Notes under the pieces: generated by a model
What the model saw: only the letters and a program-made list of their open reading frames with translations
The model's database searches: none
What the model was told of the DNA's origin: nothing
NCBI GenBank assembly: GCA_019421015.1
Contig: JAHZGC010000002.1
Span: forward strand, 1,619 to 65,618
Source: Coriobacteriaceae bacterium
GTDB lineage: Bacteria; Actinomycetota; Coriobacteriia; Coriobacteriales; UMGS124
Direction of reading: 5' to 3'
Length of the DNA: 64,000 bases
Made by a program: the position numbers and the translations under genes
Shown here: positions 1 through 64,000 of the stretch, one piece after another
Layout: every line of letters starts with the position of its first letter
Position numbering within the stretch: the stretch's first letter is position 1

Positions 1-420
1 GCCGACGACCTGGCCACGCTGGCCGGCTACCTGGGCCTGACGGGCGACGCCGCCGAGAACTTCGTGGCGTCGGTCGAGCGCTACTCGCAGTTCGCCGAGG
101 CCGGCCGCGACGAGGACTACGCCAAGCCCGCCGACATGATGTGGCCCATCAACGAGGGGCCCTTCTACGCCGAGAAGAACACCCGCAACGCGAACATCGT
201 GCTCGTGACGCTGGCGGGCCTCTACATCGACGGCAACGGGGCGGTGCTCGACCAGTCCTTTGAGCCCATTCCCGGCCTCTACGCCACCGGCAACGCGAGC
301 GGCGGCCGCTTCCCGCTGCAGTACACGGCGCCCATGAACGGCATCTCGATCGGATTTGCCACGGTGTTCGGCGCGCTTTTGGGCGAGTATCTGGGCACCC
401 AGGCGCCTGTGGTGGCGTAG
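1..420 (+). CDS. FAD-dependent oxidoreductase (fumarate-reductase/urocanate-reductase-like flavoprotein), C-terminal part; 5' end outside window
   Basis: Frame 1 is open from base 1 to TAG 418-420. The tail ...PGLYATGNASGGRFPLQYTAPMNGISIGFATVFG matches the C-terminal FAD-contact segment of the full-length paralogs at 15693-17612 and 21756-23681. Confidence 0.8.
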   Translation, partial: ADDLATLAGYLGLTGDAAENFVASVERYSQFAEAGRDEDYAKPADMMWPINEGPFYAEKNTRNANIVLVTLAGLYIDGNGAVLDQSFEPIPGLYATGNASGGRFPLQYTAPMNGISIGFATVFGALLGEYLGTQAPVVA

Positions 421-480
421 GGGAGAAGGCGCAGCTCGGCCAGAAGGGTTGGCTGACGAATAGAGAAGACGGATTGCTAG

Positions 481-520
481 GGGTTTCTCGGCTGGACCAC
501 GGTCGGGAAACCCTTTTGTG
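481..520 (+). terminator. Intrinsic terminator candidate
   Basis: GGGTTTC ... GAAACCC stem followed by TTTT, about 60 nt after the stop codon at 420. Confidence 0.5.
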
Positions 521-634
521 TGTATCCGCTTGCATACCGTATGCTGCTTACAATATAACGAAGAGGAGACCTCGAATAGGTCGATGGATACTTGTGTGCG
601 ATAAGGGGCCCACGAGCGAAAGGACCGCATTGCC

Positions 635-910
635 ATGAGTCAATTCAATTATACGAGATGGTCCCCAATGCTTCGCGTGTTTGAAGGCTGTGTAGCCAAT
701 GCCATATTCTCAAACAGGGAGTACGCCCAGCAATTGTACGAAGGTCTCCAGCCCGGAGGCGTTCGGACGGACGTCAGCGAGTCTGAAATTGCTTCGTATC
801 TTGAGGAACATAAATGGAGTGCCTTGCAATACATTATGGATCGCTATGACGAAGAGGGGGCCGTGCGCGTCCACTTTGAATCGGAGATACGCAAGGCGGT
901 AGAGCGGTAA
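635..910 (+). CDS. Hypothetical protein (91 aa)
   Basis: ORF-track ORF with lower GC than its neighbours and a weak GAAAGGA SD about 12 nt upstream. No recognisable domain. Confidence 0.45.
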   Translation: MSQFNYTRWSPMLRVFEGCVANAIFSNREYAQQLYEGLQPGGVRTDVSESEIASYLEEHKWSALQYIMDRYDEEGAVRVHFESEIRKAVER

Positions 911-964
911 TCGGACGACTCGGTGCTGACGCGGGGAACCGTGGTTTGCGGAGACGGCCAAATC

Positions 965-1180
965 GGCAGATAGCACCGCATAATCAGGCTTCTGGATAGG
1001 GCCGCAAGGCCCTCGATGTTCCGAGGTGCTTGCAAGTGGGGATGATCTTGCGGGTAACGACCCTTCTGAACTGCGGGTTTTCTGGACCCAGGGTCGCACG
1101 GGGGAGCGGGCAGACCGGCAAAGTGCGATGGAGCCCCTCCCGCGCCTATCCAGAACCCTCATTCTGCGGAAGTATCTCGC
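965..1180. repeat. ~215-bp TIR element, copy 1 (MITE/REPIN-like)
   Basis: GGCAGATAGCACCGCATAATCAGGCTTCTGGATAGG (965-1000) is inverted at 1145-1180 (CCTATCCAGAACCCTCATTCTGCGGAAGTATCTCGC). The same ends occur at five other loci in the window. Confidence 0.8.
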
Positions 1181-1275
1181 TTCGGCGCTCTTTGCGGCAA
1201 AAGGCATGGAGGCTCCAGCTGCAAAGCAGCTGTGCCAGCGGTCGCCGCTCGCCCCGCTCGTCCCTCCCCCTCTCC

Positions 1276-2730
1276 CTACCCCCATGCCCGCACGAGCGCC
1301 TGCACGCCGGGGGCCACCTCGTCAGGGTCGATGGCCGAGAAGCCCACGATGACCTGCGGGGGATACGGCCGCCCCGAGCAGCGGTAGATGCTCGAACGGT
1401 ACACCTGGGCCCCCTGGGCGCGGGCACTGCTTACCAGCTCGTCTTCGCTCATGCCGTTGGGCAGCCCAACGCAGAAATGCAGCCCGGCGTTGGTCCCCTG
1501 GAGCGCGATGCGGTCGCCGAAGCCCTGGCGCAGGCAGCTCAGCAGACGGTCGTGGCGTTGCCTGCCGGCTGCCACCATCTTGCGCACCTGTTGGTCCATG
1601 GCACCGGTGGCGATGAAGCGGGCTAACACCTCCTGGGTTATGAGCGACACGGCGGTGCTGGCCGACCAGAACCGGTCGAAGTAGCGCTCGAGCAACCGCT
1701 CGGGCACCACGGCGTAGGCCACGCGCAGGCCGGGGCACAGCGTTTTGGAGAAGTTCCCTAGGTAGCACACGCGGCCCTGGGCGTCGAGGGAGCTGAGCGA
1801 GGGCACCGGGTCGGTGTCGTAGCGGTACTCGTTGCACGAGTCGTCCTCGATGAGAAAGACGTCGTTGGCGTTGGCCCAGCTCAGGAGCTCGGCGCGCGTG
1901 CTCAGGGGCATGACGGCCCCGGTGGGGAACTGGTGCGAGGGCGTCACAAAGGCGACGCCGGAGCCTGCGGTGCGCAGCGCGTCCAGAAAGGCGGCGTCCC
2001 CGCGGTCCACCGGCAGTGGGTCCACGGAGAAGCCCAGGCGCCGGGCGACCTCGACGCAGCCGGTGTAGCCGGGCTCCTCGCAGCCCACGCGGTGGCGCCC
2101 TGGGTCAAAGAGCCCCAGCAGCGTGGTCAGGGCGACGTCGGTCGACGGCAGGACGACCACCTGCTCGGGGGCGCACACCACGCCGCGGGTGCGCCGCAGG
2201 TAGCGGGCGAGCTCGCGCTGCAGGGCGCTCGGCCGGTGCTCGAGGGGGTAGTTGCCCAGCAGGTCGTCGTCGGCGTAGTGCAGCACCTCCTGCTCCAGGC
2301 GCAGCCAGGTCTTGACCGGGAAGCTGCCCGGGGCGAGCCGGGCGAAGGCAAAGTCGTAGGGCACGTCGGGGCCGTGCTCGAACTCCTCAAAGAACGCCAC
2401 CCGCCGGGCCGGTAGCTTCACGTGGGGCGCCTCGCGCGGGGCGGCCGCCGACTGCAGGAACGCCGTCTGGAGCCGGCGCACCCGATGGCCCGAACGTGCG
2501 ACGGCGTCCACATAGCCCTCGACCGCAAGCTGCGAGTAGGCGCGCTCCACGGTGCAGCGGGCCACTTCGAGTCCCGATGCCACGCTGCGGGTGGTGGGGA
2601 GAAGGTCGCCCTCCCGCAGGGCTCCGGCCACTATGGCGTCGCGCAGGCGCTGGTAGATCTGCTGGTAGAGAGGTTCGGGGGCCGTGCGGTCGAGCACAAT
2701 GTCGACCTGGGCGCTGCGCGACGTTCGCAT
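1276..2730 (-). CDS. MocR/PdxR-type regulator (GntR HTH fused to class I/II aminotransferase-like domain)
   Basis: N-terminal GntR winged-helix pattern (PLYQQIYQRLRDAIVAGALREGDLLPTTRSVASGLEVARCTVERAY). C-terminal aminotransferase fold with the FSKTLCPGLRVAY lysine motif. GGGAGG SD before ATG 2730. Confidence 0.85.
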   Translation of the reverse strand: MRTSRSAQVDIVLDRTAPEPLYQQIYQRLRDAIVAGALREGDLLPTTRSVASGLEVARCTVERAYSQLAVEGYVDAVARSGHRVRRLQTAFLQSAAAPREAPHVKLPARRVAFFEEFEHGPDVPYDFAFARLAPGSFPVKTWLRLEQEVLHYADDDLLGNYPLEHRPSALQRELARYLRRTRGVVCAPEQVVVLPSTDVALTTLLGLFDPGRHRVGCEEPGYTGCVEVARRLGFSVDPLPVDRGDAAFLDALRTAGSGVAFVTPSHQFPTGAVMPLSTRAELLSWANANDVFLIEDDSCNEYRYDTDPVPSLSSLDAQGRVCYLGNFSKTLCPGLRVAYAVVPERLLERYFDRFWSASTAVSLITQEVLARFIATGAMDQQVRKMVAAGRQRHDRLLSCLRQGFGDRIALQGTNAGLHFCVGLPNGMSEDELVSSARAQGAQVYRSSIYRCSGRPYPPQVIVGFSAIDPDEVAPGVQALVRAWG

Positions 2731-2897
2731 GGGTGCCTCCCGGAGTTGCGGCGCGGGGGATTTGGGGCCAGGTGCTCCGACCTGTCGGTCGGGGCCATTC
2801 TGGTTTGGTCAAATATACGCTTTCTGGGCCTTCTCACCGGCCATCGCGGGTCGTAGATTGGGCCAAGAGGCCGTTTGCGGCCAAGGATTGCAGGTAA

Positions 2898-3520
2898 GAT
2901 GCGGGGTCGATCGCCGGTTGCTTTACCGGCTACGACGTGCACGGGCCTGCGGGCGCGGGCATGAGCTGCATGGACTGCCACAACATCAACGAGATTCACG
3001 GTGACGGTGTGGAGCGTTCCACCATGGCCCACAGCGGTGCCATCACCACCGAGTGCGAGGACTGCCACGCGGTCGAGTCCCTTGAAGGGCCTGGCACAAC
3101 GAGGGGCACCTCGAGGCCAACGAGTGCTGGGCCTGCCACTCGGGCACCTATCGAACCTGCGAGTCGTGCCACGGCTGGATGGCCGAGGGCCGCGGCGACG
3201 TGCCCTTTGAGTCCCGCGACGTGCTGTGCCTGGGCTACGACCTGGGCAACGGTAAGATCACCACGCTCGTGAAGGCGCCCGTGGACGGCGGCATGCTCGG
3301 CGACTCCACCACCGCCCTCACGATTCCCGACGAGCTGCTGAACAACGGCAGCACCTGGTACGCCGGCTTTACCCACGGCGTGATCCTGCCCGAGGCGAAC
3401 GAGGAGTTCTGCTCGCGCTGCCACGGCGAGGGGACGAACCTGCTCACCGAGGCCGACCTGCAGTACCCCGACTACGAGCGGGAGCAGGTCGTGGCCCCGC
3501 TGCCCGAGGTGCAGCCGTAG
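2898..3520 (+). pseudogene. Multihaem cytochrome c remnant (5'-truncated and frameshifted)
   Basis: Five CxxCH motifs (CMDCH, CEDCH, CWACH, CESCH, CSRCH) are split over two frames that switch near 3083-3100. The first frame only opens at 2898, with no start codon, SD or signal peptide. Confidence 0.7.
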
Positions 3521-3639
3521 GGCTGGAGTGCAAGGATTGGCGTGCAATCGCATACGGTAGGCAACGGGCCCCGGGCCCGCTGGGTGGAGAAGCCCGGCGG
3601 CCCCGGGGCCTTGTGGGTTTGGGGTGGCCGAGAAACCCT

Positions 3640-4386
3640 CTACACGGGCATCCGTAGCAGCGCCTGCGCCATGGCGTAGGGAGATGGGTCCTTGACGAGC
3701 TCGTAGGTGTAGGAGGTCACGGTGCCGTCGGGGGCGGTGACGGTCGCTATGCAGCCGTTCTCGTCGTAGGTGAACGTGAACGCCTGCGGCTTGTCGCCGT
3801 CCGTGGAGACGTACATCTTGGTGACGGCCCCGTTCTCGTTGATTTCGTACACGTAGGACACCTCGTGCACGGTGCCGTCGCTGTCGGTGACCGTCTCCTC
3901 CAGCGGCCAGCCGTCGCGGTCGTAGCGCTTGGTCTGGGAGCGGCCGTCGGCCCGGGTGACCTCGACCGTCTCGATGCGGCCGCGCACGTCGTAGTAGGTG
4001 TAGGTTATCTGGCCGCCGTCGAGGTCGGTGGTGATCGAGATGCTGGTAGGTTGCCCGCGGTCGTCGAGCTCGACGGCGGTGTCGATGGAGGCGTCGTCCA
4101 AGGTGGGGCAGCCGTTCGCGACGCCGTAGGAATCGTAGGTGTACTCGATGGTGCTGCCGGCCTCGCCCTGCCGCTCGGCGACCGTCACGGCGTTGCCATG
4201 CTCGTCGAGGGTGTAGGTCTTCACGAGGTCGGGCCTCCCGTCGGCGTAGCGGACGGTCTCGGAGGTCGGGATATAGACGTCGACGTCGGTGGCCTCGCAG
4301 CCCGTGAGGGCAAGGGCAAGCCCGATCGAGGCCAGGGCCGCCCCGATCAGGGCGAGCGGTTTGCGGATGCGCGCGCGTGTGGCCAT
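3640..4386 (-). CDS. Lipoprotein with YD-repeat-like beta-hairpin repeats
   Basis: Signal peptide ending in lipobox LALTGC. AAGGAG SD 9 nt upstream. Recurrent YTYD/YVYE..G..T motifs. Confidence 0.7.
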   Translation of the reverse strand: MATRARIRKPLALIGAALASIGLALALTGCEATDVDVYIPTSETVRYADGRPDLVKTYTLDEHGNAVTVAERQGEAGSTIEYTYDSYGVANGCPTLDDASIDTAVELDDRGQPTSISITTDLDGGQITYTYYDVRGRIETVEVTRADGRSQTKRYDRDGWPLEETVTDSDGTVHEVSYVYEINENGAVTKMYVSTDGDKPQAFTFTYDENGCIATVTAPDGTVTSYTYELVKDPSPYAMAQALLRMPV

Positions 4387-4571
4387 GCTGTGTTGGCTCC
4401 TTGTGCGAGTGGGGATGGTGGGAGCGGCGTTGGGCGATTATAGCAAGCAACTGTGGTGGCGGGACTTGTGCCCGGCGCGTGTTCTGAGGAGCGCGTCTCG
4501 GCAGGCTTGCGGTGCGACGGCGTCGTATGGGTGTGCCGATGGACGGAACTGCGACTTTCTCGACCGATTGG

Positions 4572-4787
4572 GGGTGCGTGGTGCTGCTGAATCGCCGCGC
4601 CAGCCCAGGCACCCAGCTTAAGGCCGTCGCCGGTGTTGGTGGGGTTGCCCTCCACGTCGAAGTTCATCCACAGCGACGCGATGTTGTTGGCGATGACCTC
4701 GGGGCAGTAGTGGGCCACAATTTCCTGGTTGCTGCCGTGGTCGCCGGTGGCCAGGATGACGCCCTTAGAGGCGGTGGCCTTCACCAT
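4572..4787 (-). pseudogene. Internal fragment of a flavoprotein reductase
   Basis: KGVILATGDHGSNQEIVAHYCPEV...NTGDGLKLGAWAGAAIQ resembles the middle of the intact reductases. A TGA lies directly upstream of the first codon, and downstream the frame runs into unrelated sequence overlapping gene 3640-4386. Confidence 0.55.
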
Positions 4788-5346
4788 TCAAGGCACGTTG
4801 TCGCTATCATTTGGGAATGGTATGGCTCACACGGTGCGAGAACCCGGCATTTGACGCGTTCGTCGAAGACATGCGGGCGGCGTTTTGCCGGATTCATGGC
4901 GCTGACGGTCTGTAGCCTGGCAGGATTCCGATGGAATCGGCGGGGTTGGAGGCCGGCGTTTGCCCAAAAGGGCCCTTCGGTGGCCGCATGCGAGGGTCGT
5001 GCGGGATCGTAACAAAGCCGTTGGCGTAAACAGTCAGGTGCAGGATGGTATCAAATTACTAAATTAGCAGGTAGGACGTTTGTGATCCTTGCCCAACTTC
5101 TCAGGCATCGTTGAATTGGCGCTCGGTCATCCCGCACGACCCACCGATGCGGCCACTTGGGAAGCATAAACCGAGAATCGAGGGCATATAACTTTTTATA
5201 TTGATTATCATTTCCCTTCGGCCCCCCGTTCTCACAGCCCATCCCTACCTCGGCCCCCGGCTTTCGACCCCCTGACCTCCATACTTAGGGGGCCGACCCG
5301 CATCCGCAGGCCGGCCCCAGCAGCGAGCCCTTTCTCCCTCTCGCCC

Positions 5347-7059
5347 TTACCCGCGGGCCTGCTCGATGCAGTCGGCCACGGCGCGCAGCAGCGCGATCGA
5401 GGTGTGGGTGGCGCCGCCCACGATGTCGACGTCGGTGCCGTTGGCGGCCGCAATCTCGGCGGGCAGCTGGTCAAAGGCACGGGTGCCGAAGACCGGCGTC
5501 TCGCGGTTCTCGCCCACCTCGACGGCCGCGATGACGCCGCCCTCGATGGTCACGGTCACGTTCATGGGGCCGCCCAGACCGTTGCGCACGGCCTCGTAGG
5601 TGCCGTCGGCGCAGCCCTCGGCCGACACCACGGGCTTCTGGTCCACGAGCCAGTTGTACTTGGCGTGCGTGGCCTCGTCGGCGGCAAGGCTCGCCTCCAC
5701 GGCGTATTCGGGCAGCTCGGTGCCCTCAAAGTCCACGATGCGGTTGGTGGCCATGCGGTCCACCGAGCTCCACACGATCTGGTCGAGCAGGTACGGCTTG
5801 GGGGGAATCTCGTCTTCGGGCTTGAGCTTGAGGATGCGCGCGTCGGCCGGGCACACCAGGGCGCACTGGCCGCAGCCCACGCACCACTTGTCCATGATGC
5901 ACAGGCCGTCCTCGTCCTGGCGCACGGCCATGAGCGGGCAGCGCTCCACGCAGGCCCCGCAGCGCAGGCACTTCTCGGCGTCGTAGTCCAACACGTAGGC
6001 CGAGGCGTTGGGGAACGTGCCGGTCTCGCCCTGCAGCGAACGGTAGGTGCCGAGCAGCGCGCAGTTGTCGCTGCGGCAGAAGCACATGATGTCGGGGTAG
6101 TCGGCGTAGGCGCCCTCGGGTACGTAGCCCAGGTCCACGAGCTTCTCGGCCTCGGCCAGGGCCTCTTCCTTGGTGATGGCGGGCACACCGGTCTCGATAA
6201 AGAACTCCGCCAGCTCGCCAAAGACCATGCAGTGGCAGATGCCCTCCTCGTGCTCCTCCTCGTGGCCGCGCAGGATGGCCTTGTTGCGGCAGCCGCAGGG
6301 CTGGGCGGTAAAGACCGTGTTGCGCTCAAAGATGGCGCGCCAGTCGCGGTAGGGGGCCAGCTTGCCGCCCTCGACCACGTCGGCGCTCACGGGAAACACG
6401 TCGTAGATGGGGTACTGGGCGCCGTTGCCGGCGTCCACGCCCAAGAGGCGGTCGTTCTTCTCGATGAAGTCCTTGTCGATACGGTAGTACAGGTTGGGAA
6501 TGAGCGCGCCCGGCCACGAGTACACGTAGAACCAGTCGACGCCGGCGCGGGTGATGCGGTTGATGAGGCGGCGGTTGGCCAGGTCGTTCAGGATGTCGAG
6601 GGCCTCGGCCTCGCTGCGGTCGGTGAGGCAGGCGTAGTCGTAGGCCGAGAAGCGCTCGAGCAGCGGCAGCTCGTTCCAGTGCTCGGCGTCCTCGAGGCTC
6701 CAGAGCTCCAGGATCATGTCGAAGCTGTAGGCGCCCGGCGTGTTGTTGAGGCCGTTGCTCAGGCGGTTGAGGCGGTTCCACAGGGTCACGTAGGTCTTGT
6801 CGATCACGCGGCCGTCGGGCAGCGTGAGGTCCTCGGTGGCCACCGGCGCGTCCTGGACCATCTTGATCAGCACGTCGCGGTTCTGGTCGAGCAGCTCGTT
6901 GTTAGAAAAGCCGGTGGTGCGCGCCGGCGCGGTGGAGCCGCCGTCGACGTCCTCGGCGAGCGCGACGCCGACTGCGGGGACGGCTGCGGCAGCTGCGGCC
7001 GCGGCTCCCATGGCCCCGATAAAGCCTCTGCGCGAAACGTTCTGGGTGGAGTCGTGCAT
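5347..7059 (-). CDS. Tat-exported 4Fe-4S dicluster protein with C-terminal FMN_bind domain (paralog 1)
   Basis: Start moved to ATG 7059 (GGAAGG SD; the ORF track starts at 7092). Twin-arginine signal SRRGFIG. CxC cysteine clusters and two CxxCxxCxxxCP motifs. C-terminal FMN_bind-like domain with VDIVGGATHTS. Confidence 0.8.
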   Translation of the reverse strand: MHDSTQNVSRRGFIGAMGAAAAAAAAVPAVGVALAEDVDGGSTAPARTTGFSNNELLDQNRDVLIKMVQDAPVATEDLTLPDGRVIDKTYVTLWNRLNRLSNGLNNTPGAYSFDMILELWSLEDAEHWNELPLLERFSAYDYACLTDRSEAEALDILNDLANRRLINRITRAGVDWFYVYSWPGALIPNLYYRIDKDFIEKNDRLLGVDAGNGAQYPIYDVFPVSADVVEGGKLAPYRDWRAIFERNTVFTAQPCGCRNKAILRGHEEEHEEGICHCMVFGELAEFFIETGVPAITKEEALAEAEKLVDLGYVPEGAYADYPDIMCFCRSDNCALLGTYRSLQGETGTFPNASAYVLDYDAEKCLRCGACVERCPLMAVRQDEDGLCIMDKWCVGCGQCALVCPADARILKLKPEDEIPPKPYLLDQIVWSSVDRMATNRIVDFEGTELPEYAVEASLAADEATHAKYNWLVDQKPVVSAEGCADGTYEAVRNGLGGPMNVTVTIEGGVIAAVEVGENRETPVFGTRAFDQLPAEIAAANGTDVDIVGGATHTSIALLRAVADCIEQARG

Positions 7060-7514
7060 GATGGTTTCCCTTCCTCTTCCCGTTCCCCCCACGGGTGGTT
7101 CCCGTGGGAGTTCTCCCTATGGGCCGGCGTTGGCGCTTGGGCGCTTTGGTGTTTTGGCGCTTGGACGCGGCCGGCTGCACGGGGCCCTATGTTGGGCGCG
7201 GAGGGGCGGGCCGTCATGACTACAAAATCGCGCATTTGGCGGAGAAGACCCCCAAAAACCGGGGGCGAAGAACGGGGGAGGAGGGCGCGAAAAACGGAGG
7301 AATACCTGGTGGGGAGGGGTAAATGTGATGGCATACCCCGTGGCATGTAAAGGGTGCACTTTTTGCGAGGTGCTCGTGGGAGGGAGATGGAACGGTGGTG
7401 TTGGGATGGTGGTGGCTGGAGGCATGGGGTGAGAACGGGGCCGAGCACCGAGGAGGGGCGGACGCTGGGGGCTGAAAATCATTCTTCTATATGACCTGCG
7501 CTTGATCGCAAAAC

Positions 7515-7747
7515 ACACCCGCAAAACAGGGGTTCGTGTACCGTATGGTGTTTGATGTATACATGGCCATATGACATTATGAATATGATATTTAAGAAAA
7601 CCCCCGGTAGATGCGATATCCTAAAATCGCCCGGCTCTGGCGGAGCCTGCTTTTGTCGATCGGACACGCGCCGTGGGGCGCAGATGAAGCCCAAAATGGG
7701 CGCGTTGTCTCGAAGCCGCGGTACACGAACCCCGGTTTTGCGGGTGT
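7515..7747. repeat. 29-bp inverted-repeat pair enclosing 175 bp, upstream of gene 5347-7059
   Basis: ACACCCGCAAAACAGGGGTTCGTGTACCG at 7515-7543 and its reverse complement (28/29) at 7719-7747. An AT-rich tract follows at 7750-7800. A second pair lies at 43033-43254. Confidence 0.8.
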
Positions 7748-7877
7748 AGTTTCCTAAAAAAGAGTTAATTTTTAATAAGTTGATATATGGTCCACGGCTA
7801 ACGACTACTGTGAGAACGTTGGTCTACCCAATGGGTTGGAAGTTTCCCCTGGAAACCGGGAGCCTTCCCCCAATTAT

Positions 7878-9569
7878 CTACCCCTGCTCGTCCATAAGCG
7901 TCAAGAACGCCTGCTTGCCGTTCACGCCGGCGCGGGCGTAGGCGCGGGCGTAGGCGCGGGCGAGCCCCGACTTCACGGTCTCGCGCGAGATGCTCAGGCG
8001 GTCGGCGATGTTGTCGATGGTGTAGCCGTGGATGGCCGTGAAGAGGATCTCGCGCTCGCGTTGGGTGAGGCCGTGGGCGTTGCAGGCCAGCTCGAAGCGG
8101 CGGCAGAAGTCCGCCTCTTGTTGGGCGAAGGGTGGGACAGCGGAGGAGTTTCCGGAGACGTCGGGGCACCCGGGAATGTCGACCTGCGACACGGCCGCGC
8201 GTACCCTGGGCTGAGGTCGCGCCCCTCCCGCCGAGGGTTTCTCCGCTGCGGCGCCCTGCGCTAACCCGCTCCGGGCCAAGCGGTCGGCCACCGACCCGCC
8301 CCGCGCCCACATCAGGAAGAAGTCCGCCGTGCCTGCGGTGGCGATTGCGCCCAGGGCCACCACGACCGTGTGGTCCACCACGGCCGCCGTGCTGTTGGCC
8401 GGCGAGCTGCCCAGCACGGCAAGGCCGACGATGCGGGTGAGCTGGTTCGAGAGCATCACGGCGCTGGCCAGGCAGAACAGCTGGCCGGCCTGGGCGGGCC
8501 GGGCGGTCGCCACCTCGTAGGCCCACAGCAAGATAACGGTCTGCAGCACGTTGTAGCCGGTTTCGAGCAGGAGCTCGCCCAGATGGCCGGCGTCGGTGCC
8601 CCACCCCAGGGCGGTCGTGACCAGGGCGACGCACCAGATCAGGGCAAGCGTAGCCGCCGAGGGCACGGGACGCGGGCTGCTGGCGACAAAGACGCAGTAC
8701 AGCACCACGAGCACGCGGGTCGTGAACGAGAGGATGTCGCCGGCAGCCCCGAAGCGCGCCCCCTCGCCGGTGGCGCCGTAGCCGGTGGCCTGCACCACGA
8801 ACCCCTGCACCAGCATAAGGGCCAGCGCCACGACCGTGGCGGCGGCCCAGGGGACGAGCGAGGGGGCGGGTGGGCAACCCTGGGTCGCGTTGGCGGAGAG
8901 GGGCCCGTTGCCGAGGGTCGCTGCTGGGCCCTGCGGCTCCGAGGGTGTCTCGGCGGCTCCGCACCCAGGTGCCGGTGCCTCGCGGGTCTGGGAATCTCGC
9001 AAACACAGGGCGCACAGGGTGAGCACGGCCAGGTCGGCGACTACCCATTGGGCGAGGCCTACGCCGGCGCCCAGGTTCGAGAAGACCAGGCTGTAGGCGG
9101 TGGCGACCAAAAACCCGAAGGCTATCGCCAGCCGGGCTCGCGTGCGGTCCAGACGCAGCGTGGCGTTCAACAGGCAGGGGAGTGCCACCGTGATGAAGAT
9201 GCCGTCGATCACGCAGGCGGCAAAGCCGAGAGCCGCCAGGTCCTGCGGGGCCGCGGCGAACCGTGCGAATAGCAGGCAGCCGATGTGGCCGGCAACGGCG
9301 GCCGCGGCAATGGGCAGGAGCACGGGGTTTCCCACGGGGCGCCGTGCCAGCGCACAACCCCAAAGGACCAGCAGGATTGTGGCCACGGCTCGGCCGCCCG
9401 GAAGATACACGGGGCCGCCGAAGACGTCTTGGGCGCGCGAGGCCCAGATCGACCCCAGCAAAAGGCCGATGCCGGCTGCCACAATCGCGGCAAGGGCCGT
9501 GGCGCTTGGGGGGCGTTTAGCCAAGGCCGGCTGCCACCCGACGTTGCTGTGCGTGGATGAGTTGTCCAT
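7878..9569 (-). CDS. Membrane-anchored LuxR-family transcriptional regulator
   Basis: The first ~450 aa are multiple hydrophobic helices. The C-terminal LuxR HTH reads REREILFTAIHGYTIDNIADRLSISRETVKSGLARAY. Confidence 0.8.
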   Translation of the reverse strand: MDNSSTHSNVGWQPALAKRPPSATALAAIVAAGIGLLLGSIWASRAQDVFGGPVYLPGGRAVATILLVLWGCALARRPVGNPVLLPIAAAAVAGHIGCLLFARFAAAPQDLAALGFAACVIDGIFITVALPCLLNATLRLDRTRARLAIAFGFLVATAYSLVFSNLGAGVGLAQWVVADLAVLTLCALCLRDSQTREAPAPGCGAAETPSEPQGPAATLGNGPLSANATQGCPPAPSLVPWAAATVVALALMLVQGFVVQATGYGATGEGARFGAAGDILSFTTRVLVVLYCVFVASSPRPVPSAATLALIWCVALVTTALGWGTDAGHLGELLLETGYNVLQTVILLWAYEVATARPAQAGQLFCLASAVMLSNQLTRIVGLAVLGSSPANSTAAVVDHTVVVALGAIATAGTADFFLMWARGGSVADRLARSGLAQGAAAEKPSAGGARPQPRVRAAVSQVDIPGCPDVSGNSSAVPPFAQQEADFCRRFELACNAHGLTQREREILFTAIHGYTIDNIADRLSISRETVKSGLARAYARAYARAGVNGKQAFLTLMDEQG

Positions 9570-9778
9570 AGCCCGTGCGCCCCCTCAAAGCAGCGGCCTG
9601 CTTTACGGGATGAGTCTACCGTTGGGTCGTGTCCGTCGCAAGCGGCCTGCTGGTCCTTGCCGGGTGTGCGTGGGTGCTCGCGGGGGTGCTGGGTGCTCGC
9701 GGGGGTGCTGGGTGCGGGCCGCTTCATGCCGGTGCCCGAAACGGCAGATGCGCCTAAGTTTTCGGCGAGCCCCGAATC

Positions 9779-9993
9779 GGCAGATAGCGCCGCGCTTTGG
9801 GGGTTCTGGATAGGCTCGCAGGTTGCCTGGGTGTCCCTGTTGAAGCGTGGTGTCTCCGGAGTTCTCTGCGCACCTGGTAAAACCACAGTTCAGGAGGTTG
9901 TTGGCAGCGAGGGTTTTCCGCTGCGGGCGAACGGGGTGCATCAGGGCCCCTTGCGGGCCTATCCAGAACCTCCTTTATGCGGAAACATCTCGG
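9779..9993. repeat. ~215-bp TIR element, copy 2
   Basis: GGCAGATAGCGCCGCGCTTTGGGGGTTCTGGATAGG (9779-9814) and CCTATCCAGAACCTCCTTTATGCGGAAACATCTCGG (9958-9993). Internal AAAACCACAGTTCAGGAGG block. Confidence 0.8.
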
Positions 9994-10136
9994 TCGAGAG
10001 TTGCTATCAAAATTAAAAAACCGTACATTGCCGCAGTCCCGTACATCCCGTAAATCCGTGGAACCCGCCGAACATCGCTGCTGTTTGGCGGGTTCCATGA
10101 GGCGTATATGCTTGCGGGTCTTGCAGTTCTCTCGTG

Positions 10137-10535
10137 CTATGCGCAGAGGCTCACGAGCGTGCCGTCGTCCACGGGTTTCTCGCTGAGCACCCTGATCGAC
10201 TCGATGTAGAGCTCGTCGCCCGAGAACACGCGGTACTTCTTGTAGGCACCGCAGCGCGGGCACGACCAGGTGTCGGGGTCGCGCACGTCGATGGGAAAGA
10301 TGTCGCCGCACTCGTGGCACCGAACGTTGAGCGGCACGCGGCGAACAGTGACCTCGGCCTCGGCCGCGATCGTGCCGCGCGCCAGGTAGCGGAACAGGTC
10401 GGGCACGTAGGCGTCGATCATGTCGTGGAGCTGTCCCACCACGAGGTCGATACCCTCCACCTTGGTTATGCCCTTACCCGCGCACTCTTCGAGGACGATG
10501 TTCACGATGCTTCTGACCAGCGACATCTCGTGCAT
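10137..10535 (-). CDS. hypA: HypA-like nickel metallochaperone (zinc-finger)
   Basis: Start set at ATG 10535 (GGGAGA SD). N-terminal MHEMSL (the MHE Ni-binding motif). CHECG...CPRCG double CxxC zinc site. ~132 aa. Confidence 0.75.
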   Translation of the reverse strand: MHEMSLVRSIVNIVLEECAGKGITKVEGIDLVVGQLHDMIDAYVPDLFRYLARGTIAAEAEVTVRRVPLNVRCHECGDIFPIDVRDPDTWSCPRCGAYKKYRVFSGDELYIESIRVLSEKPVDDGTLVSLCA

Positions 10536-10549
10536 GGTGTTCTCCCTGT

Positions 10550-12028
10550 TTACCAGATCAGGCCGGCCTCGAAGCGGCGGGCGCACAGCATGTTGTTCAT
10601 GTCAAAGATGTCCTGCGGCAGCGGGGGGAAGGAGTCCTCGGGCAGGGGCTCCAGGATGCGCGTGCTCACCGGGCAGACGATGGTGCACTGGCCGCAGGCA
10701 AAGCACAGCTCTCCCACCTGCGGGGTACCGTCGGGGCCGTCCATGGTGATGCACTGCATGGGACAGCGATCGGCGCAGGCGCCGCACTTGAGGCACTGGT
10801 CGAGGTCGGCCGTGATCTTGTAGTGGCGGTTGACCTGCCAGGTGTTGGAGTCGGCGAGGATGCCCTCGTCGTGTAGGGCCTTGAACGAGGCGATCTCGTT
10901 GCAGCAGTCGCCGTGGCAGGCGCAGATGGTCTCGGCCTCCTTGGAGAGGATGTGCTGCAGGATGAACCCGTCCTCCACGTGGCGGTCGATCATCGCGAGG
11001 GCCTCTTCGCGCGAGATCTCGCGGCCCACGCCGTGGTCGATCCAGAACTGGGCCTCCTCGCCGCAGGAGAGGCAGGTCTCGTAGCGGTGGCCGCAGGGCT
11101 CGGTGTAGGCTTCGCTCAGGTCGTACTCGCCAAAGCCGTAGTTGGGGTCGCCGTTCACGAGTTCGAGCTTGCCCAGGTTGCTGTTGAGGAAGCGGCAGGA
11201 GCAGGGCGAGAGAGAGAACTTGTTCTTGGTGGCCCAGATGGCGCGGAGGTCGTCGTAGGGGTAGATGGCGCCGTCTTTGACCGACTCGCGGCTCACGGGG
11301 GCGGGGCCAAAGAAGTGCGCGCCGCTCTTGTCGTAGGCAACGTGGTTGATGTCACCGCTCATGAGCAGGAAGTCGAAGTAGTTGTCCATGCTGCGGGCAA
11401 AGTCGACGTCGTGGTACTCATAGATGCCCTGGACAAACGACACCTGAGCGTACAGGGTGCCGCGGTCATTGTTGATGACGTTGAGCCAGGCGCGGGAGGC
11501 CAGCGACTCGCAAACGCGCTCGCACTGCTCGAGGTCGCGGCCCGACTCGGCGGCGAACTCGTAGGCGGTGAAGTGACGGCCCATGGGCATGTCGAGGAAG
11601 CACTCGGCCTCCTCCTCGGACATGTCTTTATAGGCAAAGGTGTAACTCATATCGCTCTCGTCGTTGCCCAGGCCGTAGCTGTAGAGGCCAACGAGACGGG
11701 TGACCTTCTTAAAGACCACGGGGATCACGGTGCCGTCGGAGCACACGTAATCCTCGGTCATGGAGTCGAGGTACAGCTTGCGCCGGTAGTTGAGCTCCTC
11801 GAGCGGCATGGTGCAGCCGCCCACGGCCTTGATGGCCTCGGGGGTGCCGTTCCAGTCGCCGAGGTGCGAACCGGGGCCGCTCCACGGCAGCCCGGCGCCG
11901 CGCGGGTCGATGCCCGACTCGTCCAGGCCCGCGAACGCCTGGCTGGCACCAAGGCCGACGCCCATCGCGCCCATGCCGGCGGCCATGGCGGCCGCGCCCA
12001 TGAAGTTCCTCCTGCTTAGTTCGATCAT
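10550..12028 (-). CDS. Tat-exported 4Fe-4S dicluster protein (paralog 2)
   Basis: Start set at ATG 12028 (GGAGAAGG SD). Tat signal SRRNFMG. SPCSCR, CGHRYETCLSCG and CACHGDCC cysteine clusters. CLKCGACADRCP and CFACGQCTIVCP motifs. Confidence 0.8.
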   Translation of the reverse strand: MIELSRRNFMGAAAMAAGMGAMGVGLGASQAFAGLDESGIDPRGAGLPWSGPGSHLGDWNGTPEAIKAVGGCTMPLEELNYRRKLYLDSMTEDYVCSDGTVIPVVFKKVTRLVGLYSYGLGNDESDMSYTFAYKDMSEEEAECFLDMPMGRHFTAYEFAAESGRDLEQCERVCESLASRAWLNVINNDRGTLYAQVSFVQGIYEYHDVDFARSMDNYFDFLLMSGDINHVAYDKSGAHFFGPAPVSRESVKDGAIYPYDDLRAIWATKNKFSLSPCSCRFLNSNLGKLELVNGDPNYGFGEYDLSEAYTEPCGHRYETCLSCGEEAQFWIDHGVGREISREEALAMIDRHVEDGFILQHILSKEAETICACHGDCCNEIASFKALHDEGILADSNTWQVNRHYKITADLDQCLKCGACADRCPMQCITMDGPDGTPQVGELCFACGQCTIVCPVSTRILEPLPEDSFPPLPQDIFDMNNMLCARRFEAGLIW

Positions 12029-12301
12029 AGCGTGTGCACCTTCTCCCCTGGTTCTGTAAAAGGCATTGCCCACCGGGACCGCTCCCGTGTATGGGGCGCC
12101 CGGTGCTGAGGTCATGCTACGGGCGGGGGAGGGGGCCTCTCAACAAAATGCACCCTATCGAAACGGGGCATCCAAAAGAGCGAAGTACCGTTCGGGTTTT
12201 CCGAATTCCCCGGCGCGCGTCGGAGGCACCGGCCTTGAACGGGCGGTCGGGCGGCTGGTACTATCGGCATTGGTTTTGTCGGGATTGGAGAGGGGGAGCG
12301 C

Positions 12302-13255
12302 ATGAGAATCGAGCTGCTGGAGGAGTTCATCGAGCTTTCCTGCGACCTCGACTTCAAGGCAACGGCCGCGCGGCTCAACCTCTCTCCGTCGTCGTTTTCG
12401 GAGCACATGGACAAGCTGGAGCGCGAGGTAGGCTTTGCGCTGGTCACGCGATGGCCGAACCGCGCCCTCACCCCGCAGGGCAGCCGGTTCCTCAAGTACG
12501 CCCACAAGATCACGAGGCTGTATGCCGAGGCGCTGCAGAGCTGCGCCAACCCCAGAAGCGTTGCCCGGCAGCGCATCCGGGTGTCGTGCACGGGCATGTC
12601 GCCGCGCGTGCACGACTGCTTCTTTGCCCTGTTGGCCGAGTACGGCAACGAGCGTCCCGAGGTCGAGTTCGCGTGCGGGGAGTACACCAAAAAGGGCGGC
12701 AACGTGCAGGCGCTGGCCCGCGGGGCGGTCGACATAGCGTTTGTGGTGCGAAAGCCCGACGTCTCGCTGGTCGACTTGGAGCGTAGGGGCGTGGTGTGCT
12801 CGGTGTTCTGCCGGGAGGAGGCCGGCGTGTGGCTCCTCAAGTCGAACCCCCTGGTCCAGAAAAAGGGCCTGCGCATGGACGACTTCGATCTGTGCAGCTT
12901 TCCGCTCATGAGCGACAGCACCTACGACGACTTTAAGGCGAGCGTCGAGACGAGCTTCTCCGAGGCGGGCGCCACGCCGATCATCACGCCCTACTACACG
13001 AGCTCGTTCGAGGAGTACCTCTCCAACGCGTTTGGTGAGGACGAGATGTTCACGGCGACGCGGTCGTTCTTTGAGGACATTCCCGCCTTTGGCCTGCACC
13101 CGGAGCGCACCGTGGTCTATTACGACCCGCCGGTCTTCTCGCCGTTTTACCTGGGCCGGCGCATCGACGAGAGCTCGCAGGCTGTGCTCGACCTGTATAA
13201 CTGGCTGTTGGAGCAGGCCAACGAGATTGACGTCACGGGGCTGGTGGGGGCGTAG
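12302..13255 (+). CDS. LysR-family transcriptional regulator
   Basis: N-terminal LysR HTH (LEEFIELSCDLDFKATAARLNLSPSSFSEHMDKLEREVG). ~300 aa substrate-binding-type body. Divergent from 10550-12028. Confidence 0.85.
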   Translation: MRIELLEEFIELSCDLDFKATAARLNLSPSSFSEHMDKLEREVGFALVTRWPNRALTPQGSRFLKYAHKITRLYAEALQSCANPRSVARQRIRVSCTGMSPRVHDCFFALLAEYGNERPEVEFACGEYTKKGGNVQALARGAVDIAFVVRKPDVSLVDLERRGVVCSVFCREEAGVWLLKSNPLVQKKGLRMDDFDLCSFPLMSDSTYDDFKASVETSFSEAGATPIITPYYTSSFEEYLSNAFGEDEMFTATRSFFEDIPAFGLHPERTVVYYDPPVFSPFYLGRRIDESSQAVLDLYNWLLEQANEIDVTGLVGA

Positions 13256-13396
13256 GGCGGCCGTGGGGCTCGATGGCTTGGGGTGCGGCGAACCATAATG
13301 AAGCATTACCGAAGCAATAGTGGGCCTCTCTGCCTGTCCTGGGGCATCGGAGTCCGGCCACCCGCGACAACTTGCACTCACGTCCGACGCCAAACC

Positions 13397-13611
13397 GGCA
13401 GATAGCGCCGCGCTGTGGGGGTTCTGGATAGGCGGTCCGGGGCCGAGGGAGCCCTTCTGCTCCCAAGGTCTTCTCCGCCGCAAAGGGGCACCCAATAAAC
13501 CCGCAGGTCAGAAGGGTGTTGGCTGCGAGATTTTCTCCCCTGCGCGCACATGGGGTACATCGGACCCCTCGCGAGCCTATCCAGAACCCTCATTCTGCGG
13601 AAGCATCTCTG
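13397..13611. repeat. ~215-bp TIR element, copy 3
   Basis: GGCAGATAGCGCCGCGCTGTGGGGGTTCTGGATAGG (13397-13432) and CCTATCCAGAACCCTCATTCTGCGGAAGCATCTCTG (13576-13611). Confidence 0.8.
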
Positions 13612-13644
13612 TTTCGGGGCCCCCTCGCCTGCACCGCCTCCCTC

Positions 13645-14727
13645 TTATGCTGCCTCGGCTTCCGGAGCCGCCTCCGGGACTGTTAGCAGGCTCGCCATCG
13701 CCGGGGCGTCCGCTATCGATCCCCGGTCCTTCTCCACCTGGCCCTTCTGCCCTTCGTCGGGCAGGATCCGCGTCGCGATCTTTGCCATCACTCCGATAAA
13801 GGGCAGCCACAGCAACGTCATGATCACGTTGAACAGCGTGTGGGCGTTGGCGATCTGCCGCGCGACGACCTCGACCTCGGGGCCTGCGGGCGAGACGGCC
13901 TGTACCAGCGCGGCAAACGGCACCACGAGCCAGATGAAGATCAGGCAGCCCGAGAGGTTAAAGAGGCAGTGCGAGGCGGCCACCCGCTTGGCGGGGCGCG
14001 CCAGGGCGAGCGACGCGAGGACGGCGGTGATCGTGGTGCCCAGGTTGTCGCCCAAAAGGATTGGGATCGCGCCCTCCAGGCCCAGGATGCTCGAGGTGCC
14101 GTCGGCGGCGGGCTGGCTCGCGAAGTTCTGGAGCACCGCGATGGTGGCGCTCGAGCTCTGGACCACCACGGTCATGAGGGTGCCCACCGCCACGCCGAGC
14201 ACGGGGATGTGGGCCACCTGCTCGATGAGCGAGAGGAACACTTCGCTTTGGGCCAGCGGCTTCATAGCGCCGCCCATGGTGTCGATGCCCAGGAACAGCA
14301 GGCCAAAGCCAAAGACGGAGCGCCCGATCTCCTTGGTGCGCGCCGAGCGCCCCAGGGTCATGGCCACAAAGCCGACAAACACAAAGAGCAGCACGTAGTC
14401 CGAGAGCTTGAAGGCGATGATCTGGGCCGTGATGGTGGTGCCGATGTTCGCGCCCAGGATGATCGAGATGGCCTGGGGCAGCCCCATGAGGCCCGACGCC
14501 ACAAAGCTGATGGCCATCACGGTCGTGGCGCTCGAGCTTTGCAGCACCGCCGTTGCCAGCGCGCCGGCCAGCACGCCGAGCACGGGGTTGCGGGTCACGG
14601 CCGAAAGGATCGACTTCATGCGGTCGCCGGCCACGCTTTGCAGGCTGTCGGTCATAAGGTTCATGCCGTACAAGAAGAGCGCGAGGCCTCCCAAGAGGCC
14701 GAGCAGGGTGGGAATCGCCGTAGGCAC
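13645..14727 (-). CDS. Na/Pi cotransporter family (NptA-like) membrane protein
   Basis: LFLYGMNLMTDSLQ...LQSSSATTVM...ANIGTTIT repeats typical of Na/Pi-cotransporter II-related proteins. Start set at GTG 14727 after AAGGAG; the ORF-track start 14880 adds an implausible Arg/Pro-rich leader. Confidence 0.75.
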   Translation of the reverse strand: MPTAIPTLLGLLGGLALFLYGMNLMTDSLQSVAGDRMKSILSAVTRNPVLGVLAGALATAVLQSSSATTVMAISFVASGLMGLPQAISIILGANIGTTITAQIIAFKLSDYVLLFVFVGFVAMTLGRSARTKEIGRSVFGFGLLFLGIDTMGGAMKPLAQSEVFLSLIEQVAHIPVLGVAVGTLMTVVVQSSSATIAVLQNFASQPAADGTSSILGLEGAIPILLGDNLGTTITAVLASLALARPAKRVAASHCLFNLSGCLIFIWLVVPFAALVQAVSPAGPEVEVVARQIANAHTLFNVIMTLLWLPFIGVMAKIATRILPDEGQKGQVEKDRGSIADAPAMASLLTVPEAAPEAEAA

Positions 14728-14951
14728 GGTGCTCCTTGCAGGTCGGGGTGGTCGTCCGCGGCGTTCGCAGGAGAGAAGACCGTGGGGGAGAAGCCCTGTG
14801 ATTCGGCCGAGAAGCTCTCGCGACGCGCCGGCGGATGCTTGCCGGGACCAGCATACGGGGGGCGGGCAAAGGATTGGCAAGGGCGGTGTAAAGGCTGCGT
14901 AAAGTCGGGGGAGGGGGTGCGCGGCTGGGGGTCGGGGCTAACGGTTTCGGG

Positions 14952-15245
14952 TGGCGCCAAAGGCGGGTTCGGTAAGGGTTAGCGGATTTGGGTGGCACCG
15001 GACCCGAATTGTGTAAGGGTCAAGTCCGAAGGCTGGCGCCAAGCTCGAGTTTTGTAAGGGGAAGGGCTGGGTGCTGGCACCAAAAGCGAGTTCTGTAAGC
15101 GCGCAATCCGACTTTCCGGACGAGAGGCCCTCGAATTACTTACACAGCGCCGATTTGGTGCCATTCTCACCCACTGATTCTTACAAAACTCTAGTTCGGT
15201 GCCACCATCCCGTTGGCAAGTTTACAGAACTCGCATTCGGTGCCG
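14952..15245. repeat. Phased motif array, family 1, locus A (4 direct + 3 inverted units)
   Basis: TGGC[A/G]CC-N11-12-TGTAAG units start at 14952, 14993, 15034 and 15075. Inverted units start at 15139, 15180 and 15221. Phasing is 41 bp with a 64-bp central step. Confidence 0.9.
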
Positions 15246-15692
15246 GACTCTCTGCGAATGTGCTTGCGAGACGGAGGCGCTACGGCGTTCGGACGGTCGG
15301 AGTTCGCTCGAAAAGGCCCTTTTCTGGCCGCGTCGCCGGGTCGTGCGGGACGTCGCAGTTCCTTGAAGGCACGCCTGTTAAGGTTTCTCAACTATCAAAT
15401 TGCTAAAACCGCAGGTATCGTCGGTGAACCTCCCGGGTGACACCTTGCTTTCGCCGTACATCGATGCGCGGCGCCGCCCGGCTATCCCGCACGACCGCCC
15501 CATGCGGCCACCGAAGGGGCTCAAACCAGAAAAGAAGAAGCAATTCATTTGTAAAATGATATATGCAGCGCTGGCGCGGGCGTCGCAGAGCCACAAACGG
15601 CCGGCTGCCCCGACTTTCGGACAACCGGCCGCCACGTCTTTCGCTTGCGCGTTCGTCCACCTGCGCGCTTGCCTTTATCTGCGCGTCTCGCC

Positions 15693-17612
15693 TTACTTGG
15701 TGTAGCTCACCGGCGTGCCGTCCACCGTGCCCTCGAGGCTCTCGAGCACGTAGTTGTAGACGATCGGGATCTCGTGGGTCGCGGCGATCTCGGCGCCCTC
15801 GGACTCGGTCACGTTCACGACCATCTCCATGGCGTCGATCTTCTGGCCGGTCAGGGCCTCGATCGAGGCAAAGAAGGCATCGTGGGCGCCGTCGCCCTTG
15901 CTCACCGTGCAGGGCGAGTCGGCCGCAGTGATGCCCAGGTCGGCGATGTTGAGCTGGTTGACGATGGTCTTGACCGCGGTGTTGGGGTTGGTGATCGAAG
16001 GCGCCGGGACCTCGGTGGTGCCCACCAGCTCGTGGGCGCAGTTGGCGGCGGTGCGGGCCGAGTTCACGCCGTGGCAGCTCATGGAGCCGTTGATGTCGAG
16101 GCCGTACACGTGGTTGTAGAGCATGCCGCCGTCAGCGCCGATGGCAAAGAGGTTCTCGAAGGCCTGGTCGCGGCCGGGCTTCTTCACGTGGAAGGTGCGG
16201 TCGGTCTTGACGCCGCCCGAGTACAGGCCCTCGAGCGCCCCGCGGATCAGGCCACAGTAGAACGGTGCGGTCTCGATGGGCATGAGGTACTGCGGGTCCT
16301 TGCCGTAGTCGCCGTCGATGCCGTTGGCCACGTGCTCGTTGTAGGTCGCGACCTGGGCCAGGAACAGCTCCTTGTCGACGCCCATGATGTCGGCGAGCTC
16401 CTCGAGGGTGTTGGCGGTGTAGGCGTCGTCGCCCTCGGCCACCATCTCGTCCCACAGGGTGCGGGCCTCCTCGTCGCCGTCGATCATGGCCTCGAGGATG
16501 TTGGCGTCGTACACGGCCCAGCAGGTGCCTCCGGCCAGACGCACGGGCACGTTCTGCAGCTCGAAGTTGTGGGTATAGGTCGAGACGGCCTCGTCGCTGA
16601 AGCGCTCGCCGTTGATGTCGACCCACAGGCTCGGGCCGCCCCAGCACAGCTTGTCCCAGATGGGGCCCCAGGGGCCGGCCGACCCGATGATGTTGGTGCA
16701 GCCAAAGGCCGGGGCGCCGTGGTCGATGCCGCCTGCCTCGATGATCATGTTCACACCGTCGCCGTAGTGGCCCGGGGTGCCGATGATGCGGATGTCCTCG
16801 ATGTCCATGCCCAGGCGCGCCCAGTGCTCGGCGTCCTCGCCAAAGCCGCCGGTGCCCACGATGATGGCGCGGGCGTTGATCTTGACCACGTCGCCGTAGG
16901 TGTCGGTGGCGTAGGCACCGGTCACGTTGCCGTCGGCGTCCTGGGCCAGGCTGCGCACGCGGGTGCCCATGCGCAGGTTCACGCCGTGGTCGGCCATCTG
17001 CTTCTTCATGGCCGGGAAGAAGCCCTGACCGGCGGCGCCGTTGGCGTACACGTAGTCAAAGCTGTACTCGGCACGGTAGCGGCCGGCCTTGTACATCTCG
17101 AGGTAGGCCGGGTCGAGCTCCTCGGTGGGGGTGTACTGCACGCCGTTGTCGATGAGCCACTGCACGTTGTCGGCCGCGTGGCTCACCATGTCGCGGATGA
17201 ACATCTGGTTCACGGTGTAGGCCTGCGACTTGGCCTCGAAGGCCACCATCTCGCCCAGGGTGACGTCGGCCGAGTTGGGGTGCAGGCCAAAGGCGTTGGT
17301 GCACTCGATGCCCAGGCCGTTGCCGCCCAAGAAGGTCTGGCCCTCTGCCAGGATGACCTTGTCGCCGTTCTGGGCCGCCTGCACCGCGGCGCAGGTGCCC
17401 GAGAAGCCGCCGCCCACCACGAGCACGTCGCAGGAGAGCTCCTCGGTGACCTTGCTCTCCCAGTCGTCCCCGGCGCGGGTGGCCACCTCGTACATCACGT
17501 CGTCGGCTGCGGCGTCGGCAAAGGCAAAGGCCGTGGGCACGGTGGCCAGAACGGCCGCGGCGCCGGCGCTCAGGATAAAGTTCTTACGGGTCAGAGCGGT
17601 AGAAGCTGCCAT
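15693..17612 (-). CDS. Exported FAD-dependent reductase (fumarate-reductase-like flavoprotein)
   Basis: Tat-like signal TRKNFILSAGAAAVLATVPTAFAFA. Dinucleotide fold DVLVVGGGFSGTCAAVQAAQNG. Conserved C-terminal FAD segment. Confidence 0.85.
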   Translation of the reverse strand: MAASTALTRKNFILSAGAAAVLATVPTAFAFADAAADDVMYEVATRAGDDWESKVTEELSCDVLVVGGGFSGTCAAVQAAQNGDKVILAEGQTFLGGNGLGIECTNAFGLHPNSADVTLGEMVAFEAKSQAYTVNQMFIRDMVSHAADNVQWLIDNGVQYTPTEELDPAYLEMYKAGRYRAEYSFDYVYANGAAGQGFFPAMKKQMADHGVNLRMGTRVRSLAQDADGNVTGAYATDTYGDVVKINARAIIVGTGGFGEDAEHWARLGMDIEDIRIIGTPGHYGDGVNMIIEAGGIDHGAPAFGCTNIIGSAGPWGPIWDKLCWGGPSLWVDINGERFSDEAVSTYTHNFELQNVPVRLAGGTCWAVYDANILEAMIDGDEEARTLWDEMVAEGDDAYTANTLEELADIMGVDKELFLAQVATYNEHVANGIDGDYGKDPQYLMPIETAPFYCGLIRGALEGLYSGGVKTDRTFHVKKPGRDQAFENLFAIGADGGMLYNHVYGLDINGSMSCHGVNSARTAANCAHELVGTTEVPAPSITNPNTAVKTIVNQLNIADLGITAADSPCTVSKGDGAHDAFFASIEALTGQKIDAMEMVVNVTESEGAEIAATHEIPIVYNYVLESLEGTVDGTPVSYTK

Positions 17613-17938
17613 GGTTTCTCCCCTTTGGCGTCAGGGGCGGGTCCCGTGCCCGCCCACCTGTGTGGCTGCCGGGCGTGCGGAGCGTGGGGGCGTCCGCCGT
17701 GCCCGGCGTGACCCCAGCGTGCCACGGCGCGGAAGGGCCCGGGTCGCGACAAACGGGCGATTGGGGGAGAAGTCACCCGATTGTGACGAGATGTTGACAG
17801 TACGTCAACACGGGTAGAAGGTCACGGCGGAAAAGCCCTGGGGATATCCGGCGGGGCGCACCTCGGCACGCCGCGCCCCGGCGCACCTCGGCACGCCGCG
17901 CCCCGGCGCGCCTTGTGCAGGGACTTTCTCAAAATGCT

Positions 17939-19579
17939 CTAAGTCTCCTGCTCCTGCACCAGGTCGAGCAGCTCCTGGCGTGTGTGGATGTCGAGCTTGG
18001 CGTAGATGTGGCGCACATGGGTCTTCACGGTGTTCTGCGACACGCATAGCTGCTCGGCGATGTAGGGGGCGCTGCGGCCGGCGAGCAGCAGCCCGAGCAC
18101 GCCCGCCTCGCGCTCGGTGAGGAAGTAGCGGGCCGCCATGGCGTTCACGGCGCTGACGTGCGCAGGTGTGGACCCTGCCGCCCCCGCCTCCGCGTGCTGG
18201 CATGTGGCCGATCCCGTGCGGTTCGGTTCTTGCGCCGGTAGGTTGTCGAGGCCGCTACCGGCGGATGCGCCAAAGGGTGCGCCGGGTTTTGTCGCCCTTC
18301 CTGATCGCACGCCGCCCGCCCGTACGCTGCCCGCGTGCGCGGCCTCCTCTGCAGGGAGGGCCCCGCGCAGGTCGTCGCGCACGGAGTGGGGGCGGCCCAG
18401 CACCAGAAGGGCCACCGCGAGCAGGGCTCCTCCCAGCACCATGGCCGCAAGGTCGATCCAGCTCTGCTGGGGGAGCAGGACGGCCAGTGCCATCCCGGCC
18501 GAGATCCCCACACCGTCGATGGCGTAGGCGATGCAGAGGAACCGGCGCATCGAGAGCGCCGACCCGTGGTGCACGATGACCAGCATGGCCCAGATGAGCA
18601 GGTCGAACACCGCATAGCCCGTCAGTACGAGCAGGTGCGAGAACACCGTGGCCACCGGTCCGAGTGCCGCCGTGGGCCCCAGGGCCAAAAGTCCGGCGGC
18701 GATGAGCGCGATGGCCACGACCAGAAACGTCTGGGGCTGCTTGGAGTAGAACACGTAGGCGCAGAACACCGCCAGCGCGCAGACGCCGCGGATGAGCAGC
18801 GACGCGTAGTCGAGGAAGGCGACCCCAAAGGCGTCTCGGGCGGTGGCGGGGTCCTGCGCCTCCATGAATCCGAAGGCCGCCGTGACCAGGATGAGCAGCA
18901 CGACATAGCCGCCGTAGCGTGGGTGCTCACGGTGCGATCTGGCGCTGTGTTGCGAGGTCTTCTCCACCGTGGCGAGGTTTTGGGCGTTGGTCCCGCGCAC
19001 TAGGAACACCTGGTAGCTCAGGGCCGAGAGCAGGGGGAGGAGCGCGCAGAGCACCACGGCCGCCCCGGGCTGCAAAAACATGCCGAGCAGCACGAACACC
19101 ACGTTGAAGGGCAGGCAGGCGGCAATGTGGATCAGGGCGTTGGTCTTGCCCTGGCATACCGCCACGCACCCCACCACGGCGGCGCCGACTCCCTGGTAAA
19201 GACCGGTGAGCACGGTGCCGCCCACCAGAAGTGCCGCCCAGCCGGTGGCAAAGCCGCCGTAGAGCGCGAGCGACCCCGCACCGCCCAGGACTAAAGACGC
19301 CCCGGCAAAGTAGGAGGGCTTGAGGCTGAGCGAGCGCAGGCGCCCCGAGAGGGCGTAGGCTGCCAGGGCCACCGCCCCGAGCAGCACCGACGCGACGGGT
19401 ACCCAGGCGAGGGGCCGGGCCATGGCAGCCTGGGGCAGAAGCGGGCTAAAGGGCACGAGGTCGAACCACGACCAGAAGAACGTGGAGACCATGAGCGCCG
19501 AGGGCGAGAGGTTGCCCACGAACCGGTCGAGGAAGCTGCGCAGGGGCAGTCCTTGTGCGCGGGGTTCGGTGACGGTCAC
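17939..19579 (-). CDS. Membrane-anchored LuxR-family transcriptional regulator
   Basis: C-terminal HTH LTEREAGVLGLLLAGRSAPYIAEQLCVSQNTVKTHVRHIYAKL. Start set at GTG 19579 after GAAGGAG. The ORF-track extension to 19888 runs through repeat array B. Confidence 0.75.
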   Translation of the reverse strand: MTVTEPRAQGLPLRSFLDRFVGNLSPSALMVSTFFWSWFDLVPFSPLLPQAAMARPLAWVPVASVLLGAVALAAYALSGRLRSLSLKPSYFAGASLVLGGAGSLALYGGFATGWAALLVGGTVLTGLYQGVGAAVVGCVAVCQGKTNALIHIAACLPFNVVFVLLGMFLQPGAAVVLCALLPLLSALSYQVFLVRGTNAQNLATVEKTSQHSARSHREHPRYGGYVVLLILVTAAFGFMEAQDPATARDAFGVAFLDYASLLIRGVCALAVFCAYVFYSKQPQTFLVVAIALIAAGLLALGPTAALGPVATVFSHLLVLTGYAVFDLLIWAMLVIVHHGSALSMRRFLCIAYAIDGVGISAGMALAVLLPQQSWIDLAAMVLGGALLAVALLVLGRPHSVRDDLRGALPAEEAAHAGSVRAGGVRSGRATKPGAPFGASAGSGLDNLPAQEPNRTGSATCQHAEAGAAGSTPAHVSAVNAMAARYFLTEREAGVLGLLLAGRSAPYIAEQLCVSQNTVKTHVRHIYAKLDIHTRQELLDLVQEQET

Positions 19580-19777
19580 GGAGACTCCTTCGGGGGAGGG
19601 CGGTGTCGTGCGGTGCTGTCTTGCGGGAGTATAGCGCGGCCTGCGGTGGCCCGTGCTCGTCGGGGTTGGGTGGCGTAGCGGGGCGCGTGCGGCATGGGAG
19701 CGCGCGTGGCATAAAACCGCGCAAATCGGGACGTTCCCGTCTGGCACGCCGTCGGCCGAAGGTGCCGGTGGCGTGCC

Positions 19778-20030
19778 GGGCACCAGGCTCGCGTTATGTA
19801 AGCCTCCGCGGCCCTGGGTGGCACCAACGGCGAGTTCTGTAAGTCCCGAAAGGAGAGAATGGCACCGAATCGGCGTTCTGTAAGTCACGGGGCGCGCATG
19901 TTGCCGGTTTTTGCCCCCCGGTCCTTACAAAACCCGCGTTCGGTGCCGCAGGAAGTCTCGCCGGTTTACACAACTCGCATTCGGTGCCAGCCCTGCCCGG
20001 GCGCCCTTACACAACGCCGGTTTAGTGCCA
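19778..20030. repeat. Phased motif array, family 1, locus B (3 direct + 3 inverted)
   Basis: Direct units start at 19778, 19819 and 19860. Inverted units start at 19924, 19965 and 20006. Same 41/64-bp geometry as locus A. Confidence 0.9.
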
Positions 20031-20064
20031 CCTGCCGGCCGTTGCTGCCTGTTTTCGCCTGCGC

Positions 20065-21550
20065 CTACCCCTTCCCGGTGTCGTAGGCGATGTCGAGCAG
20101 CTCGGACTGGGTGTGGATGCCCAGTTTCTTGTAGATGTGGGTCAGGTGGGTCTTGACCGTGCCTTCGGAGAGATGCAGCTCCCGGCACATGTTCTGCCGG
20201 GTCTCGCCCTTCACGAGCAGAACCAGCACCTCGCCTTCGCGGGCCGAGAGCGCGTATTCCTGGGCGACGTTTGCGCACCGCAGCTCAAGGGCTTCCTGCA
20301 GCATCTTTCCGTTGACGCCTGCGGTGAGGCGGCGCTCGCCGTCGAGCACGAAGGCGTTCAGGTCCTCCTCGCTGCTCGACGACCGCAGGTTCGTGCGATT
20401 GAACGCCTGGGGGTACACCATGCACGCGATGATGATGAGGTAAAAGACGATGAACACGGCCGACTCGGCGGCGGCCATCCGGTGCTCTAGGAACACGCTC
20501 CATACGAGGCCGGTTACGCTGCACGACAGCAAGCCGACACTAAACGCCCGGTAGATGGGCCAGCCCAAAGAGCCGGCAGCGTCGAGGGCCACGACCCAAA
20601 AGAGGATGTGCGCGTAGTTTTCGACCGTGACGAGCAGCCCGTCCACCACCTCGGCCGGCAGCGCGTAGAGCATCTGGCGCGACGACGTCAGGGCAAAGGC
20701 CGTGATGAGCACCAGCAGCGAGCTCTGGTAGCGCAGGGCGAGCGGCTTGCGCTCCTTGGACAAGAAGGTCGCGCGGCAGAGAAGCACCACGAGCAGGCAT
20801 TCGGCCATGGCGGCCAGGATAGACCACGTTTCGCCGGCATACTGGCCGCTGCCGGCGTTGCCCCAGATCCCCACGGTGCTCATGGCCCCGCAGGCTACCA
20901 GGCCCACGCCGGTCATGACGCACAGGGCCACGAAGTAGCGCTGGGCCGCGGCACCTCCCACCTCAGAGGGGGCGGCGGTGCGGCGGGGGCGGCAGTGGGC
21001 AAAGAGCCGGTCCGACAGCAAGAGCGCACCGACGCCCAGGACGGGAAGCGCGTAGGAAGCGACGATGAGCGCGGTCTCGTTCAGCAGGTAGCCGACCGTT
21101 TCCGCAGCCAGGCGCTCGAGGACTTGGGCCGCCACCAGCACGTACAGGGCTTCTCGCCGGGAATCGACGCAGGCGATGTAGGCGTACACGGCCGAGACGG
21201 CCCATATATGGCTGGCCCCTAGGAGCAGGGAGCCTGCGGCGCAGACCAGCAGCGGGTCGAACAGAGACTGATGGAACCCGAACGAGTAGAGCACCGTGCT
21301 GCCCAGCATGAGCCCGAGCACAGCGGGGGCCAGGCGTCCCGGCGACCAATCGATTTGGCGGGGGGAGAAGGGCGAAGAGGGCTGCGACCGCGACGCGCCC
21401 TACGTAGCACGCATAGTGGGCGGCCTCTTTTGCCCGGTCGGTCGCGGAGGGGTCGGCAAAGACGTCGAGGTAGCCGGTTATATCGACCCAGACGCCTATG
21501 AGCACGAGCGCGGCAAGGGACGCAAGCGATGCCCTGTGTTTGGTTAACAT
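20065..21550 (-). pseudogene. Membrane LuxR-family regulator interrupted by a +1 frameshift in a C6 (plus-strand G6) run
   Basis: The N-terminal 63 codons (frame of ORF 20963-21550) and the C-terminal 418-aa body with its LuxR HTH (ORF 20065-21321) join if one base is removed from the G run at 21360-21365. Confidence 0.7.
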
Positions 21551-21755
21551 AGCGTCAACACCTTGCCCCTCTTATCGGACAAACCGGATGATACCGCGCT
21601 TTAGCTGGCATTTGTAGCCCTTTGTCCGATAGGGGCGGCCGACGGGTCGTGCATCATTCGAGCCGTTGCCTACGCCCGGCGCAAACAACGCCCGGGTGCC
21701 CATCGGCGGGGTTGTACCGAAGGTGCCCCCGACTCACGAACCCAAGGAGCTCAAC

Positions 21756-23681
21756 ATGATCGATTGCATCGGTGTCATTGGCGGAGAAGCCCGTTCCCTG
21801 AGCCGCCGCTCGTTCATCGCTGCCGCCGGTGTTGCGGCGGCGGCCGTCCTGGGGCCCCGCACGGTGCTGGCTACCGAGTCGAGCGCACCGGCCGTGCAGA
21901 TGACTCCCGGTGTTTACGAGGTCACGGCCCAGGGATGCTACGCCCCCTACACCGTCGAGGTGGAGGTGTCCGAGGATGCCATTGTGGATGTGCGCGTGAC
22001 CGACACCCACGAGTCCAAGTACATGGGCCAGCGTGCGCAGGAGACCATCGCCAAGAACGTCGTGGAGCACCAGACGGTCAACGTCGACAGCATCACCGGC
22101 GCCACGATCACCACGACGACCATGAAGGACGCGATCCGCCAGGCTTTGACCGAGGCCGGCGCATCGGAAGACATGTTTGCCGACGACGCGGTGACCCCTG
22201 AGCCCGCCGGTGTCGACGGGGAGCTTGCGGAGTTTGCCCCCGACGTCATCGTGGTAGGCGCGGGCATCGCCGGTCTCACCGCGGCTCTTACCGCGGCTGA
22301 CCGGGGGGCCAAGGTGCTGGTCCTGGAGCAGAACACGTGCTTCGGCGGCTCCACCATGTACAGCGGCGGCTACATCGCCGCGGCCGGCGGCACCACGCTG
22401 CCCCAGTACGGCTACGAGACCGACCCCGACCGGCTGTACGCGTGGTTCATGGACGGCGATGAGTCCACGTTCCGTCCCGAGCTCTCGTACGTGGCCGCCT
22501 ACAACAGCGGCGCCGCCCTCGACATGCTGACCAAGTACGGCGCCGCCTGGCTCGAAGGCGGTCCCATCGGCGACGGCGTGGGCGCCCACAGCAACAACGC
22601 CTCCGCGGGCAACTCCACCGAGGGCGTCGACTACTTCGCGGCCTACCTCATCTCCTCGGAGCAGCGCGGCCTGAGCATCTTCGAGGGCACTGCCGACGCC
22701 GTGCAGGGCCTCGTCGACGAGGGCAAGCTGGCCTATGCGCTTAACGCCAAGGTGGTCGAGCTCGTCACCGACGAGGCCGGCGCTGTGGTGGGTGTGCGCA
22801 CCGAGGACGGCGGCGAGTATCGTGCGCCTGCGACGATCCTCTCGTGCGGCGGCTACTGTGCCAACGAGGAGATGCTCTCCGAGATCTACACCCGCTGGGC
22901 GCGCTCGGGCAACTCGAGCTCCATCGGCAACATGTTCGCCGCCGCCACCGCGATCGGTGCCGTGCTGCACGACATGGACTTCTGCCGCACCGACGGCGGC
23001 ACGCTGCCCATGTACGAGGGCAACGGCATGCCCGTGCACCGCGAGATCCAGTTCAAGACCCCCGGCCTGGTGTGGCTCAACACCGACGGCGTTCGCTTCT
23101 GGAAGGAAGGCTCCAGCCCGGCCCGCGCCTACTTCGACACCGACCGCAACACGGTGTACTGCGTTGCCAACCAGGCGCTTCTCGACACCGTCGACATGAT
23201 CTACTACGGTAACTACGCCACCTACGTGACCGACAGCAACAACGAGGAGCTCGAGCGCCTGGCCCAGGAGGGCAAGGTCGTGTTCAAGGGCGAGACCATC
23301 GAGGAGGCGGCCGAGAAAGCCGGGCTTGACCCGCAGGTCGTGGCCGCCGAGATGGCCAAGTACAACGGCTACTGCGCCGCCGGGGTCGACGAGGACTTCG
23401 AGAAGGACGCCAGCGCGCTCATCGCCATGGAGGAGGGGCCCTTCTACATCTTCGAGACCATCCCCAACGTCAAGAACACCTACGGCGGCCTGGTCATCGA
23501 CGAGGGTGCCCGCGTGGTCGACGCCGCCGGCGAGCCCATCCGCGGCCTCTATGCCGCCGGCGAGACCGCGGGCAACTATAACATCGTGCGCCCCACCGCC
23601 TCGTACTACGGCGGCAACCTGCACCGCGGTGCCACCTTTGGCTACACGGCCGCACTGAGCGCCATCGCCGACTTCGCGTAA
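21756..23681 (+). CDS. Tat-exported FMN_bind + FAD flavoprotein reductase (urocanate/fumarate-reductase-like)
   Basis: ATG 21756 after AAGGAG. Tat signal LSRRSFIAAAG. FMN_bind domain with VDSITGATITT. FAD fold DVIVVGAGIAGLTAALTAADRG. Confidence 0.85.
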   Translation: MIDCIGVIGGEARSLSRRSFIAAAGVAAAAVLGPRTVLATESSAPAVQMTPGVYEVTAQGCYAPYTVEVEVSEDAIVDVRVTDTHESKYMGQRAQETIAKNVVEHQTVNVDSITGATITTTTMKDAIRQALTEAGASEDMFADDAVTPEPAGVDGELAEFAPDVIVVGAGIAGLTAALTAADRGAKVLVLEQNTCFGGSTMYSGGYIAAAGGTTLPQYGYETDPDRLYAWFMDGDESTFRPELSYVAAYNSGAALDMLTKYGAAWLEGGPIGDGVGAHSNNASAGNSTEGVDYFAAYLISSEQRGLSIFEGTADAVQGLVDEGKLAYALNAKVVELVTDEAGAVVGVRTEDGGEYRAPATILSCGGYCANEEMLSEIYTRWARSGNSSSIGNMFAAATAIGAVLHDMDFCRTDGGTLPMYEGNGMPVHREIQFKTPGLVWLNTDGVRFWKEGSSPARAYFDTDRNTVYCVANQALLDTVDMIYYGNYATYVTDSNNEELERLAQEGKVVFKGETIEEAAEKAGLDPQVVAAEMAKYNGYCAAGVDEDFEKDASALIAMEEGPFYIFETIPNVKNTYGGLVIDEGARVVDAAGEPIRGLYAAGETAGNYNIVRPTASYYGGNLHRGATFGYTAALSAIADFA

Positions 23682-23696
23682 GACGTGGAGTGGGGT

Positions 23697-23736
23697 ATGC
23701 GGCGGGTGTCCCGTGAGGGATGGGCTCCCGCCGCAT
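23697..23736 (+). terminator. Hairpin downstream of reductase gene
   Basis: ATGCGGCGGG (23697-23706) pairs with CCCGCCGCAT (23727-23736). The loop is 20 nt and there is no clear U-tail. Confidence 0.4.
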
Positions 23737-23753
23737 GCCGTTGTGGTCTTTCG

Positions 23754-24046
23754 TGGCGCCAAAGAGGGTTCTGTAAGTCCGGGACGCCCCGGGTGGCACC
23801 GAATGCTTGTTTTGTAAGTCTCGACGACCCCGGGTGGCACCAGACGCGAGCTCTGTAAGCCCGGGTAGCGGAATATGGCACCGGATCGGTGTTTTGTAAG
23901 CCCGGGTGTGCGCATAACGCCGGTTTTTGCGTGCGAGTTCTTACAAAACTTGCATCTGGTGCCAGCTTGGGCCAGCTGGCCTTACACAACGCCGATCCGG
24001 TGCCATTGGCTGCGCCGGACTTTTACCAAACCCGTATTCGGTGCCA
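23754..24046. repeat. Phased motif array, family 1, locus C (4 direct + 3 inverted)
   Basis: Direct units start at 23754, 23794, 23835 and 23876. Inverted units start at 23940, 23981 and 24022. Central step 64 bp. Confidence 0.9.
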
Positions 24047-24078
24047 CCCGTCCAGGACCGCCCCTACTCCCCTCATGG

Positions 24079-25443
24079 CTATCGTCGCCCCCCGAACGGC
24101 CCCTGGTCGCAGCTCGTCTCCACCGCAAAGCGCGCCAGCTCGTCGACGACCACCGCATGTCGCCCTGCAGGGGAAAGCCCCGGCACCCCCAGTATCCCAA
24201 GCGCCCTCCCGAGTTCTTCTCCCAGCCCGCTCTGGGCGAGAAGCCCCGCCACTTGGTCTGCCAGGTCAAAGTAGTACGAGACGGACTCGGGCTTTGAGAT
24301 GCGGTAACGGCAGCCGAACGCGCAGCGCTTGTCGAGGGCCTGGAGCTTGCGGGGCGAGAACGGGTGGCAGTGGCCGGGCTCGTGGAGAAACAGCAGTGTG
24401 GCGGCCGTGCGGTAGGTGGCGCTTGCCGATGGCCGGGCAACGGCGCTGCAGATGAGGCTGCGCTGGCGCTCGATAAGAACGGCGCAGGCGTCCGTGAAGG
24501 GGGCGATGCGCTCCTCAAGCGGGCGGTCGGGGGAGAAGAGCCTGCCGAGGGCACCCCCGAAGACCTCGGGTTCTTGGCTGGTAAAGACGCCCAGCTCCCT
24601 ATAAGCACCCCGGGCGCCGCATTCGTCCAGCAAGGGCGCCCCGTCTTCGAGGCATCGGCCGAGCATCGACGGTAAATCGGGCGTCGCAGGATCCCAGTGC
24701 CGGCCAAAGTCCGCAGCCGCCCGGGCCGACGCCGGGGCCTGGCGGGTGGGGCGCTCCCCCAACCGGTCGAGGAACTCCCGGGCGAGCCCCTCTGTCTGCT
24801 CAGGGTCGATGCGGGGCGCTCGCCTCTGCGGCAGGGCGGGGGTGGCGCCGCGTGCTAGGGCCTCCAGGAACTCGGGGGGCGTGGAGGGCGTGCCTGCTGG
24901 GGGGGCCACCCGCAGGGGGTCGATCCGCCACTGCTGCGTCGCCAGGCCCGTGCGGGCGGGGATTTTGGACCGGGCGACGGCGTCATAGGCGTGAATAAAG
25001 GCGCAGACAAGGGCGTCGCGCTCGTCCGCATCCTCGGCATCGCCGGCGGACAGCCCCATGGCGGCGGCAAACAGGTCCCACAGCCGCTCGATCTCCTCGC
25101 CCATGGTTTTGTCCCGGTGCGAGAACATGCGCACCTGATAGTCCTCGACCTCGGGGCAGTCATAAAACGAGGGGGTCTCAGCTACCTCGAGCTCCAGGGC
25201 TTCGCAGACCAGCAGGAACAGGCGTTCCTTGCGGGCCTCGGGCATGGGGCGGCACCAGGCGGCCATGAAGGTGAAGGGGTCCAGGGCGTCGAGCGCCTCT
25301 CCGGCTTCTACGATGGGGAACTGCACGCAGCAGGTTTCGAGCGCCCAAGAAAGGGAGTCGACGAGCCCCTCTTTGTCGTTGCGGCGCGCGAGCAGCCTCT
25401 TGGCCACCGATCGGTGAGCCTGCGCCCAGCTGGGTTTTTCCAT
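24079..25443 (-). CDS. Hypothetical protein (454 aa), no recognisable domain
   Basis: Long ORF with GC-rich third positions and a GGAGAGGAGA SD before ATG 25443. No TM segments or motifs recognised. Confidence 0.6.
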   Translation of the reverse strand: MEKPSWAQAHRSVAKRLLARRNDKEGLVDSLSWALETCCVQFPIVEAGEALDALDPFTFMAAWCRPMPEARKERLFLLVCEALELEVAETPSFYDCPEVEDYQVRMFSHRDKTMGEEIERLWDLFAAAMGLSAGDAEDADERDALVCAFIHAYDAVARSKIPARTGLATQQWRIDPLRVAPPAGTPSTPPEFLEALARGATPALPQRRAPRIDPEQTEGLAREFLDRLGERPTRQAPASARAAADFGRHWDPATPDLPSMLGRCLEDGAPLLDECGARGAYRELGVFTSQEPEVFGGALGRLFSPDRPLEERIAPFTDACAVLIERQRSLICSAVARPSASATYRTAATLLFLHEPGHCHPFSPRKLQALDKRCAFGCRYRISKPESVSYYFDLADQVAGLLAQSGLGEELGRALGILGVPGLSPAGRHAVVVDELARFAVETSCDQGPFGGRR

Positions 25444-25569
25444 AGCGAGGTCGTCTCCTCTCCGCCCAGGGGTTTCTCAAAACTCCCTGGCCAACGGGCC
25501 GAACCCGCCGAGGTGCGGAGCCGGCCCGTCGTTATCTCGCCCATGCGGCGCAAGCCGCCGCACTTCTCT

Positions 25570-26040
25570 TTAGATCTCGATGCTCGGGATCTCCGCGTGG
25601 GCGTCTCCGCCGGCGGCGTTGATGCCCGCCATGCGCCCGAAGGTCACGCAGCGGCCGTGGCCGATGCCGGCGACGAAGGTGGGGTAGTCGCCTGCGCCGA
25701 AGAAGTCGCCGGCGGCCGAGCCGCAGACGTAGAGCCCCTCGATGGGCTGGTCGTCCTCGTCGAGCACGCGGCACTGCAGGTCGGTGCGCAGGCCGCCGCA
25801 CATGGTGAGCAGGCAGGCCTGCAGGTGGCCGGCGTAGAACGGCGGGTTCTTGACCGGGTAGAGGATCTCGGCGCGCTTGCCGAAGTCCTCGTCGTTGCCG
25901 TTGTCGCAGAGCTCGTTGTAGCGCTCGACCTCGGCCACGAACACGGCGGGGTCGCAGCCGATCTGCTCGGCCAGCTCCTCGAGCGTGTCGGCCTGGAAGG
26001 TCAGGCCGCTTTCGAGCTCGCCCTCCAGGGTCGCCTTCTG
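25570..26040 (-). pseudogene. C-terminal remnant of a flavoprotein reductase (5' part deleted)
   Basis: ...ADTLEELAEQIGCDPAVFVAEVERYNELCDNGNDEDFGK...PIEGLYVCGSAAGDFFGAG... aligns with the last ~155 aa of the intact paralogs. There is no N-terminal domain or start. Confidence 0.7.
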
Positions 26041-26074
26041 GGCGTCGATAGGCCGGGGTTGCAACCGGGGTTCC

Positions 26075-26221
26075 ATCGCCGACGAGCACGGTGTGTCGCG
26101 CGAGACCGTGAAGACCCACATCGCCGGCATCTACCGCAAGGTCCACGTCCATTCGCACCAGGAGCTGATCGCCGCCCTCGAGGCGAGGGCGGCCCAGGTC
26201 GAGAAGGACGAGACGACGTAG
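26075..26221 (+). pseudogene. C-terminal stub of a LuxR-family HTH
   Basis: IADEHGVSRETVKTHIAGIYRKVHVHSHQELIAAL is only the second half of a LuxR HTH. The upstream sequence is the opposite-strand reductase remnant. Confidence 0.65.
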
Positions 26222-26254
26222 GGGCGGGTGGGGTGGAGAGGGGAGATACCCTAT

Positions 26255-27568
26255 CTATGGCTTCAAACATCCCAGCGGCACCACATATACCCCGTCCGGC
26301 CTGCGATAGGCATAGTGCGTGGGGGTGATGACCAGCAAAAACGACGGCGCGCCCATCACATCGTGGTCGATGCGCCCGGCGAGCTTGAGGAGGTTTGCAG
26401 CCCCCTCGTCCACGAGCGATGCGCCCAGCTTGACCTCCACCAGGCCCCAACGTCCGTCCCGAAGCACGACCGCGGCGTCGGCCTCGAGGCCCGTTGCGTC
26501 GCGGTAGTGGAACACATCCCCTTTGAGCGTCTGGGCGTAGACCCGTAAATCGCGCACGGCCATTGACTCGAACAGGAGGCCCAGGGTGGGAAGGTCTTTG
26601 AGCAGGATCGCGGGGCTGGCTCCAAGTGCGGCCACCGCTAGGGAGGGGTCAACGAAGTGCCTGGTGGGGGTGGTCGCTATCCGGGTCTTTGAGCGTAGCG
26701 ACGGTGTCCAGGCCGGGAGGTCCTCAAAGACGTAGAGGGCTCGCAAGGCCGCCACATAGGAGTCCACCGTTCCGCGCGAGAGCTCGCTTTTTTGGGCCTT
26801 GATGGTTCCGCGAATGGTGGCCATGTCTGCTTGTGTGGCCGTGCACCGCGCGTAGGCCTGCATGATGAGGCGGGCGTACTGGGGATTTCTGCGGGCTCCG
26901 TCCACACGCGATACGTCTTCTTCGGCAACGGCCTCGATGTAGTCGTAGGCGGTTTCGAGCGCGTCTTCACCTCCGAGCACAACGGCTGCCGGCCATCCCC
27001 CACGGCATAGCGAGTAGACCATGGGTTCCAGGTTTCCGGGCGCTGAGCCGCGTATCTCTCCACCGTCAAAGAGCGTCGAAAGCGAGACTTCGCCGCTGGA
27101 CTCCTGCGATTCGAACAACGACATGGGTCTCATGGTGAGAAAAGAGAAGCGCCCTGTGCCCGAGTGCTTTGGACGCTCGTTGGCATGCAGGGGTGTTGCC
27201 GATCCCGTGAGGATAAAACGACTCTTTTCTCCGCTTTGATCGACGGCAAACCGTACGGCATCCCATAGTTGGGGGGCGACCTGCCACTCGTCGATGAGGT
27301 GCGGAGCCGCTCCATCCAAGAGCAACGACGGCTGGGCCTGCGCAGCAATCAGGTTGTTCTCGTAGCTGTTGGGGTCTTGCATGTAGACGGCACTGTTTGC
27401 CTGTCGGGTACAGGTGGCGGTTTTGCCGCACCACTTTGCCCCGCGAACGAGGACTGCGCCCGAGCGATTGAGTTTTCCGGTGAGTTCTTGGTCGGCAAAG
27501 CGAGGTAGATAAGCGGAAGGCAAGATAGCTCCAAAGCGTTGTAGTAAAATACCTGGTAAATAGCTCAA
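26255..27568 (-). CDS. AAA-type ATPase with DUF4143-like C-terminal region
   Basis: YLPRFADQELTGKLNRSGAVLVRGAKWCGKTA (Walker A-like GxxGxGKT variant) and overall similarity to the common stand-alone 'ATP-binding protein/DUF4143' family. TTG start is uncertain. Confidence 0.75.
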   Translation of the reverse strand: MSYLPGILLQRFGAILPSAYLPRFADQELTGKLNRSGAVLVRGAKWCGKTATCTRQANSAVYMQDPNSYENNLIAAQAQPSLLLDGAAPHLIDEWQVAPQLWDAVRFAVDQSGEKSRFILTGSATPLHANERPKHSGTGRFSFLTMRPMSLFESQESSGEVSLSTLFDGGEIRGSAPGNLEPMVYSLCRGGWPAAVVLGGEDALETAYDYIEAVAEEDVSRVDGARRNPQYARLIMQAYARCTATQADMATIRGTIKAQKSELSRGTVDSYVAALRALYVFEDLPAWTPSLRSKTRIATTPTRHFVDPSLAVAALGASPAILLKDLPTLGLLFESMAVRDLRVYAQTLKGDVFHYRDATGLEADAAVVLRDGRWGLVEVKLGASLVDEGAANLLKLAGRIDHDVMGAPSFLLVITPTHYAYRRPDGVYVVPLGCLKP

Positions 27569-27572
27569 TTGT

Positions 27573-27658
27573 GCAGATTGCAGCGTTTCCGTTAGGCAGA
27601 TTGTAGCACTTTCATTGTGCAGATTGCAGCGTTTCCGTTAGGCAGATTGCGGTCTGCC
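27573..27658. repeat. 23-bp tandem repeat x3.7 in divergent intergenic region
   Basis: GCAGATTG[C/T]AGC[G/A][T/C]TT[C/T]C[G/A]TT[A/G][G/T] units start at 27573, 27596, 27619 and 27642. Confidence 0.85.
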
Positions 27659-27737
27659 CCCTTCGCGCGCCGTCCTTCTCGCCCACGAACTGCGCTACAC
27701 TGGGCAGCCACTCCAAAATAATCGGGAGGAGGCCCCC

Positions 27738-29642
27738 GTGCCCGAGGACGTACCCAACGCGGCCACCGCGACCGTCGCAACCACTGAGCCCAATGTGCCC
27801 AATGCATCCACCGAGTTTGCCCCACCCACCGCGCCGGCGGACGCCCCCAGCGCGCCGTCGTCCGCGCGCTGGATAGCCTACCTCGTCAAATCCGCCGTGC
27901 TCATCGGCCTGCTGTACCTGTTCGCCCGCTGTGCGGGTATGCTGCCGCCGTTGGTCATCGCGTTGGTATGGGCGGTTCTGAGTGCCGTCTCGGCCGTGGG
28001 GCTTACCTACCACCGTGTGGTGCGCAAGACCCTCAAGCAGCACGAATACGCCGAGAAGGGCCTCCTCTCGCGGCTCAACAACGGGCGTGTGGTCTGCCTT
28101 GTGGTGTCGTTTGCCGCCTCGGCCTGGTGCATGGCGGGGCTTATCCTCGAAGCGCCTACCTGGGATTTGGCCGAGTGGGTCCTCATGGCGGTCGCCATAC
28201 CCCTCTACCTGGGCGTTTATCTGCTTGTGCAGCGCTGTCTGCGCCGTGAGTATAAGCCGGTGTACCGCGCTTCGAGGGTAACGCTGCTCAGCTGCACAAT
28301 CGCGGCCGTTCTGTTGGCTGCAGCCTATGCGGGCATCGGCCAGCTGCAGCCGGCCCAGACCTTCACCAGCGCGTCCGAGGCATTCCTCTCGGTGGATCAG
28401 CCTTTCGAGAGCTCCCCGTCCGCCCTGGCAACCGAGGCGGGCACGATATATGCGCTGGTCGACGGCTTTGCGGCCTACGGCACCGCGCGCGCAGCGGAAG
28501 CCTCGCCGGTCGGTTATGTCCTCTGCCGGGCGCTGCTGGTCTTCTCGGCCCTCTGCGGCGTTGCGAGCCTTCTGGGCCTGTGCTCCCTGCGCTGGTCCGA
28601 GCTCAAGCGTGTATTTCTGCCGCTCGATGCGGGTACCTCGCCGGATGCGGTGCCTACTCAGGTCGTGAAGCGCAACATCGTGGTGGCCGTCGTGCTGCCC
28701 GTCGCACTCGTGGGACTGTACACGGCGGCCGACTCCGCGGTTGCCAAGGCCGCCCAGACCCAGGAGTACACCGCGGCTCAGCTCTTCGTGCGCGACCAGG
28801 TTGACCTGGCCGTCTACGTGCTCGACGGCACTTACTACGAGTACCAGGCCGTGCAGGAGGCGCTCAACCAGGCCAAGCTCGACGCGGCGGCGCTGGCCGA
28901 GGAGGCCCAGGCGACCCTGGTGCCGCTGATCAACGCCTCCTACGACGCGCGCGTCGCCAACGTCGACGCCTACCTGGACTGGTACTACAGCCTCCCAGCC
29001 GACTACGAGCGCTTGCTGAGCCTCATCACCGGCTCGGTGGAGGAGTTCGCGCAGGACCAGTTCGTGGCGCAGATCGAGGCCGGCGTCGACGACACCGCCT
29101 TCGAGGCCCAGCTCCAAACCTACTGGGACCGCGCCGAGGCCCTCAAAGACAACCTTATGGAGCAGATCGCCGAATGCGAGATTGCCGGGATCCCGGAGTG
29201 GCTCCCCGAGGTAAAGGACGAGGTCACGGCCGACGCTTTGCTGGAGCCCCTTGAGCCGAGCGAGCAGTTTGCGAGCGCGGGCGAGCGCCTGCTGACCAGC
29301 GCCGGAACGGGCACGGCCGTGGGCGTGGGCACCGGCATCGCAGCAAAGAAGCTGGTAGGCAAGGTGGTGGAGAAGTCCTTCTTCAAGACGATCGTCTCCG
29401 AGATCACCAAGCGTCTGGGCTCCCGGGCCGTGGGGTCGGCGGTTGGCGGCGTTGTGGGTGCCGTGGGCGGTCCGGTTGGCGTCGTGGCGGGTGTTGCGGC
29501 CGGAGGGGCCGCAGGCGTCGGCGTGGACTACGGGCTGCTCAAGCTCGACGAGCTCTGGAACCGTGAGACCTACAAGGCCGAGGTCGTGCAGACCATCGAG
29601 GACGCCCGCGCCGAGATGCTCGCGGCGGTGGAGGGGGAGTAG
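27738..29642 (+). CDS. Large polytopic membrane protein with C-terminal glycine-zipper segment, unknown function
   Basis: GTG 27738 after GGGAGGAGG. Several hydrophobic helices in the first ~330 aa, then an acidic helical middle. C-terminal SAVGGVVGAVGGPVGVVAGVAAGGAAGVGV. Confidence 0.65.
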   Translation: MPEDVPNAATATVATTEPNVPNASTEFAPPTAPADAPSAPSSARWIAYLVKSAVLIGLLYLFARCAGMLPPLVIALVWAVLSAVSAVGLTYHRVVRKTLKQHEYAEKGLLSRLNNGRVVCLVVSFAASAWCMAGLILEAPTWDLAEWVLMAVAIPLYLGVYLLVQRCLRREYKPVYRASRVTLLSCTIAAVLLAAAYAGIGQLQPAQTFTSASEAFLSVDQPFESSPSALATEAGTIYALVDGFAAYGTARAAEASPVGYVLCRALLVFSALCGVASLLGLCSLRWSELKRVFLPLDAGTSPDAVPTQVVKRNIVVAVVLPVALVGLYTAADSAVAKAAQTQEYTAAQLFVRDQVDLAVYVLDGTYYEYQAVQEALNQAKLDAAALAEEAQATLVPLINASYDARVANVDAYLDWYYSLPADYERLLSLITGSVEEFAQDQFVAQIEAGVDDTAFEAQLQTYWDRAEALKDNLMEQIAECEIAGIPEWLPEVKDEVTADALLEPLEPSEQFASAGERLLTSAGTGTAVGVGTGIAAKKLVGKVVEKSFFKTIVSEITKRLGSRAVGSAVGGVVGAVGGPVGVVAGVAAGGAAGVGVDYGLLKLDELWNRETYKAEVVQTIEDARAEMLAAVEGE

Positions 29643-29841
29643 AGGACGCGTTCAGGGTAAAATCACCCACAGCCAAAAGGGGCGGTTTCGCGCGTGCGCG
29701 CCGACGTAGCGGAGGATTTGGGCTACGCCGAACCTGGCGATTTGGTCGTCGCCGCGACGAGCGAGCACGTCGAGGACGTTTGCAAGGCGGTCGATATCAA
29801 GAAGTCTATGCTCGAGAAGATGTTTGTTTAGGAGGGCGGGA

Positions 29842-30402
29842 ATGGAAAAGCTGATTCTGTTTCACGGTGCTCCTGACAAAGTCGTAGTGCCAACATACGG
29901 TAGGGGCGAAGAAAAGCACGACTACGGCCGTGGTTTCTACCTTACCGGAAGCCTAGACCTTGCGAAGGAATGGGCAGTTTGCAGGCCTAGTTAAGTGAAC
30001 GGCTGGGTTCATAAATATGAACTTGATACCAGTGATCTTAAAATCTTGGATTTTCAAAACGAGGGCGTTCTTCCTTGGCTTGCCGAGTTGATGAAGCATA
30101 GGGATGCGGCGGACTCCAAACGCTATCGCGTGCTCGCAAAGAAGTTTATCGATAAGTATGGCGTGGACACTGCCGGATTCGATGTCATCAAGGGCTGGCG
30201 GGCGAATGCCTCCTATTTTTATATTGCCAGGGAATTCGTGCGGGACAATATCGACATGGACATTCTCGAAGAATTACTTTCTTTGGGAGATTTAGGCATC
30301 CAGTACTGCATTAAATCAGAGCTTGCGTACTCCAAGCTCCATGAGCTCGAAAGCGATTTGCAGGCTGTGCCCTACGAAGAGTTTAACGAGAGGTATAACT
30401 AG
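29842..30402 (+). pseudogene. DUF3990-like (putative ADP-ribosyltransferase-fold) gene with in-frame TAA at codon 51
   Basis: MEKLILFHGAP...HDYGRGFYLTGSLDLAKEWAVCRPS-TAA(29992-29994)-VNGWVHKYELD... The same frame continues to 30402. GGAGGG SD before ATG 29842. Confidence 0.7.
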
Positions 30403-30494
30403 AGAGACGTTATTGCCAGGCGAAAGATGTGCGAACTTGTTGACTCCGACGCTAACCGTGTGACAAGGGTGTTCAGCACGCTATTTGAGGAGCG

Positions 30495-30920
30495 ATGACC
30501 ATGGGGGCATATGCACAAGACTATCTAAACGATGTGGTCGAAAATCAAGGTAAGCTCTTTGATATCATCGCTCAAACCCACCCCGAGGCCGACACCGAGG
30601 ATTTCATCAAGGCCTATATGGCAAGCAAGACGAGAAAAGGCATCGATGAGGGAAAAGCCTACGTTAATACCATGAGCGCCAAAGAGCTGTGGGCCTACTT
30701 TACCGAAACGGAAGGATATTCCCTGAAGCCCGGCAAGGCGCTTGATGGCTTTATGCCCGACTGGATTGGGGAGTTCTATGCCTACTATCAGTGGTATTAC
30801 GATATCCCAAGCAGCGAAGTGCTGAAAGAGGTGCCGCTTGAGTTTTTAAAGAAGGCCTACTGCGGCTTGCATGACCTAGAGCTTGACCTAGCGGTGCAAA
30901 AGGTCGGCGGAGCGAAATGA
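30495..30920 (+). CDS. Hypothetical protein; C-terminal half resembles DUF3791
   Basis: 141-aa ORF in the lower-GC island. GAGGAG SD (the start may be the second ATG at 30501). The tail ...AYCGLHDLELDLAVQKV resembles the Y-x2-LH end of DUF3791 proteins, which usually accompany DUF3990. Confidence 0.5.
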   Translation: MTMGAYAQDYLNDVVENQGKLFDIIAQTHPEADTEDFIKAYMASKTRKGIDEGKAYVNTMSAKELWAYFTETEGYSLKPGKALDGFMPDWIGEFYAYYQWYYDIPSSEVLKEVPLEFLKKAYCGLHDLELDLAVQKVGGAK

Positions 30921-31390
30921 GCATCGTCTGCTTTCATAATCCCGATGAAGACAACGGCTTCATGAGCAACTGGTATCTCTCGCGATTCGTTGTGGATGAC
31001 ATCGCGTTCTCTTCGGTGGAACAGTTCATGATGTACCGAAAGGCGGTCTGTTTCTGCGATGAACCTGCGGCGGAGCAGATACTCGCCACAGACGATGTGG
31101 CTCGGATTAAGACGCTCGGAAGGCTTGTGTCAAACTACGATGAGGGCCTTTGGAACGGTGTTCGGCAAATCGTTGTCTACGAGGGACTTCTGGCGAAGTT
31201 CTCGCAAAACGATGATTTAAGAGGGCGACTAAAGGCAACTGGCGATTCGGTGCTGGCGGAATGTGCTGTACAAGACAAGATTTGGGGTACTGGCCTGTCG
31301 ATGAAAGATCCCAATAGGTTTGATCAATCCAAATGGAAAGGCCAGAATTTGCTTGGGTATACCCTGATGATGGTGCGAGCTGCTACATAG
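30917..31390 (+). CDS. NADAR (YbiA/DUF1768) family protein
   Basis: GFMSNWYLSRFVVDDIAFSSVEQFMMYRKA...KIWGTGLS...GQNLLGYTLMMVR matches the NADAR pattern (F-S-N-[FW]-Y ... E-[HQ]-x-[FM]-x-x-x-K ... W-G). Overlaps the previous gene by 4 nt. Confidence 0.8.
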   Translation: MSIVCFHNPDEDNGFMSNWYLSRFVVDDIAFSSVEQFMMYRKAVCFCDEPAAEQILATDDVARIKTLGRLVSNYDEGLWNGVRQIVVYEGLLAKFSQNDDLRGRLKATGDSVLAECAVQDKIWGTGLSMKDPNRFDQSKWKGQNLLGYTLMMVRAAT

Positions 31391-31521
31391 AGCGTCTTGA
31401 GAACGCCTATGAGGATATTGACGGTCTGGTTGCGACCGGTAGGTATGCTTGGTGATACAAACGACGGCTCTTTGTGCCGCAATATATGCTGGCGGTCGGC
31501 TCTTCAGGGTAGTGCAATTGT

Positions 31522-31841
31522 ATGCAGATGTTCAAGGACCGTCAGGGCGACTTCTGGAAGAGCTGCACGGGCAACCTCAACTTCGGTGCCGCCGAGGGCG
31601 ACGGCATCAAGGCATGCCTGTGGGCCGGCGCATCACCAACGAGTCGATGGACGGCATCGTCACCGATGACGAGTACCGCGCGCTGACCCCCGAGGGAGAG
31701 GTCATCGAGGGCCTTTACGTGACCGGCAACGACTGCGGCTGCAACCACCTCGACAGCTATCCCAACCAGGGCGCCGGCACCTGCTGCGGCCGCAGCGCCG
31801 TAAACGGCATGCTCGTGGGCAAGGCTCTCGCCGCGAAGTAA
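31522..31841 (+). pseudogene. Flavoprotein reductase remnant (two non-contiguous pieces fused out of frame)
   Basis: ...NFGAAEGDGIKACLWAGA (a mid-protein motif) shifts frame near 31625 into ...GIVTDDEYRALTPEGEVIEGLYVTGNDCG...GRSAVNGMLVGKALAAK (the C-terminus). Confidence 0.6.
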
Positions 31842-31869
31842 GAGGCGCGGTTAAGGCCAAGACGCAAGA

Positions 31870-31916
31870 GGGCGCGGCCCCGGGGCAACTGCCTTCTGGG
31901 GTCGCGCCCGTTTTTT
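31870..31916 (+). terminator. Intrinsic terminator
   Basis: GGGCGCGGCCCCGG ... CTGGGGTCGCGCCC stem followed by GTTTTTTGG. Confidence 0.55.
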
Positions 31917-31967
31917 GGAGCGCGTGAGACTGAGGTCCTCTGCTGGCCGTTCTTCGCCGGTTCGCCC

Positions 31968-33416
31968 TTAACGCCGCACGTATCGGTAGGACTTGCCGAT
32001 TCGTACGTGCTCCAACTCCCCGGCTTCCTCTAGGCCCTTGAGGCGTTTTTGGGCGGCACGGACGCTTAGCCCAAAGCGCTGGTTCAGGAGCGCGGCCGTT
32101 ATAAAGCCGGCTTCGTTGCATGCTTCCAGGATAGTTGCGTTGTCGATGGGCTTAGTTGTCGCATGTTTTGCCGGAATAGCTTGCAGCGGGAGCTCCATGC
32201 GCACCTCAGCGGGGGCATGGGTCTCAAGAAGCAGGGGCTCCTGCCAGTCCATGGAGCGCCAGGTGGTAAAAATCTTGCAGATCCCGCTGCCGGCCCGATC
32301 GATAACCCCTACCTGCCCAAAGATTCTCATAAGGGTGGGGTTGCGCGGCTCAGAGAGGCCGCCTTCTATGGCGACTGCGCGGTCGACCAGGAACGACCCC
32401 GAATTCGTGACGGTCAGCCGGTCGGGATGCAGCACGACGCGCACGGTGCTGCTGCTTCCGTAGTAGGCGTGTACCAGCGCGTTGGCCATCGCTTCGTGTA
32501 CAGAGTCTTTGACGTCGTTTGACGATACGTGGCGCATGCCGGATGTGTCGACCTTAAAAGGCGTTGCGAGCGCGCGGTCGATGCGGTTGGCGACTGTGAA
32601 GTAGAAATCGACCAGGTTTCCGCTCCAATCGCCGCTGGTGGATACCACGCGGTCGTCCCAGCGGAGCTCCCCCGATGTTTCCTGGCGGTAGTCCAGCAGG
32701 AAGTGTGGAAAGAGCGCTGTGATGTCGTATTCGTTTCCAAAGGCTAGCAGCCCGGCTCTGGTGGGGCGCAGAAGACCGTCGGCATCCTTGGCTGCCGCGC
32801 CGATGTGGTAAAGAAAATCGGCGTCGGTGTCGGATCGCCAGGGATGCGTGGGCTTGTCGGCGGCAAACAGGGCGCGATAGGACGAGATTGTTTGGGAATT
32901 AAGGGAGTCGAGCGAAAGCTCGCGCAACGGCTGGCGATCGGCCGCGGGAATCGCGTCGTACTCCATGAGCCGGATATCGTCCTGACCGCATTGGATATCC
33001 GAGCTGCCGCGGCGTACGAACGCCACGAGAGCTTTCGCTCGACGGTTCCACACGGTAACCGGCCTGTCGGATCGTTCGGCACGTGGTACCGTAATGATAA
33101 CGACCGTGCTGTCGTTAATTTTGACCGAACGCACGCCGTCTGGCAGCATGACATCGCGGGAGACTTTGGACGGGTTGCGCACAACATCCCAGAAGGCTTT
33201 GATGAGGGTATCCGCGTCGGGCACCCCTTGAATCGTAAAGACGGACGGCCGCCCCTCCTGTGCCTCTTCACGAACGCCAAGGACGATTTCGCCGCCTTCG
33301 GTATTCGCGAACGCCGAATAGGTCTCCCAGATGTCCTCGGGGAGTCCGGCGAAGGCCTCTTTAAACTCTAGTTTTTGGTGCTCATGGAGGTTGTTGAGCT
33401 CGTTCATGAATGCCAT
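31968..33416 (-). CDS. AlbA_2 (Schlafen-like) / HATPase_c_4 putative DNA-binding protein ('RecG-like' regulator family)
   Basis: N-terminal HEHQKLEFKEAF...FANTEGGEIVLGV (AlbA_2). RNPTLMRIFGQVGVIDRAGSGICKI motif. C-terminal winged-helix-like tail. ATG 33416 after AAGAGG (the ORF track uses GTG 33422). Confidence 0.75.
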   Translation of the reverse strand: MAFMNELNNLHEHQKLEFKEAFAGLPEDIWETYSAFANTEGGEIVLGVREEAQEGRPSVFTIQGVPDADTLIKAFWDVVRNPSKVSRDVMLPDGVRSVKINDSTVVIITVPRAERSDRPVTVWNRRAKALVAFVRRGSSDIQCGQDDIRLMEYDAIPAADRQPLRELSLDSLNSQTISSYRALFAADKPTHPWRSDTDADFLYHIGAAAKDADGLLRPTRAGLLAFGNEYDITALFPHFLLDYRQETSGELRWDDRVVSTSGDWSGNLVDFYFTVANRIDRALATPFKVDTSGMRHVSSNDVKDSVHEAMANALVHAYYGSSSTVRVVLHPDRLTVTNSGSFLVDRAVAIEGGLSEPRNPTLMRIFGQVGVIDRAGSGICKIFTTWRSMDWQEPLLLETHAPAEVRMELPLQAIPAKHATTKPIDNATILEACNEAGFITAALLNQRFGLSVRAAQKRLKGLEEAGELEHVRIGKSYRYVRR

Positions 33417-33526
33417 GGGCACCTCTTCTTTGCCGGTCGGTTGTCTCCCATAATACGCCCGATTATGGCTGGCTATGGCGGTACTGCCCGGGATATCGAC
33501 GTTCTCTATGAGCGTGTTTGCGCCCT

Positions 33527-33646
33527 GTTCGCGAACGGTTCGCGCACGGCTGCCCTGTTCGCGAACGGTTCGCGCACGGACGCCCGGTTCGCGAACGGTT
33601 CGCGCACGGACGCCCGGTTCGCGAACGGTTCGCGAACGGACGCCTA
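33527..33646. repeat. 30-bp tandem repeat x4 containing palindrome GTTCGCGAAC
   Basis: Units start at 33527, 33557, 33587 and 33617. Each unit reads GTTCGCGAACGGTTCGCG[C/A]ACGG.... The last unit overlaps the PFOR stop codon. Confidence 0.9.
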
Positions 33647-36600
33647 CTCCCCATACACCCCCACCGTGCGCGAGAGCACCTGGTACTCGCGGTCGCAGTC
33701 CTTGGCGAGCTCACTCTGCAACCGGCTCGAGAGTTCGGGCTTGCGGCTGGCCAGTCGCGCATAGCGGTCCTGACCTGCAAGGAAGTCCTTCATCGAGCCG
33801 TTGGGCGCGGCGCAGTCCACGGTGAGCGGGTCCTTGCCCTGCCGGGCCAGCCGCGGGTCGAACCTGAACAGCGGCCAGTAGCCCGCCTCCACCGCCTCCT
33901 TGGACGCCCGGATCGAGGTGCCCATGCCCGCCTTGAGCCCCCAGCTGATGCACGGGCACAGCGCGATCACGATGCTCGGCCCGTCGTAGTTCTCGGCCTC
34001 GCGCAGCGCGTCGATGGCCTGCTGCATGTTGGCGCCCAGGCAGATCTGCGCCACGTACACGTAGCCGTAGGCCATCATCATGCGGCCCAGGTTCTTCTTG
34101 GGCGTGGCCTTGCCGTTGAGCGCAAAGCCGCTCACGCTGCCCAGTTGGGTGGCCTTGCTCATCTCGCCGCCGGTGTTGGAGTACCCCTCGGTGTCGAGCA
34201 CCAGCACGTTGAGGTTCTCTCCGCTGGCCAACACCTCGTCGAGGCCGCCGTAGCCGATGTCGTAGGCCCACCCGTCGCCGCCCACGGCCCAGACGCTCTT
34301 CTTGCCGAACATGCTCCCGCAGTCCAGGATCTCGCGCACCTGGGCGAGAAGCCCCCGCGACCTTGCGGCGGCCTCCGTGGAAGCGCCGTTGTCCGGAGCG
34401 CCTGCGGTTCCCGAGCTTACCGCCACTCCGCTTATGCCGTCCATTCCCGAGGTCTTCTCCGCCCCCTGCATCCAGCTGCGCAGCGCATCCTGGGCTGCCT
34501 GACCTGCGGCGTAGGCAGCGTCGGCGTCGTCGCGCACGGCGATCCACGCCTCCAGGAGCGTCTTGACCTCGGTGGGCGTCTCCGCTGCCTGGGCCACCGA
34601 GGTGGCCAGGTTCACCAGGTGCTGGCGGCGCACCTTGACCGCCTTGGCGATGCCGTAGCCGTACTCGCCGTTGTCCTCGAAGAGCGAGTTGCCCCAGGCC
34701 GGCCCGTGGCCACGGCGGTTCACGGTGTAGGGCATCGCGGGGCTGTAGGCGCCCCAGATCGAGCTGCACCCGGTGGCGTTGGCCATGATGAGCCGATCGC
34801 CGAAAAGCTGGGTGAGCAGCTTTACGTGCGGGGTCTCTCCGCAGCCGCCGCAGCAGCCCGAGAACTCGAGCAGTGGCTGCTGGAGCTGGGTGCCGGGGAT
34901 GCTGGTGGCGGGGATCAGGTCGTCTTTGATCGAGACGTTGGCCTGGGCAAACGCCAGGTTCTGCCTCTGTTCGTCGAGCTGGCTGGCCAGGGGCCGCATG
35001 ACCAGGGCCTTACCCGGCGCGGGGCAGTTGTCGGCGCACGAGCCGCACCCCACGCAGTCCTGCGGGTACACCTGGATGCGGAGGTTGAGCCCCTCGAGCC
35101 CCTTGAAGCTGGCCTTCTTGGTGGCGTAGCCGGCCGGCGCGCCCTCGAGCTCGGCATCGGTGGCCAGGTAGGGCCGGATGGCCGCATGGGGGCACACGAG
35201 CGAGCACTCGTAGCACTGCACGCACTTGGCCACGTCCCACTCCGGGATCTCAAAGGCCACGGTGCGCTTCTCGTAGGCGGCTGTGCCTGGGGGAACGATG
35301 CCGGCGGGATCGAGCTTGGACACCGGCAGCGCGTTGCCCTCGAGCCGCTCGATGGGCCAGAAGACGTCGTCCAGGTAGGCCTGGGAGGGGCCTCCGTGGG
35401 GTCCGACCGAGGGCGACGGCCCCGCTGTGGTCGCGCCACCTTGACTCTTCGCATCGGAGAAGCCCTCGTCTTCCGGGGCCTTCTCCGATGCGGTACCCCA
35501 GCTGGCGGGGTAGTCGACCTGCACGATGGCCCCGGCTGTGGCGTCGATGGCCTGGATGTTCTTGGCCACCACGTCGGACCCCTTGGAGGCGTACATCACC
35601 TGCACGTCCCGCTTGAGGGCGCTTGCCGCGGCGTCGAAGTCCATGGCGCCCGAGAGCTTGAAGAAGGCCGTCTCCATGACCATGTTGATGCGCGCACCAA
35701 GCCCCACCTGCGCCGCGATGGCCGAGGCGTCGATCACGTAGAAGCGCGCCTTCTTGGCCGCGATGGCCTGCCGCAGCGTCGCGGGCAGCTCTCGTTCGAG
35801 CTCGCCGACCGTGGTCCAGGGGGCGTTGAGCACAAAGACGCCGCCTTCCTTGAGGTGCTCGAGCATGCGGTAGCCACGCTTGACGTAGATGTCTTTGTGG
35901 CAGGCCACGTAGTCGGCGCGGTCGATGAGGTAGGGGGCATCGATGGGATCGGGGCCCAGCCGCAGGTAGGTGATCGTGAGGCCGCCCGACTTCTTGGAGT
36001 CGAACCACGAGTATTCCTGCACGTAGGCGCCGGTCTTGTCGCTCACGATCTTGGCGGCCTCCTTGCTGGCACCCACGGTGCCGTCGCTGCCGAAGCCGTA
36101 GAAGATGCACTGGGTGAGGCCGCGTCCCTCCAGCAGGTCGAGCTCCGGGCCTACCGGCAGCGACAGGTGGGTCACGTCGTCGTCGATGCCCACGGTGAAG
36201 CGCGGCTTCATGGGGGCGGCGGCCGAGGTCCCGCCGTCGCTCAGAGCGGGTTCTCGGCCGCAAGGTGCCGGGAGGTGAGGCGTACTAGATGTACGTGAGC
36301 CTTCCGGGAACGCGGCGGCCGAGGTTCCGCCACCATCCCTCATGTTGTCGAAGACGGCGCGCACCATGGCGGGGGTAAAGTCCTTCGAGCTCAGCCCATA
36401 GCGGCCGCCGATGGCCCGCACGTCGCCGCGCCCCTGGCTCATGAGCGCGCAGCATACGTCCTGGAGCAGGGGTTCTCCCTGGCTGCCGGGCTCTTTGGTG
36501 CGGTCGAGGGCGCACACCACGCGCGTGCTCGCCGGTAGGGTCGCCACAAAGCGCTCAGCGTCGAAGGGCCGGTAGAGGCGCACCTTCACGAGGCCCACCT

Positions 36601-37516
36601 TCTCGCCCTGGGCGTTAAGGTGGCGCACGGTCTGCTCCACCACCGAACAGCTCGAACCCATGGCCACTACCACGCGCTCGGCATCGGGTGCCCCCACGTA
36701 GTCAAAGGCGTGGTAGCTGCGGCCGGTAAGGGCTGCTACCTGCGCCATGGTCTTCTCCACGATGCCCGGCAGCGCGTCGTAGTAGCGGTTGGGTGCCTCG
36801 CGGTTCTGGAAGTAGATGTCGGGGTTCTGGGCGGTGCCGCGAATCTGCGGGTGCTCTGGGTCCATGGCGCGGGCGCGGAACGCACGGACCTTGTCCCAGT
36901 TCACCAGGCCGGTCATGGCCTCGGGCGCGATGGTCTCGATGGTGCAGATCTCGTCGCTCGTGCGAAAACCGTCAAAGAAGTGCGCAAAGGGGAGCGACCC
37001 CTCGATGGCGCTCAGGTGTGCCACCAGGCTCAGGTCCATGCACTCCTGCACCGACGAGCTGGCCAGCATGGCCACGCCCGTGGCGCGCACGGCCATGATG
37101 TCCTGGTGGTCTCCGAAGATCGAGAGCGCGTGGGCCGCCAGCGACCGGCACGTGATGTGGAACACGCCGGGCAGCAGCTCGCCGGCGATCTTGTACATGT
37201 TGGGGATCATGAGCATGAGGCCCTGGGAGGCGGTGAACGTGCTGGCCAGGGCCCCGCCGGCCAAGGCGCCGTGGAGCGCGCCGGCCACGCCCTTCTCAGA
37301 CTGCATCTCCTTGACCGCCACCGGCTGGCCAAAAAGGTTCGGGCGCCCGGCCGCCGCCCACGACTCCACGGTCTCGGCCATGTGCGACGCCGGCGTGATG
37401 GGGTAGATGGCCGCCACGTCGCTGAGCGCGTAGGCCGCCCACGCTGCGGCGGTCATGCCGTCCATGGCCTGGCGGGCGGGGGAGGACGAAGGTTGGGGGT
37501 TCGGGGTGGTCGTCAT
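33644..37516 (-). CDS. nifJ: Pyruvate:ferredoxin (flavodoxin) oxidoreductase
   Basis: AAWAAYALSDVAAIYPITPAS...EMQSEKGVAGALHGAL. Two CxxCxxCxxxCP motifs. TPP-binding C-terminus GGDGWAYDIGYGGLD. Start set at ATG 37516 (the ORF track starts at 37576). Confidence 0.9.
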   Translation of the reverse strand: MTTTPNPQPSSSPARQAMDGMTAAAWAAYALSDVAAIYPITPASHMAETVESWAAAGRPNLFGQPVAVKEMQSEKGVAGALHGALAGGALASTFTASQGLMLMIPNMYKIAGELLPGVFHITCRSLAAHALSIFGDHQDIMAVRATGVAMLASSSVQECMDLSLVAHLSAIEGSLPFAHFFDGFRTSDEICTIETIAPEAMTGLVNWDKVRAFRARAMDPEHPQIRGTAQNPDIYFQNREAPNRYYDALPGIVEKTMAQVAALTGRSYHAFDYVGAPDAERVVVAMGSSCSVVEQTVRHLNAQGEKVGLVKVRLYRPFDAERFVATLPASTRVVCALDRTKEPGSQGEPLLQDVCCALMSQGRGDVRAIGGRYGLSSKDFTPAMVRAVFDNMRDGGGTSAAAFPEGSRTSSTPHLPAPCGREPALSDGGTSAAAPMKPRFTVGIDDDVTHLSLPVGPELDLLEGRGLTQCIFYGFGSDGTVGASKEAAKIVSDKTGAYVQEYSWFDSKKSGGLTITYLRLGPDPIDAPYLIDRADYVACHKDIYVKRGYRMLEHLKEGGVFVLNAPWTTVGELERELPATLRQAIAAKKARFYVIDASAIAAQVGLGARINMVMETAFFKLSGAMDFDAAASALKRDVQVMYASKGSDVVAKNIQAIDATAGAIVQVDYPASWGTASEKAPEDEGFSDAKSQGGATTAGPSPSVGPHGGPSQAYLDDVFWPIERLEGNALPVSKLDPAGIVPPGTAAYEKRTVAFEIPEWDVAKCVQCYECSLVCPHAAIRPYLATDAELEGAPAGYATKKASFKGLEGLNLRIQVYPQDCVGCGSCADNCPAPGKALVMRPLASQLDEQRQNLAFAQANVSIKDDLIPATSIPGTQLQQPLLEFSGCCGGCGETPHVKLLTQLFGDRLIMANATGCSSIWGAYSPAMPYTVNRRGHGPAWGNSLFEDNGEYGYGIAKAVKVRRQHLVNLATSVAQAAETPTEVKTLLEAWIAVRDDADAAYAAGQAAQDALRSWMQGAEKTSGMDGISGVAVSSGTAGAPDNGASTEAAARSRGLLAQVREILDCGSMFGKKSVWAVGGDGWAYDIGYGGLDEVLASGENLNVLVLDTEGYSNTGGEMSKATQLGSVSGFALNGKATPKKNLGRMMMAYGYVYVAQICLGANMQQAIDALREAENYDGPSIVIALCPCISWGLKAGMGTSIRASKEAVEAGYWPLFRFDPRLARQGKDPLTVDCAAPNGSMKDFLAGQDRYARLASRKPELSSRLQSELAKDCDREYQVLSRTVGVYGE

Positions 37517-37662
37517 GGCGAGAGGCACCTTCTTGGGGTCGGGGGGTACGGGCGGGCGTTTGCGTAGATGGCGCACGCGTGTTTGGGGCGGTATGTACCC
37601 GGTCGGGTTCGGGGACGTTGGGGATGCCGCCGGAGGTGCCCAAGTCTGCAGAAGCTGTGGGT

Positions 37663-37782
37663 TGGCAAGAAATTCGAGATATCAGGATGTTTTACATGCT
37701 TGGAGGGCCTCTGTCATCCTGATATCTTGCATTTTTTGCCAATGGGGCCGGAAAACTTCCTGATTTATCGCAATTCTTGCCA
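37663..37782. repeat. Phased motif array, family 2, locus F (1 direct + 2 inverted)
   Basis: TGGCAAGAAATTCGAGATATCAGGA at 37663. Inverted TCCTGA...TTGCCA units start at 37717 and 37758 (41 bp apart). Confidence 0.8.
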
Positions 37783-37860
37783 GCGGTCCTCGCCCCCCGG
37801 GTAAATCATGAAATGGAGGCGAGACCGCCGACAGCGTGCCGGGATTCCCCCAGGTCGAGC

Positions 37861-38072
37861 TGACACCAAACTGGCGTTCTGTAAGTGGAATCGACCTGTG
37901 TTGGCACCGAATACGAGTTTTGTAAGCAGGGTCGGGGGCTTATCGCCCAAAATCGAGGGCCCGGGCTTACAGAACGCCGGTTTGGTGCCACTTTCCGCTC
38001 GACGGGCTTACAAAACTCGCATCCGGTGCCAACGCGCGCCCCGCGCCCTTACAAAACTCGCATTTGGTGCCG
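37861..38072. repeat. Phased motif array, family 1, locus D (2 direct + 3 inverted)
   Basis: Direct units start at 37861 and 37902. Inverted units start at 37966, 38007 and 38048. 41/64-bp geometry. Confidence 0.9.
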
Positions 38073-38174
38073 CGAGCCACCTGTCGGCCAACCCGCCGAC
38101 CACCCACCAGCCGGCCGCCAACCATCCCACCCGGCCACCCCATCCGGCGTCCCACGCCGTCCGCCTGTGCGCTC

Positions 38175-39446
38175 CTACCCCACAACCCCCTTCTCCCGCA
38201 GCTCGTCCACCTGCGCCTCCGTGTACCCCAGCTCGCTCAGCATGCGTGCGGTGTCGGCCCCCAGCGCCGGTGCCGGCCCAATGGTCGGCTGCCAGCCCGA
38301 GAACAGAATCGGGCATCCTACCAGCTTGAACGTCCCGCGCGCGCCGCCCTGGTCCACGCTTGCGATAAGTCCGGCCTGTGCCAGTTCGTCGTCGGCCGCA
38401 AGCTCGGCCCAGCTCAGCACCGGCCCGCAGGGCACGCCGGCCGCCCCGAGCGCCTTCGTCACCTCGTACTTGTCGCGCGTGATCGTGTATTTCTCCGCGG
38501 CGGCGTAGATATCGCGCTTGTGTTCGAAGCGGGCCTCGGGGGTGTTGTAGCGCGGGTCGGTCTTCCAGCTCTCGAGCCCCAGCGCGTCGCAGAACTCCTC
38601 GAACCCCTTGCCCGCCCGCTGCACCACCACGTACACGTAGGCGTTGGGGTCGGTCTCCCAGCCCTTGCACCGGTAGCACCACCCCAGCTCGCCGCCGCCC
38701 TCGGCGTTGGCCACGCGGGGCACGGCCCGCCCCTGCTTCTGGTAGGGGTAGTTGGGGTATTCGGGCAGGTAGCCCTTGGCGTCGAGGAACGCCTGGTCGT
38801 GCATGCGCACGCGCCCCAGGTTGAGCACCGCGTTTTGCATGGACTGCTCCACGTGGCAGCCATCGCCGGTGCGGGAGCGCTGCTGCAGGGCGGCAAGCAA
38901 CCCAATGAGCAGGTGCATGCCGGCGTTCACGTCGCCCAGCGACGAGCCCGAGAGCAGCGGCGCGTCGTTGGGCCCCATGTTCCAGCCGGTGTTCGAGGCG
39001 GCTCCGCCCATGCACTGGGCCAGCGCGTCGAAGGCCTCGGCCGGCTGATAGCGGTAACCGGGGTTCGTGCAGCTCAACGACCCCATGATGAGCCGCGGGT
39101 TCAGGGTGTGCACGCTGTCCCATGCCAGCCCCAGACCCTCGAGGGCCGCAGGGCCGCGGTCTTCCACAAAGAGGTCGGCCTGGGCGAGAAGGTCGCGCAG
39201 GATGCGCGCGCCATCGGGGGAGGCCAGGTCCACCGCGATTGAGCGCTTGTTGGTGTTGAGCTGCACAAATCCCAGGCTGTCGGTATCGGGGACGTCCTGC
39301 AGGCAACGGCGTTCGGGATCGCCTGTGCCAAGCGGTTCCACCTTAACAACGCTTGCGCCGAGCCATGCAAGCATTTGTGTGCAAGAGGGACCTGCGATGC
39401 CTTGCGTTATATCTATTACGTGCAGATATTCCAACGGAGCAACCAT
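38175..39446 (-). CDS. frc: Formyl-CoA:oxalate CoA-transferase (family III CoA-transferase)
   Basis: Similar along its length to the Oxalobacter Frc sequence as I recall it (VIDITQGIAGPSCTQMLAWLGA..., GWCYRCKGWETDPNAYVYV, VPCGPVLS). Adjacent to oxc. Confidence 0.85.
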   Translation of the reverse strand: MVAPLEYLHVIDITQGIAGPSCTQMLAWLGASVVKVEPLGTGDPERRCLQDVPDTDSLGFVQLNTNKRSIAVDLASPDGARILRDLLAQADLFVEDRGPAALEGLGLAWDSVHTLNPRLIMGSLSCTNPGYRYQPAEAFDALAQCMGGAASNTGWNMGPNDAPLLSGSSLGDVNAGMHLLIGLLAALQQRSRTGDGCHVEQSMQNAVLNLGRVRMHDQAFLDAKGYLPEYPNYPYQKQGRAVPRVANAEGGGELGWCYRCKGWETDPNAYVYVVVQRAGKGFEEFCDALGLESWKTDPRYNTPEARFEHKRDIYAAAEKYTITRDKYEVTKALGAAGVPCGPVLSWAELAADDELAQAGLIASVDQGGARGTFKLVGCPILFSGWQPTIGPAPALGADTARMLSELGYTEAQVDELREKGVVG

Positions 39447-39621
39447 TTTTTATAACCCTTCCGATTGTACCAGAACCAATAGTGAATAAAACATCTTAGA
39501 GGTGCTAAAACAGTCTTATCAGTGTGTGATTATTACCATTAGATATGCCAAAGTTTCTAGAAAATGACGGGAAAGGGAACAGGTCTTACACGTTCATTCG
39601 TTACGTGTTTGGAGGCTGTTT

Positions 39622-41409
39622 ATGGCTACGACTGTTCCCGCCGCCGCAACGGCGGTTCCCGCCGCTTCCGCCACGGCGCCTGCGGCCAACCTCACCGACG
39701 GCATGCACATGCTGGTAGAGGCCCTGCTCACCAATGGGCTCAATAAGATGTACGGCGTGATCGGCATTCCCGTGACCGACGTCGCCCGTATCGGTCAGGG
39801 CGAGGGCATCCGCTACATCGGCATGCGCCACGAGGCCGACGCGGGCAACGCCGCTGCGGCAGCCGGCTTCATCACCGGCAAGCCCGGCGTGTTCATCACC
39901 GTCTCGGCCCCCGGCTTCCTAAATGGCCTGCCCCCGCTGAAGGAGGCCACCGAGAACGGCTGGCCCGTGATCATGATCTCGGGCTCCAGCGACCGCCAGC
40001 TCATCGACATGGGCGAGGGCGACTACGAGGGCCTGGACCAGTACAACTTTGCCAAGCCGTTCTGCAAGGCGGCCTACCGCATCGACAAGCCCGAGGACAT
40101 CGCCCTGGGCGTGGCCCGCGCCATCCGTGCCGCCCTGTCGGGCCGTCCCGGCGGCGTGTACCTCGACGTTCCTGGCGAGCTGCTGGGCGCCACCATGGAC
40201 CTCGACACGGCCAAGGCGACCATCTACGCGGTGAACGAGCCTGCCCCCGCCATGGTTCCCTCCCAGACGTCGGTCGACGCGGCCCTCAAGCTGCTGGCCG
40301 AGGCCAAGAATCCGCTGATCTACCTGGGCAAGGGCGCCGCCTACGCCCAGTGCGATCAGGAGATCCAGGACTTCGTGCACCAGACGGGCATCCCCTACCT
40401 GGCCATGTCGATGGCCAAGGGCCTCATCCCCGACACCGACCCCCAGAACGCCGCCTCGGCCCGCGGCCTCGCCATGCGCACGGCCGACGTGGTGATGCTG
40501 GTGGGCGCGCGCCTCAACTGGATGCTCAACTTCGGCAAGGGCAAGCACTGGAACGAGAACGTCAAGTTCATCCAGATCGACATCGACCCCACCGAGATCG
40601 ACAACTCCCGCAAGATCGACGCCCCCATCGTGGGCGACATCAAGAGCGCCATGGCCATGCTGCTCAAGGGCCTCAAGACCACGCCGATCAAGGTCGACCC
40701 CGCCTGGCCGCAACTGCTCGACGCCGACAAGCAGAAGAACGACGCCAAGTTCGCCGGCAAGACCTCCGAGGTCACCGAGCCGCTCAACCACTTCAACGCC
40801 CTGGGCGCCATCAAGAAGGTCATCGACCAGCACCCCGAGGTCTACATCACCAACGACGGCGCCAACGCGCTCGATGACTGCCGCGACATCATAAACATGG
40901 CCCTCCCGCGCCACCGCCTTGACTGCGGCACCTGGGGCGTCATGGGTGTGGCGACCCCCTACGCCATCGGCGCCGCCGTGGAGACCGGCCAGCCCGTGGT
41001 GGCCATCAGCGGCGACTGCGCCTTTGGCTTTGCCGGCATGGAGATCGAGACCATCACCCGCTTCAACCTGCCCGTGACCCAGATTGTGCTCAACAACGGC
41101 GGCATCTACCGCGGCGACTTCGAGAACCTGGGCACCGACGGCGACCCCTCGCCGCTGACCCTCACCGCCACCGGCCGCTACGAGAAGATTATGGAGGCCT
41201 TTGGCGGCGCGTCCTACTACTGCACCACGCCCCAGGAGATCGAGACCGCCCTTACCGAGGCCATCGCCTCCAAGAAGCCGGCCATGATCAACGTGCAGCT
41301 GAGCATCCACTCGGGCAAGGAGAGCGGCCACATCAGCTACCTGAACCCGCAGCCTGTGCGCGGGCCGTTGGCCACCAGCGAGATGGAAGATCTCACTAAG
41401 ACCATCTAG
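39622..41409 (+). CDS. oxc: Oxalyl-CoA decarboxylase (TPP-dependent)
   Basis: GGAGG SD. TDGMHMLVEALLTNGLNKMYGVIGIPVTD...; TPP-binding GDCAFGFAGMEIETITRFNLPV...LNNGGIY. ~595 aa, divergent from frc. Confidence 0.9.
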   Translation: MATTVPAAATAVPAASATAPAANLTDGMHMLVEALLTNGLNKMYGVIGIPVTDVARIGQGEGIRYIGMRHEADAGNAAAAAGFITGKPGVFITVSAPGFLNGLPPLKEATENGWPVIMISGSSDRQLIDMGEGDYEGLDQYNFAKPFCKAAYRIDKPEDIALGVARAIRAALSGRPGGVYLDVPGELLGATMDLDTAKATIYAVNEPAPAMVPSQTSVDAALKLLAEAKNPLIYLGKGAAYAQCDQEIQDFVHQTGIPYLAMSMAKGLIPDTDPQNAASARGLAMRTADVVMLVGARLNWMLNFGKGKHWNENVKFIQIDIDPTEIDNSRKIDAPIVGDIKSAMAMLLKGLKTTPIKVDPAWPQLLDADKQKNDAKFAGKTSEVTEPLNHFNALGAIKKVIDQHPEVYITNDGANALDDCRDIINMALPRHRLDCGTWGVMGVATPYAIGAAVETGQPVVAISGDCAFGFAGMEIETITRFNLPVTQIVLNNGGIYRGDFENLGTDGDPSPLTLTATGRYEKIMEAFGGASYYCTTPQEIETALTEAIASKKPAMINVQLSIHSGKESGHISYLNPQPVRGPLATSEMEDLTKTI

Positions 41410-41454
41410 CCCGTTAGTACGGTGGCGGAACCCCGCTCGCCGCGTTTTTACTCG

Positions 41455-41496
41455 CGCGGCGGAGAAGCCCCCGATTCCCAGGTCTTCTCCGCTGCG
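41455..41496 (+). terminator. Hairpin after oxc (stem GCGGAGAAG/CTTCTCCGC)
   Basis: GCGGAGAAG at 41459-41467 pairs with CTTCTCCGC at 41484-41492. No U-run. Confidence 0.45.
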
Positions 41497-41535
41497 AAAA
41501 GCCTCTGATCACCGATCCCCCTGGAAGGTCGGACC

Positions 41536-42708
41536 ATGGAAAAAATCTTGATACAGGACATATTGCCGATCCTGGTGATCATGATTCTCGGCTACATCTG
41601 CGGCAAGTTCAGCTACTTCGACGACGACCAGCGCCAGGGCCTCAACAAGGTCGTGCTGAACATCGCCCTGCCCGCCGCTCTGTTCGTCTCGATCGTCAAG
41701 GCAACGCGCGAGATGCTGTTCAGCGACCTGACCCTCACGATCCTCTCGGTCGTGGGCGTGGTGGGCATGTTCATGCTCAGCTACTGGCTGTGCCGCAAGC
41801 TGTTCCACCACAGCATGCAGGAGGCCGCCGTCTGCGCCCTGATCGCCGGCTCGCCGACCATCGGGTTCCTTGGTTTTGCCGTGCTCGACCCCATCTACGG
41901 CGACTCCGTCGACACCAACCTGGTCATCGCCATCGTGGCCATCGTGGTGAACGCCATTACGATTCCCATCGGCATGTACCTCATCAACCGCGGCCAGGCC
42001 AAGGATCTTGAGAAGGCCGCCAAGGCCGTCTCGAACAACACGCTGGCCGCCGAGGCCGTCCCTGCCGCCGCCGTTGCGGCCGGCACCGTGGCGGCTGGCA
42101 CCACCGCCAGCGGGGGCGCCGCGGGGACCAAGGCCCTCATGACCGAGCACGAGGCCAAGAAGGCCGGCAACAAGGACGCCGAGCTCCTGGTGGCCGACGG
42201 CTCCAAGAACGGTCAGGCCGCCAAGACCAGCAAGAACTCGAACGCCCTGGTCAGCGCCTTGAAGCAGCCGGTCTGCTGGGCGCCTATCCTCGCCGTGGTG
42301 TTCGTGCTCGTGGGCATTCGCGTGCCCGACCCGCTCGACCCCTGCTTCGACCTGATCGCCAAGGCCAACTCGGGCCTGGCCGTGCTCGCCGCCGGCCTGG
42401 CGCTCTCGACCGTGAAGTTCAGCCTCGACAAAGAGGTGCTGTGGAACACCTTCTTCCGCCTGATCCTGACCCCCGCCGTGTTCCTGGTGGCCGGCATCTT
42501 GTGCGGTATGGCAAGCGACCCCAGCAAGCTCGGCATGCTCATCATGGCTGTGGCCCTGCCGCCGGCGTTCTCGGGCATCATCATCTCGAGCCGCTATAAC
42601 ATCTACGTGCGCGAGGGTGCGAGCTCTGTGGCCGTCTCGACCGTGGGCTTTGCCGCGACCGTGATTCTGTGGGTCTGGCTCGTGCCCGTGGTGGCGCACA
42701 TGTTCTAA
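41536..42708 (+). CDS. AEC (auxin-efflux-carrier) family transporter
   Basis: GGAAGG SD. N-terminus MEKILIQDILPILVIMILGYICGK. Two 5-TM halves separated by a long Ala/Gly/Lys-rich loop. Confidence 0.8.
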   Translation: MEKILIQDILPILVIMILGYICGKFSYFDDDQRQGLNKVVLNIALPAALFVSIVKATREMLFSDLTLTILSVVGVVGMFMLSYWLCRKLFHHSMQEAAVCALIAGSPTIGFLGFAVLDPIYGDSVDTNLVIAIVAIVVNAITIPIGMYLINRGQAKDLEKAAKAVSNNTLAAEAVPAAAVAAGTVAAGTTASGGAAGTKALMTEHEAKKAGNKDAELLVADGSKNGQAAKTSKNSNALVSALKQPVCWAPILAVVFVLVGIRVPDPLDPCFDLIAKANSGLAVLAAGLALSTVKFSLDKEVLWNTFFRLILTPAVFLVAGILCGMASDPSKLGMLIMAVALPPAFSGIIISSRYNIYVREGASSVAVSTVGFAATVILWVWLVPVVAHMF

Positions 42709-43032
42709 GGGTTGCGCGCGGGTAATAACGGCCGTGCGATAACGGCTGCGCGGACAGCTGGTGCGACGCGCTTGCCAAACGGTTCCGTCGCCTGGGGGAG
42801 AAACCCCTGGGCGGCGGGACCGCTTGCGTGGGGGAGAAGGGCTGGCGGGTGGGGGCCCGCTGTTGGGATGGGTTTGCGGCCGGATGTGGTCTTTGGGGTG
42901 GGGGGCGCCCGCAACGGGGGACGCCCAGAGCGGGGGACGCCCAACATTACCTATGGGGCGTTGACGCGGGCGCCACGGGAGGGGGTGCGATATGCATCAT
43001 ACATTGAATATTTAACTGTTTTGAACGCAATT

Positions 43033-43254
43033 ACACCCGCGAAAAGGGGGTTCGTGTACCGCGTAACATCTCCGTTTTTTACGCAAAGGGGAGCAAAGGG
43101 GTCGTTGGCGCCATCCCAATGATGGTCGAACGGGGAGCCGCAATTCCGGGTAACACTCTGACCAGGGGTTTTGCCATGGCGTGATTGCACGGCCTTCAGT
43201 CGGGCGGTCAATATCAAACACTGCACGGTACACGAACCCCCGTTGTGCGGGTGT
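43033..43254. repeat. 29-bp inverted-repeat pair enclosing 164 bp, upstream of gene 43326-44171
   Basis: ACACCCGCGAAAAGGGGGTTCGTGTACCG at 43033-43061 and CGGTACACGAACCCCCGTTGTGCGGGTGT at 43226-43254. 26/29 identical to the arm at 7515-7543. Confidence 0.8.
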
Positions 43255-43325
43255 ATTCCCTGTGGCCGTATTTCGCTTCTCGAGAAGATGGTCGTGGCCA
43301 AAGAGGAGATTCCGGAGCTGTAACC

Positions 43326-44171
43326 ATGAAGACAACAACTGCGCATCGTGTGGCCGCTTTAACCGGTTCGGCGCTCATGCTGGCCGGGATGGGCGCGGGA
43401 GGGGGTTTTGCCTCTGCGGGCGAGGCCCCGGCCACCGTTTCCCAAGAGGGCGTGTTTCAGAAGGTTGCTGCCGATAAGGGCGCTGTGGCCAAGGCCCCAG
43501 CCGTCGCCAGAACGTTTGCCTACAGCCAGGGTGCGCCTGCTTCCATCGACACGATCGCCCGGGTCATGGGCACACCTCGATACGCCCGCAGCTCCACCTA
43601 TGCGGGTGCCCCGCAGAGCCTCAACGCCCTGGACTGGACCATCGAGGTGGGTGGCGCCGTAGAAAACGAGTTTGTCGCCACGGTGGGCGATCTGGTAGAG
43701 AACGGACCCATGAACATCGTCATGGGTTGCAGCTGTGCGAGCAACCCGGCCAACGGCGTGGCCTCCGCGGACACCGACGTGAGCGGTGTCATGTTTCGCT
43801 CCATCGTCGATGCGGCCAACCCTGACGCTGGGGTAAACACTGTGGTCTTCACCTCGGCGGACGGCTACGAGGTGGCGCTTCCCCTGCGCTATTTGGACCA
43901 GCGCTACTCCCTCATCGGGTTCGACGTTAACGGCCAGCCGCTGAGCGATTCCATGGGCGGCTCCAACCAGCTTTGGCTCTCGGGCACCTCGGCCAACAAC
44001 CACGCTTTGTGCGGTTGGTCGGCCCCACAATCTCCCCCTGGGTCGCGGGGCCGAGGACGCTTGCCCGCCATGGCAAGAAACCACGGAAATCAGGATGCCG
44101 GCCGGGTCTTACGGCAGGAAATCAAACTAATCAGGATGTTCGGGGGTTTACGGTGGCAGAAAATGGCATAA
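43326..44171 (+). CDS. Secreted molybdopterin-oxidoreductase-domain-like protein (Oxidored_molyb/YedY-like); 3' end uncertain
   Basis: Signal peptide MKTTTAHRVAALTGSALMLAGMGAGGGFASA. WTIEVGG...FVATVGDL...MGCSCASN...VVFTSADGYEVALPL...FDVNGQPL...GGSNQLWL pattern. The last ~45 codons run into repeat array G. Confidence 0.55.
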   Translation: MKTTTAHRVAALTGSALMLAGMGAGGGFASAGEAPATVSQEGVFQKVAADKGAVAKAPAVARTFAYSQGAPASIDTIARVMGTPRYARSSTYAGAPQSLNALDWTIEVGGAVENEFVATVGDLVENGPMNIVMGCSCASNPANGVASADTDVSGVMFRSIVDAANPDAGVNTVVFTSADGYEVALPLRYLDQRYSLIGFDVNGQPLSDSMGGSNQLWLSGTSANNHALCGWSAPQSPPGSRGRGRLPAMARNHGNQDAGRVLRQEIKLIRMFGGLRWQKMA

Positions 44172-44293
44172 AACCTCGTAAATCAGGAAATTTACCAGGC
44201 ATTTGGACTGGTCGGCTACCATCGGGTTCCTGATTTCTCATGTCTCTTGCCGTTCGGTACCTTGGGCATCCTGATTTCCCGGACTTTTTGCCA
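44071..44293. repeat. Phased motif array, family 2, locus G (3 direct + 2 inverted)
   Basis: Direct units start at 44071, 44112 and 44164. Inverted units start at 44228 and 44269. Steps are 41, 52, 64 and 41 bp. Confidence 0.85.
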
Positions 44294-44355
44294 TATGGTC
44301 TCCGCGACTCGGGTAGTATGGAGCCATCCCCCCCGTCCGTGAACTAAGCGACCGC

Positions 44356-44608
44356 TGGCACGAAACTGGAGTTATGCAAGGGGGCAGAGCGTCCACTGGT
44401 ACCGAATGCGAGTTTTGTAAGGGTGCCCGGAGCCATCTGGCACCAAATCGGAGATATGAAAGGGCTCGCGGACAAAAACCGGTATCGTGCGTGCTCCCGG
44501 ACTTACAAAACTCGCGTCTTGTGCTATCTCCGCGCCTCTTGGCTTACAGAACCCGCATTCGGTGTCACCTCCCTCCCCGGGGGCTTACACAACTCGCGTC
44601 CGGTGCCA
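44356..44608. repeat. Phased motif array, family 1, locus E (3 degenerate direct + 3 inverted)
   Basis: Direct units start at 44356, 44397 and 44438. Inverted units start at 44502, 44543 and 44584. 41/64-bp geometry. Confidence 0.85.
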
Positions 44609-44887
44609 TCCTGCGTTCCCACCGCCCCGTGTCCCCATCCCTTCCCCTCAGCGCAAGAATTAACCCCGCCTTACTCTCCATGAATGCTACACAACTCCGA
44701 TTCCATAGCACTTTTAGACGGGCCGCCCTCAGTGTCAACGCCTGGTTACACAACCCTCAAAGGCGTCTAATAAACGCAGGTCAAGGGGGCTTTTCTGACA
44801 CCTGATAACCGTGCTTAAATACGGCTTGGGGGGTTACCGAACCACAAAGCAATACGTCAGCAAGACCTTTGGAGAGAGGGGATAGTT

Positions 44888-46399
44888 ATGTCTGACATCA
44901 CCACGACCCGTCGCGCGTTTGTGGGTGGCATGGCCGCTATGGGTGGCATGGCCGCGATGGCCGCCGCCGCTGCCAAGGCCGGTATCGCTGTGGCCGACGA
45001 GGCCGCCGCTGCCGATCCCGCTACCACCTACGAGCTCGAGGACCCGAGCGAGTACTGGGGCGAGGGCGTCGTTGCCCCCCACACCACCCGCGAGTCTGCC
45101 TACGAGAACGTCCTGCCCGAGCTGGCCGACGCCTCCATGTCCGAGCTCGTCGACATGGTCCAGGATACCCTGCCCCTCGACGAGATCGAGGACGCCGTCC
45201 TGCCCGACGGCACCACCGTGCCCGCCGTGTACGTCAAGCTGCGCAACCACATCAACCGCATCGGCTCCGGCATCGGCGGCACCCCGCTGCCCAACTCCTA
45301 CGAGATGATCATGTCTCTGTGGAGCGAGGAAGACGCCCAGCACGAGATCGAGATGCCCTACAACAAGTACTTCGACGCCAACGACTACCACTGGCTGAGC
45401 GGCCGTCCCGTCGAGGAGTGCACCGAGATCTGCGACGATCTGGCCTCCCGCGGCATGATCATGCGCGCCAATCACTCCGGCCACATCGTGTACCACCTGC
45501 TGCCCTACATCAACGGCTTCTGGGAGTTCAACGAGCTGCGCGCCTACTTCGAGAACGGCGGCGACCCCGACGGCGTGGCCGAGGCTCCCGAGGCCTACGC
45601 CGCCGCTGGCGCCTTTGACGCCCTGGGCATCGGCGGCGCCGAGCCCGGCTCGTCCTTCGAGGCCCTCGTGCCGCTGTTCCACACCTACCCCGTGAGCGCC
45701 GACGTCGTGGAGGAGGACGAGCTCGCCCCCTACATGGACTGGAAGGCCATCATCGAGGCCAACGAGAAGATCACCGTCTCCCCCTGCCAGTGCCGCCTCA
45801 TGTGGAAGTCCTTCGGCGCCCCCATGTGCCACGGCGACGGCGACCACCCCTTCGAGACCTGCCTGTCCTTCGGTGAGCTCGCCGAGTACTTCGACGAGAT
45901 CGGCATCGGCCGCTACATCAGCCAGGACGAGGCCATCGCCATGGTCGAGAAGTGCATGGACGCCGGCATGGTGCCCGAGTCCCTCAGCATGAAGGAAGTC
46001 GACATCATGTGCATGTGCCACGGCGACTGCTGCGGCAACCTGAGCGGCTACAAGGCCATGGGCGGCCAGGCCCACGCCAACGTGAACGTGAACGCCTACC
46101 TGCTCAAGTACGATCCCGAGAAGTGCATCAGCTGCGGTGCCTGCGCCGAGCGCTGCCCCATGGAGGCCATCAGCCTCAACGAGGACGGCATCTGCCTGCA
46201 CAACAACGCCTGCGTGCGTTGCGGCCAGTGCGTCACCGTGTGCCCGGCCGACGCCCGCATCCTCAGCTACCGCGGCGACTACCCCGAGCTCGGCCGCGAC
46301 TACGTCGAGGCCGTCGAGATGCTGTCCGCCGAGCGTATGCGCCGCGGCATGATCACCGACTTCGCCGGCGGCGAGGTCCAGGCCCCGGCCGAGGCGTAA
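44888..46399 (+). CDS. Tat-exported 4Fe-4S dicluster protein (paralog 3)
   Basis: Tat signal TRRAFVGGMAAMGG. SPCQCR and CMCHGDCC clusters. CISCGACAERCP and CVRCGQCVTVCP motifs. GGAGAGAGGGG SD. Confidence 0.8.
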   Translation: MSDITTTRRAFVGGMAAMGGMAAMAAAAAKAGIAVADEAAAADPATTYELEDPSEYWGEGVVAPHTTRESAYENVLPELADASMSELVDMVQDTLPLDEIEDAVLPDGTTVPAVYVKLRNHINRIGSGIGGTPLPNSYEMIMSLWSEEDAQHEIEMPYNKYFDANDYHWLSGRPVEECTEICDDLASRGMIMRANHSGHIVYHLLPYINGFWEFNELRAYFENGGDPDGVAEAPEAYAAAGAFDALGIGGAEPGSSFEALVPLFHTYPVSADVVEEDELAPYMDWKAIIEANEKITVSPCQCRLMWKSFGAPMCHGDGDHPFETCLSFGELAEYFDEIGIGRYISQDEAIAMVEKCMDAGMVPESLSMKEVDIMCMCHGDCCGNLSGYKAMGGQAHANVNVNAYLLKYDPEKCISCGACAERCPMEAISLNEDGICLHNNACVRCGQCVTVCPADARILSYRGDYPELGRDYVEAVEMLSAERMRRGMITDFAGGEVQAPAEA

Positions 46400-46467
46400 G
46401 AAAGGCAGCCCGTCGGGTGTCCTGTTGAGCGCCCGCCGTGCCTTGCAAGCTATAGCTCGGTTCTAAC

Positions 46468-46507
46468 CAGCGGAGAAGTTCTCGGAGTTCCGGGGGCTTC
46501 TCCGCTG
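46468..46507. terminator. Bidirectional hairpin between convergent genes (same stem as 41455-41496)
   Basis: CAGCGGAGAAG at 46468-46478 pairs with CTTCTCCGCTG at 46497-46507. Confidence 0.5.
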
Positions 46508-46522
46508 CGTTTGGGCGGCTGC

Positions 46523-47485
46523 CTACCCAAAGAAGCCCCCCGGCACAGCCAGGCCGTCGGGGTGCGCCCGCACGGCGTCCCAGGTGAACGTCTCGGCCAG
46601 CTCGGCGGCGGTCACGGGCCCGTCGGTCTCGCGCAGACCGCCCAGCTTGGCAAGACGGCCCAGCAGCACCTCGGGTCGCCCAAAGAAATCCCGCATAAAG
46701 CCCAGGTCGCAGTCGTGGTCGCGCTTCGAGAGCCTGCGTTCGCGGCCGGTCGAGAGCAGCAGCGGGACGTGGGCGTAGGAGGGCTGCGCAAAGCCGAGCA
46801 GCCGCTGCAGGTAGGCTTGGCGCGCCACCGACGTCAGCAGGTCGTTGCCGCGCACCACGCGGTTCACCCCCATGAGCGCGTCGTCCACGACCACGGCCAG
46901 CTGATAGGCGTGGACCCCGTCGCTGCGCCGCACGATGAAGTCGCCGCACTCGTGAGCCAGGCACTCCTGCCGGGGGCCGCACACGTCGTCGACAAAGGCC
47001 ACCGTGCCGGACGCGTCGTCCTCCGGGGGTACCGCCAGGCGAACGGCCGGGTTTCTCCGTTGCGCCTTTAAGGCCCGTTCCTCGGGGGAGAGGTCCCTGC
47101 AGGTGCCGGCGTACAGGGGCGTGCCGTCGCTGGCGTGGGGGGCCTCGGCGGCGTGCAGGTCGGCCCGCGAGCAAAAGCACGGGTAGGTGAGCCCGAGCTC
47201 CTCGAGCCGTTCCAGGTAACTCGCGTATATGGCGGAACGCTCGCTCTGGTAGACAGGCTCGCCGTCCCAGTCGAGGCCGAGCCAGCGCAGGTCGTCCATG
47301 AGCAGCTCGTCGGCTCCGCGAGGCAGCCGCGGGCGGTCAAGGTCCTCGATGCGCAAGACCAGCTCGCCGCCGCGGGAGCGCACGTCGAGCCATGCGAGCA
47401 GTGCGCACCACACGTTGCCCAGGTGCATACGGCCCGAGGGGGTGGGGGCAAAGCGCCCGCGGAGAGGTGGGTTCGCGCCGGTCAT
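46523..47485 (-). CDS. gluQ: tRNA glutamyl-Q(34) synthetase (GluQRS)
   Basis: RGRFAPTPSGRMHLGNVWCALLAWLDVRSRGGELVLRIEDLD. A truncated GluRS catalytic domain of ~320 aa with no anticodon-binding domain. Confidence 0.85.
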   Translation of the reverse strand: MTGANPPLRGRFAPTPSGRMHLGNVWCALLAWLDVRSRGGELVLRIEDLDRPRLPRGADELLMDDLRWLGLDWDGEPVYQSERSAIYASYLERLEELGLTYPCFCSRADLHAAEAPHASDGTPLYAGTCRDLSPEERALKAQRRNPAVRLAVPPEDDASGTVAFVDDVCGPRQECLAHECGDFIVRRSDGVHAYQLAVVVDDALMGVNRVVRGNDLLTSVARQAYLQRLLGFAQPSYAHVPLLLSTGRERRLSKRDHDCDLGFMRDFFGRPEVLLGRLAKLGGLRETDGPVTAAELAETFTWDAVRAHPDGLAVPGGFFG

Positions 47486-47506
47486 GGGAGGGGCCTTTCG
47501 GGCCGG

Positions 47507-47941
47507 TTATTGCTGCTGGGCACGGTAGCGGGCCATGGCGGCGTGCTCCGCGCTTACCTCGCGCACCAGGTCCCCAAAGGCCCAGCGGCGGTTGTGCTCG
47601 GTGAGCGCGGCCTTGCACCCGATGGCCACCCCGGCCGGGCGCATGGCGCGGATAACGGCCATGACCTGGTCTTCCTCCATGTTGCACAGCAGCAGGAACT
47701 CTTCGGTGGGCAGTGGGTCCGATGCAGGGGCGGGGGTGCCTGCGGGTGCGTCGGCGGGGCAGGGAGAGAAGCCCGGCAGCCCGGCGAGATGTCCCACCGA
47801 CTGATTGAGCTCTTCGGGTCCGACCGGCCTCACCGCCACGCCGGCCCCGTCGAGCAGCGCGCGCAAGGCGGCTCCCTTGGGCGAGGTGAGATCGATGTTG
47901 AACGTGAGGGCGAGCGGCGAGGGGTTCGTGTCGGGGGTCAT
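47507..47941 (-). CDS. DUF3783-like protein
   Basis: Start set at ATG 47941 after AAGGAG. ...EEFLLLCNMEEDQVMAVIRAMRPAGVAIGCKAALTEHNRRWAFGDLVREV resembles the DUF3783 C-terminal pattern (KA..T..N..W....L..E). Confidence 0.65.
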   Translation of the reverse strand: MTPDTNPSPLALTFNIDLTSPKGAALRALLDGAGVAVRPVGPEELNQSVGHLAGLPGFSPCPADAPAGTPAPASDPLPTEEFLLLCNMEEDQVMAVIRAMRPAGVAIGCKAALTEHNRRWAFGDLVREVSAEHAAMARYRAQQQ

Positions 47942-48202
47942 GGGACTCCTTTGGGGTGGCTCGGGACGGGCTGGGAACGGGCTTGAGGTGAGCGGCTCCG
48001 CCCTGGGGGGCGGACACGGCCTGCAACCGTGCAAGTATAATTGTTGCGATATAAAAAACCATGCGCACAGGTGATTCGCGCGCGCATTACGGCGGGTAAA
48101 AAACGTGCGTGACGCATAGCCTGGCCACCGACACCGCACCGCCCGGCCAGCCGACGCGCAACAGCCCGGCGGCGCGGTTTGAACAAGGATTGAGAGGTCA
48201 TC

Positions 48203-48628
48203 ATGAAGAAACAGACTCAGCGCCCCTCCGCCTCCTTTGCCGACGCCGTTGCACAATGTCACAAGGCCATTGAGCCCGGCATGGTCGCCGGGGCGTTTGG
48301 CGTGCCCGGCTGGGTCGACTGTGCGAGCGGTTGCCTCAGCCGCGTGCAGGGTTGCGCGCAGGTCACGGTGGGCGACATCATGGTGGCCGCAAGCGACCTG
48401 GCCGCCCGATTCAACGGCGAGATAGTGGACTTCTCCCTGCGCTCCGAGGGCGGCGCGCGGGTGTACGCTTTTGAGATCGCTTTCGAGCGCGACGGCGAGG
48501 CGTGCTTGGGGACCGTGGGGTTCTCACCTATCGCCGACGGGACGGTGAGCGTGTTCGCGGCTGCCTGCGGCGCCGACTCCGCCCTGGGCTTTGGGCCCGT
48601 CTACACGCATACGGAGGTCGCGGCGTAG
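48203..48628 (+). CDS. Hypothetical protein (141 aa)
   Basis: ORF with a GAGAGG SD. No recognisable domain. Confidence 0.5.
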   Translation: MKKQTQRPSASFADAVAQCHKAIEPGMVAGAFGVPGWVDCASGCLSRVQGCAQVTVGDIMVAASDLAARFNGEIVDFSLRSEGGARVYAFEIAFERDGEACLGTVGFSPIADGTVSVFAAACGADSALGFGPVYTHTEVAA

Positions 48629-48661
48629 GCGGCGGCATGGCGCGGCAAGCGTGCAGTTTGA

Positions 48662-48700
48662 GGGCCCCGGACCGCGTGCATCGGTCCGGGGCCCTTGTGT
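48662..48700 (+). terminator. Intrinsic terminator
   Basis: A perfect 12-bp stem, GGGCCCCGGACC (48662-48673) with GGTCCGGGGCCC (48683-48694), then TTGTGT. Confidence 0.6.
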
Positions 48701-48807
48701 CGGGTCTGGCTGGAATGGGCCGCTGGTTTCTCCGCCGCGTAGCCCCCATAAGCGCTACACTGTTCCCCATGCGCAATCGACGCACACCAACAAGCTAGGA
48801 GGCACCC

Positions 48808-50046
48808 ATGGCTATGAAGCCGTTCCAGTACGAGCTCATCATGCGCGAGCTCGCCACCATCAAGGAGCGCAGCCCGTTCTACGCCAAGAAGTTCGCCGAC
48901 ATCGACATGGCGACCATCAAGACTCCCGAGGATTTCACCAAACTGCCCTTCTCCGAGAAGGCCGACCTGCGCGAGGCGTACCCGCTCGGTATCCAGGCGG
49001 TGCCCGACGAGCAGGTGGTGCGCATCCACTCGTCGAGCGGCACCACGGGCACGCCGGTCATCATCCCCTACACCCAGAAGGACGTGGACGACTGGGCCGA
49101 TATGTTCGCCCGCTGCTACCGCGTGATCGGCTGCACGCCCACCGACCGCATCCAGATCACCCCGGGCTACGGCCTGTGGACCGCCGGCATCGGCTTTCAG
49201 CTGGGCGCCGAGCGCATGGGCGCCATGGCCATCCCCATGGGTCCCGGCAACACCGAGAAGCAGCTGCGCATGATGATGGACCTGCAGTCCACCGTGCTCT
49301 GCGCCACCTCGAGCTACGCGCTGCTGCTGGCCGAGCGCATCGCCCAGGAGGGCATCCGCGACCAGCTGGCCCTCAAGAAGGGCCTCATCGGCAGCGAGCG
49401 CTGGGGCAAGAAGATGCGCGAGCGCATCGCCAACGAGCTGGGCGTCAAGCTCTACGACATCTACGGCCTGACCGAGATCTACGGCCCCGGCGTGGGCGTG
49501 AGCTGCGAGTACGACTGCGGCATCCACGTGTGGGACGACTACGTGTACCTCGAGGTCGTCGACCCCAAGACCGGCGAGCTGCTGCCCGACGGCGAGGTGG
49601 GCGAGCTCGTGATCACCACGCTCGTGAAGGAGGGCGCGCCGCTCATCCGCTACCGCACCCACGACCTCACGAGCATCATCCCCGGCGAGTGCCCCTGCGG
49701 TATGGGCCACACGCGCATCAGCCAGCTGGTGGGCCGCACCGACGACATGTTCAAGGTCAAGGGCGTCAACATGTTCCCCGCCCAGGTCGAGGAGGTCTGC
49801 GCGGCCGTCGACGGCGTGAGCAGCGAGTACCAGGTCATGATCGATCACCTCAACGGCAAGGACATCATGACGGTCTACTTCGAGTGCACCACCGACGACG
49901 CCATGGAGCGCCGCGCCATCGAGGCCACTGTGCTCGAGACCTTCAAGAACCGCATCGGCGTGACCGTGGTCCCCAAGGCCGTGGGCGTGGGCGACCTACC
50001 CCGCTCCGAGAAGAAGTCCACGCGCATCCTGGACAACCGCTACTAG
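48808..50046 (+). CDS. Phenylacetate-CoA ligase family (PaaK/F390-synthetase-like adenylating enzyme)
   Basis: AGGAGG SD. ...LPFSEKADLREAYPLGIQAV...RIHSSSGTTGTPVIIPYTQKDVDDWA... Confidence 0.8.
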   Translation: MAMKPFQYELIMRELATIKERSPFYAKKFADIDMATIKTPEDFTKLPFSEKADLREAYPLGIQAVPDEQVVRIHSSSGTTGTPVIIPYTQKDVDDWADMFARCYRVIGCTPTDRIQITPGYGLWTAGIGFQLGAERMGAMAIPMGPGNTEKQLRMMMDLQSTVLCATSSYALLLAERIAQEGIRDQLALKKGLIGSERWGKKMRERIANELGVKLYDIYGLTEIYGPGVGVSCEYDCGIHVWDDYVYLEVVDPKTGELLPDGEVGELVITTLVKEGAPLIRYRTHDLTSIIPGECPCGMGHTRISQLVGRTDDMFKVKGVNMFPAQVEEVCAAVDGVSSEYQVMIDHLNGKDIMTVYFECTTDDAMERRAIEATVLETFKNRIGVTVVPKAVGVGDLPRSEKKSTRILDNRY

Positions 50047-50109
50047 CGGCGAAGGGCGACGCGGGGTGCTGCGGCGCGAAGCGCGGCGGCCGGCGTCTCA
50101 CAAGGCGTA

Positions 50110-50153
50110 AACCAACCAGGGCACCTGGGGGAGAAACCCTCAGGTGCCCTGTG
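50110..50153 (+). terminator. Terminator hairpin after the ligase gene (left copy of a duplicated hairpin)
   Basis: CAGGGCACCTG (50117-50127) pairs with CAGGTGCCCTG (50141-50151). It is preceded by AACCAAC, whose complement GTTGGTT follows only the second copy, at 50647-50653. Confidence 0.6.
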
Positions 50154-50273
50154 TGTTTGGGGCGGCTGAGCTAGGCCGGCGTTGAGCCATGCCCCCGTGG
50201 TAAGATTCCCCTGTGCCAGCGGGCTGCGCTACCCAATGCCGAAAGGCGGGCGGCGCAGAAAGGCACGGTAACG

Positions 50274-50435
50274 ATGGAGAAGCTCTACTTCTACGCAACC
50301 TTGGCCGCCGCCCTGGCGACCGTCCTAGACGTCCTCGGCAAGCCCCTCGCTCACGCTGCGGTGCGAGGTGTCAAGAGGTTGACGGGCGGTAGGAGGGGAG
50401 GCGGTGACAAAACGCCCGAAGCACGACCCCGCTAG
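50274..50435 (+). CDS. Small hydrophobic peptide (53 aa), candidate type I toxin-like ORF
   Basis: MEKLYFYATLAAALATVLDVLGKPLAHAAVRGVKRLTGGRRGGGDKTPEARPR has one predicted TM helix and a basic tail. GAAAGG lies 10 nt upstream. Too short for codon statistics. Confidence 0.3.
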   Translation: MEKLYFYATLAAALATVLDVLGKPLAHAAVRGVKRLTGGRRGGGDKTPEARPR

Positions 50436-50466
50436 GCGAGTTCCGCGGTAGGGGGTAACCCGCCCC

Positions 50467-50556
50467 CAAAAAAAGAAGAGGCCGGGTACCCCTACCCGGC
50501 CTAAGTCTCAAACCGCGCTGCCCGCCCACACGACTAGGCATGGCTCGCTGGCACAC
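50467..50556 (-). ncRNA. Candidate ~85-90-nt sRNA convergent with the small ORF
   Basis: On the minus strand, TTCTCA (50589-50584), a 17-nt spacer and TATAAT (50566-50561) form a promoter. A perfect 10-bp hairpin AGGCCGGGTA/TACCCGGCCT (50502-50479) is followed by CUUCUUUUUUU. Confidence 0.35.
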
Positions 50557-50611
50557 ATCCATTATACCCGCCGTCAACGACTTTGAGAAGAGTCGTAGCA
50601 TCCCAATCAAT

Positions 50612-50653
50612 CAGGGCACCTGGGGGAGACACCCTCGGGTGCCCTGGTTGGTT
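50612..50653. repeat. Right copy of duplicated terminator hairpin
   Basis: CAGGGCACCTGGGGGAGACACCCTCGGGTGCCCTG (50612-50646) is 33/35 identical to 50117-50151 and is followed by GTTGGTT. Confidence 0.8.
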
Positions 50654-50761
50654 GAGGATGTCTTCGCGATTGGCTGACCGAACGGCTTGCTTTTAAACGT
50701 GTTATTATACGGGTATTTATTTGTGCATATAACCGCGCATTTGTCATCCATAGGAGTACCC

Positions 50762-51127
50762 ATGGTTCCCAACGCCATCCTCGACAGGGTCAACGAGGTG
50801 CGAAACGCCGTAACCGGCTGTCGCAGAATCAGCGTGACCGACCTCACCCGCGGAAAAGATTGGCGCTCGATGCTGCCAGAGGCCGGCATCATGGAGGTTA
50901 CCGACCGGGGGGACACGGCCGGCTGGCTGGTGTCCGACTCCGACATGCGGGCTATGGTCGAGGAATATAACCGCCTTGAGGAGGAGCTCGAACGCGCGCA
51001 AATCGCCGCGATGTTCGCAGAACGGGAAGCGTCGCATCCTTTGACGGGCAACGACCTGGCCGCTGGCGTGCGTTCCGTGTTCGAGGCCCGCAAACAGGAG
51101 CTCATGGGGATTGTTGCTGATGATTAG
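50762..51127 (+). CDS. Phd/YefM-like antitoxin
   Basis: ATG 50762 after AGGAG. ...RISVTDLTRGKDWRSMLPEAGIMEVTDRGDTAGWLVSDSDMRAMVEEY fits the Phd/YefM N-terminal fold pattern. Overlaps the next gene by 8 nt. Confidence 0.55.
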   Translation: MVPNAILDRVNEVRNAVTGCRRISVTDLTRGKDWRSMLPEAGIMEVTDRGDTAGWLVSDSDMRAMVEEYNRLEEELERAQIAAMFAEREASHPLTGNDLAAGVRSVFEARKQELMGIVADD

Positions 51128-51518
51128 CGAGGCGGTGCTGCTCGAAGCCGCCGAGGCCGTCTCCGCCGTCAAAGGGCTGGCCATGGATCCGAACGACCTT
51201 GTCGAGGACGTCTTTCTTCTTGCCTACGCCTTTCCCGAAGAACGGGACTTCAAGGCCGCCGTAGCGAGCACGTGTCGTGCCCTGGGGCGTCTGGTCGCCG
51301 AAGCCGTGACACCCTCCGATTTGAAGTATGACCTGTCCGGTTGGAGCTCGTATCACTACCAGCCCTGGGTCGGGCAGGGCGTCAGGGCGATGTGCCGGAT
51401 TATGTTCAGACGCATCGAAGGCGGCATCGAGGTCAAGGGGTTCGGGCACCGGCGCATCCCCGAAGACTTTTACCGCCGCATGGGCGCGGGAAGGATGCCG
51501 GCCGATCCCAGCGCATAG
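51120..51518 (+). CDS. RelE/ParE-superfamily-like toxin (long form)
   Basis: C-terminal ...CRIMFRRIEGGIEVKGFGHRRIPEDFYRRM resembles the RelE/ParE signature (R-I-x-[YF]...I-x-V-x-x-[IF]-G-H-R...Y). ATGATTAG start/stop overlap with the antitoxin. Confidence 0.5.
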   Translation: MISEAVLLEAAEAVSAVKGLAMDPNDLVEDVFLLAYAFPEERDFKAAVASTCRALGRLVAEAVTPSDLKYDLSGWSSYHYQPWVGQGVRAMCRIMFRRIEGGIEVKGFGHRRIPEDFYRRMGAGRMPADPSA

Positions 51519-51567
51519 CCGGGTCTACGGTCGTTCTCCCCGCGCCCTAACACGTGCGGCGCCTGCC

Positions 51568-53148
51568 TTACGCCTTGGCCAGGTGCTCCAGGCGGAAGTT
51601 GCCCAGGGGCGTCTGGATCCAGCCGGTGATGTCGGTGCGGTAGGCGTTGCACCAGGGGGTCACGAACAGCGGGATGTTCACGGCCTGCTTGCGGAACGCC
51701 TGCTGGATCTGGGCGTAGAGCTCCTTGCGGATCTCGTTGTCGAGCTCCACGTTGGCGGCGTCGTTGATGGCCACCAGCTCCTCGGGCTGCTCAAAGTTGG
51801 TGAAGCAGCCGTAGTTCACGTCAAAGCTGAACAGGAAGTGCATGAACTCCGCCGGGTCCTGGACGTCGTCGCTCCAGCCCGAGACCAGGATGTCGAAGTC
51901 GCGGTCGGCGCGGGCCTGCGAGAACGATGTGGCCTCGCGCGCGTCGAGCTCCAGGGTCACGCCGATCTGGGCCCACTGCTGCATGAGGATCATCGCGATC
52001 TGCTCCTGGGTGGCGTTGCCGCCGCGCAGAAGGACGCGCAGGCTAAAGCCGTCGGGGTAGCCGGCCTCAGCGAGCAGCGCCTTGGCGGCCTCGACGTTTG
52101 CCACCGCCGGCTCGATCGAGTGGTCGCAGAACTCCGAGGTCGGGGCAAAGACGCTGCCCACGGCCGTGGCGTAGCCGTACGAGAGCGCGTCGACGAACTC
52201 TTGGGCGTCGGTGGCCTCGTAGAGCGCCTCGCGCACGGTCTCGTTGGCCAGGTACTCGTTGGCCACGTTGCACGAGAGGAAGGTGACGTTGGTCGAGGGG
52301 TCGGGGCTCACGACCACGCTGCTGTCGCTCGAGAGCTGCATGAGCGTGGAGAAGGGCAGGTCGGTGGCGATGTCGATGTCACCGGCCTGGAGCTGGAGCT
52401 GGCGCGAGGTGTCCTCGGCAACCACCTTGAACTCGATCTCCTGGGTGAGCGGCAGCCCGGCCTCGCGGTAGTTGGGGTTGGCGGCCAGGGTCAGGTACTC
52501 GCCCTTCCTCCACTCCTTGATCATGTAGGGGCCCGCGCCGATGACGTCGGTCATGTAGCCCTCGTCGCCCACCTGGTCAAAGTGGGCCTTGGACTGCACG
52601 CCCAGCGTGAAGATGCACAGGTTGGCCATGGTGGAGGCGGCCGGCTCCTTGGTCACGACGATCACCGTGGTGTCGTCGGGGCACTCCACGTGGTCGATGT
52701 TCTCGACGCACATGTGCCAGTTGGAGTCCTCGGCCTCGATGGCGCGGTTAAAGGTGAACTCCCAGTCGGCGGCGGTCACGGGGGTGCCGTCCGAGAAGAG
52801 CAGGCCGGGCTTCACGGTGAACGTGTAGGTGGTGCCGTCCTCGGAGACCTCCCAGCTTTCGGCCAAGCAGGGCTCGATGGACTCGCCGTCGTCGGAGGTC
52901 TTGACGAGGCCTTCGAGGATGAGGTTGAACACGAAGATGTTCTGGTTGCCGATGCAGGTCACCGGGTCGAGGTTGTCGGAGTCGACGGCGCGGCCGATGA
53001 CGATGCGGCTGGAAGCGCTGGCGTCGGCGCTGTCGGCGAGCGCGGCACCGGTGCCGTTCAGCGCGTAGCCACCGAAGGCGACCAGGGCACCGAGGGCGGC
53101 GGTGCCGCGCAAAAAGCCGCGACGGTCGAGGCTGGACAGGCAGTTCAT
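51568..53148 (-). CDS. ABC transporter substrate-binding protein, family 5 (peptide/nickel type)
   Basis: Start set at ATG 53148 after AAGGAGG. Tat-like signal LDRRGFLRGTAALGALVAFGG. Typical SBP_bac_5 body (...LEGLVKTSDDGESIEPCLAESWEVSEDG...). Confidence 0.85.
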   Translation of the reverse strand: MNCLSSLDRRGFLRGTAALGALVAFGGYALNGTGAALADSADASASSRIVIGRAVDSDNLDPVTCIGNQNIFVFNLILEGLVKTSDDGESIEPCLAESWEVSEDGTTYTFTVKPGLLFSDGTPVTAADWEFTFNRAIEAEDSNWHMCVENIDHVECPDDTTVIVVTKEPAASTMANLCIFTLGVQSKAHFDQVGDEGYMTDVIGAGPYMIKEWRKGEYLTLAANPNYREAGLPLTQEIEFKVVAEDTSRQLQLQAGDIDIATDLPFSTLMQLSSDSSVVVSPDPSTNVTFLSCNVANEYLANETVREALYEATDAQEFVDALSYGYATAVGSVFAPTSEFCDHSIEPAVANVEAAKALLAEAGYPDGFSLRVLLRGGNATQEQIAMILMQQWAQIGVTLELDAREATSFSQARADRDFDILVSGWSDDVQDPAEFMHFLFSFDVNYGCFTNFEQPEELVAINDAANVELDNEIRKELYAQIQQAFRKQAVNIPLFVTPWCNAYRTDITGWIQTPLGNFRLEHLAKA

Positions 53149-53341
53149 GGGGGTCCTCCTTGGTTGCTTGCTGTGCCCGGTAACCCGGGTGCCGTACAAC
53201 CTACTCTTTTGGTTCTGCGATGTCGAGGGGTACATGGTGGTTTTTGGAGGACGAGCGGCATGGGGAGTGGTTGGCTGACCGGTGGGATAGCCTGGTTGGG
53301 TGGCGGGGATGGCGCGTGGGTACGTGGGAGGGTGGGCTTGC

Positions 53342-53565
53342 TGGCAGGAATCGGGACTTTGCGACTTTCCGGGTGGTCCGACTGGCGGAAATCCGAACTT
53401 TGCGACGTGGTTTTGGTGGTAGGGAAGAAGGGTGTGGAGGTCGGTGCGTCTCTCACCTGTGGTGATACTGATGCTAATAGTGGTGCTACCGTAAAAGCGA
53501 GTCGCATAGTTCGGATCCCTGCCATTCCCAACCCTGCTCAAGTCGCAAAGTTCCGATTTCTGCCG
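53342..53565. repeat. Phased motif array, family 3, locus H (2 direct + 2 inverted)
   Basis: TGGC[A/G]GGAA(A)TC[G/C]G[G/A]ACTTTGCGAC at 53342 and 53383. Inverted GTCGCA...CTGCC[A/G] at 53501 and 53542. 41-bp phasing within each arm. Confidence 0.8.
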
Positions 53566-53715
53566 GTTTCTGCCGGACTGTGGGCAGACCGCGCCAAAAG
53601 CCGTGGGTTCCTAATGCCTCGCTCTTACAGTAAACAGTTGTAAAATACCCTCAGCCCCTCTCCACCCGCATCCCTGCCGCCCGCTTGCCGCTCACCCCAC
53701 CCTGGGAGCCTCGCC

Positions 53716-55200
53716 ATGAACCTCTCCAAGTCGCGCTACGTCAAGGGCATCCAGTGCCCCAAGATCCTCTGGATGGACCTCCACATGCCCGAGCAATTCA
53801 ACGACGCGGCCTTGAATCAGGCAGCGCTCGACACCGGCAGCGCGGTGGGCGACCTGGCCATGGGCTACTTCGGCGACTACGTCGAGGTGCCCTTTGCCCC
53901 GCAGGGCTTCTCCGCCATGGCCGCCACGACGCGGGAGTTGCTCGACGCTGCGACGCCCGTCGTCTGCGAGGCCACATTTGCCTGCGACGGGTGCCTCTGC
54001 ATGGTCGACATCCTGCTCACGGAGCCCGACGGCGTGCGTCTCGTGGAGGTCAAGTCGTCCACCTGCATGAGCGACATCTACCTGCACGACATGGCGTTCC
54101 AGACCTGGGTGCTGCGCCGCTGCGGGTTCAACGTCAAGTCGGCGGCCCTCATGCATCTCAACAACCAGTATGTGCGCCGGGGAGAGCTCGACCTGCGGCA
54201 GCTCTTCACCGTTGAGGACTGCACCGAGCAGGTGTTTGCGATGCAGCCCGAGGTGGGGGCTGCCGTCGAGCGGCTCAAGGCCGTGGCGGAGCAACCCGAC
54301 GAGCCGCCGATCGCCTGCGGTGCCCGCTGCAAGAAGCCCTACGAGTGCGGCTACTGCGGCTGGTGCTGGCGCGAGCTGCCCACGCCCAACGTCTTTGACC
54401 TGAGCCGCATGCAGATGAAGAAGGGTCTGGAGCTGCTCGACCGGGGAATCGTGAGCTTCCAGGACCTTCTCGACCACAAGGTTAAGCTGAATGGCCGGCA
54501 GGCGGTGCAGGTGCGCTGCGAGGTCGAGGGGCTCGACACCGTTATCGACCGCAAGGCCGTGGCCGGGTTCCTGGACGGGCTGAGCTTTCCGCTGTACTTC
54601 CTTGACTTCGAGACGTTCCAGCCGGCCGTGCCGCCCTTCGACGGCGTGCGTCCCTACCAGCAGATTCCCACCCAGTACTCGCTCCACGTACTCCGCGAGC
54701 CGGGGGCCGAGCTGGAGCACCGCGAGTTTTTGGCCGAGGCGGGCAAGGACCCCTGCCGCGCTGTGGCCGAGCGTCTGGTGGCCGACATCCCCATGGGCGC
54801 GTGCACGCTCGCCTACAACATGACCTTTGAGAAGGGCCGCATCGGCGAGCTGGCCGCGGCCTTCCCCGACCTGGCCGAGCACCTGCTGGCCATCAACGCC
54901 GGCATGGACGACCTGCTCAAGCCGTTCAGCAGCGGTGCCTACTACGCCCGGGCCATGGGCGGCAGCAACTCGATCAAGCGGGTGCTGCCGGCGCTGTTTC
55001 CCGACGATCCCGAGCTCGACTACCACAGCCTCGACGGTGTACATAACGGCAGCGAGGCCATGGCCGTCTACGCCGACCTGGTGAACATGGCTTCCGAGGA
55101 GGCTGCGCGCACGCGCGAGAACCTGCTGCGCTACTGCGAGCTCGACACCTACGCGATGGTGAAGATCTGGCAGAAGCTCGTCGAGGCCGTGGAGGGGTAG
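53716..55200 (+). CDS. DUF2779-like protein (PD-(D/E)XK/Cas4-like nuclease fold family)
   Basis: N-terminus MNLSKSRYVKGIQCPKILWMDLHMPEQF is the characteristic DUF2779 start. A cysteine cluster CGARCKKPYECGYCGWC lies mid-protein. Confidence 0.75.
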   Translation: MNLSKSRYVKGIQCPKILWMDLHMPEQFNDAALNQAALDTGSAVGDLAMGYFGDYVEVPFAPQGFSAMAATTRELLDAATPVVCEATFACDGCLCMVDILLTEPDGVRLVEVKSSTCMSDIYLHDMAFQTWVLRRCGFNVKSAALMHLNNQYVRRGELDLRQLFTVEDCTEQVFAMQPEVGAAVERLKAVAEQPDEPPIACGARCKKPYECGYCGWCWRELPTPNVFDLSRMQMKKGLELLDRGIVSFQDLLDHKVKLNGRQAVQVRCEVEGLDTVIDRKAVAGFLDGLSFPLYFLDFETFQPAVPPFDGVRPYQQIPTQYSLHVLREPGAELEHREFLAEAGKDPCRAVAERLVADIPMGACTLAYNMTFEKGRIGELAAAFPDLAEHLLAINAGMDDLLKPFSSGAYYARAMGGSNSIKRVLPALFPDDPELDYHSLDGVHNGSEAMAVYADLVNMASEEAARTRENLLRYCELDTYAMVKIWQKLVEAVEG

Positions 55201-55303
55201 GAACGCCGGCGGCCCTTTGCGGCCACGACCGGGACCAACAAGGGTGGGCCGAAGCGCCTGGCATCTGCCAGTGTCGAGGCCCCCGTGAGAAAGGATGTTC
55301 ATC

Positions 55304-55492
55304 ATGGCGACCATCGATGTCGACGCGCTGCGCGACTATATGGAGGACTACTACGGTACCGCGATGTTCAACGGGTTTGCGCCGGCGCTGGGGGACCTGG
55401 CGGACGTGAGCTCCATGGACCCGTACGAGTTGTGTCAAAAGGCCGAGGAGGAGGGCGTCGACCTGCGGCGCTTCGAGGTGGAGGAGGAGTAG
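55304..55492 (+). CDS. Small acidic hypothetical protein (62 aa)
   Basis: MATIDVDALRDYMEDYYGTAMFNGF.... GAAAGGA lies ~10 nt upstream of ATG 55304. Confidence 0.45.
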   Translation: MATIDVDALRDYMEDYYGTAMFNGFAPALGDLADVSSMDPYELCQKAEEEGVDLRRFEVEEE

Positions 55493-55676
55493 AAGGGCTC
55501 ACGCGGAAGGCGACTGCCCGGTTTGGGCCATTGTTTCCGAAGCATGCAAACGCCCCGTCGCCTTCGCCGCGTCTCCGCCGGGTGTGAGGGGGGGCTTGGA
55601 CTGGGCTTGCCCGTTGCTCTCGATGTGTTTACAGAACCTGCTGTTCCACGAGCGCTAGCGCGGGATCATTGCGCGC

Positions 55677-55904
55677 ATGGGCGAGCTGCTCACCATGTAC
55701 GTGAGCCACGCGTTTCCGGGCGACGCCACGGCGACGGGCCCCTCGGCTCTGCAGTCCCTGTTCGAGCACGCCCGCAACCGCGGGTTCGACGTGGTGGGCG
55801 ACTACTACGAGGAGTCGGTCTGCCGCTGGCCCCAGGTGTTCGACGAACGCGGAGAGATCTTGGTGCACTGCCGCCTGCCGGTGCGGCAGGGGGAGCGGAG
55901 GTAG
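55677..55904 (+). CDS. Possible fragment of a GyrI-like/effector-binding-domain protein
   Basis: The 75-aa ORF ...YYEESVCRWPQVFDERGEILVHCRLPV resembles the C-terminal end of GyrI-like domains. An in-frame TAG lies just upstream. Confidence 0.3.
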   Translation: MGELLTMYVSHAFPGDATATGPSALQSLFEHARNRGFDVVGDYYEESVCRWPQVFDERGEILVHCRLPVRQGERR

Positions 55905-55939
55905 GGCGTCGCGGAGGCGCGCCGACTGCCCGTGGGCGC

Positions 55940-56182
55940 GGACAGAATCGCGACTTTCTTGGCCCATGGGGTCTTTCCGGCGGGTCTCTTGGACGGAACC
56001 TCGACTTTCTTGGCCGATTTTTCGGACGGCCTGGTGACCTGCGGGATAAAGCTGCTGGTAGATGACTCGCCCCCTCAGAAATCCTGACAAGGGGAGGTCC
56101 ATATCGGTCGAGAAAGTCCGCAATCTTGTCCGCCGGCGCCCCCTCAGGCACCGAATAGGTCGAGAAAGTCGAGGTTTTGTCC
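55940..56182. repeat. Phased motif array, family 4, locus I (2 direct + 2 inverted)
   Basis: GGAC[A/G]GAA[T/C]C[G/T]CGACTTTCTTGGCC at 55940 and 55991. Inverted GGTCGAGAAAGTC...TTGTCC at 56106 and 56158. 51-52-bp phasing. Confidence 0.8.
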
Positions 56183-56209
56183 ACAGGCTGGCCCCTAGCC
56201 GAAAACCCT

Positions 56210-56710
56210 TTATTCCACCTCGAGCAGGGTCTGCACCAGAGCGACCATCGTGTCCTTCTCCGTCGGTGCCGAAAGGGCAACCATAAGCGCTATGGCAGCC
56301 AGGGCGTTGGGTTCGACGGGCTGGCGCGCAGGGCTTAGCAACCCGTTGCGCTCCAAAAAGTACACGAACAGGGCGGCGGCGCAGCGCTTGTTTCCGTCGT
56401 AGAAGGGGTGGTCCTTGACCACCTGGTACAGCAGGTTCGCCGCCTTGGCCTCCAGCGACGGGTAGAGTTCGAACCCGGCGAACGACTGGTAGAGCCCCCG
56501 TACAATGCCCTCGAAGGAACCATCGCGTTCACGGCCGAAGAGATCCGAGGTCTCGTAGAACGGCAATTGCTGGATGAAGGCTCGGGCATCCTCGTAGGTC
56601 AGCTCCCAGGTGGCGGCCTGCCCCTTGGGTGCGATTACCTCGCCCTCGTCGTAGCGGGCCAGCAGCTCCAGGGCCGGAAGGTATTTGCGGATAAGGGCGG
56701 CCGTTCCCAT
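56210..56710 (-). CDS. Fic/Doc-family protein (death-on-curing type)
   Basis: HPFYDGNKRCAA matches the Fic/Doc motif HxFx(D/N)(G/A)NKR. The flanking ...ELYPSLEAKAANLLYQVVKD... is typical of Doc toxins. Confidence 0.75.
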   Translation of the reverse strand: MGTAALIRKYLPALELLARYDEGEVIAPKGQAATWELTYEDARAFIQQLPFYETSDLFGRERDGSFEGIVRGLYQSFAGFELYPSLEAKAANLLYQVVKDHPFYDGNKRCAAALFVYFLERNGLLSPARQPVEPNALAAIALMVALSAPTEKDTMVALVQTLLEVE

Positions 56711-56818
56711 GGATGTCCTTTCGTGCAGGGATGCTGGGTCTCAGGGTAGCACGGATATGGAGCGTGAAGGACAAGGTGGGAGAGGACCCTGTCATTTGCC
56801 TGCAGTCTGCCGGTTGCC

Positions 56819-57027
56819 TGCCAGAAAAAGCAGCTTTATTTGGCAAGAGGGCTCTTCGGGAAAGGCCATGCCAGATAAACCTACTTTATTTGGTAGGCCA
56901 TCTGCCTGCGGAAATAATGAAAAACAGCTGGTAGATGGACCTGTTTTTGTTTGCCAAATAAACCAGCTTTGTTTGGCGGCACTCCCTTGGAGAAGGGCTT
57001 CTGCCAGAAAAGCCTACTTTATTTGGC
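56819..57027. repeat. Phased motif array, family 5, locus J (four quasi-palindromic 26-27-bp units)
   Basis: TGCCAGAAAAAGCAGCTTTATTTGGCA-type units start at 56819, 56869, 56952 and 57002 (50-bp steps within pairs). Confidence 0.8.
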
Positions 57028-57206
57028 AGTCTCCACCTCGCTCGGCAGTCCCAGCCCCGCTTGGCCGCCCCCGGTCTGCCTTCCACCCGCCTCCCCCCAC
57101 CGCGAGTTCCTCCCCCGTGCCCTCCACGTCGCTCGGGTACTATACCTTGCACAACTACCGTACCTCCGGCCCCGCGCTTCTATCCTCCCGAAAGGTTTCC
57201 GCCCCC

Positions 57207-59720
<2,514 letters not shown>

Positions 59721-59865
59721 GGCGAGCGGCGCGGGCGGGGCGAGGCGAGCGATGTGTGCGGCCTGGGCGGCGCGGGCGGGGCGATGGCGTGCGGGCTGGA
59801 GAGTGCGGGCGACCCTCCCAATATGGGAACACCTGTCTGTATGAATCGCTCCCTCGACTTGCAAG

Positions 59866-60092
59866 CCGAGATGCTTCCGCAGAAAGGGGGTTCTGGATAG
59901 GCGCAATCTTTTTTGTTCGAGTTTGCGCTCGGCGGTTGCTTCAAGGGCTAGCGGAGAAATACCTGGTAGATGGGCTGTTTTTATAAGCAGGTACCCACCA
60001 ACTCCAAGGTTTTCTCCCCTAGGGCTGCTACCGGGGGCGTTTGGGCGGTCGAGTTGCCTATCCAGAACCCTGATTATGCGGCGGTATCTGCC
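59866..60092. repeat. ~215-bp TIR element, copy 4 (variant interior)
   Basis: CCGAGATGCTTCCGCAGAAAGGGGGTTCTGGATAGG (59866-59901) and CCTATCCAGAACCCTGATTATGCGGCGGTATCTGCC (60057-60092). Confidence 0.8.
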
Positions 60093-60169
60093 AAAATGGC
60101 CTCCGTAGGCGTTCTGCGGAGAAGTCCCGGAGGTAGTCGGCGAGCGCCCATGCGTGATAGCCTCCCTCC

Positions 60170-61270
60170 ATGGATACGATCATCTGCCTCGAGTCGGCAC
60201 TCGAGATGTATCATGCGGCGCGCATCGTCGACGACCAACGGGGCTCGTCGGATCCTGCCGTGCGGTTATCGGCGCTTTCGCTTAAGCGTTTGAACTGCGG
60301 CAATGTGGGCAGTCGCGCCCCCTCGCCCCAAGATGTCGACCTGCTCTTGCGCCAGTTCGGCCGGTTCTCGGACGCTTGCCTCAAGGAGGGGCCGTGCCCC
60401 GTTGTGGGGTTGACGCCGCCGGTGCACGTTTTGGTTCCCCACGACGTCCCGCGGTGGCAGACCGATCGCCGCGTTTCGCACCGCGCGCCAGCCCGGGTGC
60501 CCGACGGCTCCTTGGTTCGTTTTGAGGACGGCCTGCTTCTGAGCTCGCCCGAGTATCTTTTTCTCCAGGCCGCCATTCAGCTTGATGTGCTCGACCTCGT
60601 TTGGCTGGCCTGCGAACTGTGTTCTCTGTATACCATCCATCCCCGGTGCCGGGGTGCGCTGCTGCCCGCTCGGCCCCTTACCACGCCGCAGCGTCTCGTC
60701 GGCTATGTGGAGAAGGCCTGCGAGCTGGGAGCTTATGGGGCAAAGAAGGCCTTGCGCGCCGCAGGCTATGCGTTGGGACATGCCGCCTCTCGCCGCGAGG
60801 TTGCGTTGGCGCTGTTGGCGACGCTGCCCCGGTCGATGGGTGGGCGGGCGATCCCAAAGCCGCAGCTCAACTACGACATCAAGATCGACGGTCGGCTGGG
60901 GGCAATCCACAATTGGCGGTCGTTTGACGTCGACGCCTGCTGGCCCAACGAGAAGGTCGTGCTTGAGTACGACAGCGACACGCACCATCTGAAGGGTTGG
61001 CGCAGGGCGCGCGACAACGACAAGCGGGAGGCCCTGCGGACGATGGGCTACCGGGTGGTCGAGGTGTCGACGCAGCAGTTCGACTCCTTGGTGATGGTCG
61101 ACGATTCCCTGTTGCGCCTGTGCAACTATCTGGGCGTTCGCAACCGGGCCGGCGAGTCTCGCTACGATTGGCAGCAGCGGCGCTCTGACCTGCGGCGGCG
61201 TCTCTACCGGCTGGACGAGCGGGGGATCGAGTGGTCGCCCACGGGCAGGCGCCGCTCCGGTTCTGCGTAG
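60170..61270 (+). CDS. Hypothetical protein with C-terminal DUF559 (Vsr-like endonuclease fold) region
   Basis: C-terminal ...FDVDACWPNEKVVLEYDSDTHH...RDNDKREALRTMGYRVVEVS matches the DUF559 pattern. No clear SD. Confidence 0.6.
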   Translation: MDTIICLESALEMYHAARIVDDQRGSSDPAVRLSALSLKRLNCGNVGSRAPSPQDVDLLLRQFGRFSDACLKEGPCPVVGLTPPVHVLVPHDVPRWQTDRRVSHRAPARVPDGSLVRFEDGLLLSSPEYLFLQAAIQLDVLDLVWLACELCSLYTIHPRCRGALLPARPLTTPQRLVGYVEKACELGAYGAKKALRAAGYALGHAASRREVALALLATLPRSMGGRAIPKPQLNYDIKIDGRLGAIHNWRSFDVDACWPNEKVVLEYDSDTHHLKGWRRARDNDKREALRTMGYRVVEVSTQQFDSLVMVDDSLLRLCNYLGVRNRAGESRYDWQQRRSDLRRRLYRLDERGIEWSPTGRRRSGSA

Positions 61271-61327
61271 GGCGCAGGGCCGGGAAGCCTAAAACCGGCA
61301 GGCCGCGAGACCGAGAAGCTGCGAAAC

Positions 61328-61543
61328 CCGAGATGCCTCCGCATAATCAAGGTTCTGGATAGGCGGAGGTGGGCGCCGTGCGCTACCCGATGGCCCGCCT
61401 TCGCTCTCGTGCGATTTCGGCCCCAGCAAAATCGCAGTTCAGGAGGGTCATTGCCTGCGGGACCTCCCTGCGTTGCGGGCATCCGGGGACATCGGGGCGC
61501 TCGCGGGCCTATCCAGAACCCTCATTCCGCGGCGCTATCTGCC
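61328..61543. repeat. ~215-bp TIR element, copy 5
   Basis: CCGAGATGCCTCCGCATAATCAAGGTTCTGGATAGG (61328-61363) and CCTATCCAGAACCCTCATTCCGCGGCGCTATCTGCC (61508-61543). Confidence 0.8.
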
Positions 61544-61720
61544 CTTGGGGCTATCCGCCTGTAAGACTGCCGGGCAATCGGGCGTCCGTCGGGGATGACA
61601 ATTCGTGCGTGCGCCGGCAATGCCCATGGGTATGCTCTAGTAGTATGACAGGTGATGTACAATTGCATCTTACATTATGCCCATCACCAGTCGCGTTGCC
61701 AGCTTGTAGAGGAGGCTCAT

Positions 61721-62248
61721 GTGGCCCAGGCGGTTCTGAGCGTGCGCATGGACGAAGAGACCAAGCGCGCCTTTGTGGACTTCTGCGATCAGATTGGCAT
61801 GAGCGTGTCGACAGCAATCAACATGTTTGCTCGCCAAACGCTTAGGGAGCAGCGGCTGCCGTTCATCCCTTCGCTTAGCATGCCCAACACCCCCGCCGCT
61901 TTCGATTCCGGCCCTGGTTTTGGCAGTCCAACCGAGATTCCCGTTGCGCTTAGCCGTCTTGATATAGCGAAGGCGGTGGAACGGGCGGCCGCGCCCTTTG
62001 TTGCCATCGATCGCGTCGTCCTGTTCGGATCCCATGCACGTGGGGACGCGCGCCCCGACAGCGACATCGACCTGCGCATCGTTCGTGCAACGGCGGCCGT
62101 TCTCACCTGCGCGAACATTGCGGCTTTTAGCGAGGCCGTTGGGGTGGAGACGGGCAGGAGGGTCGATGTGGTCTCCGCGCGTGTCATCAAAGACGAAGCG
62201 TTGGCGGCCGCCATTGAGCGAGAGGGCGTCGTGGTCTATGAGCGCTAA
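61721..62248 (+). CDS. RelB/DinJ-like RHH domain fused to MNT-type nucleotidyltransferase (antitoxin of a HEPN/MNT pair)
   Basis: GTG 61721 after GAGGAGG. The N-terminal SVRMDEETKRAFVDFCDQIGMSVSTAINMFARQ is RelB/DinJ-like. VVLFGSHARGDARPDSDIDL is the nucleotidyltransferase GS-x9-DxD motif. Confidence 0.7.
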   Translation: MAQAVLSVRMDEETKRAFVDFCDQIGMSVSTAINMFARQTLREQRLPFIPSLSMPNTPAAFDSGPGFGSPTEIPVALSRLDIAKAVERAAAPFVAIDRVVLFGSHARGDARPDSDIDLRIVRATAAVLTCANIAAFSEAVGVETGRRVDVVSARVIKDEALAAAIEREGVVVYER

Positions 62249-62551
62249 GGGTACGGATATCAAACGTGTCAGGGAACTGTATGCCGTCATCCAAGAAACC
62301 AAGGAGCGGCTGGCCCATCTGAACCTCACCAAGGAAGACTTCTTGAGCGATGAGACCGTCGGAGGCCGCTTGGCGGCGGATGGCCTGCTCATGTGTGTTT
62401 TAGGGCTACCGAAGAGGCCGGGGCCATGTCGCAGGAGACGCGGGAGGCGTATCCGTCTATCTACTGGGCCGGCATAAAGAGCATGCGCAACATTTTGGCT
62501 CACGACTACGGGGCCGCCGATCGGGAGGCTATCTGGGACAGCATCGAGTGA
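62238..62551 (+). pseudogene. HEPN (DUF86) toxin gene with a 1-nt deletion in a T-run
   Basis: The frame starting at ATG 62238 ends at TAA 62475. The -1 frame from ~62396 encodes ...VFRATEEAGAMSQETREAYPSIYWAGIKSMRNILAHDYG (the R-x4-H HEPN motif) up to TGA 62549-62551. The switch is at TTTT 62398-62401. Confidence 0.7.
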
Positions 62552-62691
62552 GACTTTCCCGAGCTTGAAGAGTTTTGCATAGCGTACTGCGAGGATCACG
62601 GGGAATCGGTGGAGGGGTAGCGACGGGGAGCGCGACAATGGTGGTCGCAAGATGTGCTACGGACTGATCGGTTTTCAGCAAGCTGAGAAGT

Positions 62692-62903
62692 CCGAGATGC
62701 TTCCGCGGAATTGGGGTTCTGGATAGGCGGGTGGGGGTGCTTTGCGCGCCATGGCGGGTCATCTTTGCCTCGCGGGTCCAGGTCTAGTAAAACCGCAGTT
62801 CAGGAGGGTCATTGCCTGGGGGCCTCCCTGTGCTGCGGGCTCGTGGGGACATCGGGGCGCTCGCGGGCCTATCCAGAACCCTCATTCCGCGGCGCTATCT
62901 CCC
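62692..62903. repeat. ~215-bp TIR element, copy 6
   Basis: CCGAGATGCTTCCGCGGAATTGGGGTTCTGGATAGG (62692-62727) and CCTATCCAGAACCCTCATTCCGCGGCGCTATCTCCC (62868-62903). The right half of the interior is nearly identical to copy 5. Confidence 0.8.
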
Positions 62904-63144
62904 GATTCAATGATAATCAAAAGCACAAGTTAGCCTGTCCCGCCCGTGTTGCCCTCATTTAGACAATCGACCCCCGTTTGTCGCGGGTTTGGGTGTTGCG
63001 TCCCCACGCAGGGTACAAGCTCCCCCAAGGCCCCGGTATCCGCGCCGCGCCTACGTCCCGCCCGTGCGTGCTTGCCGGGCGGCGCTTCCCTTGAGTGCGC
63101 GGGCTTCTCGGGCCGGACAACCCGCGTCATGCAAAGGAGTCCAC

Positions 63145-64000
63145 ATGATGGAGAACATCACGCGTCGCACGTTCGTCGCCGGGGCATCTGCCTTGGCCGC
63201 CACCGCCGCCGCAGAGGGAGCCGCCTCCGCCTTGGCCGATGCTGCCAAGGCTGATGACGACGCCAAACCCGCCGACGGCGCCCTGCCTGCCGATGGCGTC
63301 TACGTCGAGGAGGTCGAGGGCCGCAACGGCCTCGTGACCGTCGAGGTCACCTTCGGCAACGGCCAGATCGTCTCGGTGGTGGTCGTGGACCAGCAGGAGA
63401 CCGAGGTTTTCACGGCCGACGCCATCCCGCAGCTGTGCCAGGAGATCGTGGCCGCCCAGTCGTTTGGCATCGACGGCGTCTCGGGCGCGACCTTCACGAG
63501 CGCGGCTATTCTTACCGCCGTGCGCCAGGCCATCGTGGATGCCGGCGGCGACCCCGAGCAGTTCAACAAGCCCAGCCAGGTCGAAAAGGGCACCGACGAG
63601 ACCGTCGACGTCGACGTGGCCGTGGTGGGCGCCGGCATGAGCGGCATCCTGACCGCCGCCCGCGCCGCCGAGGCCGGGGCCACCGTGGCCCTGGTCGAGA
63701 AGGTGCGCCTCATCGGCGGCTGCTCGCTCATGAGCTTCATGAGCGCCATGTACGCGCCCGAAGACGCCAGCACCACCATGGTGCAGTGGGTTACCAACCA
63801 GATGTACCTGGCCGACCCCTCGCTGGTCTTTACCTATGTGCAGAACACCACGCCGGCCGTGCAGTGGCTGGCCGGGGCCACGCAGACCAGCATGTTCCCG
63901 TACCTCTCCGACCCCAACTCGATGTTCCCCACCATGCTCGAACCCTATATGGACCGCCCGACCACCTACAGCGAGCTCATGGACTCCACGGTGCTGGCCA
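63145..64000 (+). CDS. Tat-exported FMN_bind + FAD flavoprotein reductase, N-terminal part; 3' end outside window
   Basis: AAAGGAG SD. MMENITRRTFVAGASALAATAAA Tat signal. FMN_bind with IDGVSGATFTS. FAD fold DVAVVGAGMSGILTAARAAEAGA. The frame is open to the window end. Confidence 0.85.
   Translation, partial: MMENITRRTFVAGASALAATAAAEGAASALADAAKADDDAKPADGALPADGVYVEEVEGRNGLVTVEVTFGNGQIVSVVVVDQQETEVFTADAIPQLCQEIVAAQSFGIDGVSGATFTSAAILTAVRQAIVDAGGDPEQFNKPSQVEKGTDETVDVDVAVVGAGMSGILTAARAAEAGATVALVEKVRLIGGCSLMSFMSAMYAPEDASTTMVQWVTNQMYLADPSLVFTYVQNTTPAVQWLAGATQTSMFPYLSDPNSMFPTMLEPYMDRPTTYSELMDSTVLA

What the first reader, a model, noticed from the sequence alone, without database searches (positions are those of the whole stretch)
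59866..62903. Element-cassette-element-cassette-element layout: TIR elements bracket single accessory modules
Copies 4, 5 and 6 of the ~215-bp TIR element all lie in the same orientation, with the CCGAGATG end first. They alternate with compact modules: [59866-60092], the DUF559 endonuclease-like gene, [61328-61543], the RHH-MNT/HEPN pair, [62692-62903]. The cargo (TA modules and orphan nuclease-fold genes) and the alternation resemble integron cassette arrays or MITE-mediated gene capture. However, no integrase is present in the window and the element ends do not match attC R'/R'' consensus.
Basis: partly seen in the sequence, partly recalled or inferred. Interest (0 to 1): 0.6.

Follow-up and report, generated by a model that had tools for sequence, protein, structure and literature searches.

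The report
Correia-like repeats bracketing accessory genes
Three copies of a 217-bp inverted-repeat element, from a family of about 55 copies in this gut actinobacterium, flank a nuclease-like gene and a toxin-antitoxin pair; this is not an integron, but one element does mark a rearrangement breakpoint between strains.

Summary
The layout is real: three same-orientation elements (59865-60093, 61327-61544, 62691-62904) alternate with a DUF559-like gene and a RelB-MNT/HepT pair.

The elements belong to a species-restricted family of 48 intact and about 6 degenerate copies. All intact copies are intergenic and most lie at gene 3' ends. A three-copy cluster is not rare by chance (P about 0.2).

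No integron integrase exists in the genome. The ends do not fit attC, and no target-site duplication, transposase or RNA structure was found.

Each end has a 13-nt outer block in two forms, an 8-nt spacer and an invariant 14-nt core. Lengths fall at 207, 217 and 228 bp through independent 10-11-bp indels. The asymmetric interior faces either way relative to the outer blocks. Between strains the ends change about 3.6 times less than the interior.

The array is unchanged in 13 contigs from other samples. One lineage joins copy 5's inner part to the outer arm and flank of a different element. Copies 5 and 6 also exchange sequence patches.

Best reading: an old Correia-like repeat family that acts as a recombination hot spot, not a dedicated cassette system.

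The parts
59865..60093 (+). Element copy 4 (229 bp, long length class). It has an A-type left arm and a B-type right arm, and its interior is the most divergent of the family.
   Evidence: In a diverged strain lineage (L008/L003) it sits at the same site, with 2/76 changes in the terminal repeats against 28/153 in the interior.
60170..61270 (+). 366-aa gene with a DUF559/Vsr-like nuclease-fold C-terminus. It is one of 10 paralogs in the genome.
   Evidence: Weak Pfam hit to PF18741 (E = 0.008, below cut-off). Nine paralogs at 26-35% identity, none next to an element. The identical protein occurs on 17 contigs from other samples.
61327..61544 (+). Element copy 5 (218 bp). Its left terminal repeat holds the strain-variable junction.
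   Evidence: In L095/L142 the outer block and flank are replaced, and the switch lies within CCGCATAATCA.
61721..62248 (+). RelB (ribbon-helix-helix) fused to an MNT nucleotidyltransferase: the antitoxin. It starts at GTG with an AGGAGG 5 nt upstream.
   Evidence: Pfam RelB 2.1e-11, Polbeta 2.3e-12, NTP_transf_2 1e-8.
62238..62620 (+). HepT (HEPN) toxin gene. It is a pseudogene here, with one frameshift and one TGA in place of TGC.
   Evidence: HepT-like hit 2e-9 on the C-terminal fragment. An intact 127-aa version exists in L095 and on 11 contigs.
62691..62904 (+). Element copy 6 (214 bp), the closest relative of copy 5.
   Evidence: Patch exchange with copy 5 between strains.
964..1181 (-). 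Element copy 1.
   Evidence: The ortholog in L094 (95.5% lineage) is retained.
9778..9994 (-). Element copy 2. Its interior is inverted relative to its arms (BA class).
13396..13612 (-). Element copy 3. Its interior is inverted relative to its arms (BA class).

Best explanation
The three repeats are members of an old, species-restricted, non-coding family of Correia-like (MITE-like) intergenic elements, about 55 copies in 3.9 Mb. Each element is a DNA-level module. Two 37-bp inverted end sites sit a whole number of helical turns apart (about 17), around an asymmetric interior. This suggests that an unidentified protein binds the two ends as a pair. This step is inferred. The copies no longer move at a detectable rate. 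They do act as recombination substrates in three ways. The interior has flipped between its own inverted ends several times during the family's history. Neighbouring copies convert one another. At least once, two different copies exchanged flanks, with the crossover inside the conserved CCGC-spacer-core stretch. The DUF559-like gene and the MNT/HepT pair are ordinary small accessory modules lying in element-rich intergenic DNA. Copies 5 and 6 around the toxin-antitoxin pair arose by local duplication or conversion. There is no integron-type cassette machinery.
For: Family size and restriction: 48 paired plus 13 solo cores; 52 copies in the own genome and none in 40 relatives; no other GTDB species. 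All 48 copies are intergenic: 18 convergent, 27 tandem, 3 divergent. No RNA family match. No covariation or interior structure. Lengths are 216-218 bp (32 copies), 226-229 bp (13) and 207-208 bp (2), produced by indels at different places. Interior orientation is independent of arm type: 25 forward and 23 reverse, 25 AB, 19 BA and 4 unassigned after realignment. The two classes are mixed in the interior tree. The assortment boundary maps to CCGC-spacer-core. Orthologous substitutions are 13/604 in terminal repeats against 91/1145 in interiors, p = 2e-7. The element is retained at all 7 orthologous sites, in lineages down to 94% identity. A variant junction occurs in L095 and L142 from two samples. 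No integron integrase. Published Correia elements invert in situ and sit at rearrangement breakpoints (PMC10969869, PMC3454330).
Against: No target-site duplication at any offset. No autonomous element with these ends, in this genome or elsewhere. No presence/absence polymorphism. Past transposition is therefore inferred only from the dispersed, inverted-repeat-bounded architecture. Conservation of the ends at fixed sites, together with the helical-phase length rule, points to present-day selection or concerted evolution, which a dead selfish element would not show. In the L142 junction the crossover interval is only 11 nt of identity. That is short for RecA recombination and leaves room for a site-specific enzyme.
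Confidence: 0.6

Rival explanations
1. The ends are sites of a dedicated site-specific recombination system with an unidentified recombinase encoded elsewhere. This system would invert interiors and excise, integrate or swap the segments between elements. It would be integron- or shufflon-like in logic but use different sites and a different enzyme.
For: Outer blocks stay with the flanks while the inner repeat and interior assort freely. The L142 breakpoint falls in an 11-nt interval inside the terminal repeat. Contigs L143 and L145 show a hybrid element (left part of copy 6 joined to the right flank of copy 5) followed by the MNT gene, as a circle junction or tandem duplication would give. 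The ends are conserved in place and phased in length. Other element pairs bracket whole regulator-plus-reductase modules.
Against: No recombinase tracks the element. The seven tyrosine and two serine recombinases and the two IS200-like Y1 genes are not associated with it. The exception is one serine recombinase at C18, which has its own perfect 21-bp inverted-repeat pair nearby. The 8-nt spacer differs between the two ends of a single element, which is unfavourable for tyrosine or serine strand exchange. Flips are rare, with none at 7 orthologous sites and only about 6 or more across a tree whose nearest neighbours are 40-83% identical. L143 is exactly one turn of a graph cycle at 1.66x coverage across a roughly 105-nt identical stretch, which misassembly also produces. 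The array is invariant in 13 contigs.
Confidence: 0.13
2. The element is mainly a host-maintained cis-acting DNA module, such as an operon insulator, a terminator or a docking site for a nucleoid protein. It may never have been mobile, and spread by segmental duplication and conversion.
For: Ends are conserved in place and interiors evolve fast. Length is quantised in steps of 10-11 bp, including one copy with an insertion offset by a deletion. Copies are enriched at gene 3' ends and depleted between divergent genes. On one strand the conserved interior carries a hairpin (CCGCAGG...CCTGCGG) followed by TTTTA. There is no target duplication and no transposase.
Against: Neither the arm polarity (19 of 27 tandem contexts co-directional) nor the interior orientation (10 of 24 assignable tandem contexts have the interior's forward strand co-directional with the genes) is clearly tied to the direction of the neighbouring genes. 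The terminator scan does not call the interior hairpin. Fifty-five dispersed copies with inverted ends are hard to produce without some form of mobility. A second family shares the outer repeat design, as transposon families do.
Confidence: 0.22
3. The element encodes a structured non-coding RNA or a small protein.
For: The inverted ends could pair into a long stem in a transcript. On the A-to-B strand, two of the arm mismatches become G-U pairs (read directly from the sequence).
Against: No Rfam match even at E up to 1. RNAalifold finds only the invariant end stem, with no compensatory changes. Interiors fold no better than shuffled controls, mean z = -0.7. The interior occurs in both orientations relative to the ends. 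Single-base indels break every reading frame.
Confidence: 0.03

Closest known systems
Correia repeat-enclosed elements (CREE/NEMIS) of Neisseria
   Same: Both are 100-230-bp non-coding intergenic elements with terminal inverted repeats and no transposase, present in tens to hundreds of copies. Published CREE invert in situ, are recombination hot spots and sit at chromosomal inversion breakpoints (PMC10969869, PMC3454330). From my own recall, not read here, CREE ends also come in two sequence forms.
   Different: There is no sequence relation, and the host is a high-GC Coriobacteriia species. No TA or other target duplication was found. The ends are longer and tripartite (13 + 8 + 14 nt), with an extra 28-nt hairpin extension at one end. 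Lengths step by one helical turn. No promoter, IHF site or RNase III processing has been shown.
Integron attC cassette arrays
   Same: Same-orientation imperfect palindromes alternate with compact, often toxin-antitoxin, modules. Conserved outer and inner boxes are separated by a variable spacer around a variable centre. The inferred crossover lies near the outer box.
   Different: There is no IntI in the genome, no attI or Pc, and no R'/R'' consensus. The sites are 217 bp rather than 57-141 bp and are dispersed genome-wide. The interior flips relative to the ends, which attC biology does not predict.
Invertons (invertible promoter segments, e.g. Bacteroides Mpi targets, C. difficile RecV switches)
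   Same: Both are segments of about 150-250 bp flanked by 20-40-bp inverted repeats, and here the interior is found in both orientations across copies.
   Different: No orientation polymorphism appears at any of 7 loci compared across assemblies. Many copies lie between convergent genes. No promoter has been shown and no invertase is associated. A separate, classic-looking inverton candidate lies elsewhere in the genome.
BIME-1/RIP and REPIN elements with RAYT
   Same: Both have two inverted protein-binding repeats around a centre, lie in intergenic 3' positions, and are conserved by the host or by an associated enzyme.
   Different: Neither of the two Y1 genes is flanked by the element; both look like IS200 copies with their own hairpin. 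The element is about twice as long as typical REPINs.

Membership tests
Integron (attC cassette array) | IntI-type tyrosine integrase in the genome, normally next to the array | tested here: not met
   TIGR02249: best 74.8 bits against a cut-off of 265. The hits are Xer-like.
Integron (attC cassette array) | attC ends with R'' RYYYAAC and R' GTTRRRY | tested here: not met
   The ends read GAGATGCTTCCGC-N8-GGTTCTGGATAGGC. The only GTT is followed by CTGG.
Integron (attC cassette array) | Cassette content varies between strains at attC boundaries | tested here: inconclusive
   13 contigs are identical in order. One lineage has a different left junction at copy 5.
MITE | Short, non-coding, multi-copy, with terminal inverted repeats | tested here: met
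   48 intact copies of 207-229 bp with 37-bp repeats. Frames are not conserved.
MITE | Target-site duplication flanking the copies | tested here: not met
   No enriched direct repeat at any offset. The longest flank match averages 5.81 nt against 5.83 nt in shuffled pairs.
MITE | Autonomous insertion sequence with the same ends | tested here: not met
   Every core pairs within 400 bp or is a solo; those inspected in sequence belong to degenerate normal-size elements. No other species carries the ends.
MITE | Insertion polymorphism between strains | tested here: not met
   The element is present at 7 of 7 orthologous sites, in lineages of 94-99% identity.
Correia-like elements | In-situ inversion and rearrangement breakpoints at elements | tested here: met
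   Interior orientation is mixed in the tree. The L142 junction lies inside a terminal repeat. This is historical evidence only.
Correia-like elements | TA duplication, IHF site, end promoters, RNase III cleavage | tested here: inconclusive
   No duplication was found. The other features cannot be tested with these tools.
Inverton | Both orientations present within a population | not testable with these tools
Assemblies show one orientation per locus.
Inverton | Dedicated invertase acting on the inverted repeats | tested here: inconclusive
   A 200-aa serine recombinase lies 480 bp from one degenerate copy, but it also has its own perfect 21-bp inverted-repeat pair.
REPIN/RAYT | Single-copy Y1 transposase flanked by the repeat | tested here: not met
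   Two Y1 genes, neither flanked by family motifs.
Structured RNA family | Conserved secondary structure with compensatory changes | tested here: not met
HepT/MNT type VII toxin-antitoxin pair | Adjacent MNT nucleotidyltransferase and HepT (HEPN) genes, overlapping | tested here: met
   Pfam hits. The two genes overlap by 11 nt (ATG at 62238; MNT stop codon ends at 62248). The toxin is broken in the window and intact in other strains.

The most novel reading that the evidence does not exclude
The roughly 55 elements are the sites of an undescribed recombination system. A protein pairs the two phased ends and exchanges DNA at the CCGC-spacer-core boundary. This would flip interiors and move or swap the gene modules lying between elements, including toxin-antitoxin pairs and whole regulator-plus-reductase units. 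It would be a genome-wide cassette shuffler in gut Eggerthellaceae that works without an integron integrase.
Probability: 0.12. Interest if true: 0.8.

Novelty: new member of a known kind. Interest (0 to 1): 0.42.

Why it matters
Gut Eggerthellaceae carry dozens of paralogous reductase modules that act on drugs and dietary compounds, and how these modules are gained, lost and rearranged is poorly understood. This repeat family sits at the borders of several such modules. In one lineage it also marks a junction joining a LysR-gene flank to the toxin-antitoxin pair and the flavoprotein reductase gene beside it. If the elements are recombination hot spots, they help explain strain-level differences in gene order. 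The family also offers a clean case for studying what conserves such repeats: the ends are conserved in place, and length changes only by whole helical turns.

Tried and rejected
1. Insertion into a pre-existing palindromic target. This would also explain the free orientation of the interior, but the genome holds only one site where the two outer arms abut (C6:28024).
2. RNA structure. No Rfam match at the gathering threshold or at E up to 1. RNAalifold on both strands and fold energies against shuffles all gave nothing.
3. Terminator function. Orientation is not tied to gene direction and the scan is negative.
4. Synteny in relatives. There is no same-genus genome, and the best UvrA-paralog homologs are only 74% identical, so only strain-level contigs could be used.
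5. Element in other species. A full-pattern scan found none. The 40 single-end hits, one per record in unrelated taxa, look like chance matches.
6. Plasmid origin of the toxin-antitoxin cassette. No match.
7. RAYT or IS200 link and integron integrase. Both negative.
8. Serine recombinase at C18 as a master invertase. This is weakened because the gene has its own separate 21-bp inverted-repeat switch, and no orientation difference appears in five assemblies.
9. Read mining.
10. The paper on Correia promoters and subtypes (PMC3024310) is not held.
Full report
OBSERVATION
- All three have the GAGATGC-type arm on the left and the CAGATAGCG-type arm on the right.
- Three genes lie between them:
  - a 366-aa ORF at 60170-61270;
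  - a RelB-MNT fusion gene at 61721-62248 (Pfam RelB 2e-11, Polbeta 2e-12);
  - a HepT gene at 62238-62620, broken here by a frameshift and a TGA.
- The 366-aa protein reaches only a sub-threshold hit to the nuclease family PF18741 (E = 0.008).
- That protein has nine paralogs in the genome, and none lies beside an element.

THE FAMILY
- The window is C12:1619-65618 of a 3.92-Mb, 57-contig genome.
- The core GGTTCTGGATAGG, allowing one mismatch, occurs 109 times, as 48 inverted pairs plus 13 solo cores. The solos I inspected in sequence belong to degenerate normal-size elements.
- A pattern search gives 52 copies in this genome and none in 40 relatives from 27 other genera.
- No other GTDB species has the full pattern.
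- The 40 single-end matches elsewhere, one per record in unrelated taxa, look like chance matches.

ANATOMY
- Each end reads, from outside to inside:
  - a 13-nt outer block in two main forms, A = GAGATGCTTCCGC and B = CAGATAGCGCCGC, with intermediates;
  - an 8-nt semi-variable spacer;
  - an almost invariant core, GGTTCTGGATAGGC.
- Both ends are preceded by CCRAA.
- Most B ends carry about 28 further conserved bases outside, GATTTGGC..CGCCGCAAACGCGG, which include a small hairpin.
- The interior is asymmetric. About 60 variable bases are followed by a conserved stretch: TAAAACCGCAGGTCAGGAGGGTGTTGGCTGC ... TTTCTCCCCTGCGGGC ... GGAACATCGGGGC.
- Lengths are 216-218 bp in 32 copies, 226-229 bp in 13 and 207-208 bp in 2 (copy 6 is 214 bp).
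- The long and short forms arise from 10-11-bp indels at different positions in different lineages.
- One copy (C32_15572) carries an 11-bp insertion offset by a deletion of similar size elsewhere.
- I read this as a constraint that keeps the two ends on the same face of the DNA helix, about 17 turns apart. This is an inference.

NOT RNA, NOT CODING
- Rfam gives nothing at the gathering threshold or at E up to 1.
- RNAalifold on either strand predicts only the stem formed by the two ends, and that stem is invariant rather than covarying.
- Interiors fold no better than shuffled interiors, mean z = -0.7.
- Single-base indels destroy every reading frame.

INTERIOR ORIENTATION
- With the arms oriented A to B, the central motif lies at the same offset but points forward in 25 copies and backward in 23.
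- After re-orienting by the interior, the alignment improves markedly. It gives 25 AB copies, 19 BA copies and 4 unassigned.
- The two classes are mixed throughout the interior tree. The nearest neighbour is of the same class in only 20 of 47 cases. One AB/BA pair is 80% identical.
- Positions in the outer block associate only with arm type. Positions +14 and +16 inside the core associate only with the interior side. The CCGC, spacer and core positions associate with neither.
- So the outer arms and the interior have been re-assorted repeatedly, and the exchange falls within the roughly 26 conserved bases.
- Only one site in the genome has the two arms abutting without an interior (C6:28024). 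Insertion into a palindromic target is therefore unlikely.

GENOMIC CONTEXT
- All 48 copies are intergenic: 18 between convergent genes, 27 between tandem genes and 3 between divergent genes.
- No target-site duplication is detectable.
- Other element pairs bracket LuxR/LysR-plus-reductase modules rather than toxin-antitoxin genes.
- Random placement in intergenic gaps yields three or more copies within 3.1 kb in 21.5% of trials.

STRAINS
- Seventeen contigs from other samples encode the identical 366-aa protein.
- The ten contigs fetched for this protein, plus three more fetched through the MNT protein, are collinear with the window.
- I compared seven orthologous element sites, some in lineages only 94-97% identical. 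The element is always present and in the same orientation.
- Substitution counts at these sites:

| Region | Changes / sites |
|---|---|
| Terminal repeats | 13 / 604 |
| Interiors | 91 / 1145 |
| Flanks | 76 / 1717 |

- Terminal repeats against interiors give Fisher p = 2e-7.
- The ends are therefore held constant in place while the interiors drift.
- A second lineage differs (L095 = ERZ1745032; L142 = ERZ28660544, 100% identical over the shared 1758 bp, with three similar places not shown):
  - Its HepT is intact, at 127 aa.
  - Left of copy 5's CCGCATAATCA it carries a B-type block with the hairpin extension.
  - Beyond that block it carries a flank 88-89% identical to the flank of another element, C1_10531, which lies next to a LysR gene. 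That flank is interrupted by a copy of a different, highly abundant repeat.
- This is a rearrangement between two elements with the crossover inside the terminal repeat.
- Copies 5 and 6 also carry swapped interior patches in this lineage.
- Contigs L143 and L145 show the left part of copy 6 joined to copy 5's right flank, followed by the MNT gene. A circle junction or a tandem duplication would give this.
- However, L143 is exactly one turn of a graph cycle at 1.66x coverage, across a roughly 105-nt identical stretch, so misassembly is equally possible.

ENZYMES
- The genome has seven tyrosine recombinases, none of integron type.
- It has two serine recombinases and two IS200-like Y1 genes that are not flanked by the element.
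- One 200-aa serine recombinase (C18:47579-48181) lies 480 bp from a degenerate 244-bp family member.
- That locus also holds a unique pair of perfect 21-bp inverted repeats, 69 bp apart. The pair sits directly upstream of a 183-aa gene, a NusG paralog and sugar-transferase genes. It is a more conventional target for this recombinase.
- Five assemblies show no orientation difference at this locus.

COMPARISON WITH KNOWN SYSTEMS
- The closest described elements are the Correia elements of Neisseria.
- A 2024 review reports that they undergo inversion and that MITEs are recombination hot spots (PMC10969869).
- A genome comparison places Correia elements at an inversion breakpoint (PMC3454330).
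- The present family shares that behaviour but differs in several ways:
  - it has no target duplication;
  - it has tripartite ends and a one-sided extension;
  - its length follows the helical-turn rule;
  - its ends are demonstrably conserved in place.
- I found no paper describing MITEs in Eggerthellaceae.

VERDICT
- The layout is real, but it is one local cluster of a dispersed Correia-like family, not an integron.
- A dedicated cassette-exchange mechanism remains unproven.

Noticed in passing
L148:5073-5183 (= G000 C18:49072-49182): A unique pair of perfect 21-bp inverted repeats (AAAAGGTAGACATTTTGATGA), 69 bp apart. It lies downstream of a 200-aa serine recombinase and directly upstream of a 183-aa gene, a NusG paralog, Bac_transf and WecG genes. 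This is a candidate phase-variable switch for a polysaccharide operon. Five assemblies show the same orientation.
   Followed up: partly
window 62238-62620: The HepT toxin gene is a pseudogene in this genome and in the other collinear contigs whose gene calls cover it (a 41-aa HepT fragment). It is intact (127 aa) in a second lineage found on 11 contigs. That lineage also has the different junction at copy 5.
   Followed up: yes
window 7512-7773 and 43007-43257: A second repeat family of about 13 copies, each about 200-230 bp. It shares the outer design of the ends (..CCGC-AAAACGGG-GGTTC) but continues with GTGTACCG instead of TGGATAGG, and has an AT-rich side.
   Followed up: partly
L142:100-215; also the flanks of G000 C17:53597 and C18:40450: A further repeat of about 110 bp (TTATGTGCTCCAGCACACCGCGCCCTCGC...) gives well over 100 BLAST matches across the genome's contigs. 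In one lineage it is inserted into the flank joined to copy 5.
   Followed up: no
G000 C6:28024-28082: A collapsed element. The two outer arms and spacers are joined through GGTTCC with the whole interior missing. It is the only such site in the genome.
   Followed up: partly
window 57207-59720: The gene upstream of copy 4 is a UvrA paralog. Its best homologs in other species are only 74% identical, which shows how isolated this lineage is among sequenced Coriobacteriia.
   Followed up: partly
window 59720-59865 compared with L002, L003 and L008: The spacer between the UvrA paralog and copy 4 is GC-rich, repetitive (GGGCGGGGCGAGG...) and differs in length between strains (a 41-bp deletion, or larger replacements). 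In the L003/L008 lineage, identity to the window rises from about 94% upstream of 60143 (measured on L003; L008 starts at 59823) to about 99.9% downstream.
   Followed up: partly
G000 C34:68016-68351 and C18:20309-20671: Two diverged IS200-like Y1 transposase genes, each preceded by a CAAACCACAGGC..GCCTGTGG hairpin. The C34 copy appears truncated and runs into a flavoprotein gene fragment.
   Followed up: no
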